Assembly: GCA_963555985.3 (NCBI GenBank)
Contig: OY820591.1
Span: 992,001 to 1,056,000, forward strand
Source of the DNA: Dehalococcoidia bacterium
GTDB taxonomy: Bacteria > Chloroflexota > Dehalococcoidia > Bin125
Reading direction: 5' to 3'
DNA length: 64,000 nucleotides
Of this stretch, positions 1-64,000 are shown one piece after another. The notes below the pieces were generated by a model, which saw only the letters and a list, made by a program, of their open reading frames with translations, did no database searches and was not told the origin of the DNA. The position numbers and the translations under genes were made by a program. The first letter of the stretch is position 1; each line of letters starts with the position of its first letter.

Positions 1-1
1 A

Positions 2-2371
2 TAGCCGTTCAGAGATCAAGAGTCGGCCCGCTTTCGGCCAGAGGGTATGGAGAGGTTTGAGACGGCGGCCTGAGCGAGGTTCGACCAGAGGCGCGAGGTA
101 CTTGTCTGGCTCAGTGGTCAACGCACGCCGCACGTCAGAGTCGTGGTTCTCCACCATCGGATAGGCCGTCACCGCATCAGTGCGCTCGAATCCGTCCCAG
201 AGGTCGCGTCGGTCGGGTCCGATCTTGCCGAGTTCCCCGAGTGGACACAGCGGCAGCTCTACCGCTTGCGTCGCACCAGGTACCCACACTTCACCGTCGT
301 TGAGCAGACGTAACGCGCTGCGAGTCACGTCAGCGCGGGCGAACTGCACGCCCGACCACTTGTTGCCGTTCAGCTTGTCCTCGGACATCGACAGCAGTTC
401 GCCCACGTGCTGACCATCCACCGTGAGCAAGGCCGTACCCGAATTCTCAAACTTGGCCGGCGTCGTCGCCGCAACCGCATCGGCGACCCTGCCCGCCTCG
501 AAGATGCTTGGACTGTTGCGCCACAAGTTGACGAACGTCGTGCGATGATCGACGCTGCCGTTGGCCTGATCCCGCCGCGTCGCAATCAAGAGCGCCTCCG
601 ACAAGTCCGTGCTGTCCGAGAAGTTCCAGCGTGTCGGATCGTGCGAGACGATCACCGTATCCAGCGTGAAGTCGCGCTCGATCAGCGCTCTCGTCGGCGC
701 CCACGAGGGGCCGGTGCAGACGGTCGCGGGCAGCACCAGCGCCAGCCGTCCCTCGCCCGGGCGCAGCTTGGGCGCCGCCGCGGCGACAAAGGCCGCGCCC
801 AGCCCGGCCGTGGCGGTCGCATGGCGCTTGCGCAGCCGCGCCGCCAGTTCGTCCTGGAGCTTGCGCCGCTCCCCTTTGGGCAGGCTCCCGAACAGCAGAT
901 TGCCGCCCACCGAGCGCGTGAAGGGCGGATTCATGATCGCCAAATCCAGCTCGGGCAGCGTCGCCATCACGCCCGCCTCCACCCCCTGCGCGCCCTCGCC
1001 CGAAACCCGCTCCGCGCTCTGCGTCGCCACCTCCGGCGAGAGCGCAAACTGCACCGCCACCTGATCCTCGCCCAGAAAATCCAACGACCCCAGCGCCGCC
1101 TTGCCCCCGTCCGCGCCGTAGGGCATCACGTACAGGTTCATCCGGTCGAACTGAATCTGCGGATTGAGCATCGCCAGACTGGTCGCCGCAAAATGAACAG
1201 CCGAGAGTTGCACGTCGTAGCCGTGCAGCGCCTGCTCCACCATCGCCTTGTGCAGCGCCGCCGACTGCGTCCCGCCCGCCGCCTCGTGCCGACGCTCCAC
1301 CTCCGACGCCACCGCCATCAGCAGCGTCCCCGTCCCGCAGGCCAGATCCGCCACATTCAGCGAAGCCGGAAACTCATGGTCGCGCCAGTCCACCCCCGCC
1401 GGCCAATCCTCAAACACCAGCCGCGCCAGCAGCGTCGCCGCCGGTACCGAGGTGTAATACGCCCCCGTAAACTTGGCGTCGCTCAGCAACGTATGAAACA
1501 GCCGCCCCGAAAGGTCGTGGCCTTCGACCTTATTGGTCTCATGCACCGCTTTGATCAGCGGCTCCAGCACCAGACGCGGGCGTGGCTTTGGCGCGTACCA
1601 CAGAATTCTCACCAGATCGGCGGCCAGCTCGAACACCGGCACATAGTCGATTTCGTCGCAAATCTTGCGCCAAGCCGCCTCCAGCTTGCGAACATCCTCG
1701 TCCATCACCTCGTTGATCGCGGGCACGTCGTCGCGCACATCGGCGAGTCGCTCCTGAAACGCGAGCGCATTGAAGAGCACGAGACAGCCGATCCGCTGCG
1801 CGGCGGCGCGGTTCTTCTCGTCGTCGGTTTCGGCGATGGCGTCCGCCACCAGACGTGCGATCCGCGCGTGTTGACGCAGCGCTTTGGCGGCCTGTTCCAG
1901 CGCATAGCCAATCGCAACGGCCGCCGCCGCCACACGATCCGCGCCCTCGACTTCCAGCGGCAACAGCCGCAGCTGATCGGCAAACTGATCGACCGTCCCC
2001 TCCCGCACAGGCGGATCCTCATACGCCGTCCCCCGCGAGCTATGCAGAAACCACTCCAGATTGAGCGTGTGCTCCAACTCATCCAGAATGTCGTCCTCGG
2101 TCTTCAGCCACTCCGGATAGAGCACGCCCACCCGCGCGATCGCCTCCGGGAAATCCCCCACCCGCTGCGCGAGTTGCGCGTCCAAATCCGCGCGTCCGCT
2201 CTCCCACTTGCACTCGATCAACACCAACTCGCCCGTCGCCAGCTCAAAGCGCAGATCCGGCGTATCCCCCCGGCTGCGCCGCTCCGCCCGCGCGTTCACC
2301 CCCCGCGCCCGCAGCAACTGCCCCAGCAGCGGATTGACTGCTTCCTCACGCGCCGTCTCAGCATTCGCCAT
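2..2371 (-). CDS. Fused restriction endonuclease / N6-adenine DNA methyltransferase (type IIG-like), 3' end truncated by the window edge
   Basis: Manual translation from ATG 2371 gives an N-terminal PD-(D/E)xK-like motif (TPDLRF...LIECKW), GAYYTS, MTase motif I (VADLACGTGTLL), motif IV (IMNPPF, ATG codon at 934 in the same frame) and motif VI-VIII-like GRLALVLP...NFSDST. The segments I translated are open to the window edge. It is missing from the ORF track because the window contains no stop codon for it. Confidence 0.9.
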   Translation of the reverse strand, partial: MANAETAREEAVNPLLGQLLRARGVNARAERRSRGDTPDLRFELATGELVLIECKWESGRADLDAQLAQRVGDFPEAIARVGVLYPEWLKTEDDILDELEHTLNLEWFLHSSRGTAYEDPPVREGTVDQFADQLRLLPLEVEGADRVAAAAVAIGYALEQAAKALRQHARIARLVADAIAETDDEKNRAAAQRIGCLVLFNALAFQERLADVRDDVPAINEVMDEDVRKLEAAWRKICDEIDYVPVFELAADLVRILWYAPKPRPRLVLEPLIKAVHETNKVEGHDLSGRLFHTLLSDAKFTGAYYTSVPAATLLARLVFEDWPAGVDWRDHEFPASLNVADLACGTGTLLMAVASEVERRHEAAGGTQSAALHKAMVEQALHGYDVQLSAVHFAATSLAMLNPQIQFDRMNLYVMPYGADGGKAALGSLDFLGEDQVAVQFALSPEVATQSAERVSGEGAQGVEAGVMATLPELDLAIMNPPFTRSVGGNLLFGSLPKGERRKLQDELAARLRKRHATATAGLGAAFVAAAAPKLRPGEGRLALVLPATVCTGPSWAPTRALIERDFTLDTVIVSHDPTRWNFSDSTDLSEALLIATRRDQANGSVDHRTTFVNLWRNSPSIFEAGRVADAVAATTPAKFENSGTALLTVDGQHVGELLSMSEDKLNGNKWSGVQFARADVTRSALRLLNDGEVWVPGATQAVELPLCPLGELGKIGPDRRDLWDGFERTDAVTAYPMVENHDSDVRRALTTEPDKYLAPLVEPRSGRRLKPLHTLWPKAGRLLISERL

Positions 2372-2410
2372 ACCCGGATTGTCGCACAAGCCTGATACGC
2401 TCGAACCCCC

Positions 2411-2486
2411 GGGGCCGTAGCTCAGCCGGGAGAGCGCCGCCCTTGCACGGCGGAGGTCAGGGGTTCAAATCCCCTCGGCTCCACCA
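2411..2486 (+). tRNA. tRNA-Ala(TGC)
   Basis: 76-nt cloverleaf GGGGCCGTAGCTCAG..., anticodon arm CCGCC-CT-TGC-AC-GGCGG, T-loop GGTTCAAATCC, encoded CCA end. Confidence 0.97.
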
Positions 2487-2507
2487 ACCTGTGCTACCCT
2501 GTGCCTC

Positions 2508-2628
2508 GAGCTGGTGATCAGAGCGCGGCGGCCCCACCCGTTCCCATCCCGAACACGGAAGTGAAACGCCGCAGCGCCGACGATACTGGGGGGGCGACCC
2601 CCTGCGGAAAATAGGCCATTGCCAGCTC
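2508..2628 (+). rRNA. rrf: 5S rRNA (no adjacent 23S or 16S)
   Basis: Conserved 5S motifs CCACCCGTTCCCATCCCGAACACGGAAGTGAAAC and GCGCCGACGATACTG; terminal helix GAGCTGG...CCAGCTC. Confidence 0.95.
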
Positions 2629-2645
2629 ACTCCGACCACGCCACG

Positions 2646-2674
2646 CCGCCCGCTCTGACGGGCGGTTCGTCGTT
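2646..2674 (+). terminator. Putative intrinsic terminator after 5S rRNA
   Basis: Hairpin CCGCCC-GCTCTGAC-GGGCGG followed by TTCGTCGTT. Confidence 0.5.
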
Positions 2675-2784
2675 AAGGCCGATTGCTGCGGCGCATTTCC
2701 CCCGGAAGCAGACCGCGCCTGTGCTAATCTCGCCATAACCCCTGAAAGGAGCCGGGCGCGTTCTTCGCCGCCCACCACCTGCCG

Positions 2785-4248
2785 TTGACCACTTCTAGCA
2801 CCAACACCGAACCCCTGACCGTCGCCGAACCCGCTGCGGCGGTCGCCACCGCCGAGCCCGCAGACCCGTCATCCGAACCGATGACGATGGACGAACTCCT
2901 GGCCGAACCCGGCCGCGAACCGCTCAACCCGCGCCGCGGCGACATCGTCGAAGGCATCGTCGTCCACTGGAGCGGCAACGACCTGATCGTCGATGTCGGC
3001 GCCAAATCCGAGGGCGTCGTCCACTACGACGAAATGCGCTCGCTCGCCGAACCCGACCGCGACCTCCTCCGCACCGGCGCGCCCGTCCACGTCTACGTCA
3101 CCGACTCCGAGTCCGAAGGCGGCTCGCTCGAGCTCTCCATCGACCGCGCCCGCGGCGAGCAGGGCTGGCACGAATTGCAGCGCCGCTTCGACGAGAACGA
3201 AGTCTTCGACGCCCGCGTGACCGGCTCCAACAAGGGCGGCCTCTTGGTCAACGTCGAGGGCGTCAACGCCTTCGTCCCGCTCAGCCAGATCGTCGAGATC
3301 ACCGGCGACCGCGAGACCGCGATCGCCCAGCTGGGCGAATACGAGGGCCGCAGCCTCCGCTTCAAGGTGATCGAGATCAATCGCCGCCGCAACCGCGTCA
3401 TCCTCTCCGAGCGCGCCGCCGTCCAGGAATGGCGCGCGGAACAGAAGGATCGCCTGCTCGAAGAGCTGCACGAAGGCGAGATCCGCCAAGGCCGGATCAC
3501 CAGCATTCGCCAGTTCGGCGTCTTCGTCGATTTGGGCGGAGCCGACGGCCTCGCCCATCTCTCCGAACTCTCCTGGGAGCGAGACGTCGATCCCGAGACG
3601 ATGTTCAGCATCGGCCAGACGGTCAACGTCTACATCACCAAGATCGACAAAGAGGCGAAGAAGATCGGCCTCTCTATCCGCCGCGCCTCGCCCGAGCAAT
3701 GGGACGAAGTCGTGGCCAAATTCGAGGTCGGCGAGATCGTCCCCAGCGTCGTCACCAAACTGGTCACCTTCGGCGCCTTCGCGCGGCTCGAGGGCCCGGT
3801 TGAGGGCTTGGTCCACGTCTCCGAACTGGCCGATCGCCGGATCACCCATCCGCGCGAGGTGGTCTTGGAGAACGACATCATCCCCGTCAAGATCGTGCGG
3901 ATCGAGCGCGACCGTCACCGCCTCGGTCTGAGCCTGCGCCAGGCTCGCACCGACGCCGAGCGCGCTGGTTGGATCTTCAACCACGAGGGCGGCATCATCC
4001 GAATGCCCGACGAGGTCGCCGAGCGCTTCGGGATCGCTCAGGAAGCCGCGCCCCCGCCCCCGCCCGCGCCGGAACCGTCCACCGACGAAGCCGAGGCCGC
4101 GCCTGAGCCCGGCGATCGCCGCCGTCCGCGTCCCGATCAGGACGCACAGCGCGAGCCCGAGCAGGTGCGCCCGCTCTCCGCGATGGAGCAGGCGCTCCAA
4201 CGCGCAGGCGTCACCGAGCAGGACTTCGAGCGCCGCGACAACCAGTAA
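2785..4248 (+). CDS. rpsA: 30S ribosomal protein S1 (four S1 domains, Pro/Glu-rich tail)
   Basis: S1 repeats VDVGAKSEG, NKGGLLV..AFVPLSQ, FGVFVDLGGADGLAHLSEL, FGAFARL..VEGLVHVSEL. Start could alternatively be ATG 2881. Confidence 0.92.
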   Translation: MTTSSTNTEPLTVAEPAAAVATAEPADPSSEPMTMDELLAEPGREPLNPRRGDIVEGIVVHWSGNDLIVDVGAKSEGVVHYDEMRSLAEPDRDLLRTGAPVHVYVTDSESEGGSLELSIDRARGEQGWHELQRRFDENEVFDARVTGSNKGGLLVNVEGVNAFVPLSQIVEITGDRETAIAQLGEYEGRSLRFKVIEINRRRNRVILSERAAVQEWRAEQKDRLLEELHEGEIRQGRITSIRQFGVFVDLGGADGLAHLSELSWERDVDPETMFSIGQTVNVYITKIDKEAKKIGLSIRRASPEQWDEVVAKFEVGEIVPSVVTKLVTFGAFARLEGPVEGLVHVSELADRRITHPREVVLENDIIPVKIVRIERDRHRLGLSLRQARTDAERAGWIFNHEGGIIRMPDEVAERFGIAQEAAPPPPPAPEPSTDEAEAAPEPGDRRRPRPDQDAQREPEQVRPLSAMEQALQRAGVTEQDFERRDNQ

Positions 4249-4469
4249 CACGCAACGTCATTCGCATGACGGAGCCAAGCCCAGTGCTGTCCAATACTGG
4301 CGTGGACGTCCCCGATCTGTCGTCAGAATGTGACCCGATCGCTGTGCGCCCACGCAGCGTCGCTGGTAGGCTTGAGACACCGCCACGCGCAGATCGCACG
4401 ACCCTGCGCCCGCCCGTTGGACCGTAGCGCCGCCGCAATCTTGCGCAGCATCTTGCAGGGAGCACCGAC

Positions 4470-7049
4470 ATGGCCGACCGCTTTGACAAGTTCACCGAGC
4501 GCGCGCGCCGTGTGCTCACCCTGGCTCAGGAAGAAGCCCAGCGCTTCAACCACAACTACATCGGCACCGAGCATCTCTTGCTCGGCCTCGTCCGCGAGGG
4601 CGACGGCGTCGCCGCCAAGGTGCTCTCGAATCTGGGCGTCGAGCTAGGCAAAGTCCGCTCGGCGGTCGAATTCATCATCGGCCGCGGCGACCGCGCCGTG
4701 CTCGGCGAGATTGGCCTCACCCCCCGCGCCAAGAAGGTGATCGAGCTCGCGGTCGACGAAGCGCGCCGCCTCAACCACCACTACATCGGCACCGAGCACT
4801 TGCTGCTTGGCCTCGTCCGCGAGGGCGAGGGCATCGCCGCCGGCGTGCTGGAGAGTCTCGGCGTCAACCTCGAGCGCGTGCGCGCCGAGACCACCCGCAT
4901 CCTCTCCCAGAGCGGCCCCGCGACTGCCGGTGCCGGCGCTGGCTCCGGCTCGCGCCAGTCCACCCGCACGCCCACGATCGACCAACTCGGTTTCGACCTC
5001 ACCGCTGCCGCGCGAGCGGGCACGCTCGATCCGGTCATCGGCCGCACCAAAGAAATCCAGCGGGTCGTCCAGATTCTCTCCCGTCGAACCAAGAACAACC
5101 CGGTCCTGATCGGTGAGCCGGGCGTCGGCAAGACCGCCGTCGTCGAAGGTCTGGCCCAACACATCGCCTCCGGCGACGTGCCCGAGACCCTCCAGGGCAA
5201 GCGCCTGCTCACCCTCGACATCGGCTCCCTCGTCGCGGGCACCAAGTACCGCGGCGAGTTCGAGGAGCGCCTCAAGAAGGTCGTCGAAGAGATCAAGGGT
5301 GCCGGCAACTGCGTGCTCTTCATCGACGAACTGCACATGCTCGTCGGCGCAGGCGCAGCCGAGGGCGCGGTCGACGCCGCCAACATCCTCAAGCCCTCGC
5401 TGGCCCGAGGCGAACTCCAGACCATCGGCGCGACCACGCTTGACGACTACCGCAAGCACATCGAGCGCGATGCCGCCCTCGAGCGCCGCTTCCAGCCCAT
5501 TGTCGTGGACGAGCCGACAGTCGAAGAGACAATCGAAATCCTGCGCGGCATCAAAGACCGCTACGAGGAGCACCACAAGCTCGAAATCACGGACGAAGCC
5601 CTCGTCGCCGCAGCGGAAATGTCCTCCCGCTACATCAGCGACCGCGCCCTGCCGGACAAGGCCATCGACCTGATCGACGAGTCCGCCTCGCGCGTCCGCA
5701 TTCGCCGTTCCTACACCCCGCCCAGTCTCAAGGAAGCCACTGTTGGCCTCGAAGGCATCCGCAAGGAGAAGGAACAGGCGATCAACCAGCAGCAGTACGA
5801 GTACGCCGCCGACCTCCGCGACCGCGAGCTCAAGCTGCAAGAGCGCATCGCCGAACTCGAAGCCGACCTCGATCAGGAACGCGACCGCGACTCCACCGAC
5901 GTGCTCGCCGAGGACATCGCCGAGGTTGTCTCGATGTGGACGGGCATCCCCCTCGTCCAGATCGCGACCGAGGAGTCCGAGCGGCTGCTCCACATGGAGG
6001 AAGACCTGCACGAGCGCATCGTCGGCCAGGAAGAGCCGATCGTCGCCCTGGCCAAGGCCGTTCGCCGCGCCCGCGCCGGTCTCAAAGATCCCCGCCGCCC
6101 GATCGGCGTCTTCATGTTCCTCGGCCCGACCGGCGTCGGCAAGACCGAACTCGCCCGCGCCCTCGCCGACTTCATGTTCGGCTCCGATGACAACATGATC
6201 CGCCTCGACATGTCCGAGTTCATGGAGCGCCACACCGTCGCCCGCCTGGTCGGTGCGCCTCCCGGCTACGTCGGCTACGACGACGGCGGCCAGCTCACCG
6301 ACACCGTCCGCCGTAAGTCCTACTGCCTGATCCTGCTCGACGAGATCGAGAAGGCACACCCCGAAGTCTTCAACATGCTCCTCCAGGTCTTCGACGACGG
6401 TCACCTGACTGACGCCAAGGGCCGCCGCGTGGACTTCCGCAACACGATCATCATCATGACCTCCAACGTCGGCTCCGACCTGATCCGCCGCGAGACCGCC
6501 ATCGGCTTCTCCACGATCAGCGACGAAGACCAGACCGAGCGCCAGCGCTACGAGCGCATGAAGGACAAGGTGCTTCAGGAGATGAAGCGCGTCTTCCGGC
6601 CCGAGTTCCTCAACCGTGTCGACACCACCCTCGTCTTCCACCCGCTGAGCAAGGCTCACATCCGCATGATCGTGGACATGATGCTCAAGGAAGTCGATTC
6701 CCGCATCCGCGAGAAGGGAGTCGAACTCGACGTCACCGAGACCGCGCGGGATTGGCTCGGCGAAAAGGGCTACGACCCCGTCTTCGGCGCCCGTCCCTTG
6801 CGCCGCGTGATCCAGGAGCGCCTCGAAGACTCGCTCTCCGAAGCCCTGCTGCGCGGCGACTTCAAACCCGGCGACACCATCCGCGTCGAACTCTCCAAGG
6901 AGCTCAACGAGAACGGCGTCGAGGAAGACATGCTCCACTACGAGCGCATCGAAGGCCTCACGCCCGCCGAAGAGATCGCCGCCGAGGTCGAAGCCGCAGC
7001 CGAAGGCGAGTCCGGCGAAGAAGAAGGCGAAGCCGTCGCCACTTCCTAA
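4470..7049 (+). CDS. clpC: ATP-dependent Clp protease ATP-binding subunit ClpC
   Basis: Two Clp-N repeats, Walker A motifs GEPGVGKT and GPTGVGKT, a UVR coiled coil, and the IGF ClpP-binding loop. Confidence 0.96.
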
Positions 7050-7077
7050 CCCCCGTGCCCACTTCACGCGGGGACCT

Positions 7078-7335
7078 GCTCTCCTCTCCCCCCACCGCGG
7101 AGCCTCTCCCCGCGTAGGGAGGCCTGTGCAAAACCCCATTTCCGTCATTCCTGCGTAGCCTGCCCCTGGCTTGAACAGGGGGCAGGAATCTCGAAGCAAC
7201 CAAGTCCGAAGCTGCCTCCAAATCTGGTCGTACCACCAACCCTCACATCGCACTCCCCTCTCCCCCCCTCTGCGGGGGGAGATGTCCCCTAGAGCCTGCC
7301 CCCGCGTAGGCGGGGGGACAGAGGGGGGGTTCCCC
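7078..7335. repeat. Cluster of REP-like palindromes, including nested copies
   Basis: GTCATTCCTGCG...GCAGGAATC at 7144-7190 and CCCTCTCCCCC..GGGGGAGATGTCCC..GGACAGAGGGGG at 7255-7330, each carrying an inserted AGCCTGCCCC-hairpin module. Confidence 0.85.
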
Positions 7336-7360
7336 CTTCCATAAACCACGACACACAACC

Positions 7361-7418
7361 CCGAACACCAATTCACTATAGTCATCACAGAACGTCCGTA
7401 TCACTACCCGAAAGGACA
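7361..7418 (+). promoter_or_regulatory. Putative promoter with LexA-like boxes and RBS
   Basis: GAAC-ACCA-ATTC (7363-7374), -10 TATAGT (7377-7382), a second GAAC-GTCC-GTAT (7390-7401), and RBS AAAGGA. Confidence 0.5.
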
Positions 7419-7422
7419 TCCC

Positions 7423-8136
7423 ATGCAGATCCACCCCGCCCGACGCCGCCGCGCGCTCCACGTCCACTACCTCCAACAGTGCGGCCACTCCCTGCGCAAG
7501 ATCGCCGAGCAACTCGGCGTCTCCCACACCACCGTCCGCGACGACCTCCGACTGGTCGAATCCCACTGGAGCAGCATCGCCGCCCCGGCGGCCGACGATC
7601 TCTTGCTCGAATCCCTGCAACTGCTCCAGTTCCGACTCGTCCTCGCCACCCGCGACGACGAAGTCGCCCGTCTCTCAGACCGCCTCACCCCCGTCGAGTA
7701 CCTCCGCGCCCGCGACGCCCAGGACGCTCAACTCACCGCGCTCGCGCGCGAAGTCCGGCGCACCGTCGGCGAGGTTCACCGCCGCGCCGAGCAGCGCCCC
7801 GACCAACCCGGCCTCGACGCTGAGGAAGCCCAAGCCCCGGCCGAAGCCCCCCAACCTTCCACAGCCTTACAGCCCGAATCGACGATCTCCCAGCCGGAAC
7901 AGGAGATCGTCGAAAATCCAGCCCCGGAGGAAAAAATTCCCCCGCCCACGATCCAAGCCCCACCCAATCTCCAGGCCGAGGAAACGCCAACCCCAGCCGA
8001 ACCCCCCGAGGTTTCCACAGCCTTACAGCCGGAATCGACGATCGCCAATGCAGAGCGGGAGATCGTCGAAATTCCGGCCCCGCAGGAAAAAATTCCTTCC
8101 ACCCCCATCCAAATCCAGACCGCAGCCGCCGGCTAG
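7423..8136 (+). CDS. N-terminal helix-turn-helix protein with a duplicated Pro/Glu-rich C-terminal tail
   Basis: HTH signature GHSLRKIAEQLGVSHTTVRDDL, good RBS, and a 52-aa (156-bp) internal duplication. Confidence 0.75.
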   Translation: MQIHPARRRRALHVHYLQQCGHSLRKIAEQLGVSHTTVRDDLRLVESHWSSIAAPAADDLLLESLQLLQFRLVLATRDDEVARLSDRLTPVEYLRARDAQDAQLTALAREVRRTVGEVHRRAEQRPDQPGLDAEEAQAPAEAPQPSTALQPESTISQPEQEIVENPAPEEKIPPPTIQAPPNLQAEETPTPAEPPEVSTALQPESTIANAEREIVEIPAPQEKIPSTPIQIQTAAAG

Positions 8137-8138
8137 GT

Positions 8139-8350
8139 CCCCTCTCCCCCCCTTGCGGGGGGAGATGTCCCGTAGAGCCTGCCCCCGCGAAGGCGGGGGG
8201 ACAGAGGGGGTCCCCTCTACATCTGAGCAGACGAGATCACACGGCAACAGCAATCACCCCAGCCCCCGCTGCCTTCAGCATCTCCCTCCGTAGGCGTGAA
8301 GGGAGATGCCGCAGTCTGCCCCTAGCCTGAACAGGGGACAGAGAGGGCGA
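8139..8350. repeat. REP-like palindromes (two copies with nested module)
   Basis: 8139-8211 is near-identical to 7255-7330; 8280-8348 is a variant copy. Confidence 0.85.
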
Positions 8351-8578
8351 GAACACCGTGCCACTCTCCCACCCAACCTGACCATGACGAACAAACCCGA
8401 ACATCCCGAACAGCATCAGCACAGCCGGCACAGGAGCTCCGCGATCTGCCACGCCGTCGAGATTGTTCTCCCCCTTTCACTTCCGCAGACGCGACGAAAA
8501 CATGAATTATGCACCGGTCTCCGCTAACCTGCACCCGTCGTTTGTGAAGCCGGCCGGCGACTAGAAACAGGATCTGAG

Positions 8579-9865
8579 ATGCGAGACATGAAAACGGTGC
8601 GAATGCGGACGTTAATCCTCGTGTCAGCGCTCGTCGCTATCGTGGCGCTGGCCGTCGGGAGCCTCATGTTCGGAGGCGCAGATACCTCCCAGGCGGACGA
8701 GCACGCTTCCGCGAGCGAAGTCCGGGTTGCGACGCGGGCGCTTGAAGACGGGCGCGTCGAAGTCGCTGTCCAACAGCGCGCCGGCGGCGACTGGGGCGAG
8801 CGCCAACTCCCCGAAGCCCGCTTCCTCCCGCACGACGCCGAGGCCGGCGACTGGCATGTCTCCTCCCCGATTACCGCTCTGGCTTCATCCCAGCCGGAGA
8901 ACATCTTCACTGGCGACCTGCCGAACTTCGACGACGCCGTCCTGATTTGCGCGATCACCCATCAGCGCGAAGGCGACCAAGCCTTCTGGTCCACGGTCAA
9001 CCGCGGCATCATCAGTTGGGACCACGAACATCCTCAGGCGCGCGTCGACATTCGCAGCGGCGCCACCGCCGCCGAACAGTCGCAGCAGGTGCGCGAGTGC
9101 ATCGACAACGGCGCAGCCGCGATCGCCGTCACGCTGCCCGATCCGCAGGGACTGCGCGAGGCGCTCGATGAGGCCCACGAAGCCGGAATCCTGATCACGT
9201 CGTTCAACTCTGGCGTGCGCAGCTTCCGCGATCTCGGTTCGCTCCGCCATGTCAGCGTCGATGAGCTGACCGCCGGCCGTGTCGTTGGCGAACAGCTCAA
9301 CGAGCAAGGCGTCGCTGGTCTCGCGCTCTGCATCACCCACGAGCCAGCCAACATCGGCCTCAGCGAGCGCTGTGAGGGATTGGAAGAAACCTACGCCGGT
9401 GATGTGGAGCGGTTCTCGGTTGCCGACACCGGTACTGCCGATCTCGCAGCAACGGCCGACACGATCACGGCGCGGCTGCGCGATGAATCTCGGCCGATCG
9501 GCGCGGTCGTCGCCTTGAATGCCGTCGTCAGCCTGGCCGCGCGGGACGCCGTTGCTGCGGTCGGCTCCGACGCCGCCGTCGCAACCTTCGACCAGACACC
9601 CGATGTGCTCCAGGCCATCGTCGCCGGCGAGATCCTCTTCGCCATCAATACCCAGCCCTACAGTCAGGGCTACTACATCATGGCTTCCACATTCCACACC
9701 TGGACCGGCTGGAACGCGCTGCGGATCGACTACGGCGTCAATCCCGCGCACATCATCGGAACGTCGGTGTTCACCGTCGAAGCGAAACTGTACACAGCCG
9801 AGAATGCTGGAAGCCGCTTCACGCTTGGGCAAGGTCAGTCCGGCGGCGGCCGCCCGGGCGGCTAG
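8579..9865 (+). CDS. Sugar ABC-transporter substrate-binding protein (type I PBP fold) with signal peptide and an extra N-terminal ~50-aa module
   Basis: Hydrophobic N-terminus ending SQA|DE; PBP1 sugar-binding motifs FWSTV..G, AIAVTLPDP, ERCEG, ATFD, AINTQPYSQGY. Confidence 0.85.
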   Translation: MRDMKTVRMRTLILVSALVAIVALAVGSLMFGGADTSQADEHASASEVRVATRALEDGRVEVAVQQRAGGDWGERQLPEARFLPHDAEAGDWHVSSPITALASSQPENIFTGDLPNFDDAVLICAITHQREGDQAFWSTVNRGIISWDHEHPQARVDIRSGATAAEQSQQVRECIDNGAAAIAVTLPDPQGLREALDEAHEAGILITSFNSGVRSFRDLGSLRHVSVDELTAGRVVGEQLNEQGVAGLALCITHEPANIGLSERCEGLEETYAGDVERFSVADTGTADLAATADTITARLRDESRPIGAVVALNAVVSLAARDAVAAVGSDAAVATFDQTPDVLQAIVAGEILFAINTQPYSQGYYIMASTFHTWTGWNALRIDYGVNPAHIIGTSVFTVEAKLYTAENAGSRFTLGQGQSGGGRPGG

Positions 9866-9874
9866 GGCCTGAGT

Positions 9875-9928
9875 CCCCTCTCCCGTTGGGAGAGAGCCTG
9901 TCCCCGCGCAGGCGGGGAGCTAGGGTGC
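9875..9928. repeat. REP-like palindrome between convergent genes
   Basis: CCCCTCTCCCGTTGGGAGAG + AGCCTGTCCCCGCGCAGGCGGGG + AGCTAGGGTG. An empty relative lies at 28648-28681. Confidence 0.75.
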
Positions 9929-11041
9929 GGGTCCCCGTCGCGCGTCATCCTTCCAGGCGAGCACGCTCTGCAACAGCCCCAGACCAATGAACAGCATCAA
10001 CAGCGACGAATTGCCCGTGCTGATGAACGGCAGCGGAATCCCCGTCACCGGAATCAGACGCACGTTGATCGCGACATTGATGAACACCTGCACGGCGATG
10101 ATCGTGACCATCCCCACCGCCAGCAGCCGGCCCAGCGGCTCCGGCGCCTGGTTGATCACCCGCAGCATCCGTAAGAGCAAGAGCAAGAACAACGCGAACA
10201 ACGCCATCGCCCCGACGAAACCCAACTCCTCCCCCAAGACGCTGAAGATGAAGTCGGTCGTCTGAATCCGCACGAAATCCAGCTGGGTCTGCGTGCCTTC
10301 CGTGAGGCCTTGCCCCCACAGCCCGCCCGAACCGACCGAGGTCTCAGCCTGGATCACGTTGAAACCCGCCCCCTGCGGATCCGACTCCGGATCCAGAAAC
10401 GCGCGGATGCGGTCGCGCTGGTAGTCCTGCACCCCCGCCGCGAGTCCCACGGGCACCAGACAGAGGCCAATCGCCGCAAGCGCCGCATACTGCCGCAGCC
10501 GCACCCCAGCGAACAACGTCATCACGAACCAGATCGCGAGAAACACGACTGCCGATCCCGCATCCGGCTCAAGAAACACGAGCAGCGCCGGCAACGCCAC
10601 GATCGCCAGCGAAGCGAAGAAGATGCGCCACTCGTGCAGCCGGTCTCGGAAGTCGGTCAGGAACTTCGCCAGCCCGATCACCGTCATCAACTTGCCGATC
10701 TCGGAAGCCTGCACGACCGTGAATCCCAAATCGAACCAGCGCCGCGCCCCGAACTCGTCCGAACCCACGAACAGCACCGCCACCAACACGACGATGCCGA
10801 AGCCGTACGCGAGCCAACCGAGCGCGTCGATCAAGCGGTAATCGACCCGAGTCATCGCGATCATCAAGATCGCGCCCACGATCGCGAACGCAATATGCCG
10901 CTGGACGGCGCTGGAGAGCACCACACCTTCCGCCCCGCGCGGCAGCGAAGCCGAATAAATCACCAGCGCTCCATACCCGGCCAGCGCCAGCGCGCCGATC
11001 AGAATCAGTGGGTCGAAGTAGCGCCAGGAATGACCGACCAT
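9920..11041 (-). CDS. rodA: Rod shape-determining protein RodA (SEDS family)
   Basis: GARRWFDLG, QASEIGK, PDAGSA, TDFIFSVLGEELGF, TGIPLPFIS; lies downstream of mrdA. Confidence 0.93.
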   Translation of the reverse strand: MVGHSWRYFDPLILIGALALAGYGALVIYSASLPRGAEGVVLSSAVQRHIAFAIVGAILMIAMTRVDYRLIDALGWLAYGFGIVVLVAVLFVGSDEFGARRWFDLGFTVVQASEIGKLMTVIGLAKFLTDFRDRLHEWRIFFASLAIVALPALLVFLEPDAGSAVVFLAIWFVMTLFAGVRLRQYAALAAIGLCLVPVGLAAGVQDYQRDRIRAFLDPESDPQGAGFNVIQAETSVGSGGLWGQGLTEGTQTQLDFVRIQTTDFIFSVLGEELGFVGAMALFALFLLLLLRMLRVINQAPEPLGRLLAVGMVTIIAVQVFINVAINVRLIPVTGIPLPFISTGNSSLLMLFIGLGLLQSVLAWKDDARRGPAP

Positions 11042-11050
11042 CGCCAGACC

Positions 11051-13138
11051 TCAGTTCGACCGTGCCCGAATCGCCTCGGAGAGGCGCTGGTCTTCTTCCG
11101 CAGTCAGCGCGACCCGCGCATACGGCGGCGGCTCGGCGTTGAGGATCGCGCCGCTGCGCTCCGCCCATGCACGCAAAATCTCGCCGCCTGCGCTTGAGGC
11201 GAGATAGCCCGCCGAGAACTCAAAGAACACCGCAATCGCAATCTGCGGTTCCTCGAACGGAGCAAAAGCGATGTACCAGCCGTGCGTCGGACCCTCTTCC
11301 GCCCCGCTGACCGCCGTACCCGTTTGATTGAATTCCGCCGTCCCCGTCTTGCCCGCAGTCATCATCTCCGGCAGCGCCACCAGCGCGTCGTGACAGGTGC
11401 CCGCCAATAGACAGAGCGCCATCCCTTCGCGCACGATCCGCAGCACCTCCGGGTCGAGCTCGAGCCGCGCGCGAACGACCGGCTGCCAGGGCTGAACCGC
11501 ACGCCCGTCTCCGTCGCGTACCTCAAGCACGACCCGCGGCTCATACACCGTGCCCCCGTTCGCAATCGTGGCCGTCACCACCGCCATCTGCAGCGGTGTC
11601 ACCGACATAAACCCTTGGCCGATCGCCATGTTGTACGTATCCCCGTCGAACCATGGCTCGCCCAGCGACTCTAGTTTCTGCTCCGCAGTCGGAATCAGCC
11701 CGGAGACTTCTCCGGCCAGATCGATACCCGTCTCGCTGTCGAGCCCAAATGCGCGCGCCCACTTACCTAACGCCTCATGGCCCACGCCGTCAAATTCCAC
11801 ATCTCCGGCGATGATGCCCTCGTCGGCCAGCGCATCGAGCCGCGCCTGCTCCGATGGGTGGCGCGGCGGCTCATCGGGACGCCGGTAGGGATCGCCGCCG
11901 GCGGCGTAGTAGAAATAGACGTTGCTCGACTCGGACAGCGCCTGGCGCAGATCCAGAACCTGATTCTGCACCGTGTCGCCGAACAGATAGACGATGCCCG
12001 GAGACACGCGGTTGTGGACCTCAAGCACACCAGGCGTGTAGATCCGCGTCTCCGGCGTCAGCGTCCCTTCCGCAAGCGCGGCCGTGGCGGTCACGACTTT
12101 GAAGATCGAACCGGGCGGGTACTGGTCGGAAATCGCATGGTTGCGCAACGGCTGACCCGGATCCTCGATCAAGGCCGTCCACTCTTCCTCGCTCAGATCT
12201 TCGCTGTAGATATTGACGTCGTATGTCGGAATCGAGACCAACGCGAGCACCTGTCCCGTATTCACGTCGAGAACGACCGCAGCGGCGTAGCGCGATGCCC
12301 CCAGATGCGCCTCCAGGATCTCCTGCACACGCTGTTGGAGTTCAAGATCGATCGTCAGAACGATGCTCAGACCGGGTTCGGGAGGCGTTTCGTTCAGCAC
12401 CTCGAGCACGTTGCCGACTACATCGATCTCAACCTGCTGCCGTCCCGTCCGCCCCCGCAGTTGCGACTCATACGCAGCCTCCACACCGGTCTTGCCGATC
12501 CAGTCCGTGTAGAGATACCGCTCACCCTGCAACTCCTCGTACTCCTCCTGATTCAGACGCCCCACATAACCGAGAATCTGGCCCAGCAATGCCCCATGCG
12601 TGTACTTGCGAATCCCGACCGACTCGACCCGCACACCCGAAAGCTGCGCCCGCCTGCTGGTCAGATCGAACACCAGTGAGTCGGACGCTTCATCGCTGAT
12701 CACGATCGGAAAGAACGGGTCGTTGCTCCGCTTCCGCTGCCAGATCTGCTCCTCGATCTCCCAGGTTCTGAGGCTGAACAGCTCCGCTAGCTCCGCCGCC
12801 ACGCGCTCGACATCCTCGTCATCGATCTCGGCGGCAATCAACGTGATTCGATAAGCCGGCACATTCTCGACCAGAGGAGTTCCGTCGCGCGCGTAGATCA
12901 ACCCTCTGGTAGGCGCGAGATCGACGGTGCGGACGCGGTTGATCGCCGCTCGCGCGACATACTCGTCGTGCTGAAGAATCTGGAGCCGAACGAGCTGCAC
13001 AGTCAGAATCCCGAAGAGCAGCACGATGAAGCCGCCGAGCAGCCAAACCTTGGCTCGGTCCGAGCCGCCTTCCGGCGCTTCGCTCGAGCGCCGAAATCCG
13101 CGCATCGGTTGCAGCCGTCGATTGGGTTCCCGCGCCAT
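11051..13138 (-). CDS. mrdA: Penicillin-binding protein 2
   Basis: N-terminal TM segment, RGLIYARDG, SxxK (PGSIFK), SxN (SSN) and KTG motifs; located in the mre operon. Confidence 0.93.
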   Translation of the reverse strand: MAREPNRRLQPMRGFRRSSEAPEGGSDRAKVWLLGGFIVLLFGILTVQLVRLQILQHDEYVARAAINRVRTVDLAPTRGLIYARDGTPLVENVPAYRITLIAAEIDDEDVERVAAELAELFSLRTWEIEEQIWQRKRSNDPFFPIVISDEASDSLVFDLTSRRAQLSGVRVESVGIRKYTHGALLGQILGYVGRLNQEEYEELQGERYLYTDWIGKTGVEAAYESQLRGRTGRQQVEIDVVGNVLEVLNETPPEPGLSIVLTIDLELQQRVQEILEAHLGASRYAAAVVLDVNTGQVLALVSIPTYDVNIYSEDLSEEEWTALIEDPGQPLRNHAISDQYPPGSIFKVVTATAALAEGTLTPETRIYTPGVLEVHNRVSPGIVYLFGDTVQNQVLDLRQALSESSNVYFYYAAGGDPYRRPDEPPRHPSEQARLDALADEGIIAGDVEFDGVGHEALGKWARAFGLDSETGIDLAGEVSGLIPTAEQKLESLGEPWFDGDTYNMAIGQGFMSVTPLQMAVVTATIANGGTVYEPRVVLEVRDGDGRAVQPWQPVVRARLELDPEVLRIVREGMALCLLAGTCHDALVALPEMMTAGKTGTAEFNQTGTAVSGAEEGPTHGWYIAFAPFEEPQIAIAVFFEFSAGYLASSAGGEILRAWAERSGAILNAEPPPYARVALTAEEDQRLSEAIRARSN

Positions 13139-13692
13139 CAGAACTCCGCCGCGCCGGCCGGTTCAAGCACATGCCTGCGCGTAGGCAGGCGCACGATCCA
13201 ATAGACGACCGCCCCGACCGCCATGTTCCCCAGCACCGCGCCTACCAACACACCGCTGATCGCATCAACCCAGTCCACCGATGTCGTCGTGAGTTCGACC
13301 GCAATCGCGTGAGCGATGAAGTGCAGCGCCGAACAGACCGCGATCACGCCGATCGTGACCAGCCACTCCCAAACCCAGGCGGTCGGCTCTGCGCGCAGGT
13401 GCAGGTCGCGCCCGCTGGATCGAGAACGTCCCGACCACCAGAACGCAGCCAACCCGATCGGGGTGAATGCGGCGACGCTCACCGCCAGCCCCTGATAGGC
13501 GAGCAGACCCATGCCAATGCCGGCAAGCGGGGTCAGCACCAGCACCTCTCGCGGCTCCCGCACGATCGCCCAGCAACAGAGCACTGCCAGCAGCAGGTGT
13601 GGCCCCACGCCGAAGATCGGGAAGGCTGGAGCCGTCGAGGTCTGGAAGATCACGAGCACGAACAGCCCGGCGAGCAACAGCGGCCACTTCAT
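13138..13692 (-). CDS. mreD: Rod shape-determining protein MreD
   Basis: Hydrophobic protein with GVGPHLLL motif, between mreC and mrdA. Confidence 0.8.
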   Translation of the reverse strand: MKWPLLLAGLFVLVIFQTSTAPAFPIFGVGPHLLLAVLCCWAIVREPREVLVLTPLAGIGMGLLAYQGLAVSVAAFTPIGLAAFWWSGRSRSSGRDLHLRAEPTAWVWEWLVTIGVIAVCSALHFIAHAIAVELTTTSVDWVDAISGVLVGAVLGNMAVGAVVYWIVRLPTRRHVLEPAGAAEF

Positions 13693-14576
13693 GGTGCAGC
13701 GACTCCGTCCTCCGGTGTCGCGTCGAGCGCGGTCTCCTCCTCTCCGTAGGTCAGATCAGGCGGCGGAATCGTCAGCTGAATCAACACTTGCTCTAGTTGG
13801 TCGAGCGGAGCTAACGGCTGCAACCGCACATGCCGAAAAGCATCCTGCACGGTGCCTTCGGCGGCTGACGCGCGGCCCACCGGCAGACCCTGCGGCAGCA
13901 GGCCGTCAAGTCCGGAGGTGACGAAGACGTGCCCCAGTTCCACCTCGGCCGTCCAGGGAATTTCCACGTCCAGGTTGCCCTGGGCGTCTCCGCTGGCGAC
14001 CGTTTCAATCCGACTCTGCTGGTGCAGGACGCGAACGGCGCTGTCGGGATCGGTGATCAGGCGCACGAAGCTGGAACGGGAGCGCACGTCGATCACGATC
14101 CCGACCAGCGTGCCCCCGGCGGCGATCACAGGCAGGCCCACACGCACGCCGTCATCGCTGCCGCGATCAAGTCCCACAATCGTGCGCAGGCCGGTAAGGT
14201 CGCGCGTAATCACGTTCGCCGTCAGCAGCACGGCGTCCGCTTCGGCCTGCACCTGGAGCAGTTCCTGGCGTCCGCGTACCTGGATCTGCTGCTCGCGCAG
14301 GCGCGCATTCTCGGCCTCCAACTGTTCGATCCGGCTGCGGAGGGCGTGGTTCTCGCTCTCCAGACGGCCGAAGTCGTCCACTTCGGCAAGGAGATTCGAG
14401 ATCGGCTCTCCAACTTGCCGGAACGCCCGCTGCACGGGTCCCAGCGTTGATGAGGCGGCGTCCTCAACCGACGCGGCCCAGCCCGCGAGCGCCGCCAGCG
14501 CCAGCACGAGCGCCAACGCCGCCATCGCCAGCGTCCAGCGAATATGCCGCCCCATCCAGCCGAACCATGATCCCAT
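13689..14576 (-). CDS. mreC: Rod shape-determining protein MreC
   Basis: Coiled coil LESEN..L...LEAENARL, LDRGSDDGV, TSGLDGLLPQGLPVG; GGAGG precedes ATG 14576. Confidence 0.92.
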   Translation of the reverse strand: MGSWFGWMGRHIRWTLAMAALALVLALAALAGWAASVEDAASSTLGPVQRAFRQVGEPISNLLAEVDDFGRLESENHALRSRIEQLEAENARLREQQIQVRGRQELLQVQAEADAVLLTANVITRDLTGLRTIVGLDRGSDDGVRVGLPVIAAGGTLVGIVIDVRSRSSFVRLITDPDSAVRVLHQQSRIETVASGDAQGNLDVEIPWTAEVELGHVFVTSGLDGLLPQGLPVGRASAAEGTVQDAFRHVRLQPLAPLDQLEQVLIQLTIPPPDLTYGEEETALDATPEDGVAAP

Positions 14577-14623
14577 CAGCGCCTCCACACCCAGCCCGCC
14601 TAGCCGATCCGGCCGGCAATCGG

Positions 14624-15682
14624 CTAGCGCCGATCAGACCCCGGCTGTGTCCGCATTCCCGCCAAATTGTGCGTCTCCAACAGCGCTTCGGTGCAGCCCC
14701 GCACCACGCAGGTGAGCGGCGAATCGGCCACATAAACCGGGAACTTCGTCTCCTGCGACAACCGTCGATCCAGGCCGGGCAGCAGCGCACCGCCGCCTGC
14801 GAGCGCGATCCCCTGTTCCATCATGTCGGAGATCAGCTCCGGGGGCGTGGTCTCGAGCGTCTTGCGCACGGATTCCACAATTGCCGCCACCGAACCGATG
14901 ATGGCATCGCGTAGCTCGACCGTAGTCACTTTCACTGTCTTCGGCAGCGACGTGGAGAGATCGCGACCGCGCAACTCGACCTCCCGCTCCCGCTCCAGCG
15001 GGAAGGCGGAGGCCCCGTTGAGCTTGATCTGTTCCGCCGTCGCTTCGCCAATCTGCATGTTGTGCACCTGGCGGGCGTAAGTCATGATCTCCTGATCGAT
15101 CTCATCGCCCGCAACCCGCGTCGACGTGCTCACCACCATCCCACCCATCGAACAGACCGCCACCTCAGTCGTGCCGCCGCCAATATCGACGACAATGCTG
15201 CCCCGCGACTCGAAGATCGGTAGTCCGGCCCCGATCGCCGCCGCCATCGGCTCCTCGATCAGATGCACCTCTCGAGCCCCGGTGTTGCGAGTCGCCTCGT
15301 AGATCGCGCGCTTCTCCACCTCCGTCGCGCCGCCCGGGATACCGACCATCACCCGCGGTCGCGGAATCCCTCGCCCCGCGCGCTCGTGCGCGGCGTGAAT
15401 GAAATGACTGAGCATCCGCTCAGTCACGTCAAAATCCGAGATTACCCCGTCGCGCAACGGTCGGACCGCGACGATATGCGCCGGTGTGCGCCCGACCATC
15501 GTCTTCGCTTGTGCGCCAATCGCCAGCACGCGCCGATTGAGCTGGTCAATCGCAACAACCGACGGTTCGTTGATCACGATCCCCCGCCCGCGCACGGCCA
15601 CGAGCGTGTTCGCGGTACCCAAATCAATCCCGATGTCGTGGGAAAATCGTCTCGCCAACCAGTTCAGCGGAGACCAGACCAT
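14624..15682 (-). CDS. mreB: Rod shape-determining protein MreB
   Basis: DIGIDLGTANT, EPMAAAIGAG, VDIGGGTTE. Confidence 0.96.
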   Translation of the reverse strand: MVWSPLNWLARRFSHDIGIDLGTANTLVAVRGRGIVINEPSVVAIDQLNRRVLAIGAQAKTMVGRTPAHIVAVRPLRDGVISDFDVTERMLSHFIHAAHERAGRGIPRPRVMVGIPGGATEVEKRAIYEATRNTGAREVHLIEEPMAAAIGAGLPIFESRGSIVVDIGGGTTEVAVCSMGGMVVSTSTRVAGDEIDQEIMTYARQVHNMQIGEATAEQIKLNGASAFPLEREREVELRGRDLSTSLPKTVKVTTVELRDAIIGSVAAIVESVRKTLETTPPELISDMMEQGIALAGGGALLPGLDRRLSQETKFPVYVADSPLTCVVRGCTEALLETHNLAGMRTQPGSDRR

Positions 15683-15842
15683 GCATGATCCCATTTGCCG
15701 ACGGCGCTCCGCGCGGGAACGCAGCGTGAGAAGCCGCCAATCCAAGGTTGGCGTTCATTGGCTGCACCTAGCCTACCGCGCCGTCCCAATTCCAGTAGCG
15801 CGCAGTGTCGATTACGTCCGCTGATCCGCACCGGATTTCCTC

Positions 15843-15885
15843 CCATTCCGTCATACCCGCGCTCCGCCCGAGAATGACGGAATCA
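15843..15885. repeat. Collapsed REP-doublet-like hairpin
   Basis: ATTCCGTCATACCCGCG...GAATGACGGAAT inverted repeat, with the same GTCATACCCGCG start as other copies. Confidence 0.7.
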
Positions 15886-15938
15886 TGGCGAGAATGTCGA
15901 TCCGAGGTGGTTCGTCTGGTACCCGAATGGAACAGGCT

Positions 15939-18233
<2,295 letters not shown>

Positions 18234-18235
18234 TC

Positions 18236-18889
18236 ATGCCGGATGCAGATTCCCACATGTTGAGTGAACTCAACGTCATCATCCTCGACTATGGCGCGGG
18301 CAATCTGCGCTCAGTCGTCCGCGCCGTCGAACGTGTCGGTGCCAGGTCCGAAGTGGCCTCGGTACCGGCTGCGCTTGATGAAGCCGATGTCGTCATCCTC
18401 CCAGGCGTCGGCGCCGCCGCCGATACGATGCACAATCTCCGCGAACTCAGATTGGTCGAGCCGATCCGCGAGTACATCGAAGCCGAACGCCCCTTCCTTG
18501 GCGTCTGCATGGGCCTGCAAGCGCTGATGACCATCTCCGAAGAAGGCGGCGAACACCCCTGTCTGGACATCCTCCCCGGACGCGTCGTGCGCCTGCCCGA
18601 AGGCCGCAAGATCCCGCACATGGGCTGGAACCGGCTCGTCCCCCAACGCGAAAGCCGGCTCCTGGATAGCATCCCCGCGGACGCGCACTTCTACTTTGTT
18701 CACTCCTACCACTGCGCCATGGACGATCCGGGCGATATCGTCGCCACCGCCGATTACGGCGCAGACGTAACCGCCCTGGTCGAACGAGGACGCCTCGCGG
18801 CGACCCAGTTCCACCCCGAAAAGAGCGGCGCCTACGGGCTTCGCATCTATCGCAACTTTCTCCGAACCCACGCCGGAGCGCAGACGTGA
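18236..18889 (+). CDS. hisH: Imidazole glycerol phosphate synthase, glutaminase subunit
   Basis: DYGAGNL, LPGVG, GVCMG, PHMGWN, QFHPEKS. Confidence 0.95.
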   Translation: MPDADSHMLSELNVIILDYGAGNLRSVVRAVERVGARSEVASVPAALDEADVVILPGVGAAADTMHNLRELRLVEPIREYIEAERPFLGVCMGLQALMTISEEGGEHPCLDILPGRVVRLPEGRKIPHMGWNRLVPQRESRLLDSIPADAHFYFVHSYHCAMDDPGDIVATADYGADVTALVERGRLAATQFHPEKSGAYGLRIYRNFLRTHAGAQT

Positions 18890-19623
18890 TCGACGTACTC
18901 CCCGCGATTGACATTCGAGGCGGCCGCTGCGTGCGTCTGGTTCAGGGCGACTACGAGCGCGAGACCGTCTTCGACGATGACCCGATAAGCGCCGCCCAAC
19001 GCTGGATCGACGAGGGCGCGGCGATGCTGCACGTCATCGATCTCGACGGCGCGCGTGAGGGTCGGGCCGCAAACGCCGACGCCGTAGAGCGCATTGCGAC
19101 GCTGGGTGTTCCGGTCCAGGTCGGCGGCGGGATTCGCGATCTCGAGACCGTCAGCCGTTATCAGGACGCCGGACTGGCGCGGATCATCGTTGGCACAGCC
19201 GCCGTGACCGACCGCAACTTCCTCGCCGACGCAATCGCTCGCTGCGGCTCGGCGCTAACCGTCTCCGTCGATGCGCGCGGCGGCCGGGTCGCGCTTGAAG
19301 GTTGGACATCAACCAGCGAAATCTACGCCGTCGCGTTGATTCCCGAGCTGGAAGACGCCGGTGTCAAGCGCTTCATCTACACCGACATCGCCAGCGACGG
19401 GATGCTCGGCGGACACGACGAAGCCGCCTTCAAGCGGCTCGCGAATGTTGCCCGCGCGCCTGTAATCGCTGCCGGCGGCATCGCACATCCCATGCAAATC
19501 CGCCGGCTGGCTGCGAGCGGTGCAGCGGGCGTCGTCTTGGGCCGCGCCCTTTACGACGGCCGGCTCCGCCTAGAGGAGGCATTCGCCGCCGCCGAACGCG
19601 GGATGCGGGAGCGCACATGCTGA
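18886..19623 (+). CDS. hisA: ProFAR isomerase
   Basis: [31 protein letters not shown]. Confidence 0.95.
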
Positions 19624-20402
19624 CCAAACGCATCATCGCCTGCTTCGACGTCGATCAGGGCCGCGTCGTCAAAGGCATCTCCTTCGTCGAGCTGCGCGAC
19701 GCCGGAGATCCGGTCGAACTCGCCGCCCTCTACGACCACGAAGGCGTCGACGAACTGGTCTTCCTCGATATCACCGCCTCCCACGAAGACCGCAACACAG
19801 TCGTAGATATGGTCCGTCGCACCGCCGATCGTGTCTTCATTCCTTTCACAGTCGGAGGCGGAATCCGCTCCACCGAGGACATGCGCTTGATGCTCGAATC
19901 CGGCGCGGACAAAGTCAGCATCAACACTGCCGCCGTGCAACGCCCCGAGCTGATTGCCGAAGGCGCGCACCGCTTCGGTTCGCAGTGCATCGTCGTCGCC
20001 ATCGACGCCCGCACCGAACCCAACGGCGCCATGCAGGTTTACACCCATGGAGGCCGTCGCCCAACTGGGATGGACGCCATCGCCTGGGCGCGAGAAGTAG
20101 TGGAGCGCGGCGCCGGCGAGATCATGCTCACCTCGATGAACACCGACGGACATCAGGACGGCTACGACCTCCCCCTCACGCGCGCCGTCTCGGACGCGGT
20201 CTCGGTACCCGTGATCGCCTCCGGCGGAGCCGGCAACGCCCAGCACATGATCGACGCGATCACCCAGGGCCGCGCCGACGCTGTACTCGCCGCCTCAATC
20301 TTCCACTTCGGCACCCACCCGATCATGAACGTCAAGCAACAGATGCACGCTGCCGGCATCCCGATCCGAATGGAACACGCCGACTATGACGACGTCCTCT
20401 GA
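19617..20402 (+). CDS. hisF: Imidazole glycerol phosphate synthase, cyclase subunit
   Basis: [38 protein letters not shown]. Confidence 0.96.
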
Positions 20403-20730
20403 CACTCCCGCGCTGCCCCAACTCAAGTACGACGCCAACGGCCTAGTCCCGGCCATTATCCAAGACGACGCCACCAACGAAATCCTGATGCTCGGCTACA
20501 TGAACGCCGAATCCGTCCGAATGACCCTGGACAAACAGCTAGTCACATTCTGGAGCCGCAGCCGCCGGGAATTCTGGACCAAAGGCGAGACCAGCGGAAA
20601 CGTCCTCCGCCTGATCAGCATTCGCAAAGACTGCGACGTCGACGCCCTACTCGTGCGCGCCCAGCCCGCCGGCCCCACCTGCCATACCGGCAACCAGTCC
20701 TGCTTCTACCGCGATTTGTTCGAGGACTAG
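20386..20730 (+). CDS. hisI: Phosphoribosyl-AMP cyclohydrolase
   Basis: [31 protein letters not shown]; no HisE domain. Confidence 0.95.
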
Positions 20731-20738
20731 ATCATTCC

Positions 20739-20791
20739 GTCATACCCGCGCTTGCCGCGGGTATCTCGCCGCGTTCTGCACCATCGTCGCT
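20739..20791. repeat. REP-like element GTCATACCCGCGCTTGCCGCGGGTATCTCG plus conserved tail
   Basis: Near-identical copies at 26013-26042, 31020-31049 and 46190-46219. Confidence 0.9.
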
Positions 20792-20827
20792 GATTGGTAC
20801 ACCCGCAACGACCAACCTGAACGAACC

Positions 20828-21043
20828 CTAGCTCGCCTCTTCCTCAGAGATCCCATACCGCCGACGGAACCGCTCCACACGCCCCGCCGTGTCCACGATC
20901 CGTTGCTCACCCGTAAAGAACGGGTGGCACTGCGAGCAAATCTCAATCCGGATGTCCGCCTTGGTCGCCCGCGTCGGCCAAGAGTTGCCGCAGCCGCAGG
21001 TAATCGTCGCGTCGATGTACTCGGGGTGAATCTCTGCCCTCAC
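20828..21043 (-). CDS. rpmE: 50S ribosomal protein L31 (Zn-binding type)
   Basis: [34 protein letters not shown]. Confidence 0.96.
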
Positions 21044-21309
21044 GCCGATCCCTCCACCGGAATCACGCTGACCTTCTTGCGCCGCCCGCGAGCATAGGGC
21101 GAGAACTTGACCGTGCCATCCGCGAGCGCGAACAGCGTGTGATCGCGCCCCACGCCCACCTGATCGCCCGCGTGAATCCGAGTCCCCCGCTGGCGCACGA
21201 TGATACCGCCGGTGCGCACAAACTGCCCGTCGTACAGCTTGACGCCCAAGCGCTTGGAGTTGCTGTCACGCCCATTGCGGGACGATCCGACGCCCTTCTT
21301 GTGTGCCAT
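21040..21309 (-). CDS. rpmA: 50S ribosomal protein L27
   Basis: [22 protein letters not shown]. Confidence 0.97.
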
Positions 21310-21319
21310 CGGATGCTCC

Positions 21320-21820
21320 TCAGTCCTCTGATTCAGCCGCGTCGGTCTCGTCGCCCGCGGCCTCGATCTCGTCGTCGACCTCATCGACGGCGGTGTCGTC
21401 GTCGCTCGCCAGCTCTTCGGCAGGCTCCTCAACGATTGCTTCCGCGACAGGCTCCGCGGCCTCCGCGACCCAACTTTGCTCGCCCAGCGTCAACTCGTCG
21501 ATCCGCAACTGCGTCTCATACTGTCGATGTCCACGCAAGCGGCGGTAGCGGGTCTTGTTCTTGTACTTGAAGACGGCAATCTTGCGACCGCGGCGCTGAT
21601 CCGTGATCTCCGCGCTCACGCTCGCGTCCGCGACGGTCGGCGAACCAACCGCCACCGCACCGTCGTCGCCCCGCATCATCAAGACCTGATCGAAGGTCAC
21701 GCGGTCGCCCGCAGCCCCATCCAATCGCTCAACTACGAGCCGCTGACCCGGCTTCACTCGATACTGCTTGCCGCCGGTGCGGATCACCGCATAAGCGTCG
21801 GCCGAAGGTGTGCTGCTCAT
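21320..21820 (-). CDS. rplU: 50S ribosomal protein L21 with acidic C-terminal extension
   Basis: [29 protein letters not shown]. Confidence 0.96.
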
Positions 21821-21933
21821 CGTCGTCTCGTTGATTGGGTAGGTGAGCTACGTGTGATCTCAGCCTAGAGCGCGGCTTGGCTCGGTCAAGCCGCGCAGCC
21901 GAGGGTCGGTAGAGCCGGTTACGTTGACGCGAC

Positions 21934-23943
21934 CTATTCGCCCGACTGGTATCGGTTGGAACTGCCGCCCCAGGCCAGACCCGGCTTCGGCGGCATCACC
22001 GGTTCGCGTTCGTCGTCGCTGCCGAGCGTTGGTGACGCCGGCGGCGGTGTCGGTTCCGGCGGTGGTGGCGGCGGCGCAACCTCCGGCTGCGGGTCGCCGG
22101 GCTGCCAGGCCAGAATCGCGCGCAGCGCTTCGCCCTCCAGCGTTTCCACCTCCATCAAGCGCGTCGCCAGTAAGTCCAATTGCTCCCGGTTGCGCCGCAA
22201 GATCGTGCGAGCGCGGTCGCGGGCCCGGTCGATGATCTCGCGCAACTCTTCGTCGATCTGCTCAGCGACGGTTTCGGAGTAGTCGCGCTGCTCCGAGATA
22301 TCGCGTCCCAGGAAGACGAGCGACTCTTTCTTGCCGAATGTCCGCGCTCCCAAACGCTCACTCATCCCCCACTGCGTGATCATCGCCCGCGCGATCTGCG
22401 TCACCTTACTGAGGTCGTCGTGAGCGCCTGTGGTCATCTCGCCGAAGACGATCTCTTCAGCCGCATGACCGCCCAGCGCCGAGGACATGAAGCCCTCGTA
22501 GTACGTCTTCCCGGCAAGCCGATGCTCCGACTCCGGCAGATAGCGGGTATACCCGCCCGCCATCCCGCGCGGCACGATCGTGACCTTATGCACCGGATCG
22601 TGACCAGGGATGTGCGCCGCCACAAGCGCGTGACCTGCCTCATGGAAGGCCACCACTTCCTTCTCCCGCCCGACCAACAACCGGCTCTTGCGCTCAGGCC
22701 CGGCCATCACTCGATCAACCGCCTCCTCCACCTCCGCCTGCGTGATCCGCTTCTTCTGCCGTCGCGCCGCGAGAATCGCCGCCTCGTTGAGCAAGTTCGC
22801 CAACTCCGCCCCGGAGAATCCCGGCGTCTCCTTAGCGATCGTGTGCAGATCGACCTCCTCCGAGAGCGGCTTGCCCCGAACGTGTACGCCCAGAATCGCC
22901 TCGCGCCCCTTCACGTCCGGCGCATCCAGCACCACCCGCCGGTCAAACCGACCAGGACGTAGCAACGCCGGATCAAGAATGTCGGGCCGGTTCGTGGCCG
23001 CCACCACGATCACGTTGGTGTTCGTGTCAAAACCGTCCATCTCAACCAAAATCTGGTTGAGCGTCTGTTCGCGCTCGTCATGGCTGCCGCCCACGCCCGC
23101 TCCGCGTTGCCGCCCCACCGCATCGATCTCGTCCACGAACACGATGCAGGGCGCATTCCGCTTCGCCTGTTCGAACAGGTCGCGCACCCGGCTCGCGCCG
23201 ACACCTACGAACATCTCCACAAACTCAGACCCCGAAATGCTGAAGAAGGGCACGCCCGCCTCACCGGCAACCGCTCGCGCCAGCAGCGTCTTACCCGTAC
23301 CCGGAGGCCCAACCAACAGCACACCGCGCGGAATCCGCGCCCCCAGAGACGCAAAGCGCTCGGGGAATTTCAGAAATTCAACGACCTCTTGCAACTCTTC
23401 CTTCGACTCGTCCGCGCCCGCCACATCGTTGAACGTCACCGTCGGGCGATTCGCCGTCACCAGGCGAGCCTTGCTCTTACCGAACGACATCGCCTGCGAA
23501 CCCTGTCCCTGCGCCTGACGCAGGAAAAAGATGATGATCCCGATGATCAGCAGGAACGGCAAGAACGAAATGAAGAGCGAAAGGATCGTGCTGCCAAAGC
23601 CCCCGCCCCCGCCGACCTCAACGTTGGGGAATCCCTGTCCGGCGACGTCAATGCCCTCGCGATCGAGGAACTCGAAGAAGTCAAACCCGGTTTCTGGAAT
23701 GTTGGCCGAGTACGACTCCTGACCGTCGCGGTAGCTGAGAACGACTTTGCTCTCCTCAACCTTGACCGTCTCAATCAAACCCTGCTGCCCTTCAATCCGT
23801 CCCAACAGCGATTCAGGCCCGCCCGCCAGCGGAATCGTGTTCGAACTCCCGCCGCGCGGGAACACGGAAAACACGACCACGATCAGTACCACGAAAATCA
23901 GCAGATAGACCAGGAAACTGCGCCTGAACCGAGAGCCGCCCAT
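21934..23943 (-). CDS. ftsH: ATP-dependent zinc metalloprotease FtsH
   Basis: Two TM segments, [16 protein letters not shown]. Confidence 0.96.
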
Positions 23944-24135
23944 CAGCTCACCCTCTCCAGCCGAGCGCGAACGCCGGGTTGCGATGCACCCGAAGCCGCA
24001 TCGCAGACGCGCCGTCCGCGTCAATGCACCACGCCCCCTGAGCATATCGCACCAAGACCGCCGCGACGGTCAAACTCACGTGAACTCGCAACCCTCTGCG
24101 ATCAGCTTCCCGTGTAGCGCGCCTAGACTCTGCCC

Positions 24136-24807
24136 GTGCCCCAACCGCGAACGACCGCCCGCCGCCCCGACCGCCGCCGCGAACTCCGCGCTTGGCGCGC
24201 GGGTCTGGAGTTCGTCGTGGGCGTCGATGAAGTCGGACGCGGCCCACTCGCAGGCCCGCTCCTGATCGCCGCCGTTGTGCTTCCCAGCGATCATCGCCCC
24301 GCTTGGCTGTCGGACGTACGCGACAGCAAGCAACTCCCACCGTCCGAGCGCGAGCGTCTCGCCCCGCTGATTCGCGCAGACGCCCAAGCGACCGCCATCG
24401 GCTGGGTGCAGCCCCGCGAACTCGATCAAGTCGGACTCAGCGCCGCGCTCCGTCTCGCAGCCCGCCGCGCGCTTGCCCTATTGCCCCGAGCGCCTGACCT
24501 CGTACTTGCCGATGGACGCGATGATCTCCAACTGCCCTATCCGACCGAGATGGTCGTCAAAGGCGATGCTACCGTCGCCTCCATCGCCGCAGCCTCCATC
24601 TTGGCCAAAGCCGCCCGCGACGCCTGGATGCGGCAACTGGATGTTCGCTATCCCCACTACGGCTTTGCCCGACACAAGGGCTACCCGGCGCCGAAACACC
24701 TCGAAGCCTTGCGCAGATTCGGGCCCTGCCCCGAACACCGTCGCTCCTTCGCCCCCGTCGCAGCCGCACTGCAATCGTCGCTGGCGCTCCACGATGCCGC
24801 CGGCTGA
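24136..24807 (+). CDS. rnhB: Ribonuclease HII
   Basis: GVDEVGRGPLAGP, DSKQL, KGD...SIAAASILAK, HKGY. Confidence 0.94.
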   Translation: MPQPRTTARRPDRRRELRAWRAGLEFVVGVDEVGRGPLAGPLLIAAVVLPSDHRPAWLSDVRDSKQLPPSERERLAPLIRADAQATAIGWVQPRELDQVGLSAALRLAARRALALLPRAPDLVLADGRDDLQLPYPTEMVVKGDATVASIAAASILAKAARDAWMRQLDVRYPHYGFARHKGYPAPKHLEALRRFGPCPEHRRSFAPVAAALQSSLALHDAAG

Positions 24808-25204
24808 ACCGAAGCGAGACGACCGCCGCGCGCTTGGCGCCGCCGCCGAAGACTACGCCGCAAACTGGCTGGCGAATCGCGGCTATCAAATCGTCCAACG
24901 CAACTACCGTCGCGCTTGGGGCGAAGCCGACATCATCGCCCGCGATCCGCAGGACGACTGCACCGTGATCGTCGAAGTCCGCAGCCGCCGCGACCCCCGT
25001 CGCGGCGTCGACGCCTTGCTCTCAGTTGACGCGCGCAAGCAGCGCCAGCTCCTGCGAATCGCACACGGCCTGCTCTCCGAGTCGGAGACGGAGCACGATC
25101 TGCGCATCGACATCATCATCGTCGGTGGCGATCCCGACCGGGGCTTCCGCATCCTCGCTCACCTGGAGAACGCGCTCGAAGACGCCGAACTGGACGATGA
25201 GTAG
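24794..25204 (+). CDS. YraN family (UPF0102) nuclease-like protein
   Basis: LG..AE..A..WL...GY.IV.RNYR..WGEADII..IVEVRSR; follows rnhB. Confidence 0.88.
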   Translation: MPPAEPKRDDRRALGAAAEDYAANWLANRGYQIVQRNYRRAWGEADIIARDPQDDCTVIVEVRSRRDPRRGVDALLSVDARKQRQLLRIAHGLLSESETEHDLRIDIIIVGGDPDRGFRILAHLENALEDAELDDE

Positions 25205-25242
25205 GCGGACGCCCAGCCCTGCGGCGATACACTCGATCCACG

Positions 25243-25512
25243 ATGCCCATCTACGAATACCACTGCCCCGACTGCGCTCGCACGGTTGAGGTCTTCCAGC
25301 GCCGGACACGCGCCGAGGGCGACCCACTGCCATCCTGCCCACAATGCGGTGGTAGCCAACTGGAGACCCGCTTCTCGCGCTTTCGCTCCCGAACCGAACT
25401 CAGCTTCCCCGGTTTCGACACCCTCGACGACGTCGACGCCGACGATCCCGAATCCGTCGCCGCCTGGCGCAAGTCCGCCGGCGCCTCCGAAGAACTGCCC
25501 GCTGATCTCTAA
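25243..25512 (+). CDS. FmdB-family zinc-ribbon protein
   Basis: MPIYEYHCPDC...CPQCG. Confidence 0.88.
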   Translation: MPIYEYHCPDCARTVEVFQRRTRAEGDPLPSCPQCGGSQLETRFSRFRSRTELSFPGFDTLDDVDADDPESVAAWRKSAGASEELPADL

Positions 25513-25538
25513 CGCTCCCAACCACGCAGAGGACGACT

Positions 25539-25883
25539 ATGCCGATCTACGAGTACCGCTGCCAATCCTGCGGCAAAATCACCGAGGCCTTTCACCGCTC
25601 CCTGGATCGCGCCGTCATCCCCGACTGCGAGTCCTGCGGCGGCTCCGCAATGGAACGCGCCGTCTCACGCTTCGCCACCCCAAAAACCGAGTCCCAAGTC
25701 CTGGAACAGTACGGCTCACCAGGCCCGGGAGCTGGCCCCGACGCCTACCGAGACCCCCGCCAGATCGGCCGCTGGGCCGAAGAACGCTTCGAGCAAATGG
25801 GCGTCGAAATGCCAACCGAAGCCAAACAAATGATCGACGCCGCCCGAGATGGCGAACTCCCCGCCCCCGTCAAAGACCTCTAG
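25539..25883 (+). CDS. FmdB-family zinc-ribbon protein (second paralog)
   Basis: MPIYEYRCQSCG...CESCGG; RBS GAGGA. Confidence 0.88.
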   Translation: MPIYEYRCQSCGKITEAFHRSLDRAVIPDCESCGGSAMERAVSRFATPKTESQVLEQYGSPGPGAGPDAYRDPRQIGRWAEERFEQMGVEMPTEAKQMIDAARDGELPAPVKDL

Positions 25884-25919
25884 CAGGGTGCTGAAAAGTC
25901 AGACAACCCGCCAATATCC

Positions 25920-26128
25920 GTCATTCCTGCGCAGGCGGGAATCCATTCCCCTCTCCCCACGCATCGCGGAGCCTGTCCCCGCGCAGGGAGACCATTGCGA
26001 AAATCAAGAACCGTCATACCCGCGCTTGTCGCGGGTATCTCGTCGAGTCGAGCACCCAAGTCCATTCCAAACCTCCTCTGCTCCCGCACCGCGGGGGGAG
26101 AAGTCACGAAGTGACAGAGGGAGTCCGC
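25920..26128. repeat. Cluster of four REP-like palindromes
   Basis: GTCATTCCTGCGCAGGCGGGAATC (25920), CCCTCTCCCC..AGCCTGTCCCC (25949), GTCATACCCGCG..(26013), CTCCCGCACCGCGGGGGGAGAAGTCACGAAGTGACAGAGGG (26080). Confidence 0.85.
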
Positions 26129-26147
26129 CCCCCAACCCAACTGCAAT

Positions 26148-26415
26148 CCCCGCAACACCGGGAATCCACCACAGAACTCCCGTGCATATATCATCCCTTG
26201 TGACCGGCCTCCCCTCACAACCAACGAAACCCGCCATGACCATCAAACCCTGCCTGGACATTCCTGGACAAACCCGTACGCATACCCTCAATTCCGCTCC
26301 AAACGCTCCGAAATCTAGCCAAATCCGGCAAAATCTGGACAAATCTGGACTACCCATCGCCAAATACCAAGCCCACGCCGCCAAATTCGCCGCGCCCGCC
26401 CAGAAATTCCCCCGC
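26148..26415 (+). repeat. Dispersed cassette: promoter with LexA-like box plus 10-bp-phased repeats (homologous to 49870-50150)
   Basis: GAAC-TCCC-GTGC-ATA-TATCAT, CCCGCCATGACC, units AAATCTAGCC/AAATCCGGCA/AAATCTGGAC/AAATCTGGAC; colinear DNA similarity to 49870-50150. Contains a possible 75-aa ORF at 26236-26463. Confidence 0.7.
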
Positions 26416-26559
26416 GCCGCCAGCTGTGCGATCTACCGCATTGCCCGCGTAACACCCCCGTAATACCCTGCCTGCGTCCCCATCTGCTGGGCGCGCTTCT
26501 GCCAACGCGATCTCGGCTCGCGCGCTTCCCAATGCCCCGCTCAACCTGAGAGGAACTGC

Positions 26560-28626
<2,067 letters not shown>

Positions 28627-28647
28627 CGGGCCTCATCCTCTTCTGAT

Positions 28648-28681
28648 CCCCTCTCCCTCTGGGAGCGGGTTAGGGTGAGGG
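28648..28681. repeat. REP-like palindrome
   Basis: CCCTCTCCCTCTGGGAGCGGGTTAGGGTGAGGG, related to 9875-9928. Confidence 0.65.
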
Positions 28682-28904
28682 CTCCGCCGCACCTATTCCG
28701 AACGCTCCGCCGCCTCCTCGCGCGCGGAGCGTTCGCGCATCTGCTCCTGCAAGGCGCGTCCCGCATTCCCCGTCGCCAGAATCGTCAAGACCGCGCCGAT
28801 CAGTAACCCCAGAATCAGACCGATCAGAAACCGCATTGATGCCTCCGCTTGCTTCGTTGGTGTTCAGCGTAGACGGTACGATGTCACAGAAGGCTGGCTC
28901 ACCA

Positions 28905-29468
28905 ATGACGACGACTGCCCCAAAACTGCTGACCGCCGATGACCTGCTGCGCCTGTACAGCGAGGGTGTGTACGGCGAACTGATTCGCGGAGAACTGCAC
29001 GAAACCATGCCACCTGGAGAAGAGCACGGCACTGTCATGGCCGACATGACCATAGTGATTGGTGCGTTTGTCAAGCAGCAACGGCTCGGGCGAGTTACAG
29101 CAGGCGACGCCGGTGTCTGGATTGAGCGGGACCCGGATACGGTGCGCGGACCCGACATCGCGTTCTTCTCGACAGATCGGATGCAAGCGGGTCCACCACT
29201 GCCCGGTTACTCCGTGACAGTTCCCGATCTGGTCGTCGAAATCGTCTCTCCCAACGACAAGTCGCATGAGGTATACGACAAGGCGCGGATGTGGCTGAGT
29301 CACGGCGTGCGGGTGGTATGGGTGGTGCAGCCCGAAAGCCGGACAGTCGAGGTCCACCGCAGTGATGTTGGAGTCGAAGTCGTTTCCAGCGATGAAGAAC
29401 TTGATGGTGGCGATGTACTGCCAGGTTTTGCCTGTCGCGTCAGCGATATCCTCCCGCTTACCGAATAG
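28905..29468 (+). CDS. Uma2 family endonuclease
   Basis: ELIRGEL..MPPG.EHG, VRGPDIAF, PDLVVEIVSPND, GVRVVWVV.P, LPGF. Confidence 0.9.
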   Translation: MTTTAPKLLTADDLLRLYSEGVYGELIRGELHETMPPGEEHGTVMADMTIVIGAFVKQQRLGRVTAGDAGVWIERDPDTVRGPDIAFFSTDRMQAGPPLPGYSVTVPDLVVEIVSPNDKSHEVYDKARMWLSHGVRVVWVVQPESRTVEVHRSDVGVEVVSSDEELDGGDVLPGFACRVSDILPLTE

Positions 29469-29604
29469 CCCTTCCGGAGTGTGGTGCTTGGCGTACGGCA
29501 GAGCGTTGCAGTGCGTTCCCGTTCGCTCTGCCGGAGCAGGTGTCGTCGTACGCTCAACTGACATCGTGGAAACAGCCGATAGCCCCTCCAGAAAGGCGAC
29601 TGCA

Positions 29605-30915
29605 ATGAACGACGTCTCCCTCGACACCCTCGTCTCGCTCTGCAAACAGCGCGGCTTCGTCTTCCCCGCCTCCGAAATCTACGGCGGCTTCGGATCCACC
29701 TACGACTACGGCCCGCTCGGCGTCGAGCTGAAGCGCAACGTCAAGGAACTCTGGTGGCGCGCAACCGTGCGCGAGCGCTCCGACGTGGTCGGCCTCGACT
29801 CCGCCATCATCCAGTCACCCCGCGTCTGGGAAGCCTCAGGCCACGTCCAGAACTTCCACGATCCGATGGTCGACTGCCTCGAGTGCAAAGGCCGCTTCCG
29901 GGAGGACCACTTGGAGGGTCCGAACTGCCCCACCTGCGGCGCGAAGAACTCCTTCACCGAAGCGCGCGAGTTCAACCTCATGTTCCGCACCCAAGTAGGC
30001 CCCGTCGCCGAGGCCGGCTCCGAAGCCTTCCTCCGGCCCGAAACCGCCCAGGGCATCTTCATCAACTTCGAGAACGTCCTCCAGTCCACCCGCCGCCGCC
30101 TCCCCTTCGGCATCGCCCAACAAGGCAAGTCGTTCCGCAACGAGATCACGCTCGGCAACTTCATCTTTCGCACCCGCGAGTTCGAGCAGATGGAGATGGA
30201 GTACTTCGTCGCGCCCGACGAGGCCGACGAGTGGTACCGCCGTTGGATCGACCTTCGCGAACAGTGGTACGTCGATCTCGGCATCAACCCCGACAACCTC
30301 CGCCGCGATGTCCACCCAACCGAGAAACTCTCCCACTATTCAGCTGGCACCACCGACATCCAGTACCGCTACCCCTGGGGCTGGGATGAACTCGAAGGCA
30401 TCGCCAACCGCACCGACTTCGACCTCACCCAACACGGTCAATCCTCCGGCAAACGCCTCGAATACTTCGATCATCAAACCAACACCCACATCGTCCCCCA
30501 CGTGATCGAACCCGCCGCTGGCGTCGATCGCATCATGCTCGCCCTCCTCTGCGACGCCTACACCGTCACACCCGACGAAAAAGGCGACGACCGCACCATC
30601 CTCGCATTCGCGCCCCGCGTCGCCCCAATCACCGTCGCCGTGCTGCCGCTCTCACGCAAACAGCCCGTCGCCGACCTCGCCCGCGAAGTCTGGGCCAAAG
30701 TCCGTCCCCACTGGACCACCCAATACGACGACACCCAGTCAATCGGCCGCCGCTACCGCCGCCAAGACGAGATCGGCACCCCCCTCTGCATCACCGTCGA
30801 TTTCGAGTCCCTCGACGACGCCGCAGTCACAATCCGAGACCGAGACACGCAAGCCCAAGAGCGAGTAGCAATCGCGGAACTGGTAGACGCCCTCAGGTCC
30901 CGCCTGGGCTTCTAG
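29605..30915 (+). CDS. glyQS: Glycine--tRNA ligase (homodimeric class IIa type)
   Basis: CKQRGFVFP.SEIYGG, LRPETAQG, FRTREFEQME, ELEGIANRTDFDL, SIGRRYRRQDEIGTP. Confidence 0.95.
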   Translation: MNDVSLDTLVSLCKQRGFVFPASEIYGGFGSTYDYGPLGVELKRNVKELWWRATVRERSDVVGLDSAIIQSPRVWEASGHVQNFHDPMVDCLECKGRFREDHLEGPNCPTCGAKNSFTEAREFNLMFRTQVGPVAEAGSEAFLRPETAQGIFINFENVLQSTRRRLPFGIAQQGKSFRNEITLGNFIFRTREFEQMEMEYFVAPDEADEWYRRWIDLREQWYVDLGINPDNLRRDVHPTEKLSHYSAGTTDIQYRYPWGWDELEGIANRTDFDLTQHGQSSGKRLEYFDHQTNTHIVPHVIEPAAGVDRIMLALLCDAYTVTPDEKGDDRTILAFAPRVAPITVAVLPLSRKQPVADLAREVWAKVRPHWTTQYDDTQSIGRRYRRQDEIGTPLCITVDFESLDDAAVTIRDRDTQAQERVAIAELVDALRSRLGF

Positions 30916-30955
30916 TGCCTATACACATTGCCAGTCGCCAGGCCAAGACTTGCTC

Positions 30956-31182
30956 GTCATCCCCGCGATTGCCACAGAGCCTGTCCCGCGCAGGGAAACC
31001 CTTGCGTAAATCAAAGATCGTCATACCCGCGCTTGTCGCGGGTATCTCGCCGTTATCTGCACCGTCGTCGCTCTCACAGCGAGATTGCCGCGGCGGAGCG
31101 CGGCAATGACGAAGAACGTAGACTTTGGCAAAGCTCTCCGAAGATGGGAATCACTCGCCGCGTCCTGCACCGTCGTCGTGCC
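30956..31182. repeat. REP cluster including an inverted doublet (REPIN-like)
   Basis: 31020-31049 is followed 30 nt later by its inverted relative CGAGATTGCCGCGGCGGAGCGCGGCAATGAC (31080-31110). Confidence 0.85.
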
Positions 31183-31277
31183 TTGAGATTGCCGCGACAA
31201 TCAATGTGAAGAGCCCCTAGCCCTTGGTCTATCCCCGCAGGCAAGAGTGAATCAGACTGGCGATCCATCCGCACACA

Positions 31278-31317
31278 GAAACGCCCCCGTCTGCCCATCA
31301 GCAGGCGGGAGCGTCTC
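31278..31317 (-). terminator. Putative terminator hairpin downstream of ferredoxin
   Basis: GAAACGCCCCCGTCTGC...GCAGGCGGGAGCGTCTC imperfect stem, followed by a T-rich stretch on the minus strand. Confidence 0.45.
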
Positions 31318-31340
31318 GGAATGTCCGGGGGCGAATGGGG

Positions 31341-31622
31341 CTATGGCGCCAGTTCAGCGACCTTGCCGCGAGCTGCTTCTGGGTCCTCGTACCACTCCGC
31401 GTTGATCTCGGTGAACGCCTGCCACTCGTCCGGCACGTCGTCCTCCGCGAAGATCGCGGTCACCGGACAGGCCGGTTCGCAGGCGCCGCAGTCGATGCAC
31501 TCGTCCGGGCTGATGTAGAGCATGCGGTCGTCGTCGTCCGCGTGGATGCAGTCCACCGGGCACACTTCGACGCAAGACTGATCCTTCACGTCGATGCAGG
31601 GTTCGGCGATCACGTAGGTCAT
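31341..31622 (-). CDS. Ferredoxin (7Fe FdxA type)
   Basis: [26 protein letters not shown]...[12 protein letters not shown]. Confidence 0.94.
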
Positions 31623-31746
31623 GAGTCTTCACCTCTCGCGCGTCTCGCCCCCGACCCGTGCGTCGGCGGCTATTCACTTATAGGGCTGCAATCGCCTGTT
31701 GGCAACACCTCACCCGCCCAAGCCCAAAATCCGATCGATCCAGCCC

Positions 31747-34700
31747 CTAATGTGGCGCCGGTTCGGCGGCGCTGCTTGCCTCTCTCTCGCCGTTCGAGGA
31801 CGCCCCCGAGCGGCCGTTTGCGGCCGATCCGCCGTTTCGATTCACTCCATGCTCACCGTCCACGTTGGACGCAAGCGCTGTCCGTCCATTGACCGCCGGC
31901 GGGTGCAGGGCCAGCACATCGCGCAGAAACTGCCCGGTAAAACTCGCCTCAACCTCCGCAACCTGCTCCGGAGTCCCGGTCGCGACCACTTCACCCCCAC
32001 GATCGCCCCCCAACGGCCCCAGATCAATGATCCAGTCCGCGTTCTTGATCACGTCGAGGTGATGCTCGATCACCACCACCGTGTTGCCGCCGTCAACCAG
32101 GCGCTGCAAGACCCCTAGCAGCGCCTCCACATCATGGAACGACAGCCCCGTCGTAGGTTCATCCAGCAGATACAACGTCCGCCCCGTTGAGCGCTTCGAA
32201 AGCTCCGTGCTCAGCTTGACCCGCTGCGCCTCGCCGCCGGAAAGCGTGGTCGCCGGCTGACCCAGCCGGATGTAGCCCAGCCCGACCGCTTGCAGCGTCC
32301 GCAGCTTGCGCGAGATCGCTGGATGCGCGTCGAACAGCTCTACGGCCTCGTCCACCGTCAGGTTCAGCACGTCGGCGATCGTGTGATCCTTGTAGCGAAT
32401 CTCCAACGCCTCGCGGTTGTAGCGGTCGCCGTGGCAAACCTCGCAGGGCACGGTCACGTCGGGCAGGAACTGCATCTCGATCGTGTTGTACCCGTCACCG
32501 CGGCAGGCTTCGCAGCGTCCGCCCTTGACGTTGAACGAGAACCGACCCGGCTTGTAGCCGCGCATTCGCGCTTCGGGCACCGACGCGAACAACTCCCGCA
32601 CCGGAGTGAACAAGCCCGTGTATGTGGCCGGATTCGAGCGCGGCGTGCGCCCGATCGGCGACTGGTCGATATCGATCACCTTGTCGATCGCGTCTAGCCC
32701 CTCCAACCCTGTCATCGCACCCGGCCGTCTGCGTGCGCCGTGCAACTGCTGGGCCGCGCTCGCATGGAGCAGGTCATTGACGAGCGTGCTCTTCCCCGAG
32801 CCTGAAACGCCCGTCACGCAGATCAACGTGCCCAGCGGGAAACCCGCATCGATCCCGCGCAGGTTGTGCTCAGTCGCGCCCCGCACCCAAAGCGTGTCGC
32901 CGTTGCCCGGCCGCCGCTCCGGCGGCATCGGTATGCTGCGCCGCCCGCTGAGATATGCGCCCGTCATCGATCCTTCGTGCTCCATGATCAACGACGGCGG
33001 CCCGGCCGCGACAATGTGGCCGCCGGCTTCGCCCGCGCCCGGTCCCATGTCCACGATGTAATCGGCCGCCCGCATCGTCGCTTCGTCGTGCTCCACGATC
33101 AGCACCGTGTTGCCCAGATCGCGCAGCCGCTTGAGCGTGCGGATCAGGCGCTCGTCGTCCAGCGGGTGCAAGCCAATTGAAGGCTCGTCGCAGACATAAA
33201 GCACCCCCATCAACGAAGAGCCGATCTGCGTCGCCAATCGAATCCGCTGCGCTTCCCCGCCCGAAAGCGTGCCCGCCGCCCGATCCAGGGTCAGGTAATC
33301 CAGCCCCACATCAACTAGGAACGTCAACCGCTCGCGGATCTCCTTCAGAATCTGAACCGCGATCGTCTGCTCACGCGGCGAGAGCGGCGAGCTCTCCCCG
33401 TTCAGCCGCTCCGACCAATCTCGCGCCGCCGCGACCGAGAGCCGCGTCACATCCACAATCGAGCGCGCGTCCACCTGTACCGCTCGCGATTCCGGTTTCA
33501 GCCGCGCCCCGCCGCAGGCGCTGCAATCCACAGCGGTCATGTAGCGCTCAATCTCCGCCCGCGACCAGTCCGAGTCCGTCTCTTTATGGCGGCGCGCGAG
33601 ATTGTGGATCACGCCCTCGTACTGAGTCTCATAGCGTCGCTGACGCCCCCGGTGATTGACGAAATCAACCACAATCGGCTCGGGCAGCCCGTAGAGCACT
33701 GCCTCGACCGCCTCCGACGGCAACTCCGCGAACGGTGTATCCGTCTCCCCCCCGAACTGCCCCAACACCGTCTCCATCATCTGCCGATACCAGCCCATGC
33801 TCCCGTTCGAGCGCGACCATGGCGCCACCGCGCCGCCGTCCAACGACTTGTTCATGTCGGGAATCACCAGCGCCGGATCCACCTCCATCGTCTGTCCCAG
33901 ACCGGTGCATTCCGCGCATGCCCCGTGCGGAGAGTTGAAGGAAAAACTGCGCGGCTCGATCTCGCCCAGCGCAAACATGTCGCGCGGACAGGCCAGCTGC
34001 TCGGAAAAAATCCGATCCTCATCCTCATCCAACACTCGCACGCGCACGATCCCGTCGCCCAGACCCAGCGCCTGCTCGATCGAGTCGGAGAGGCGGTTGG
34101 CAAGCGCCTGTCGAGCGTCCCGATCCGGTTCATCCTCTGGCAGTGCGATCCGATCCACGACCACATCAATCGAATGCCGCTTGTTCTTCTCTAGCTCGAT
34201 CTCCTCGTCCAACGAACGCACTTCGCCATCCACCCGCGCCCGCACGAAACCGCGGCTTCGCGCCTCCTCCAACACCTGCTGATGTTCGCCCTTGCGGTCG
34301 CGCACGACTGGTCCCAACACCATCAACCGCCGCCCCGCGCCCAGCGAGAGCACGCTATCCACCATCTGTTGCACCGTCTGCTGCGCAATCGGATCGCCGC
34401 AGATCGGACAGTGCGGCCGCCCCGCCCGCGCGAAGAGCAACCGCAAGTAGTCGTAAATCTCTGTCACCGTGCCCACGGTCGAGCGCGGATTGCGCGAGCC
34501 CGTCTTCTGATCGATCGAGATCGCCGGCGAGAGACCCTCGATGTAGTCCACATCGGGCTTCTCCATCCGCCCCAAAAACTGCCGCGCATACGCCGAAAGC
34601 GACTCGACATAGCGCCGCTGACCTTCCGCATAGATCGTGTCGAACGCCAGCGATGACTTGCCCGACCCCGACAACCCCGTGATCACCACAAGCTGATCAC

Positions 34701-34773
34701 GAGGAAGCTCGACATCGATGTCCTTCAGGTTGTGCTCGCGCGCGCCCCGCACAATGATCCGATCAGAAGGCAC
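31747..34773 (-). CDS. uvrA: Excinuclease ABC subunit A
   Basis: [16 protein letters not shown], two LSGGEAQR signatures, zinc fingers. Confidence 0.97.
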
Positions 34774-34814
34774 ACATCACTCCTCTCGACGCCATTGCAA
34801 CAGGCCCCGGCCCC

Positions 34815-34888
34815 GTCATTCCCGCGAAGCGGGGATCTTGCTCCCTATCGGGTGGAAGCCGGATTCCAGCTCAAGCATGGAATGACGA
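34815..34888. repeat. REP doublet between divergent uvrA and polA
   Basis: GTCATTCCCGCGAAGCGGGGATC...GATTCCAGCTCAAGCATGGAATGAC. Confidence 0.75.
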
Positions 34889-35001
34889 AGTCAGGTTCTG
34901 CAAAGGTCTCCGTTCACCAGCGCTCGTTATCTGGTCAGCGCTTCTGTCCTACGGTATCAGCGACGCCGCCTCCGCGTCCCGCCGCTGCCTATACTCGATT
35001 C

Positions 35002-37785
35002 ATGCCCACCGAAACCGAGACCGCCGCCCTCATCCCGCCGCAACCGCGCATCGTCATCTTCGACGCCTACGCGCTCATCTTCCGCGCCTACTTCGCCATG
35101 CAGCGCGCCAATCTGCGCACCAGCGGCGGCGAGCCCACCGGAGCCGTGCGCGGCTTCACCGCGACTCTGCTCCACATCATCAACACGCTGGAGCCAACCC
35201 ACGCTGCCTACGCCTTCGATGTCAGCGATGAAACCCTCTTCCGCCGCGAGACCTATCCCGAGTACAAGGCGCACCGCGAGCCGATGCCCGAGGACCTCCC
35301 AGTCCAGATCGAGCGCTGCCGCGAGATCGCCGAAGCCTTCTCGATCCCCATCTACGAAGCGCCCACCTTCGAGGCCGACGATGTGCTCGCAACGCTGGCC
35401 GATCAAGCCGTCGCCGCCGGCCTGGACACCTGGATCTGCACGCTCGACAGCGACCTCTTGCAGCTCGTCTCCGACAACGTGTCCGTCTACCTCTATAACC
35501 CCTACCGAAGCGAGTACATCTCCTACGACGGTCCCGCCGCCGTGCGCGAGAAGTACGACGTCGATCCAGTCCAGATCATCGACTACAAGGCCCTAGTCGG
35601 CGACAAGTCCGACAACATCCCCGGTGTCAAGGGGATCGGCAAGGTCGGCGCGGTCAAGCTGCTCAATCAATACGGCACGGTCGAGGGCATCTACGAGCAC
35701 ATCGCCGAAGTCAAGCCCGCCGGGACCAAGAAAAAGCTCGAAGCCGGCCACGCCGATGCCATTCTGAGCAAAGATCTCGCCACTATCCGCCACGATGCGC
35801 CCGTCCAACTTGACCTGGACGCAGCTGACGTCTCGCATTTCGAGCAGGATGCTGTCCTGAGCAAATTCGACGAGCTCGAATTCCGCACTCTCAAAGACCA
35901 GATCCCCGGCTCAGCCGCCGCGCTCTCAGAAGCCCCAATCGACGACTACGACCTCGTGCTCGACGAAGCGGGACTTCAGCGTTGGCTCGACCAAGCTCGC
36001 AACGCAGCTCTACTCGCGGTCGATCTCGAAACCTCATCCACAAACACGATCGACTGCGAAATCGCCGGCTACGCCCTCGCCGATGGCGAAGGTTCAGCCT
36101 GCTACATCCCCGTCGGACACCGCAACGAGGAGCGCCAACTCTCCCCCGAACTGGTCCGCGACGCGCTCCGTCCCATCCTCGAAGACCCCTCAGTACCCAA
36201 AGTCCTGCACAACGCCAAGTTCGACATGAAGGTGCTGCGCCGGCACGGGATCACCTTGCGCGGCCTCACCCACGACACGATGGTCGCTGCCTTTGTCCTC
36301 AGCGAAGAGCGAGTCGGACTCAAAGACTTGGCCCTCTCTCGGCTCGGCGTCTCGATGACGCCGATCGAAGACCTGATCGGCAAGGGCAAGAAACAGATCT
36401 CAATGGTCGACGTGCCGGCTGCCCAGGCAGGCCCGTATGCCGCCGCCGATGCAGACATGACCCTCCGATTGGCCGGACTGCTGCTCGCACAGCTCGTTGA
36501 CGAACCCAGCCTGGAGACGCTCTACCGCGAACTCGAAATACCCCTGATTCCGCTCCTGGTCGAGATGGAACTGGCCGGCGTCACACTGGACGCTTCCACG
36601 CTGGCCGAGCTCGATCTCACACTCGATCGCGACATCGCCACGATGACCCAAACCGTCTACGAGGACGCTGGCCACGAGTTCAACATCGGCTCGCCCAAGC
36701 AGCTCAGTAGCGTCCTCTTCGACGAACTCAAATTGCCCAAAACCCGCAAAACTTCGCAGGGTTTCTCCACTGATGCGCAACAACTCGAGCGCCTGCGCGA
36801 CGCGCATCCGATCATCGATCACGTCCTCCAGTGGCGCGAACTGACCAAACTTCGCTCCACCTACGTCGAATCCCTGCCCGACGAAATCCAGCCCGCGACC
36901 GGACGCATCCATACCGACTACAACCAGACCGTCGCCGCTACCGGACGCCTCTCCTCCGAACACCCCAACCTCCAGAACATCCCCGTTCGCACTCCCCAAG
37001 GCCGCGAAATCAGAGCCGCCTTCGTCCCCCGGGCGTGGGATACCCTCACCGGCGATGTCTGCTTCGTCAGCGCCGACTATTCCCAGATCGAACTTCGCGT
37101 CCTCGCCCATCTGTCCGCCGACGCCGGTTTGATCGACGCCTTCCAACGCGGCGAGGACATCCACGCCGCCACCGCCTCCGGCGCCTACGGCGTCTCCCTG
37201 GATGATGTCCAGCCGGAGATGCGCCGCGTCGCCAAGATGATGAACTTCGGAGTCATCTACGGACTCTCCGCGCACGGACTCTCTCAGCGCTCAGGCATGG
37301 AACGGCGCGACGCCCAGGCATTCATCAACGCCTACTTCGAGCGCTTTGCCCGGGTCCAGGAGTGGATCGAGGAAACCAAAGCCTCAACCAAAGAACGAGG
37401 CTACGCCGAGACCCTGCTGGGCCGCCGCCGCTACCTCCCCGCCGTCAACTCCTCCAACTTCCAGGCTCGCAGCGCGGCTGAGCGAATGGCAGTCAACATG
37501 CCCGTCCAGGGAACAGCCGCCGACGTGATGAAGCGCGCCATGCTCGACATCGACCAAGCGCTTCGAGACCGCGAATTGCGCTCGCGGATGCTGCTACAGG
37601 TACACGATGAGCTGATCTTCGAGACGCCGGCCGCCGAAGTCCACGACCTCAGCGCGCTGCTCTCCGAGCTCATGCCGGTTGCGATCGAGATGGTGGTCCC
37701 ACTTCAGATCGAAGTCAAGCAAGGCCCGAACTGGCGCGATCTGGAACCGCTCGTCCACACAGACAGCGCAGCGGCAGGAGGCTAA
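35002..37785 (+). CDS. polA: DNA polymerase I
   Basis: 5'-3' exonuclease domain (FRAYFA, EADD, GDKSDNIPGVKGIG), 3'-5' exo-like DLET and HNAKFD, polymerase motifs ADYSQIELR and QVHDEL. ATG lies 6 nt after TATACT. Confidence 0.97.
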   Translation: MPTETETAALIPPQPRIVIFDAYALIFRAYFAMQRANLRTSGGEPTGAVRGFTATLLHIINTLEPTHAAYAFDVSDETLFRRETYPEYKAHREPMPEDLPVQIERCREIAEAFSIPIYEAPTFEADDVLATLADQAVAAGLDTWICTLDSDLLQLVSDNVSVYLYNPYRSEYISYDGPAAVREKYDVDPVQIIDYKALVGDKSDNIPGVKGIGKVGAVKLLNQYGTVEGIYEHIAEVKPAGTKKKLEAGHADAILSKDLATIRHDAPVQLDLDAADVSHFEQDAVLSKFDELEFRTLKDQIPGSAAALSEAPIDDYDLVLDEAGLQRWLDQARNAALLAVDLETSSTNTIDCEIAGYALADGEGSACYIPVGHRNEERQLSPELVRDALRPILEDPSVPKVLHNAKFDMKVLRRHGITLRGLTHDTMVAAFVLSEERVGLKDLALSRLGVSMTPIEDLIGKGKKQISMVDVPAAQAGPYAAADADMTLRLAGLLLAQLVDEPSLETLYRELEIPLIPLLVEMELAGVTLDASTLAELDLTLDRDIATMTQTVYEDAGHEFNIGSPKQLSSVLFDELKLPKTRKTSQGFSTDAQQLERLRDAHPIIDHVLQWRELTKLRSTYVESLPDEIQPATGRIHTDYNQTVAATGRLSSEHPNLQNIPVRTPQGREIRAAFVPRAWDTLTGDVCFVSADYSQIELRVLAHLSADAGLIDAFQRGEDIHAATASGAYGVSLDDVQPEMRRVAKMMNFGVIYGLSAHGLSQRSGMERRDAQAFINAYFERFARVQEWIEETKASTKERGYAETLLGRRRYLPAVNSSNFQARSAAERMAVNMPVQGTAADVMKRAMLDIDQALRDRELRSRMLLQVHDELIFETPAAEVHDLSALLSELMPVAIEMVVPLQIEVKQGPNWRDLEPLVHTDSAAAGG

Positions 37786-37789
37786 TCAA

Positions 37790-38653
37790 ATGGGCGGCAT
37801 CTTTGCCACGATCGGCAACACTTGGCGCATCACCAAGATCAGCTGGCGCGTGCTCCAACTCGACCGCGAACTGATCTTCTTCCCAATCATGGGCACGCTC
37901 GGAGCAATCGTCGTCGGCCTGATTGCCGCCGGCGTCTTTGGCGCCGTCGGTACCTTCGACCGCCTCGGCAGCACCGGTGAGGCCGAGTTCAACATCGTTG
38001 ACGTCATCATCACGCTGATCGCCTACTTTGGCGGCCTCTACATCATCATCTTCTGTAATTCTGCCTTGGTCGCCGCAGCGCGTGAGCGGCTCGAAGGCGG
38101 AGATCCCAACGTCATGTCCGGCATTCGCGCCGTCGCCCCCATGTGGCTCGCCATCCTCGGTTGGACTCTGATCACCGGTACCGTCGGCCTGATCCTGCGA
38201 GCGCTCCAGGCCGCCGCCGAAAATCAGGACAGCCCCGTCGCCCGCATCGTCGGTACGATCCTGATCTCGATCATCGGCGCGGTCTGGGCCTACATCACCT
38301 TCTTCGTCATCCCCGTGTTGGTAGTCGAACGAGTCGGCCCGTTCTCCGCGATCCGGCGCTCCGCCGGCATGTTGCGCCGCAGCTGGGGCGAGCAGGTCAC
38401 CGCCCAATTTTCGTTCTTCTTCATGTACCTGCTCGCCATCCTGATCGTGGCAATCCCCGTCGTGATTCTCGCCTTCATCGCGCCGATCGCCGCAATCATC
38501 GCCGCCGTCATCCTCGGCGGACTGGCGCTCGCCTCCGTCGCCGCGATGGAAGGCATCTTCAAAGCCGCGCTCTACGAGTGGGTTTCCGAGGGCAAGGGCA
38601 GCGAGTGGTTCGACCGCGCCCTCCTCAGCAACGCCTACGCGATCAGGCAGTAG
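37790..38653 (+). CDS. Multi-pass membrane protein (DUF6159-like)
   Basis: Several hydrophobic segments, SWRVL..DRELIFFP, FFVIPVLVVE..GPFSAIRRS...WGE. Confidence 0.7.
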   Translation: MGGIFATIGNTWRITKISWRVLQLDRELIFFPIMGTLGAIVVGLIAAGVFGAVGTFDRLGSTGEAEFNIVDVIITLIAYFGGLYIIIFCNSALVAAARERLEGGDPNVMSGIRAVAPMWLAILGWTLITGTVGLILRALQAAAENQDSPVARIVGTILISIIGAVWAYITFFVIPVLVVERVGPFSAIRRSAGMLRRSWGEQVTAQFSFFFMYLLAILIVAIPVVILAFIAPIAAIIAAVILGGLALASVAAMEGIFKAALYEWVSEGKGSEWFDRALLSNAYAIRQ

Positions 38654-38660
38654 CGCCGGA

Positions 38661-39533
38661 ATGCCTGAACTGCCCGAAGTCGAAACCGTCCGCCGCGAAC
38701 TCGATCCACTCATTCGCGGACGCCGCATTACCGGCTTCGAGCTCGGCGAGGGCGCCGAGCGCCTGCTGCGCGGACGCGCCGCCGCCGAGATTCGCGCCGA
38801 ACTGACCGGCCGCGCCTTCACAGGCGCACGCCGCCGAGGCAAGTACTTAGGGCTCGATCTGGACGACGACCGTTGCTGCGTCGTCCACCTCCGCATGACC
38901 GGCTCGCTCCGCTTCCGAGCGCCCGCTTATCCAACCGAGCGTTTCACCCGCGCCGTCTTCCAACTCGATCATGGCGACCAACTCCGCTTCGTCGACATCC
39001 GCAAATTCGGCACGATCGACGTCGTCGATCAGATGCAGGACGCTCTGCCCGCACTCGGCCCCGAACCGCTCAGTGACGAATTCACCGTCGATGCGCTCTG
39101 GGATTCCTTGCGCGGACGCCACGCGCCCATCAAGGCCGCCCTCCTCGACCAACGCAACATCGCCGGCATCGGCAACATCTACGCCGACGAAGCGCTCTTC
39201 CTCGCCCGCCTCCATCCCGAAGCCCCCGCCGGCTCGCTCCGCCCACCCGAACGCCGCAACCTCCAAGCCGCCATCAGAGAAGTCCTGGAAGAGGGCGTCC
39301 AACACGGCGGCGCATCCTTCCGCGACTACACCAACGTCGAAGGCGAAGAAGGCCAACAGCAGTACTACGTCCGAGTCTTCCGCCGCACCGACCAACCCTG
39401 CGACATCTGCGCAACCACCATCCGCCGAACCATCGTCGCCGGCCGAGCCACCCACTGGTGCCCCAGGTGCCAATCCCCGCGTCAGGCATCCCGCCAGGTC
39501 AAGTCCACCCGGCCCCGGCGTCCGTCACGGTGA
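38661..39533 (+). CDS. mutM: Formamidopyrimidine-DNA glycosylase
   Basis: MPELPEVET, RRGKYL, HLRMTG, GIGNIYADE, C-terminal zinc finger. Confidence 0.96.
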   Translation: MPELPEVETVRRELDPLIRGRRITGFELGEGAERLLRGRAAAEIRAELTGRAFTGARRRGKYLGLDLDDDRCCVVHLRMTGSLRFRAPAYPTERFTRAVFQLDHGDQLRFVDIRKFGTIDVVDQMQDALPALGPEPLSDEFTVDALWDSLRGRHAPIKAALLDQRNIAGIGNIYADEALFLARLHPEAPAGSLRPPERRNLQAAIREVLEEGVQHGGASFRDYTNVEGEEGQQQYYVRVFRRTDQPCDICATTIRRTIVAGRATHWCPRCQSPRQASRQVKSTRPRRPSR

Positions 39534-39558
39534 TAGCCTCCCTCCAACGGAGGCCACC

Positions 39559-40461
39559 GTGACCGCCCAGCGACCCCAGAGCTACCCGCGCCAGCCCTAC
39601 CGGCAGACCGCCGACGATCGCAACCGTGATCTCGCCATTGCCAACTGCGAAGACTGCGGTGACGAATTCGACCTCACCGTCGCCGACCCGCGTGCCCGCG
39701 TCTGCGCTCCCTGCTTCGACCGCTCCCTCCACGCCCTCGAAGTCGCCTTCCTCGACAACTACGCCAAGTTCGGAGCCAAAGCCCACCGCACCGTCGCCGA
39801 AGCCCTCTTCCGCTCACAAGCCCTCGCCGATCCCGACGACCGCAAGGTGATCGGAATGCGCATCGTCGAGGAATACCTCAATGCCGCCCAGGAATTGATG
39901 GCGCTCTACGTTGCCCTCCGCCGCCGCCACGAACAGCCGCTGCTCAAGACCTTCATGAACTTCGAGCTCTCCGCCCCCTCGGTCAGCGCCTTCCGCATCC
40001 TCACCGCTGGGCGAAATTCCGAAGAGCTCTTGCGCGACCTGCAACTCCCCACGCTCGCCGACGTTGACGCCGCCCGCGGCGAAATCCCGCGCAAGGACTG
40101 GCGTCAATTCGCCGCCGCTGTGCTCGCCGTCGGCAACGGCATCGAGCGTGTCCAGAAGGTCGATCAGGGCGTTCTGCTCGAACTTGCCGACGGACTGCGC
40201 CAATCCACCGCTCTCACTCACAAGCTCGATTGGCTCCCCGAACGCCGCATGAACCCTGATCAAGTCGCCCTGATTGTGCTCAATCAGCGCCGCCGCGTCG
40301 TGCTCACCCACGCCCTCGCCATCCACGAGCCGCAGCTCGAAGTCTTCATCGACGCCATCGACAAGATCACCGCCGCCGCCCGCGACCTGATCTGGCTCTA
40401 TCTCCATATGCGCGACACCATGTCGCTCGAAGACAACATGAGCGAAAGAGGATCCGCATGA
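39559..40461 (+). CDS. Hypothetical protein with N-terminal CxxC...CxxC zinc ribbon
   Basis: GGAGG RBS before GTG 39559, core-like codon usage, CEDC...CAPC, stop overlapping the next start (ATGA). Confidence 0.75.
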   Translation: MTAQRPQSYPRQPYRQTADDRNRDLAIANCEDCGDEFDLTVADPRARVCAPCFDRSLHALEVAFLDNYAKFGAKAHRTVAEALFRSQALADPDDRKVIGMRIVEEYLNAAQELMALYVALRRRHEQPLLKTFMNFELSAPSVSAFRILTAGRNSEELLRDLQLPTLADVDAARGEIPRKDWRQFAAAVLAVGNGIERVQKVDQGVLLELADGLRQSTALTHKLDWLPERRMNPDQVALIVLNQRRRVVLTHALAIHEPQLEVFIDAIDKITAAARDLIWLYLHMRDTMSLEDNMSERGSA

Positions 40462-41252
40462 GCGCTTCCCCGTTCTCGCTGGACGGACAGACGATCCTGA
40501 TCTCGGGCGCTGGTCGCGGCATTGGTCGCGCTGCGGCCGAACTCATCGCCCAGATGGGAGCGCGCGTGGCCCTCACCGCGCGCACAGCGCTCCAGGTCGA
40601 GCAGGTTGCCGAAGGCATCCGTGACAACGGCGGCGAAGCCTGGGCCTTCCGCGCCGATGTCGCCGTAATCGAAGACCACCAGTCCCTGCTCGAAGACGTG
40701 GAAGAGACCTGCGGCCCGCTCACCGGCCTGGTCAACGTCGCCGGCATCTCCCCAATCCTCCAGCGTGGCGAGCGCATCACCGCCGAACAGTACGACCAGA
40801 TCCAGAACATCAATCAGCGCGGAACTTTCTTTCTCACCCGCAACTTCGCCGCCCGCCTCATCGAAGCCGGGCGCGGCGGCTCGGTCGTCACCATCTCCTC
40901 CGTCGGTGCCGAATACGGCCTCCCCCGCCAAACCGCCTACGCCATGACCCGCGCCGCCGTCGAAGCCATGACCAAGACTCTCGCCGCCGAATGGGCCCAC
41001 GCTCTCGCCAACCCCATTCGCGTCAACTGCGTCGCCCCCGCCTTCATCGACACTCCCCTCACCGAGCCAATGCCCGGCTGGTACCGCAACCGGGTCGAGC
41101 AGCACACCGCCATGCGACGGCTCGGAGCCGACGACGAAGTTGCCGGAGCCGTCGCCTTCCTCCTCTCTGACGCCGCCAGCTACATCACCGGCACCGTAGT
41201 CCCCGTCACCGGCGGCTACGGTCTCTGGTCCCTGGACGCCCCGCCGACATAA
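40458..41252 (+). CDS. Short-chain dehydrogenase/reductase
   Basis: SGAGRGIG, VNVAG, ISS, YAMTR, IRVNCVAP, SYITG. Confidence 0.9.
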   Translation: MSASPFSLDGQTILISGAGRGIGRAAAELIAQMGARVALTARTALQVEQVAEGIRDNGGEAWAFRADVAVIEDHQSLLEDVEETCGPLTGLVNVAGISPILQRGERITAEQYDQIQNINQRGTFFLTRNFAARLIEAGRGGSVVTISSVGAEYGLPRQTAYAMTRAAVEAMTKTLAAEWAHALANPIRVNCVAPAFIDTPLTEPMPGWYRNRVEQHTAMRRLGADDEVAGAVAFLLSDAASYITGTVVPVTGGYGLWSLDAPPT

Positions 41253-41269
41253 CCCCGTTATCCCGGTTT

Positions 41270-41327
41270 CTCCTCTCCTCCCGCATTGCGGGAGGAGATG
41301 TCACGGAGTGACAGAGGGGGGGTCCGA
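41270..41327. repeat. REP-like palindrome
   Basis: CTCCTCCCGCATTGCGGGAGGAGATGTCACGGAGTGACAGAGGGGGG; same family as 26073-26128 and 49785-49838. Confidence 0.85.
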
Positions 41328-41430
41328 CCACACGTAAGGGCGTCCTCAATCCAACCGCGCAAGGTCCCTCCACATGCGCAACAATGACGAAAACAGTCCC
41401 CCACCAATCGCTGACGAGAAAGCCCCGAAG

Positions 41431-42360
41431 ATGGCCGAAACCTACATCGCCGCCGCGATCCAACACGCCCCCGGCCTCAACCGCGAGGACGGTGTCGCCC
41501 GAGCAGTAGCCGCAATCGAAGCAGCCGCCCGCGAGGGCGCAACACTGATCGTCTTCCCCGAAACCTGGATCCCCTCCTATCCCTACTACCACTCCCGCGC
41601 CGCCGACCGCGCCGCCTTCAGCGCCCTCTACCAAAACACCTTCGAGAACGCCGTCGCCATCCCGGGACCCGACTTCAACCGCATCGCCGACGCCGCAGCC
41701 GTAGCGGGAGCGCACGTGGTGATCGGACTCAACGAGCGAGAACCCCACGCAGGCACGATCTACAACACGCTCGCCTACATCGGCCCCGACGGCTCCCTGC
41801 TCGGAAAACACCGCAAACTGGTCCCCACCCTCTCCGAGCGCCTCATCTGGGGTTACGGCGACGGCTCCGATCTCGATGTCTACGACACCGCCGTCGGACG
41901 TTTGGGCGGCCTAATCTGCTACGAACACCAGATGGCTCCTGCCCGCTACGCCCTCTCCACGCTCGGCATTCAGATACACGCATCCGTTTGGCCCGGCTGG
42001 GACATGCTCCACCCGATTGTTGACGCGGCAACCCGTCATCTCGCCTACGAAAACGCCTGCTACGTCGTGGTCGCACGCGAATTCATGTCGCCGGATCGCC
42101 TCCCCGCCGGAACGCCGCTGGCTGAAGAACCGTTCTGGGACGCAGGCGGCGGCAGCGCCATCATCGCCCCCGGCGGCAAGTACCTGGTCGAGCCCACGAT
42201 CGGCGAAGAGACCATCCTCTACGCCGAGATCGCTCTCTCCGCCACAATCGAGTCCAAGCGCTGGGTCGACAGCGCCGGTCACTACAGCCGCCCCGACGTC
42301 TTCCAACTCCACTGGGATCGTCGCCCCAAGACGCCGCTGGTCATCTATGACGACGAGTAA
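41431..42360 (+). CDS. Nitrilase (carbon-nitrogen hydrolase, branch 1-like)
   Basis: Glu-Lys-Cys triad in VFPETW, HRKLVPT.SERLIWG and LICYEH; DSAGHYSRPDVF. Confidence 0.9.
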   Translation: MAETYIAAAIQHAPGLNREDGVARAVAAIEAAAREGATLIVFPETWIPSYPYYHSRAADRAAFSALYQNTFENAVAIPGPDFNRIADAAAVAGAHVVIGLNEREPHAGTIYNTLAYIGPDGSLLGKHRKLVPTLSERLIWGYGDGSDLDVYDTAVGRLGGLICYEHQMAPARYALSTLGIQIHASVWPGWDMLHPIVDAATRHLAYENACYVVVAREFMSPDRLPAGTPLAEEPFWDAGGGSAIIAPGGKYLVEPTIGEETILYAEIALSATIESKRWVDSAGHYSRPDVFQLHWDRRPKTPLVIYDDE

Positions 42361-43411
42361 CTCCGATCTCCACGACGCCATCACCGACGTACCCGGCATC
42401 AAAGTCGGCCACTGGAGCGACCGCCAGGCCGCCACCGGCTGTACGGTCATCCTCTGCGAAGCGGGAGCAACGCCGGGCTTTTTCAACCCAGGCGGAGCAC
42501 CGGGCACCCTCGATACCGATATCACGCTCGCCGAAAACTCGATTCAAGAAGTGCACGCAGTCCTGCTCACGGGCGGCAGCACGATCGGCCTTGAAGCCGC
42601 AACCGGCGTCCGCCGTTACCTGCGCGAGCAAGGCGTCGGCCTGACTTTGGTTCCCAAACAGCCAACCATTCCGCTCGTGTTGGGAGCAGTCGTATTCGAT
42701 CTGAACATCGGCCGCCCCTCCAACCCAACCCCGGCCAACGGACGCACCGCCGCCCGTCGCGCCCGTAGCGGCCCAATCCGTCAAGGCACGGTCGGCGTCG
42801 GCACCGGCTGCACTGTGGCCAAGACCGGACGCGGAGACTCCGCAATCAAAGGCGGCGTCGGAACTGCCTCAATCACGCACGAATCCGGTCTCATCGTCGG
42901 CGCAATCGTCGCCACAAACTCGATCGGCGACATCATCGATCCCGACACCGGTGCACTGATCGCCGGAGCCCGAGGCAAAACCCGCGGCGAAATGCGACGC
43001 GCATCAACCGACCTCCTCAACCGCACCATCGCCGACTACGAAGCCGCGCTCAAAGAACGTCAGGGCATCCCGCCTGAACAACCCGGTGCAAACACGACTC
43101 TCTGTGCGATCGCCACCAACGCCAAACTCCACAAAGGCACGGCCAAGCGTGTCGCGATCATGGGTTCCGCCGGACTCGCCCGAACCATCAACCCCGTCTT
43201 CACACCCGGCGACGGCGACAGCGTCTTCACCCTCGCCACCGGCGAAATCGACGTCACCACCCTCCCCCAACTCCTCACCCTTACCGGCACAATGGCCGCC
43301 GAAGCCGTCGCCCGAGCGATCGTGCGCAGTGTCCAGGCCGCCGAGTCGCTGGCCGGCGTCCCCTCCGTCTCCGAGTGGACCAACCAAGCAGAACCCACGG
43401 AGCTTCAATGA
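42347..43411 (+). CDS. Peptidase family S58 (DmpA/P1-like)
   Basis: ITDVPGIKVGH, TGCTVIL, GGAPGT, LTGGS..GL, NTTL..IATNA, DGD.VF.LATG. Confidence 0.9.
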   Translation: MTTSNSDLHDAITDVPGIKVGHWSDRQAATGCTVILCEAGATPGFFNPGGAPGTLDTDITLAENSIQEVHAVLLTGGSTIGLEAATGVRRYLREQGVGLTLVPKQPTIPLVLGAVVFDLNIGRPSNPTPANGRTAARRARSGPIRQGTVGVGTGCTVAKTGRGDSAIKGGVGTASITHESGLIVGAIVATNSIGDIIDPDTGALIAGARGKTRGEMRRASTDLLNRTIADYEAALKERQGIPPEQPGANTTLCAIATNAKLHKGTAKRVAIMGSAGLARTINPVFTPGDGDSVFTLATGEIDVTTLPQLLTLTGTMAAEAVARAIVRSVQAAESLAGVPSVSEWTNQAEPTELQ

Positions 43412-44196
43412 CCGACCGCCCACTCATCCTCGTCACCAACGACGACGGCATCCACGCCGACGGACTCTGGCATCTCGCCGAAGCCCTCCAGGAACACGGC
43501 GACGTCATGATCGTCGCACCGGCCTTCAACCAGTCCGGCATGAGCGCCGCCTTCACCCTGCACCGCGATCTCGAAGCCGAACCCGCCCACTCGCGCATCC
43601 CCGGCATCCCCGCCTGGCAAGTCAGCGGCACCCCCACCGACGCCGTCGTTCACGGACTCCGCAACTTCGCCCCGAGACGAGTCGGCATGATCGTCTCCGG
43701 CGTCAACCCGGGCCCCAACGTGGGCCGCGAGCTCCTCCACTCCGGTACCGTCATGTCCGCCATGCAGGGTTATCTCCGCAGCCTCCCCTCCGTCGCAGTC
43801 TCACTCGCCAGCTTCGAGGAACAGCACCTCCGCGACGCCGCAACGATCGGTGCCAGAATCGCCGGACAACTGCTCCGCTCCGGACAACTCCGCTTCCTCA
43901 ACGTCAATTGCCCCGACCTGCCCCTCAACGACATCGCCGGCATTCGCGTCGCTGCTATGGCTGATCTCGCTGTCTCCCGCGTGCTCGACATCACCGACGC
44001 CCACGGCGCCGTCCGCCGCAAGCTCGAATGGCGGCTCGACGCCGACATCCCCGCCGGCTCCGACGTAGCCGCCATCATTGACGGCGCAGTCGCCGTCACT
44101 CCGCTCGATAACGACCTCACCAACCACGCTGCGATCGCAGCGACCAGCGACCTAATCGACGGAATCTCCACGCTCTCCGAAGCGCCGAAGTGTTAA
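43408..44196 (+). CDS. surE: 5'/3'-nucleotidase SurE
   Basis: ILVTNDDGI, APAFNQSG, GTPTD, SGVNPGPN, SGTV. Confidence 0.93.
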   Translation: MTDRPLILVTNDDGIHADGLWHLAEALQEHGDVMIVAPAFNQSGMSAAFTLHRDLEAEPAHSRIPGIPAWQVSGTPTDAVVHGLRNFAPRRVGMIVSGVNPGPNVGRELLHSGTVMSAMQGYLRSLPSVAVSLASFEEQHLRDAATIGARIAGQLLRSGQLRFLNVNCPDLPLNDIAGIRVAAMADLAVSRVLDITDAHGAVRRKLEWRLDADIPAGSDVAAIIDGAVAVTPLDNDLTNHAAIAATSDLIDGISTLSEAPKC

Positions 44197-44242
44197 GATC
44201 GATCCCGCCGTCCAGCTGCATCAGCCGTACGGGAGTTCGCGC

Positions 44243-44989
44243 ATGGCCGGTCATTCCAAATGGGCTCAGATCAAGCGCAAGAAAGGCGTCACCGACGCCA
44301 AGCGCGGACAACTCTTCACCAAACTCGGACGCGAAATCTCCGTCGCCGCCCGCCAGGGCGGTCCCAAGCTCGAAGAGAACTCCGCTCTGCGCCTAGCCGT
44401 TGAGCGCGCCAAGCAGTCCAACATGCCCAACGCCAACATCCAGCGCGCCATCGAGCGCGCCACCGGCGGCGGCGACAGCGCCCAACTCGAAGAAATCCGC
44501 TACGAGGCCTACGCCCCCGGCGGCGCTGCCCTCCTGATCGACTCCCTCACCGACAACCGCAACCGCACTGTCTCCGAAGTCCGCGCCGCACTCACCCGCG
44601 CCGGCGCGAGCATGGCCGAATCCGGTGCCGTCGCCTGGCAGTTCGAGCAAAAAGGCGTGATCGCCGTCGACATCGACCCAACTACCGACCCCGACGACAT
44701 CGCTCTCGCCGCCATTGACGGCGGCGCTGAAGATGTCGATGTCGATGAAAGTCTGGTGGAAGTCATCACCGCCCCAGCCGACCTCGAGTCCGCCCGCAAA
44801 TCTGTTGAAGAATTCGGCGTCCCCGTCGCCTCCGCCGAAGTCGTCATGCGCGCCACCAACACCGTCCCAATCGACGACTCCCAGGCCGGCAAACTCCTCC
44901 GCCTGATCGATTCCCTCGAAGACCTTGACGACGTCCAGCGCGTCTTCACCAACGCCGACTTCCCCGATACCGCGCTAGCCGGAGCCTGA
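44243..44989 (+). CDS. YebC/PmpR family protein
   Basis: MAGHSKWAQIKRKK, YEAYAPGG, TDNRNRT, LEDLDDVQ. Confidence 0.95.
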   Translation: MAGHSKWAQIKRKKGVTDAKRGQLFTKLGREISVAARQGGPKLEENSALRLAVERAKQSNMPNANIQRAIERATGGGDSAQLEEIRYEAYAPGGAALLIDSLTDNRNRTVSEVRAALTRAGASMAESGAVAWQFEQKGVIAVDIDPTTDPDDIALAAIDGGAEDVDVDESLVEVITAPADLESARKSVEEFGVPVASAEVVMRATNTVPIDDSQAGKLLRLIDSLEDLDDVQRVFTNADFPDTALAGA

Positions 44990-44992
44990 GCG

Positions 44993-45496
44993 ATGACAGG
45001 GCCGATCCTCGGCGTCGACCCGGGACTCTCAGCCACCGGCTGGGGCCTGCTCGAGCCCAAGCCCGACGGAACCGCACAACTCCGCTGGAACGTGATCCGC
45101 CCGCCCAAACCCAACGACGCCGATCTTGCCACCCGTCTCTGCTACATCCACGATCAGCTGGCCGAGGTGATCGCCCGCTACCGCCCCGTTGCGCTCGCCA
45201 TTGAGCGTCCCTTCCTCAACCGCAACGTCCGCTCCGCCGTCGCCCTCGGACAGGCCCAGGCCGCCGCGATGATGGCCGCCGCTCAAGTGGGCATCCCCAT
45301 CGCCGAATACCCGCCCCGCGAGGTCAAACAGACCGTCGCCGGCGACGGCGCCGCCGACAAGCAAGTCGTCGCCCAGGCGCTGATGACGCGCCTCGGACTC
45401 GCCGAACTCAATGCCCCCAGCGACGCCGCCGACGCCCTCGCCGTCGCCTACTGCCACTATCTCTCCGTCCCCCAACTCGAACTCACAGCCTCGTGA
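44993..45496 (+). CDS. ruvC: Holliday junction resolvase RuvC
   Basis: ILGVDPG, AIE, EVKQTVAG.G.ADK, DAADALAVA.CH. Confidence 0.95.
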   Translation: MTGPILGVDPGLSATGWGLLEPKPDGTAQLRWNVIRPPKPNDADLATRLCYIHDQLAEVIARYRPVALAIERPFLNRNVRSAVALGQAQAAAMMAAAQVGIPIAEYPPREVKQTVAGDGAADKQVVAQALMTRLGLAELNAPSDAADALAVAYCHYLSVPQLELTAS

Positions 45497-46134
45497 TCTC
45501 GCGCGTCAAAGGCAAAGCCGTCGCTTGGGACGACGACGCCCAAAGCGTCGAGCTCGACATCAACGGCATCGTCTACGAAGTCCGCCTGCCCACCGCCTGC
45601 TGGCTCGCCCTCGAAGACGAGCGCCCTGACGAACTCTCTCTCTACACCCACTACCACGTCCCTGAACGCCCGCCCGTTCCCGTCCTGATCGGCTTCCTCA
45701 GACCAGTCGAACGCGACTTCTTCCGCAAGCTCATCAGCGTCCGCGACATGGGCGTCGCCAAAGCCCAGCGCGCCCTTGCCGCCTCCGTCTCCACCATCGC
45801 CCAATGGATCGAAGCCGAAGACCGCCGCGCCCTCACCTCCCTCCCGGGCATCGGCCCACGCCAGGCCGACAAAATCATCGCCGAACTCCGAGGCAAAGTC
45901 GTCGAAGAAGCCCACCTCATTGACGAAGGCTTCGACGCCAACGCCCAACGCCGCCCAAGACCCGCAGCCGACATCGCCGACGATGCCATCGAAGCCCTCA
46001 CCGGCCTCGGCTACACCCGCCGAGACGCCGAAGCCTGGGTCACAGCCGCCCTGGTCGCACCGGATCTCGAAGAACCCCTCACCACCGAATCCATCCTCCG
46101 ATCCGTCCTCGAAAACCTCGGCTCAAACACATAA
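45493..46134 (+). CDS. ruvA: Holliday junction branch migration protein RuvA
   Basis: MISRVKG, NGIVYEV, LPGIG.RQA.KII.EL, EALTGLGY. Confidence 0.92.
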   Translation: MISRVKGKAVAWDDDAQSVELDINGIVYEVRLPTACWLALEDERPDELSLYTHYHVPERPPVPVLIGFLRPVERDFFRKLISVRDMGVAKAQRALAASVSTIAQWIEAEDRRALTSLPGIGPRQADKIIAELRGKVVEEAHLIDEGFDANAQRRPRPAADIADDAIEALTGLGYTRRDAEAWVTAALVAPDLEEPLTTESILRSVLENLGSNT

Positions 46135-46172
46135 CGCTCGCCCCCTTCCTCGCTCTTCCCTCCGGAGACCTG

Positions 46173-46242
46173 TGCGTAAATCGAAGATCGTCATACCCGC
46201 GCTTGCCGCGGGTATCTCGCCGTGCTCTGCACCGTCGTCGCT
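46173..46242. repeat. Extended REP element (~70 bp), near-identical to 31003-31072
   Basis: TGCGTAAATC.AAGATC-GTCATACCCGCGCTTG.CGCGGGTATCTCG-CCG...TCTGCACCGTCGTCGCT. Confidence 0.9.
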
Positions 46243-46320
46243 AATGCAGCGGCAAGTGCTGAAGGCAGAGAGAGTCGGTCCGCCCGAACCCCAAATCTGC
46301 CAACCACACAACACTCACCC

Positions 46321-46526
46321 CATACATCAGAACATCCATCTGTATATGATGACCGACCCATCGAACCCGAAAGGACAAACCCAACGTGACCGTCGCCCTC
46401 ACCACTGAACACCACCGAACAAAACCGAACGCTGCTGAACGTCCAAAATCTCACAAAACCCTGCAAAACACGGCAAATCCTGATTCCTCTCCCACTTCGA
46501 TCGCCGAAAAAAAAATTTATCCCTGA
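46321..46526 (+). repeat. Dispersed cassette: promoter with LexA-like box plus eight 10-bp-phased units (possible 46-aa ORF at 46386-46526)
   Basis: CATACA-18-TATGAT with GAAC-ATCC-ATCT in the spacer; ACCCGAAAGGACA shared with 7406-7418; four units ending GAAC, then four units with phased CAAA (46401-46480). Confidence 0.65.
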
Positions 46527-46616
46527 ACACCTCAACATCTCCACATCGGCGACCACGCCCCCGTCCCTCTAATCTGGAAGACCAACCACCTGCCCCAACC
46601 GACGCGAGCAGCCTCC

Positions 46617-48746
46617 ATGCAGAAGCAGTTCGATCTCACCGCCGACTACCAACCCACCGGCGATCAACCCCGCGCCATCGAGAGCCTCATCCACGGCCTC
46701 CAAGAGGGCCATCGCGCCCAGACCCTGCTCGGCGTCACCGGCTCCGGCAAAACCTTCACGATGGCCAACGTCATCGCCCAACTCAATCGCCCCACCCTCG
46801 TGCTCGCCCACAACAAAACCCTTGCCGCACAACTCTGCACCGAATTCCGCGACTTCTTCCCCAGCAACTCCGTCGAGTACTTCGTCTCCTACTACGACTA
46901 CTACCAGCCCGAGGCCTACATCCCCCGCTCCGACACCTACATCGCCAAAGAATCCGACATCAACGATGAGATCGACAAGCTCCGCCACGCCGCCACCCGC
47001 GCCCTCTTCGAGCGCCGTGATGTCGTCATCGTCGCTTCCGTCTCCTGCATCTACGGCCTTGGCGAGCCGGAGGACTACCAGGGCATGGTCCTCACCCTCG
47101 AAAAGGGCAAGCCTTACTCTCGCAACCTGATCCTACGCCGCCTCGTCGATCAGCAGTACGAGCGCGACGAACTCACCCTCCAGCGTGGACGCTTCCGCAT
47201 TCGCGGCGACACCCTCACCATCCAGCCCTCTTACGAAGACCTCGCCGTCCGCGTCGAATTCTGGGACGACGAGGTTGAGCGCATCGTCGAACTCGATCCT
47301 CTCACCGGTGAAATCCTCGCCGACCGCGACCGTGTCGACATCTACCCTGCCAAGCACTTCGTCACCACCGACGAACGCATGGCCGCCGCCGTCGCAGACA
47401 TCGAGTCCGAACTCGAACAGCGCCTCACCGAACTGCGCCAGCAAGACCTGATCCTCGAAGCCGCCCGCCTCGAAGAACGCACCCGCTACGACCTCGAAAC
47501 TCTGCGCGAGACCGGCTACTGCGCCGGCATCGAAAACTACTCCCGCCACCTCGCCCGCCGCGCCGCCGGCAGCACCCCTTGGACCCTGCTCGACTACTTC
47601 CCCGAAGACTGGCTCCTCTTCATTGACGAGTCCCACATGACCCTGCCCCAAGTCCGCGGCATGTACGGCGGCGACACCTCTCGCAAACAGACCCTTGTTG
47701 ATTACGGCTTCCGCCTCCCCTCTGCCATCGACAACCGCCCCCTCAACATCGACGAGTTCGAGCGCCACATCAATCAAGTCGTCTTCGTCTCCGCCACCCC
47801 CGCCGACTACGAGCGCAACCACTCACAGCAGATCGTCGAGCAACTCATCCGTCCCACCGGCCTGCTCGACCCCGAGGTTGAGGTCCGGGGCACCGACGGA
47901 CAGATCGACGATCTCGTCAGCGAAATCCGCGCCCGCGCCGAACGCGGCGAGCGCACCCTCGTCACCACCCTCACCAAGAAAATGGCCGAAGACCTTGCCG
48001 ACTATCTGCGCGAGGTCGGCATCCGCACCTACTACCTCCACTCCGAACAAGACGCCTTCCAGCGCGTCGAAGTCCTCCGCGACCTCCGTCTCGGCGTCTT
48101 CGACTGTGTGGTCGGCATCAATCTCCTGCGTGAGGGCCTCGACCTGCCCGAAGTCAGCCTCGTCGCCGTCCTCGACGCTGACAAGGAAGGCTTCCTCCGC
48201 AACGAAGGCTCAATGGTCCAGACCATCGGCCGCGCCGCCCGCCACGTCAACGCTCACGCCATCCTCTACGCCGATCGCATCACCGATTCCATGCGTCGCG
48301 CGATGGACGAAACTCACCGCCGCCGCACCGCTCAGCACGAGTACAACCTCAAGCACAGAATCACGCCCGTCGGCATCCAGAAAGAAATCCGTGACATCAC
48401 CGACGACATCGCTCAGGATGCGGAAGAGCGAGAGTTGGCCGTCGCCGAACAAGCCCCTCGCTACGGCGAGGAGGCGGATCAGTTGGGCGCAACCATCCCC
48501 GCCGACGCAACCCCCGACCAAATCGCCCGCATCATCGCCGAACTGGAGTCGCGCATGAAAACCGCCTCGCGCGACCTCGAATTCGAAAAAGCCGCCGCCT
48601 ATCGTGATCAGATCATCGAACTGCGCCGCGATCTTGCCGGCGATGGTGAAGAACTCCAACCCTGGGTCGACCAGGCTTACGGCCGCCGCCGCCGACCGCT
48701 CCGCTCCAACCGGCGCAGAGAGCCGGTTGCGTCACGCCAGCGTTAA
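46617..48746 (+). CDS. uvrB: Excinuclease ABC subunit B
   Basis: [34 protein letters not shown]-terminal UVR domain. Confidence 0.97.
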
Positions 48747-48903
48747 CTGCCGTCCGAACTCGCGCTTCGCTTCGCCGGATTTACGCAGACTTGTTACCTT
48801 CAACTTGTCCGGGTGAGCGTCGCTCGCGCCCGTGCAGGTTGAGTCCAGCGGGCGTACGCTCGTGTTTGGCGCGAGCCGTCGCTGCGCTGCTTGCGAACGG
48901 ATC

Positions 48904-49725
48904 GTGAACGCCACCTTCGCCGCAGAGGCCGACGGAGACATTTCGGTGGCTGACGAAATCGAACCGATCCCCCAACCACCGCCGCCCTGGCAAAGCGACG
49001 GCGACGCGCCCCCGTCATGGCTGGGCGTGCCCTCCGGCGAGACCGAGCCTCGCGCCTGCGCCTTCTGCGGCGAAGTCCCCCCTCCCCGCTCCTCCTTCTG
49101 TCCCCGCTGCGGACGCGCACTCACTGCCGCTCTCCTCCCCAGCCAAGGCGACGCCCTCAGCATCGTCTTCACCGACATCGAAGACTCCACTTTCCTCACC
49201 GACCGCATGGGCGACGCCACCTGGGAAGCAATCATCGACGAGCACAACGACATCATCCGCGAGGAAATCCACATCCACGCCGGCTTTGAAGTCAAACTCA
49301 CCGGCGATGGTTTCCTGATCGCGTTCGCCGACGCTGTCCAGGCGCTCCACTGCGCCGTCCAGATCCAGCATCGCGTCACCGCCCGCGCCGACGAGCGCGG
49401 CGCGTCCTGGCCCGTCCACGTGCGCGTCGGCATCCACCGCGGTGATGTCATCCTCCGCCCGGGCGGAGACATCCTCGGCCGCGCCGTCAACATGGCCAGC
49501 CGCATCATGGACAAGGGTCGCGGCGGCGACATCGTTGCCTCAGCCGCCTTCGTCGATGCGGTCGAACCAAAAATCACGCGCAAATTCTGGACCGATTTCG
49601 GAGACCGCCGCCTGCGAGGCCTCAGCGAGCGCGTCCGCGTCTACCGCTTCGAATGGCCCGCCTACATCCACATCAACCAAGACCCCGACGAAACCACCCC
49701 CGAACTCACCCCCGCCGTCCACTAA
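48904..49725 (+). CDS. Class III adenylate cyclase with N-terminal zinc ribbon
   Basis: CAFC...FCPRCG; FTDIEDST, VKLTGDG, RVGIHRG, DILGRAVNMASRI. Start codon uncertain. Confidence 0.85.
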   Translation: MNATFAAEADGDISVADEIEPIPQPPPPWQSDGDAPPSWLGVPSGETEPRACAFCGEVPPPRSSFCPRCGRALTAALLPSQGDALSIVFTDIEDSTFLTDRMGDATWEAIIDEHNDIIREEIHIHAGFEVKLTGDGFLIAFADAVQALHCAVQIQHRVTARADERGASWPVHVRVGIHRGDVILRPGGDILGRAVNMASRIMDKGRGGDIVASAAFVDAVEPKITRKFWTDFGDRRLRGLSERVRVYRFEWPAYIHINQDPDETTPELTPAVH

Positions 49726-49747
49726 AGCTCCCAAAACCCCCAATTGC

Positions 49748-49840
49748 CTCTCCCCCACACTGAGGGGAGAGGCCACAAGTATTCCCCCTCTCCCCCGCAC
49801 TGCGGGGGAGATGTCCCGTAGGGACAGAGGGGGGGTCCGC
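49748..49840. repeat. REP-like palindromes (empty form of the nested family)
   Basis: CCTCTCCCC..GGGGAGAGG and CCCCTCTCCCCCGCACTGCGGGGGAGATGTCCCGTAGGGACAGAGGGGGG. Confidence 0.85.
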
Positions 49841-49869
49841 CCAACCAGCACCGAGAGTCCCACTGTCAC

Positions 49870-50150
49870 CCCCGCAACACCCCCTCCACTCCCGGATCTG
49901 ACAAAGAACACCAGTCCATATATGATCCACCGCATCCAATCGCTCACCCAGCAACAGCCGAGCCCGCCATGACCCTCGCAACCCATCTGGACAAAACAAG
50001 ACAAACCCGGATGCGCACGCCCAATTTCGAGCCAAACACCCCCGCAATCCAGCCGAATCTGGCCAAATCTGGACTAATTCGGACTACCTGTCGCCCAATC
50101 CTCCACCCCCAGCGGCAAATTCGCACCGCCCGCCAAGAAATTCCCGCTCC
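49870..50150 (+). repeat. Dispersed cassette: sigma70-type promoter with LexA-like box plus 10-bp-phased repeats
   Basis: CTGACA-17-TATGAT (49898-49926) with GAAC-ACCA-GTCC in the spacer; units AATCCAGCCG/AATCTGGCCA/AATCTGGACT/AATTCGGACT; homologous to 26148-26415. Confidence 0.7.
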
Positions 50151-50164
50151 CCGCCAAACCGACC

Positions 50165-53100
50165 TTAACTACGCCCCGCCAACACACGCCGCGACTGCCC
50201 CCCGTCCGATTCCGCCACCACCCCCATCCGCTCCAACTCCTCGATCAATCGCTCCGCCCGCGGACGACCGATCCGCATCCGCCGCTGCAACAGCGTCGCC
50301 GACACCCGCTCATACTCCCGCGCCAGCTGAACCGCTTCGGCCAGACGAGTATCCGCAGGCGCCGTCTCATCACTCTCCGCTTCTATCCCCAGCACGATGT
50401 CGGGTTCCTCCTCCTCTTCGTCCGCTCCGTCCTCATCCTCTGGGAGCGCCGACTCCAATGTCTGCTGCAAAGCATCAAGGTCCGTCTGCGCATTGCGTTG
50501 TGCGATCGTTGTCGCTGCTTCCGGCGTCGATGCGTTCAGCCCCTCCAGCATCTCGTCCAACGACTGCCGCTCTGCCTCGGCCTGCGCCGGCGACGCCCAC
50601 CACCCGATCAGCCGCTCGATCTCCTCGTCCGACACGTACGAGCCCTGTACCCGCCGAGGCTTGATCGTGTCCGAGCTCATGTACAGCATGTCCCCCCGCC
50701 CCATCAGCTTCTCCGCCCCGCCCCGATCCATGATCACCCGCGCGTCCGTCTGCGATGTGGTCGCAAACGCGATCCGCGTCGGGAAATTCGCCTTGATCAA
50801 CCCCGTCACCACGTCAACCGACGGTCGTTGCGTAGCGACAACGAGATGAATCCCGACCGCCCGAGCCAGCTGCGCCAGCCGAACCAGCTGACGCTCCACA
50901 TCAACCGGAGCCGCCATCATCATGTCCGCCAACTCGTCAAGCACGACCACCCAGTAAGGCATCTGTCGCTGGGTGCCGGACAGCTTGTTGTAAGCGCCGA
51001 TATTGCGCGCTCCGCATCGTTCCAGCGTGCGGTAGCGCCGATCCATCTCCGCTACGACCACGCCCAACACACTTACCACCTCGTCCGATTCCGTCACTAC
51101 GTGCGAAAACGCCAGATGCGGAACCGAACCGTATCCGGTCAACTCAACCCGCTTCGGATCCACCAGAATCAACCGCACCTCCTCAGGCGACTTATTCATC
51201 AACAACGAGGAAATGATTGTGTTGATGCACACGCTCTTACCCGATCCCGTCGCGCCCGCGATCAGCACATGCGGCATCTTCGTCAAGTCGGCGATTACCG
51301 GCCCGCCTGTCACGTCCCGCCCCAATGCAATCGGCAGGCCCCCGCGATCAACCGTCGCAGCGAACTCGGGCGACTCAACCAACCCGCGCAGCGCGACGAT
51401 CCGCGTATCCGCGTTTGGCACCTCAACCCCGACAATCGGCTGCCCCGGTACCGGAGCCTCGATCCGGATCGAGGGAGCGGCCAGCGCCAAGGCCAGATCG
51501 TCGGCAAGCCGCGTGATCCGGTTGACCCGCACCCGCGTACGCGAGACTTCCTCTTCGCGCACGAGCGCCTGCCCATCTTCGCCCCGCACCGCCCGACCCT
51601 CGCGATCCTTCACCGCCACCTGACGAGTCTTGATCTCCCAACCCGGTTCCACCCCGAACTGCGTAATCGTCGGCCCTTCGTTGATCTGCGTCACGCTCGC
51701 GTCAACTCCAAACGACGCCAGCGTCTCCACGATGATCCGCGCCTGCTCCGTCGCGCCGCTGCGCAGCATCGCTGCCGGATCCGGATCCAACAGATCAATT
51801 GGAGGCAGACGCCAACCGTCGCCAGCCGTCCGCTTTGGAGCGTCCTGGTCAAGTGCTCTCCGCTCCCCCTCCACACTGCGGGGGGAGATGTCCCGAAGGA
51901 GCCCGCCCCCGACTTGATCGGGGGACAGAGGGGAGTCCGCGCCGTCCGACCACAGCCCTGCCTGCTGCTCCGCAGCTTCTCCCTCCGCATCGAGGGAGAC
52001 AGCACCGTCGCCGTTCACAGATTCCCTGCGTTCATCCCGCCTTGAATCAGGTTCCGGGCTCACTTCGATTGGCAAGGAGGCCGATGGCTTGCTCACAGGT
52101 ACCGTCGGATACGACTCGGCGCGCTCTTCAGCAGGAGGCGCAACCGCCCGGGCAGACGAAGCGCTCGCGTGCGCCAAGACCGAGTCCGGAGCCAGCCCCT
52201 GCGCGGGACGAACGCTCTGCGGAGCAGTAGCGACCCATGGTCTCACTCCCCGCGCTGGAGCAGGACTCGGCTGAGCTTGCCCGCGAACAGCGTTGCCGCC
52301 GAAACCGGCGCGAAGCTCTGATTGCAGCGGCGCGGGCTGCGCAAGCGCCGTGGAGCGGCTGAATCGCTCCTCGCCACCGCCCAACGGTTCCACGCTCGCC
52401 GAATGTCCGACCGTAGCGGCGTGAGTGACTCTTGCGCCGCCGATCGTGCGCGGACCCGCCGCCAGCGGACCGCCGGCTCCGTTCACATTCATCTCGCCGC
52501 CCCAGCGCCCGACCGTCAGTCGCCCAACTGTCTGGCTCAGACCCTGAGCGCCCCGCGACGTGCTGCTCTCCAACAACCCCGCGACTACAGAGACCCCGTG
52601 CCAGGTCGCTCGTCCCGACGCCGCTACCGCGCCGGGCCCTTGCGATCGCAGATCGCCGCCCGCAATGCGCCCGGCCTCACGAAGCTCGTACCACCCGTCG
52701 CGGAGCAGTCCCGGTGCCAGCAGCGAAATTGCCCCGAACATGCCTGCACAGATCAACACCCAACCGAAAGTGCTGTCCAACATTGCCCCGATCTGACCGC
52801 CGGCCCCGTACGAACTCAGACGCACGCCGCCCACTGTCACCACCGGCTCGATCGCGCCGACGATGCCCCAGACCCCAACTCCGATCAATGCCACCCCACC
52901 AACGAGGCGAAGCTCCGTAGGCCCGCCCCACGACCAGCCGACCCCGCTGCGCATCAACAGCGTCCCCACCCAGATCACAAGAACCGCAAGTAGATAGACA
53001 CCCCAACCGAACACGCCCAATATCGTCCCACGCGCATCCGCCAGCGGCATCGATCCCGACGATGTCCAGAAAGCAAGGCCAAGACCAACGCTGGCGAGCA

Positions 53101-53251
53101 GTGAACCCGCAATCAGAACGCCGTGATCCAACAGCCAGCCCGAAACGCGCTCACGGGTCGCCGGCGCGGCTTGCGCTTGACGACGAGCAGTTGCCGCCCG
53201 CGTCGCGCCCGCCTGCGTACGCGCAGAAGACCGTGTGCTGCGTTTGGCCAT
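50165..53251 (-). CDS. ftsK: DNA translocase FtsK/SpoIIIE
   Basis: N-terminal TM segments, long linker, PHVLIAGATGSGKS, DELAD, ATQRPS, C-terminal gamma domain LQRRMRIG..RA. Confidence 0.95.
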   Translation of the reverse strand: MAKRSTRSSARTQAGATRAATARRQAQAAPATRERVSGWLLDHGVLIAGSLLASVGLGLAFWTSSGSMPLADARGTILGVFGWGVYLLAVLVIWVGTLLMRSGVGWSWGGPTELRLVGGVALIGVGVWGIVGAIEPVVTVGGVRLSSYGAGGQIGAMLDSTFGWVLICAGMFGAISLLAPGLLRDGWYELREAGRIAGGDLRSQGPGAVAASGRATWHGVSVVAGLLESSTSRGAQGLSQTVGRLTVGRWGGEMNVNGAGGPLAAGPRTIGGARVTHAATVGHSASVEPLGGGEERFSRSTALAQPAPLQSELRAGFGGNAVRGQAQPSPAPARGVRPWVATAPQSVRPAQGLAPDSVLAHASASSARAVAPPAEERAESYPTVPVSKPSASLPIEVSPEPDSRRDERRESVNGDGAVSLDAEGEAAEQQAGLWSDGADSPLSPDQVGGGLLRDISPRSVEGERRALDQDAPKRTAGDGWRLPPIDLLDPDPAAMLRSGATEQARIIVETLASFGVDASVTQINEGPTITQFGVEPGWEIKTRQVAVKDREGRAVRGEDGQALVREEEVSRTRVRVNRITRLADDLALALAAPSIRIEAPVPGQPIVGVEVPNADTRIVALRGLVESPEFAATVDRGGLPIALGRDVTGGPVIADLTKMPHVLIAGATGSGKSVCINTIISSLLMNKSPEEVRLILVDPKRVELTGYGSVPHLAFSHVVTESDEVVSVLGVVVAEMDRRYRTLERCGARNIGAYNKLSGTQRQMPYWVVVLDELADMMMAAPVDVERQLVRLAQLARAVGIHLVVATQRPSVDVVTGLIKANFPTRIAFATTSQTDARVIMDRGGAEKLMGRGDMLYMSSDTIKPRRVQGSYVSDEEIERLIGWWASPAQAEAERQSLDEMLEGLNASTPEAATTIAQRNAQTDLDALQQTLESALPEDEDGADEEEEEPDIVLGIEAESDETAPADTRLAEAVQLAREYERVSATLLQRRMRIGRPRAERLIEELERMGVVAESDGGQSRRVLAGRS
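51856..51940. repeat. REP-like palindrome inserted in frame in the ftsK linker
   Basis: CACTGCGGGGGGAGATGTCCCGAAGG-AGCCCGCCCCCGACTTGATCGGG-GGACAGAGGGGAGTCCGC matches the intergenic family. Confidence 0.88.
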
Positions 53252-53328
53252 GCCCGCTCCCGGACCTCACGGTCCGAAGAGCCGCCCCGCTAGGCCCAAT
53301 CTCGCCGTCGCTGCCCGACGGCGGATGC

Positions 53329-54996
53329 TCAGACCTGTACCGCCACTGGTACCACCATAGGGCGCTGGCGAGTCTGTCGGTACAGATATGAGGAAACTTG
53401 TCGCCGCACCTGCTGTTCCAACTGCGTCCACTGCACCGGATGCGCTTCCCGCGATAGCGCTTCTCGCACGGTCTGCGCCGCTCCGTCGCGCAATTCCGGC
53501 GAAGCGTCAAGCTCAGCGAAGCCGCGCCCCACGACTTCGATCTCCCCCGCCAATGTCCCTCGCTGATGATCGATCGGCACCGCAACCAGCACGATCCCGT
53601 CCCCCGCCAGACGTTGGCGATCACGGATGATCGTCTGATCCACCCCGCCCACGTTGAGGCCGTCGACATACACATAATCCGCCGACACTTGGTCGACGAT
53701 CATCGATTGCTTCGACGTCACTTCGAGTACGTCGCCGTCAAGCAGCACGTGACAGGATTCTTCGGGCACGCCCATCGCCATCGCCAACTGCGCGTGACTC
53801 GCTAAGTGTCGGTACTCGCCGTGGATCGGTACAAACGCCCGCGGACTCGTCAGCCCGATCACGGTCTTCAGTTCCTCCTGCGCGGCGTGCCCTCGAACAT
53901 GCACGTATTCGTGACCGCTCCCCACGGACATCACATCCACCCCGCAACGGAAGAGATTGTTGATCGTCTCGTTCACCGCCGCTTCGTTGCCGGGGATCGG
54001 ACTCGACGACAGGATCACCGTGTCGCCCGGCCGCAGCGTCACCTCACGGTGATCGCCTGTCGCCATCCGCGAGAGCGCCGACATCGGCTCGCCCTGGGCG
54101 CCCGTGCAGATGATCACCGTGTTCTCATCCCTCGCCGACCCCAAGTCGCTGATCGGACGTACGCGGCGTTCGTCCGCCCTGACGTATCCCAACCGCCGCG
54201 CCATCTCTAGGTTCTTTTCCATCGATCGGCCGGTCGGAAACACCACCCGATCCGCCTCTTCCGCCCCACTGATGATCTGCTGCACACGCGCGATCTGCGA
54301 TGCGAAAGTTGCAATGATCACTCGCCCCGGCGCAGTCAACAAAATCTGCTCCAGCGCGTCCCCTACCAATGTCTCCGAGTACGTGTGGCCGGGTTTGTCT
54401 GCGTAAGTAGAATCGCTCAACAGCAGCCGCACCCCCTCCTCGCCGTACCCTGCCAACGCTCTGAGATCGGTCGGTGCGCTCATCACCGGCGTGTGATCGA
54501 TCTTAAAATCGCCCGTATGCACCACCAGCCCGGCCGGTGTCCGCAACGCGATCCCGAATGCATCGGGAATCGAATGCGCAACCGGAAAAAACTCCGCGCT
54601 CAGGCTGCCGAACTCGAACTGCGAACCGGCCCCTGCCTGCACCGTCTGCACATCAAGCACGCCCGCCTCTTCCAGCCGCACGCCAATCAGCCCCAGCGCG
54701 AGTGGCGCGGCGTAAATCGGAGCAGGCAGGCGCGGCAGCAGGAATCGCAGCGCCCCAATGTGATCCTCATGCCCATGCGTGATCAGGTACCCACGCAGCT
54801 TCTCCCGCCGCTCCTCCACATAACGCGCGTCCGGGATGATGTAGTCCACCCCGTGCATCTCTTCGGAAGGAAACAATAGGCCCGCATCGACGATCACGAG
54901 ATCGTCGGCTGTCTCGAAGACCATCATGTTGCGACCGATGTTCCCCAACCCGCCCAAAGGGACGACGCGCAGCGCGCCGTGTGGAACCTCAGTCAC
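53329..54996 (-). CDS. rnj: Ribonuclease J
   Basis: PLGGLGNIGRNM, THGHEDHIG, HSIPD, TGDFKID, GAQGEP, PIHGEYRH. Confidence 0.95.
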   Translation of the reverse strand: MTEVPHGALRVVPLGGLGNIGRNMMVFETADDLVIVDAGLLFPSEEMHGVDYIIPDARYVEERREKLRGYLITHGHEDHIGALRFLLPRLPAPIYAAPLALGLIGVRLEEAGVLDVQTVQAGAGSQFEFGSLSAEFFPVAHSIPDAFGIALRTPAGLVVHTGDFKIDHTPVMSAPTDLRALAGYGEEGVRLLLSDSTYADKPGHTYSETLVGDALEQILLTAPGRVIIATFASQIARVQQIISGAEEADRVVFPTGRSMEKNLEMARRLGYVRADERRVRPISDLGSARDENTVIICTGAQGEPMSALSRMATGDHREVTLRPGDTVILSSSPIPGNEAAVNETINNLFRCGVDVMSVGSGHEYVHVRGHAAQEELKTVIGLTSPRAFVPIHGEYRHLASHAQLAMAMGVPEESCHVLLDGDVLEVTSKQSMIVDQVSADYVYVDGLNVGGVDQTIIRDRQRLAGDGIVLVAVPIDHQRGTLAGEIEVVGRGFAELDASPELRDGAAQTVREALSREAHPVQWTQLEQQVRRQVSSYLYRQTRQRPMVVPVAVQV

Positions 54997-55047
54997 AAGT
55001 CGCTCCTTCGTCGATCTGCGCGGACGCGCCAGATGATATGTCCACAG

Positions 55048-55713
55048 TCACAACAGCGAGAGCTGCGTGCCCTGTTCGTCATCGTCGCCGTCCTCAGCCC
55101 TGCCCTCTCCTCTGAACAGCGTGTGCTGGTGCGGGTGCGACGGCCCCGCGGGCGGACGCTCCGCCGCCGCGAGCAAGCCCGGGATCTGTGCGAAGTCTGC
55201 CCGTATCGTGTCCAACAGCGAGCGCTGGCGAAGCGCAGCCGCAGGGTGATAGACCGGGAAAATCAGCTGCTGTCCCGCCCACACCGCCTGCCCCCGTGAA
55301 CGCCCCATCGTTGCGCCGGGAAGAAAATACTGAGTTGCAAACCGACCCAACGGCACGATCAGCTTCGGCCGAATCCCCTCGATCTGTTCCCGCAGATAGA
55401 CCTCGCACGACGCGATCTCGTCGACCATCGGGTCGCGGTTATTCGGCGGTCGGCACTTGACTACGTTGGCCACGAACACCTCAGGCCGCGATAGCCCGAT
55501 CCCCGCCAACAGCTCGTCAAGCAGCTTCCCCGCCGGACCGACGAATGGACGCCCCTGGCGGTCCTCGTGAAACCCGGGACCTTCCCCGATGAACATCAGC
55601 TCCGCGTTCGGATCGCCATCGCCCGGCACCGTCTGCGTTCGACCCTGGGCTAGGCGGCAGGCCGTACAGCCTGCGATCCGCGCGTTCAGCAGTTCCAGTA
55701 CTTCGAAGTCCAT
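55048..55713 (-). CDS. Uracil-DNA glycosylase, family 4 (Fe-S)
   Basis: CTACRL, GEGPG..ED..GRPFVG.AG, KCRPP.NR.P, YHPAA. Confidence 0.93.
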   Translation of the reverse strand: MDFEVLELLNARIAGCTACRLAQGRTQTVPGDGDPNAELMFIGEGPGFHEDRQGRPFVGPAGKLLDELLAGIGLSRPEVFVANVVKCRPPNNRDPMVDEIASCEVYLREQIEGIRPKLIVPLGRFATQYFLPGATMGRSRGQAVWAGQQLIFPVYHPAAALRQRSLLDTIRADFAQIPGLLAAAERPPAGPSHPHQHTLFRGEGRAEDGDDDEQGTQLSLL

Positions 55714-55734
55714 GAGCCAGCTTCCGCTCTCACT

Positions 55735-56613
55735 CTACGACGCGCCGCTCGACGCTCGGGAAGCGTCTGCTTCCTCGTCCTCATCATCATCGAGATCGCT
55801 CTCGATCACTGGGATCAACGTCCGTTTCTCCACCAGCCGCACCAGAATGATCCCAAGCGCGTAGAGACCCAGCGTCGGAACCGCCACAAACGTCTGCGTC
55901 ACCGGGTCGATCGACGGAGTGATCAATGCCGCCAGCAGGAACGATCCAATGATCGCCCAACGCCAGAACCCCATCAGGCGCCGCGAATTCACCAGCCCGA
56001 GCGCCCCGAGACCCATCAGGAACAGCGGCAACTCGAAGACAATCCCCGTCCAGAACACGAATCGAGTCAGCATGTCGATATAGTTGTTGATCCGCACCTG
56101 TGGCTCCGCAAGCTCCTGACCGAAGTTGAGCAGAAAGCCGAGCGCAGGCGGCCAACCGATGAAAAACGCGAACGCCCCGCCGCAAGCGAACGCGACCGTC
56201 GCCAGTGCCACGACCGGCAGAATCCACTTTTGCTCTTCGCGCGTGAGCCCAGGGTGGATAAATGCGTAAATCTGATAGACGATCACCGGCATCGCCCCGG
56301 CCACGCCGAGCATCAACGAGATCTTGATGTACGCCCCTACGAACCCAAGCAGCTCGGTGTAGATCGGGCGAAACTCAGGGAACGCCTCCCGCCCCGGCTC
56401 GAGCAGGTAGTCCAGGATCGTCGAAGCGAAGACCAACGTCACCACAGTCGTCAGCACGACCGTCAGCACGCTGATCGTCAGTCGCTGACGAATCTCGTTG
56501 AGGTGTTCGCCGAGCGTCAGTTCCGCGCCCTCGGGACCTGTCGGCGGTTCCTCCTCCAGCGCTGGAGGCAGTGGCGGCTCGTCCGGCGGTTGTGCAATCG
56601 GTTGGCTGACCAT
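55735..56613 (-). CDS. tatC: Twin-arginine translocase subunit TatC
   Basis: HLNEIRQRL, YQIYAFIHPGL, FELP, ITPSIDP. Confidence 0.93.
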   Translation of the reverse strand: MVSQPIAQPPDEPPLPPALEEEPPTGPEGAELTLGEHLNEIRQRLTISVLTVVLTTVVTLVFASTILDYLLEPGREAFPEFRPIYTELLGFVGAYIKISLMLGVAGAMPVIVYQIYAFIHPGLTREEQKWILPVVALATVAFACGGAFAFFIGWPPALGFLLNFGQELAEPQVRINNYIDMLTRFVFWTGIVFELPLFLMGLGALGLVNSRRLMGFWRWAIIGSFLLAALITPSIDPVTQTFVAVPTLGLYALGIILVRLVEKRTLIPVIESDLDDDEDEEADASRASSGAS

Positions 56614-56631
56614 CGCCTGCGATCCGCCCGC

Positions 56632-57219
56632 TTACTCGGCCCGTCGGCGTCGGTTCAGCGAAATCACATTAGACGGTCGTGCAGGCGCCGCTTCCACGTC
56701 CGTCTCTCGCTCCTCCCGCGCCGTTCCCGCCGCCGCCCGTCGCGGCCTCACCACCGGCCGCCGTCGCGTTCGCCGAACTCGGCGAGTCTCACTACCTTCG
56801 GCCGCCGCCATTCTCGCCTCCCCGCTGCCGCTCGCACTCTGTCCCGCGCCGTTCGCGCTGACCGATGCCTCGGCCGTCTGACGAGGCGGCAGTTCATCCT
56901 TGGCCGCCTCAATTGCCTCTTCCGTCATTGTCTCGGCATCCCGCACCGCCGACCGCACATCCGCCTCAGCCGCCGCCAGGTCGGCGCGAATATCCGCGTC
57001 GATCTGCTCCAACTCGAAGCGCTGCTCGATGAACTCCTCGCGCACTTCCTCGAAATCGGTCAGGTACTCGTCGCGAAAATCACGCGCATACTCGCGCAAT
57101 TCGCGGATCGCGCGCCCGAACTGGCCCGCAATCTCGGGCAGCTTGCCCGGCCCGAAGATCACGGCTGCCAGAAGCAACACCACCAGAATTTCCGGGATGC
57201 CGACGCCGAAGATGTTCAT
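56632..57219 (-). CDS. Twin-arginine translocase TatA/TatB family subunit
   Basis: FGVGIPEILVV...IFGP.KLPE; immediately upstream of tatC. Confidence 0.88.
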   Translation of the reverse strand: MNIFGVGIPEILVVLLLAAVIFGPGKLPEIAGQFGRAIRELREYARDFRDEYLTDFEEVREEFIEQRFELEQIDADIRADLAAAEADVRSAVRDAETMTEEAIEAAKDELPPRQTAEASVSANGAGQSASGSGEARMAAAEGSETRRVRRTRRRPVVRPRRAAAGTAREERETDVEAAPARPSNVISLNRRRRAE

Positions 57220-57262
57220 CCGCGCCAGCGTACCCGATCAGCCGCCCAATGCGACTCGACCG

Positions 57263-57520
57263 TTATCCCTCGCCCACGCCTTTGCTCTTGAGGAAATCGA
57301 TCGCATCCTGCACCGTCGCAATTCCCTCAGCGTCCTCGTCCGAGATCTCCAAATCCGGCACTTCGTCGCGGAATTCGTCTTCGAACGACATAATCAGCTC
57401 GACCAGATCCAGCGAGTCGGCGCCGAGATCGTCGACAAACGACGCCTCGGGGATCACGTCATCGGGTTCGGCCGACAACTGATCGACGATGATCTCTTTG
57501 ATGCGGTCAAACAGTGCCAC
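57263..57520 (-). CDS. acpP: Acyl carrier protein
   Basis: [14 protein letters not shown]. Confidence 0.96.
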
Positions 57521-57570
57521 GCAAATCGCCTCCGCTGTTGGTTGTCGTCCTGGGTTGTGTTTGAATCGCT

Positions 57571-58104
57571 TCAGCCAAGCTGGTCGTCGCGACTCGTCTC
57601 TCCCTCGCTCGCGGCTGGCGCGTCCGCCGTAGGCTGAGATGCCGACGGCGCATCGGCCACGAGACGCGTGCGGCTGATCGTGCCCAGCACGCCGCTCACC
57701 AAACGGCGGCTGCCGTCGCCCCCGAAGCGTTTCGCCAATTCCACCGCCTGCCGCACGGCGGTGTTCGGGCGCACACGGCCATTATTGAAGAGCATCTCCC
57801 ACAGCGCAATCCGCAGCACCGTCAAATCGACCAGCGCCATCTGATCCAGCGGACGCCGAGCCGCAGTCGCGCGGATCAGTCCGTCCAGTTCCGCCCGGCG
57901 CGATTCGACTCCGGCGACCAGCTCACGCGCCCGCGCTCCCGCCTCATCCGCAAGCGGCGTGACCGCTTCAGACCGTTGAAGCGCGGCCTCCGCTTCGCAA
58001 TATCCAAACTCTGCCTCAAACAGCGCACAGAACGCCCGCACTCGTGGATCGTGCGTAGCGTCGGGCCGGATCGCCGCTCTGCGCTTCGTGCCGTTACCCG
58101 CCAA
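57571..58104 (-). CDS. nusB: Transcription antitermination factor NusB (divergent)
   Basis: [27 protein letters not shown]...V.GVLG. Confidence 0.8.
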
Positions 58105-59017
58105 GACTCTGCAAATCGTTGATGTTGACCAGCGTGGGCCGCTCGCGCCGTAACGTCGTCCGCGTCAGACCGGTCAGCACCGTGCCGGGCCCCATCTCCA
58201 CCCATGTATCCACACCCAGTTCATGCATCCGCAGCACCGTATCCCGCCAGCGCACCGGCCGCCGAATCTGCGCAGTCAAATCCGCCCGTACTTCCTCCGC
58301 CGTGCTCAGCGCCGTCGCTTCGACATTGCCGATCACCGTGACCTGCGGATCGGCGATCTCTGCTTCAGCCAGCACTGGAGCCATCGCTTCCGCAGCCGGT
58401 GTCATCAAAGACGTATGAAACGCCCCGCCGACGCGCAACCGCACCACTCGCCGCGCGCCCCGCTCCTCCGCCAGCGTCGCCGCGCGTTCCACCGCATCCG
58501 GATTGCCGCCGATCACGATCTGGCCCGTCGCATTGAGATTGCAGACCTCAGCGCCCGCTTCCGTACATACCGCTTCAACCTCGTCCTCTTCCATCCCCAG
58601 CACCGCCGCGAGCGTGCCCGGATTCTGCTCCCCGGCCGCCTGCATCAGTTCGCCCCGGCGTGCGACCAGCCGCACCGCCTCAGAGACTGTCAGCGAGCCC
58701 GCCGCAACCAGCGCCGTGTACTCGCCCATGCTGTGCCCGGCCGTAGCCAGTGGCGGCGCTGTCACCGCCTCATGTCCGCTCGCCTGCGCCGCCCGCCACG
58801 CCGCAAGACTCGCAACCAGAATGCCCGGCTGCGTGTTCACCGTCTGGCGCAGCTCCTCCTCGGGGCCCTCAAACACGATCCGCGACAAGGAGCGCCCCAG
58901 CGCCGCGTCGGCTTCATCGAACACGGCCGCCGCTTCGGGGAAAGCGTCGTACAAGTCGCGCGCCATCCCCACCTGCTGTGCGCCCTGACCGGGAAACAAC
59001 CAGGCGATGCCGGCCAT
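58094..59017 (-). CDS. fabD: Malonyl-CoA:ACP transacylase
   Basis: FPGQGAQ, GHSMGE, AFHT. Confidence 0.95.
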   Translation of the reverse strand: MAGIAWLFPGQGAQQVGMARDLYDAFPEAAAVFDEADAALGRSLSRIVFEGPEEELRQTVNTQPGILVASLAAWRAAQASGHEAVTAPPLATAGHSMGEYTALVAAGSLTVSEAVRLVARRGELMQAAGEQNPGTLAAVLGMEEDEVEAVCTEAGAEVCNLNATGQIVIGGNPDAVERAATLAEERGARRVVRLRVGGAFHTSLMTPAAEAMAPVLAEAEIADPQVTVIGNVEATALSTAEEVRADLTAQIRRPVRWRDTVLRMHELGVDTWVEMGPGTVLTGLTRTTLRRERPTLVNINDLQSLGG

Positions 59018-59020
59018 CGG

Positions 59021-59203
59021 CTACTCCTCAACCTCGACCACAGTCCGGCCGCGGTACGTGCCGCAAGACCAGCAGATGTGATGCGCCTGATGGGTCTCGT
59101 TGCATTCCGGACAGGTCACCAACTTGGGTCGGCGCACCCGGTGATGCTGCCGGCGCAGACGTTGGCGTGTCTTCGCATACTTGCGCTTCGGAAGCGGGGG
59201 CAT
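59021..59203 (-). CDS. rpmF: 50S ribosomal protein L32
   Basis: PLPKRK..K.R...RR, CPEC...HHIC.SCG.Y.GR. Confidence 0.93.
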   Translation of the reverse strand: MPPLPKRKYAKTRQRLRRQHHRVRRPKLVTCPECNETHQAHHICWSCGTYRGRTVVEVEE

Positions 59204-59302
59204 CGTTCTACCTCTCTCCCGCGCCGCGCCGCCGGTGCAACGGCGCTGCGCTCCGTCTGTTCAGTGTCGTCGGGAACTCTCGCCCACGGTACTCGTTCGA
59301 CG

Positions 59303-59851
59303 CTATTCGCCCAGTTCCCTACGCAACGCCGCCAGCGCCGCCCAGCGCGCGTCGGGCAGGGGATCGCTGGCCGATTCGTCCGCGCCCATGCCGGGACAGG
59401 TCGGGCCGCAACGCGGACTCATGGGACGCGCCATCTCAACATATTGTCGCACAGCCTCTGTCAAGTCGATCTGGCCGTCGGCGACGGCAAACCCTTCCCG
59501 CTCCGGCGGCGGCTCCAGTCTCATTCCGCTTACCGGATCGGACGGCGGCCAAAACTCTTCGTCGAACGCGATCCGCAACGCCGCTGGCGTCTCTTCGAGG
59601 CAACCCCCGCAAATTTCCGGCACGATCGTCGAAATCCGCGCCGTAGCCAAGATCGAGTGATCGGTGCGCAACAGGCGCAGGTCGCCGTTCAGCGGCGAAT
59701 CCGCTCCCAGCGGTGCGCAAGTCGCATCGTCCAGTGCGTAGTGGCGCACCGAACCAATCGACTCTTGCAGAAGCGTCGACACGTTGATCAACAAGGAATT
59801 CGTGCGTCGCGCCGCCTGCGATCGGGCAGAACTCACACTGTCCTTCATCAC
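59303..59851 (-). CDS. DUF177/YceD family protein
   Basis: CGGCL, IDLTEAVRQ...PM.P.C...C.G, D.RWAAL; upstream of rpmF. Confidence 0.88.
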   Translation of the reverse strand: MMKDSVSSARSQAARRTNSLLINVSTLLQESIGSVRHYALDDATCAPLGADSPLNGDLRLLRTDHSILATARISTIVPEICGGCLEETPAALRIAFDEEFWPPSDPVSGMRLEPPPEREGFAVADGQIDLTEAVRQYVEMARPMSPRCGPTCPGMGADESASDPLPDARWAALAALRRELGE

Positions 59852-60007
59852 CTCAGCCTATCAGCGCAGCGCTATGTGCAGCGCCGCTTCCGGCTCGCAA
59901 AGGCCGCCCCGGATCGTCAAACTGAACTTGGGTCCGTTGGCGCTCACGGAACGCAGACATACACTCAGAACAGCACCGCCACCCGCCCAACGAAATCGAG
60001 CGTCGAT

Positions 60008-60703
60008 ATGGATCTTGAGGGGATGCAGCAGCTTCAGGAAATCGACATCCGCCGCGACGAGGCGCTCCGTGAGCATCGCTCGATCGATGACCAGATCATG
60101 CCGGCCCCCTTCATCGAGACGCTGGAAACAGAGCTCGGGGAACAGGAAGCGCTCCACGCTCGCGCGAGCGACGCCTTGCGCGAAGCTCGAGCTCACAGTC
60201 AAACCGCCCAGCGCCGGATCGAAGCGACCGACCAACGCATCTACAGCGGCTCCGTCACCGACCACCGCACCCTCTCCCAACTCCAGGCCGATCTCTACGC
60301 CCAGCGCCAGCAGTTGCCAACTCTTGAAGATGCAGCGCTCAATGCAGAGATCACCGTCCAGGACAACGCCGAAGCCATCGTCTGGCTGCGCCAGTTGCGT
60401 CAACGCGCTCTCGATCACTGGGAAGAGCGCCAGCGCGAGCTGCGCTCCCAACGCGGCGAAATCCAGGACCGCCTGGACGAGCTCCAGGCCGAGGTCGACC
60501 AGCATCGCGCCCGCCTCAGCGCTGGTGACCTCCAGACCTACGATCTCTACCGTCGCCGCCGGCCGCGCGTCGTCGCCTCCGTTATCGGCGGCGTCTGCTC
60601 AGAGTGTCGCCTCTCGCTGCCGACCATGGTGATCACCCGCGCTCGGCGCGGCAACCGGCCAATCGAATGTCCCGCCTGCCACTGTTTAGTGCGGGTCGCC
60701 TGA
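60008..60703 (+). CDS. Coiled-coil protein with C-terminal C4 zinc ribbon (DUF164/zf-RING_7-like)
   Basis: LQEID start, long heptad coiled coil, CSEC...CPAC. Confidence 0.85.
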   Translation: MDLEGMQQLQEIDIRRDEALREHRSIDDQIMPAPFIETLETELGEQEALHARASDALREARAHSQTAQRRIEATDQRIYSGSVTDHRTLSQLQADLYAQRQQLPTLEDAALNAEITVQDNAEAIVWLRQLRQRALDHWEERQRELRSQRGEIQDRLDELQAEVDQHRARLSAGDLQTYDLYRRRRPRVVASVIGGVCSECRLSLPTMVITRARRGNRPIECPACHCLVRVA

Positions 60704-60716
60704 CGCGGAGGCAAGC

Positions 60717-62204
60717 ATGCGGGCGATCGGCTATCTCAGCCAACTCGCTGGACCCGATCACCCGCACAGCCCCAATCTCGCTGAACAGAACGCTCGATTC
60801 CTCGATTTCTGTACCCAACGGGGATACCAGCCCACTGCCACTTTCCTCGATACTCGCGCCGAATCCACTCAGCAGAATCAGGGCGCTGGCGGAGACACGC
60901 CCTGCAACGGCCTCGAGCAGTTGCTCCGTCATCTCAGCGAACTCGATCCGGGCTTCACCATCGTCGTCGTGCAGAGCTTCGCCCATCTCGCGCCCGACGC
61001 GACCCAGGCCGTCCGCGCCGTCCTCCAACTCCGCGCTCGTGGCGCTCAAGTCATCTCGCTGGACGACGGCGCGCTCGATGAAACCGAACTCCCGCAACTC
61101 TGGCGCAACGCGCTCAGCAGCGGTCCCCAGAGTCAACGCGGACAGGAGCGCCGACAGCGAATGCGCGACCGCGCCGAACGCGGAGAAGCGGTCGGACGCA
61201 CCCCCTACGGCTACGAGGTCGGACCCGATGGCCGCTACCGAATCAACGACCACGAGGCTGATGTGGTCCGCCTGATCTTCCGCCTCTACCTCCAGGACGA
61301 TCTCGGAATCCGGCGTATTGCCCAACGCCTCAATCGCGCCGGCTACCAGACCCGGCGCGGGCGCCACTGGAGCATGATCAGCATCCGCGATCTACTGCTC
61401 AACCCCGTCTACATCGGTCAATACGAGAAGCTCGGCTTCAGCGTCGCCGATAATCATCCCGCAATCATCACCCGCAAGGATTTCGGCGCGGTTGCCCAAC
61501 GCATGGAGCAGCGCCGCACCGCGCCGGGCGAGGGTCAGCGCGGACAGTTCCTGCTTGCCGGTCTGGTCTGGTGCGGCGAGAGCGGCGCGCGCATGATCGG
61601 CGTCACCCGCAGACAACGCTGGCGCAAGGCGGACGGAGAGACAGCCGCAGCCGTCTACCGCTACTACCAGAGCGAAGATCGCACCAATCGCTCCGTCGGT
61701 GAGTATCACACTCGACGCGCGGACGAACTCGAAGCCGAAGTCCTGGAGCATCTCCGCAGCGGCGTCAACGGCAGCGCCCCTGCCCCCGCGATCCTCTCGC
61801 TCAACGCCGATCCCGCCGCGGCGGACACGCTCGCCGCCGAAACAGCGGCGGCAGTGACCCGCGCCGAGTCCCGCCGCCGCAGTCTCGACCGCCGGCTCGC
61901 CCAACTCCTGGAGTCCGCCTCTGCTGAGCCGGAGCAACAAGACCACGCCCAGCTGCTCCGAGACGATGCCGCCGCAATCGTCCGCGAGTGGGAAGCCGCC
62001 CACGAAGACCTCACTCGCCTCCGTCGCCGCGTCGCCGCGCAGCAGCTCGAAGCCGAACGCCAACGCCAGCACCAACGCCGCCTGCAACGCCTGCGCGAGC
62101 AGTGGGACGAACTCGACTTCGACCAGCAGCGCGACCTACTCGGCCAACTCGTAGACCAGATCATCGTCTTCGACCACCGCATCCAAACCGTCCTCCGCGC
62201 CTGA
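60717..62204 (+). CDS. Large serine recombinase-like protein with degenerate catalytic and zinc-ribbon motifs
   Basis: Recombinase domain PYGY..IFRLY..GIRRIA.RLN.G..TRRG..W...IR..L.NPVYIG..HPAII, then LLAGLVWC and a coiled coil. N-terminal YxRxS and DRLxR motifs are absent. Confidence 0.85.
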   Translation: MRAIGYLSQLAGPDHPHSPNLAEQNARFLDFCTQRGYQPTATFLDTRAESTQQNQGAGGDTPCNGLEQLLRHLSELDPGFTIVVVQSFAHLAPDATQAVRAVLQLRARGAQVISLDDGALDETELPQLWRNALSSGPQSQRGQERRQRMRDRAERGEAVGRTPYGYEVGPDGRYRINDHEADVVRLIFRLYLQDDLGIRRIAQRLNRAGYQTRRGRHWSMISIRDLLLNPVYIGQYEKLGFSVADNHPAIITRKDFGAVAQRMEQRRTAPGEGQRGQFLLAGLVWCGESGARMIGVTRRQRWRKADGETAAAVYRYYQSEDRTNRSVGEYHTRRADELEAEVLEHLRSGVNGSAPAPAILSLNADPAAADTLAAETAAAVTRAESRRRSLDRRLAQLLESASAEPEQQDHAQLLRDDAAAIVREWEAAHEDLTRLRRRVAAQQLEAERQRQHQRRLQRLREQWDELDFDQQRDLLGQLVDQIIVFDHRIQTVLRA

Positions 62205-62240
62205 GCCAACGCATCGCACACCGCCGACTACCCTGCCCCT

Positions 62241-62639
62241 ATGCGACTCATCGCCTACGCCGACGGCGCCTCACGAGGCAATCCCGGTCCCGCTGCCTAC
62301 GGCGCCGTCCTGTGCGACCAGAACGAGCGCGAACTGGACGCCTGGGGCAACGCGATCGGACAGGCCACCAACAACATCGCCGAATACCACGGCGCGCTGG
62401 CCGCCGTCGAAGCCGCCCTCGAACGCGGCGCGACCGAACTGGAGCTCCGCCTCGACTCCGAACTGATCGTCCGCCAGCTCGAGGGCCGCTACCGCGTCCG
62501 CAACCAAGCTCTCAAGCCGCTCTATGAACAGCTCTCCAATCTGATCGAGCAACTGGAGACCTTCCGCCCCGTCCACGTCCGCCGCGAGTTCAACCGCCGC
62601 GCCGACGCCCTCGCCAATGAAGCCCTCGATCGATCCTGA
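62241..62639 (+). CDS. rnhA: Ribonuclease HI
   Basis: DGASRGNPG, TNNIAEY, DSEL, HVRRE.N.RAD.LAN. Confidence 0.92.
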   Translation: MRLIAYADGASRGNPGPAAYGAVLCDQNERELDAWGNAIGQATNNIAEYHGALAAVEAALERGATELELRLDSELIVRQLEGRYRVRNQALKPLYEQLSNLIEQLETFRPVHVRREFNRRADALANEALDRS

Positions 62640-62663
62640 GCCTGCCCCGTTACAGTGAATTGC

Positions 62664-63051
62664 GCCAGGCCGCCGGGCGGTCGCGGTCTTCGACTTGATC
62701 GGGGATCGAGGAAAGTCCGGGCTCCACGGGACAGGGCGCTGGGTAACTCCCAGGCAGCGCGAGCTGACGGAAAGCGCACAGAAACACACCGCCTACCCGT
62801 TCGACCACGCGCTTCCCTTGTGGCGGACGGCGGTAAGGGTGAGATGGTGCGGTAAGAGCGCACCAGCGGTCGGGCGACCGGCCGGCTGAGCAAGCCCCGC
62901 CCGGAGCAAGACCAAATAGAGAGGCCACGGCGTGTCCCGCGCCGCCTCCGGGTAGGTCGCAAGAGGCGGCGGGCAACCGCCGCCCCAGATGGATGATCGC
63001 CGCCCGATGCACAACCATCGGGAACAGAACCCGGCTTACAGGCGGCCTGGC
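62664..63051 (+). ncRNA. rnpB: RNase P RNA (type A)
   Basis: P4 motifs GAGGAAAGTCCGGGCTC (62708) and AACAGAACCCGGCTTA (63023); P1 GCCAGGCCGCC...GGCGGCCTGGC; -10 TACAGT at 62651-62656. Confidence 0.96.
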
Positions 63052-63078
63052 AATTCCGACTCCTAAGGACGGGCGGCG

Positions 63079-63999
63079 TTAGCCGCCTACCTCGATCGCA
63101 GAGCTTTGCAACCAACCGGTTGCACCGCTGCGCGCCGAGATATAGCGCGAGGTTGGCAGAATCCGTTCGCCGTCTGTTGGCCTGAAGGCAAACTCCGTTC
63201 TGCCGTCGGGCAGCAGACGCGCCTCGATCCGGCCGATTTCGACTCCCTCGACAACTATGGCGCTGGAAGCGAACCAGAACTGCCTTGACGGAGTGGCGGG
63301 GACGTACCGAACGCGAGGCATGATCCGCTCTCCGCCATTGATCTGAACGGCGAATTCGGTGCGACCGTCTCTCAGCCGACGCGCCACAATCCGCAAACTG
63401 ACCGCGTCGGCTTCCATCGCAGTGATGGTTTGCACAGTGATGGTTTGAGCCAGGCGCAGCCCCGCTGGTGGTTGCGTGGCGTCAGGACCGTTGTATCCCC
63501 AACATTCGACCGTACCAGCGATCGTCACACCGCAGCTATGGGAGTCGCCTGCGCTGACCTGAACGAAGACGCCGCTAGGCGGTGAGGCTTCTCCGTACTG
63601 GTTATCTCCCCAGCACACAATCTGGCCGTTGGTTTTCACGCCACAGTTGTGAGAGACGCCTGCACTGACTTGGACGAAGTCTCCGCTCGGCGGGCTCGCC
63701 CGACCGTAGGAATCTACCCCCCAACACTCGACCTCACCGTTGCTTGTCACACCGCAACCGTGTGTGCCGTCGATAAGCAAAGGACTCCCCGCGGCCCGCT
63801 GAGACCCACCCGCGCTTACTTGAAGGAAGTGCTCTGCCCGACCGGTTGGGAGGCCGTTAAGCAGGCCCCAACAGTGAGCAACGCCTGACCTCGTCACGCC
63901 GCAGCTATGGGCGGGGCCTGCACTAACCTGTGCAAAGCGTTCTGCTGGTGGATTGCTCCAAGACACTCCCCAGCACTGAACTTCGTCTGTGCTCGTAAG
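63079..63999 (-). CDS. RCC1-like repeat protein with two C-terminal copies of a ~50-aa module; 5' end truncated by the window edge
   Basis: Repeats of F.QVSAG..H.CGV...G...CWG......PP. The frame stays open to the window edge (LTSTDEVQCWG). Confidence 0.85.
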   Translation of the reverse strand, partial: LTSTDEVQCWGVSWSNPPAERFAQVSAGPAHSCGVTRSGVAHCWGLLNGLPTGRAEHFLQVSAGGSQRAAGSPLLIDGTHGCGVTSNGEVECWGVDSYGRASPPSGDFVQVSAGVSHNCGVKTNGQIVCWGDNQYGEASPPSGVFVQVSAGDSHSCGVTIAGTVECWGYNGPDATQPPAGLRLAQTITVQTITAMEADAVSLRIVARRLRDGRTEFAVQINGGERIMPRVRYVPATPSRQFWFASSAIVVEGVEIGRIEARLLPDGRTEFAFRPTDGERILPTSRYISARSGATGWLQSSAIEVGG

Positions 64000-64000
64000 C

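Follow-up and report, generated by a model that had tools for sequence, protein, structure and literature searches.

A candidate envelope-anchoring module on exported proteins of Dehalococcoidia and Acidimicrobiia

Two module-bearing genes at the locus

The window, that is, the whole stretch of 64,000 nucleotides analysed here, corresponds to G000:C1:992001-1056000 (genome G000, contig C1). Towards its two ends lie genes for two exported proteins with unrelated cargo that share a short domain, hereafter module A.

8579..9865, plus strand: gene for an exported sugar-binding-type protein of 428 aa (N-terminal hydrophobic stretch, module, Peripla_BP_4)
8612..8671, plus strand: predicted hydrophobic stretch of a signal peptide or signal anchor (hydropathy)
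8717..8872, plus strand: module A, a single copy of 52 aa between the hydrophobic N-terminus and Peripla_BP_4 (profile search, alignment)
8972..9688, plus strand: Peripla_BP_4 cargo domain PF13407, E 1.3e-31 (Pfam)
63079..64000, minus strand: 3' part of the gene for an exported RCC1-repeat protein, which begins, signal peptide included, outside the window (G000:C1:1057142)
63256..63399, minus strand: module A, first of a C-terminal tandem pair (profile search, alignment)
63094..63237, minus strand: module A, second of the C-terminal tandem pair (profile search, alignment)

All three copies are present exactly as quoted in the first-pass annotation, and their good alignment is upheld by pairwise scores of 83, 67 and 112, the best shuffled scores being 39, 52 and 39 and each observed score being reached by 0 of 2000 shuffles. 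The tandem pair had been located correctly, but the span given for it, 63088-63399, is 6 nt too generous at 63088. The product of 8579..9865 has no lipobox Cys, and no permease gene adjoins its gene. The RCC1-repeat ORF measures 687 aa from stop to stop (G000:C1:1055082-1057142) and crosses the right window end; the gene upstream of it, outside the window, encodes two module A copies together with a weak M23 peptidase match.

The first module A gene adjoins a minus-strand run (window 9920-15745) that we take to be mreB-mreC-mreD-pbp2-rodA, which is consistent with a peptidoglycan wall. Near-identical HTH-like ORFs with internal repeats occur at window 7423-8136 (+) and at L018:1398-2249 (+), directly upstream of or near two different module A binding-protein genes, and this pair is possibly a small mobile element.

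Extent, export and cargo of module A in the genome

When a profile seeded with the three copies was searched iteratively through the ORFs of G000, 46 copies were found in 36 ORFs, 10 with two copies and 26 with one; the best match of the three-copy profile in reversed ORFs had an iE of 0.017. The 36 ORFs include a 48-aa remnant and two near-duplicates located on small contigs. The module is 50-55 aa long and predicted to be all-beta. Export signals and lipoboxes were called in this genome by hydropathy rules on our own crude gene calls, with no trained predictor. By such a rule, 32 of the 34 module A ORFs on C1 bear an N-terminal hydrophobic stretch, while the remaining two comprise one with the stretch in a shifted frame and the 48-aa remnant. 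Public module A sets gave export signals by hydropathy in 123/150, 109/120 and 101/107 proteins, against a background of 407 in 2,638 crudely called genes. A module A gene at G000:C1:2348500-2349293 (+) is frameshifted just inside the module, with its signal peptide in the other frame, reflecting either an assembly error or a broken gene.

None of the 34 C1 module A ORFs has a lipoprotein-type Cys followed by polar residues, a stricter lipobox rule that is passed by 29 of the 35 loose candidates of the genome. Under the loose rule, exclusion of the lipobox from module A proteins was non-significant in a crude census (2/20 versus 35/143, p 0.25), and the two module A proteins concerned have non-polar residues after the Cys. 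The expectation of a portable module in signal-peptide proteins with diverse cargo was borne out in G000; as for frequent cytoplasmic carriers, which would contradict it, no clear one was found in this genome.

Cargo was assigned by a Pfam scan of 32 of the 34 C1 ORFs plus the window protein, the remnant being left out. Among the 32, Peripla_BP_4 accounts for 15 (16 with the window protein) and RCC1 for 2, and 7 show no family; an Fe-type substrate-binding protein (SBP), a branched-chain SBP, a Cu/Zn superoxide dismutase (SOD), a trypsin-like protein, Cache, AhpC/TSA, a weak M23 and a weak lactonase occur once each. The 16 Peripla_BP_4 carriers on C1 lie in several cases in adjacent arrays. 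Paralogue arrays with no adjacent permease are seen at G000:C1:1180016-1196489, 2122165-2129281 and 3094508-3097354, and no permease was found beside any of the 12 of 16 carriers whose neighbours were listed, the window gene included. The one sugar ABC operon seen, near C1:2908108, has binding proteins without module A. The module may be N-terminal, C-terminal or internal, in one to four or five copies per protein, so that the proposed occurrence at either terminus, singly or in tandem, on unrelated cargo holds.

Five module A carriers (G000:C1:979544-981562, 1917148-1918002, 2017373-2020813, 2151049-2153196 and 2348652-2349293) share an unnamed domain of ~150 aa without Pfam match, which is repeated in the longer ones and ends in TP(V/I/A)QxNL..CG.

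Sequence conservation and predicted structure

Across 768 distinct copies, conservation is concentrated at R3 (88%), A6 (89%), G12 (95%), E15 (98%), P33 (93%), R36 (98%), W47 (92%) and S50 (96%). Of the pattern first described as invariant, D11 (74%) and the segment GER (52-75%) are kept less strictly than was stated. E15 and R36 would form a structural salt bridge. The net charge is near neutral, with a median of 0 in 202 copies and +2 in 768 copies. Copies that neighbour each other are closely spaced, 370 of 405 lying no more than 15 residues apart.

For the tandem pair an all-beta fold without helices is predicted (pLDDT 90.2, pTM 0.84), in which the C-terminal segment of each copy forms strands. 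The single copy is modelled as a hairpin with an irregular tail (pLDDT 93.9), its C-terminal segment being without regular structure.

The claim that module A matches no recognised domain withstood searching. No Pfam family fell on it at E<=1, SLH (PF00395), LysM, CWB2, CW_binding, GW/SH3b and PG_binding_1 included, and no NCBIfam family covers it. Two unrelated NCBIfam matches (E 0.08-0.09), weak and unrelated PHROGs matches, and scattered sub-threshold pieces of PLL lectins among PDB sequences (each of 5.8 bits or less) were rejected. Foldseek against PDB and BFVD returned nothing at E<=0.001 for the module A models, and the ESM Atlas no usable match. With VIA-align, the best match was SlaA of Sulfolobus for the tandem pair (Z 5.6, rmsd 3.7, 95 aligned) and RpfB for the single copy (Z 3.6, rmsd 6.1, 44 aligned); a typical background best being 7-8, these scores demonstrate neither kinship nor a new fold. 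No description of module A was found in the literature searched, which left most subscription papers outside its scope. Module A is a real domain family and apparently an undescribed one.

Distribution across genomes

A public profile search returned 1,717 module A clusters at 50% identity. Among 40 relatives of G000, the module is present in 18 of 24 same-family genomes, and other families gave 1 of 16, a weak false match. Within the family, g1, g3, g7 and g8 have at least 19-67 matches and g5 and g9 at least 2-9, counts that are lower bounds with at most 150 candidates scored; none was found in six genomes of g2, g4, g6 and g10. A pattern scan of one genome per species, its pattern covering one module A subtype only, yielded 60 loci, classified by title as Dehalococcoidia/Chloroflexota/Chloroflexi (56), Acidimicrobiia (3) and unclassified (1). 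The confirmed loci belong only to Chloroflexota, Acidimicrobiia and one unclassified relative of Acidimicrobiia, and none is titled as a diderm symbiont.

Two single-contig Acidimicrobiales chromosomes carry 26 and 23 copies, which therefore are not binning noise. Among 61 genomes around G041 (Acidimicrobiia), 21 have 8-64 copies and 3 a single weak match; in three of those 21 the subtype is divergent and mostly forms a pair at the N-terminus of LRR proteins. In wide samples, with 16 candidates scored per genome, module A was detected in 9/401 genomes of the phylum and 3/401 of the class of G041. Seven extra Chloroflexota have it on one PPC-domain protein of ~845-850 aa or on fragments, and G877 on an amidase. 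Weak matches were also seen in G101 and G103. Single weak matches in G027 and G073 fall within what is presumably QueA and were dropped, and of 185 pattern matches in viral contigs 0 were confirmed as module A; plasmids gave no pattern match.

The supposed lineage specificity was not borne out: with expansions in one Dehalococcoidia clade (19-67) and in Acidimicrobiia (8-64), the module spans two phyla. A tree of 96 copies had too poor a resolution for the direction of transfer. Both bacterial groups are probably sponge-dwelling; we presume a sponge origin for the named records other than bin125. Bin125 itself comes from a sponge, according to a passage of PMC5649159.

Cargo in other genomes

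Elsewhere, cargo was scanned in 62 proteins, of which 52 were public ones chosen from the top 150 and 10 were locus proteins. They include LRR, ankyrin, cadherin, Calx-beta, FN3, RCC1, WD40-like, CAP, Spondin_N, trypsin, M10, Amidase_3 and SLH. SLH accompanies module A in 4 of the 52 public proteins, so that module A is not always the sole anchor. According to passages of PMC11706023, eukaryotic-like repeat proteins, which are believed to target the host, are enriched in sponge symbionts, and several module A cargo classes are among those named there; in the main text of that paper the terms 'signal peptide', 'S-layer' and 'RCC1' do not occur.

A secreted PPC-domain protein (L097:1318-3153, minus strand; also P0285-P0404) is composed of PPC domains, an unknown helical part and a C-terminal module pair, which is kept in 120 of the 120 top homologues listed, of 591 found. 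Its 591 clusters extend over several Chloroflexota families and Acidimicrobiia, probably as a result of transfer among symbionts, and in some genomes it is the sole carrier seen. In G062, two adjacent cargo-free genes (L110:474-1103 and L110:1111-1716, both plus strand) each encode just a signal peptide, a module pair and a short tail rich in Pro.

Exchange of module A with known anchors

Lgt is present in 40 of 41 genomes. In G000, the gene for the Fe(III) ABC binding protein lies upstream of permease and ATPase genes in the same operon, and its product carries a signal plus two modules, a region that contains no Cys. In the best 60 of 72 homologous matches, two modules without lipobox occur in 4; the other 56 loci have a lipobox in 55 (one seen by eye) and neither anchor in 1. 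A tree of 29 rows requires 2 changes to account for the module and places a lipoprotein as sister to the G000 protein. Within the module-rich Dehalococcoidia clade, 8 of 12 Fe binding proteins are still lipoproteins.

The cell-wall amidase (Amidase_3) of Acidimicrobiia offers a second case, since 15 of 30 loci have a signal and two modules without lipobox. The other 15 consist of 9 lipoproteins, 2 membrane-anchored paralogues, 1 with a signal and no Cys, 1 fusion, 1 cut off and 1 unclear; the closest module-free amidase is a lipoprotein at 71% identity. Branched-chain binding proteins with 30 distinct N-termini comprise 28 with lipobox and no module, 1 with module A and 1 with module B (see below), the module A protein (G000) having an ambiguous LALAC within its hydrophobic stretch. 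For the Cu/Zn SOD, module A is found in G000, G002 and G045, and a lipobox takes its place in G007; the SOD was not found with the query used in 7 of 10 genomes.

An N-terminal domain of ~90 aa, present in 28 distinct proteins, is followed by two A modules (14), by B (9) or by a sorting-type tail (5), and the 14 two-A versions form one clade (support 96). The tail consists of an acidic linker, LPDTG or similar, a hydrophobic stretch and RR; 3 of 5 tails match GVDTG_CTERM weakly, below cut-off. A sortase was present in 5 of 5 genomes tested. In G000 its gene lies at G000:C1:2232546-2233553 (-); no sorting-tail substrate was found there by pattern, and relatives have LPDTG-type tails. The independent swap events are few, amounting to ~2 for the Fe protein, 1 amidase clade, 1 A/B swap and 1 lipoprotein for SOD. 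In 281 public module A proteins, neither module B nor a sorting tail nor a strict lipobox was found.

Module B and candidate S-layer genes

Module B is an unnamed, GWN/W-rich domain of ~70 aa that occurs in exported proteins, single or in tandem, at either terminus (e.g., L216:1572-2084, minus strand; G000:C1:728657-731122, 843962-846244 and 1882910-1886422, among others). It is present in 24/24 genomes of the family (6-63 matches) and in 4/16 of other families, was not found in 5 Acidimicrobiia, and has no Pfam or PDB-sequence match. Homology between A and B was rejected at a profile comparison probability of 0.3%. Both modules swap on the same cargo, and their copy numbers are inversely related (Spearman -0.64 over 25 genomes and -0.73 over 10 genera), a comparison that concerns essentially one clade, with differing thresholds and a module B profile built mostly from A-poor genomes.

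Two adjacent genes, L259:3254-5449 and L259:5530-8370 (G000:C1:703254-708370, plus strand), encode large secreted Ala/Thr/Asp/Gly-rich proteins without Pfam match, which are candidate S-layer proteins; both end in a divergent-B-like segment, as judged by eye, and not in A. New S-layer anchoring domains, including for Tepidiformales, are listed with a preprint (bioRxiv 10.1101/2024.05.28.596244) and may bear on B or A.

Envelope and ligand

A Mur ligase is found in 10 of 10 genomes, 9 of which carry module A. No CsaB-type pyruvyltransferase (PF04230) was detected in the 5/5 genomes searched, all of them MAGs, with a positive control in 9/14, and no LCP family member in 5/5 MAGs. SLH gave no match in G000 and was found once, weakly, in G041. 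The missing CsaB and LCP matches argue against classic pyruvylated or LCP-linked polymers, and the anionic glycan first proposed as ligand gained no support from these 5/5 genomes or from the near-neutral net charge. That module A is kept on one widespread gene in distant lineages would point to a generic ligand, for instance peptidoglycan, rather than to a receptor specific to one lineage. A highly expressed S-layer subunit found no support in codon bias, the best of 27 module A genes ranking 199 of 2,408 where bias is weak. Peptidoglycan or an S-layer is likelier as ligand than a pyruvylated or LCP-linked glycan.

Proposed function and alternative explanations

Because module A alternates with known anchors among homologues, it is probably a non-covalent anchor to the envelope of the producing cell, a reading drawn from sequence comparison. 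The envelope attachment proposed at the outset is favoured by the swaps with lipobox, sortase-type tail and module B. The hosts would be monoderm bacteria with peptidoglycan genes, in which Sec would export the carrier and signal peptidase I would usually cleave it, many signals ending in A-x-A. Module A would then fold as a small beta structure, mostly a tandem pair, and bind an envelope component common to these bacteria. Given anchoring, peptidoglycan would be the foremost candidate, at somewhat below an even chance, with an S-layer protein appreciably less probable and the membrane or another polymer a little less probable again. Such anchoring would hold an ABC binding protein close to its permease and an amidase close to its substrate in the wall, and would present repeat proteins (RCC1, LRR, ankyrin, cadherin, FN3) at the cell surface. 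In some single-copy carriers the N-terminal helix may stay uncleaved and would then suffice as an anchor in place of module A. The module was probably transferred between Dehalococcoidia and Acidimicrobiia, after which shuffling would have placed it on many genes; within the Dehalococcoidia clade, it would have partly displaced the older module B.

It is quite unlikely that module A instead makes released proteins adhere to host cells or to the sponge matrix, such as its collagen or glycans. Such targeting would suit a module common to two phyla probably in the same host, and the PPC-domain protein, which keeps its pair in 120/120 top homologues even as the sole carrier seen; the cargo also includes repeat classes enriched in sponge symbionts, according to parts of PMC11706023. 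Yet module A occupies the lipid-anchor slot of an ABC binding protein, which needs access to its own permease, as well as that of a cell-wall amidase, and the one-subtype pattern scan confirmed only Chloroflexota, Acidimicrobiia and one relative, none titled as a diderm symbiont. Just as doubtful is protein-protein docking, dockerin-like or by self-pairing, in which single copies would pair in trans or dock on a scaffold and the partner would provide the anchor. The C-terminal segments that form strands in the tandem model (pTM 0.84) and are irregular in the single-copy model would fit such pairing, as would the short distances (15 residues or less in 370/405) and the proteins made of a signal and two modules; however, the model of the single copy is of high confidence too (pLDDT 93.9), no scaffold protein came to light, and genomes with one module A protein would need a partner too.

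That a dedicated machine reads module A as a signal for sorting or translocation, leading to S-layer passage or covalent attachment, seems very improbable. Module A does alternate with a sortase-type tail on the same ~90-aa domain, and its E, P, R and W are strictly conserved, but sorting signals are terminal, whereas module A is N-terminal, C-terminal or internal in 1-5 copies, lacks a hydrophobic tail and persists in single-carrier lineages. Scarcely credible is a neutral spacer or folding aid spread via duplicated 5' gene ends. Although Peripla_BP_4 paralogues make up 16 of the 34 C1 carriers, several of them sit in adjacent arrays, and some tandem copies are identical, indicating recent duplication, residues are strongly conserved across phyla, the module is also used C-terminally, and it shows mutual exclusion with three other anchors. 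The anchor swaps largely refute this idea.

A bolder proposal, in our estimate unlikely, extends the own-envelope anchor to a standard for surface display that is shared horizontally within the sponge microbiome, with a ligand common to unrelated monoderm symbionts and perhaps split-domain complementation, single copies rebuilding the tandem fold in trans. If true, a module A gene would work at once in a new host lineage, and the secreted protein of one symbiont could coat another.

Significance and comparison with known systems

In the literature searched, with most subscription papers outside its scope, nothing was found on how monoderm symbionts present repeat proteins. As an own-envelope anchor, module A would be a concrete candidate route by which two symbiont lineages display proteins of the RCC1, LRR, ankyrin, cadherin and FN3 classes. 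Its profile is usable as a marker of surface proteins in uncultured genomes, and if the ligand were peptidoglycan or an S-layer, it would amount to a new binding fold that might serve as a cell-labelling probe. In addition, a second unnamed candidate anchor, module B, has been brought to light on candidate Dehalococcoidia S-layer proteins. Retention categories are covered in part of PMC3415414.

Lipobox and sortase (LPxTG-type) anchoring resemble module A in that it fills the same slot on homologous cargo, but they are covalent, position-fixed and enzyme-dependent, whereas module A is a folded domain at either end. The SLH domain, of ~45-55 aa, is repeated, occurs at either terminus of varied exported cargo and is retained non-covalently, together with a CsaB-pyruvylated wall polymer, and module A is alike in approximate size, repetition, placement and varied exported cargo. 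However, SLH is helical and works as a trimer, whereas module A is predicted all-beta, is mostly paired and has no PF00395 match; no CsaB-family gene was found in 5/5 genomes, and SLH is a separate domain in some carriers.

CWB2 of Clostridioides, LysM, the choline-binding CW repeats, GW/SH3b and PG_binding_1 are portable wall-binding modules on hydrolases, adhesins and binding proteins, with lineage-level expansions; module A differs in having no Pfam/NCBIfam match or clear PDB fold match and in spanning clades of two phyla. Dockerin and cohesin are likewise tandem small modules at either terminus of exported enzymes, but module A has no Ca-binding loop pattern, helices (in the models) or Pfam match, and no scaffold was found. 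Module B is similar in its single or tandem placement at either terminus of exported proteins, in the same bacterial family and on the same cargo as A, yet it is not homologous and was not found in the 5 Acidimicrobiia. A member of none of these families by sequence or predicted fold, module A would nonetheless be like SLH, LysM and CWB2 in its anatomy and in its swaps with other anchors.
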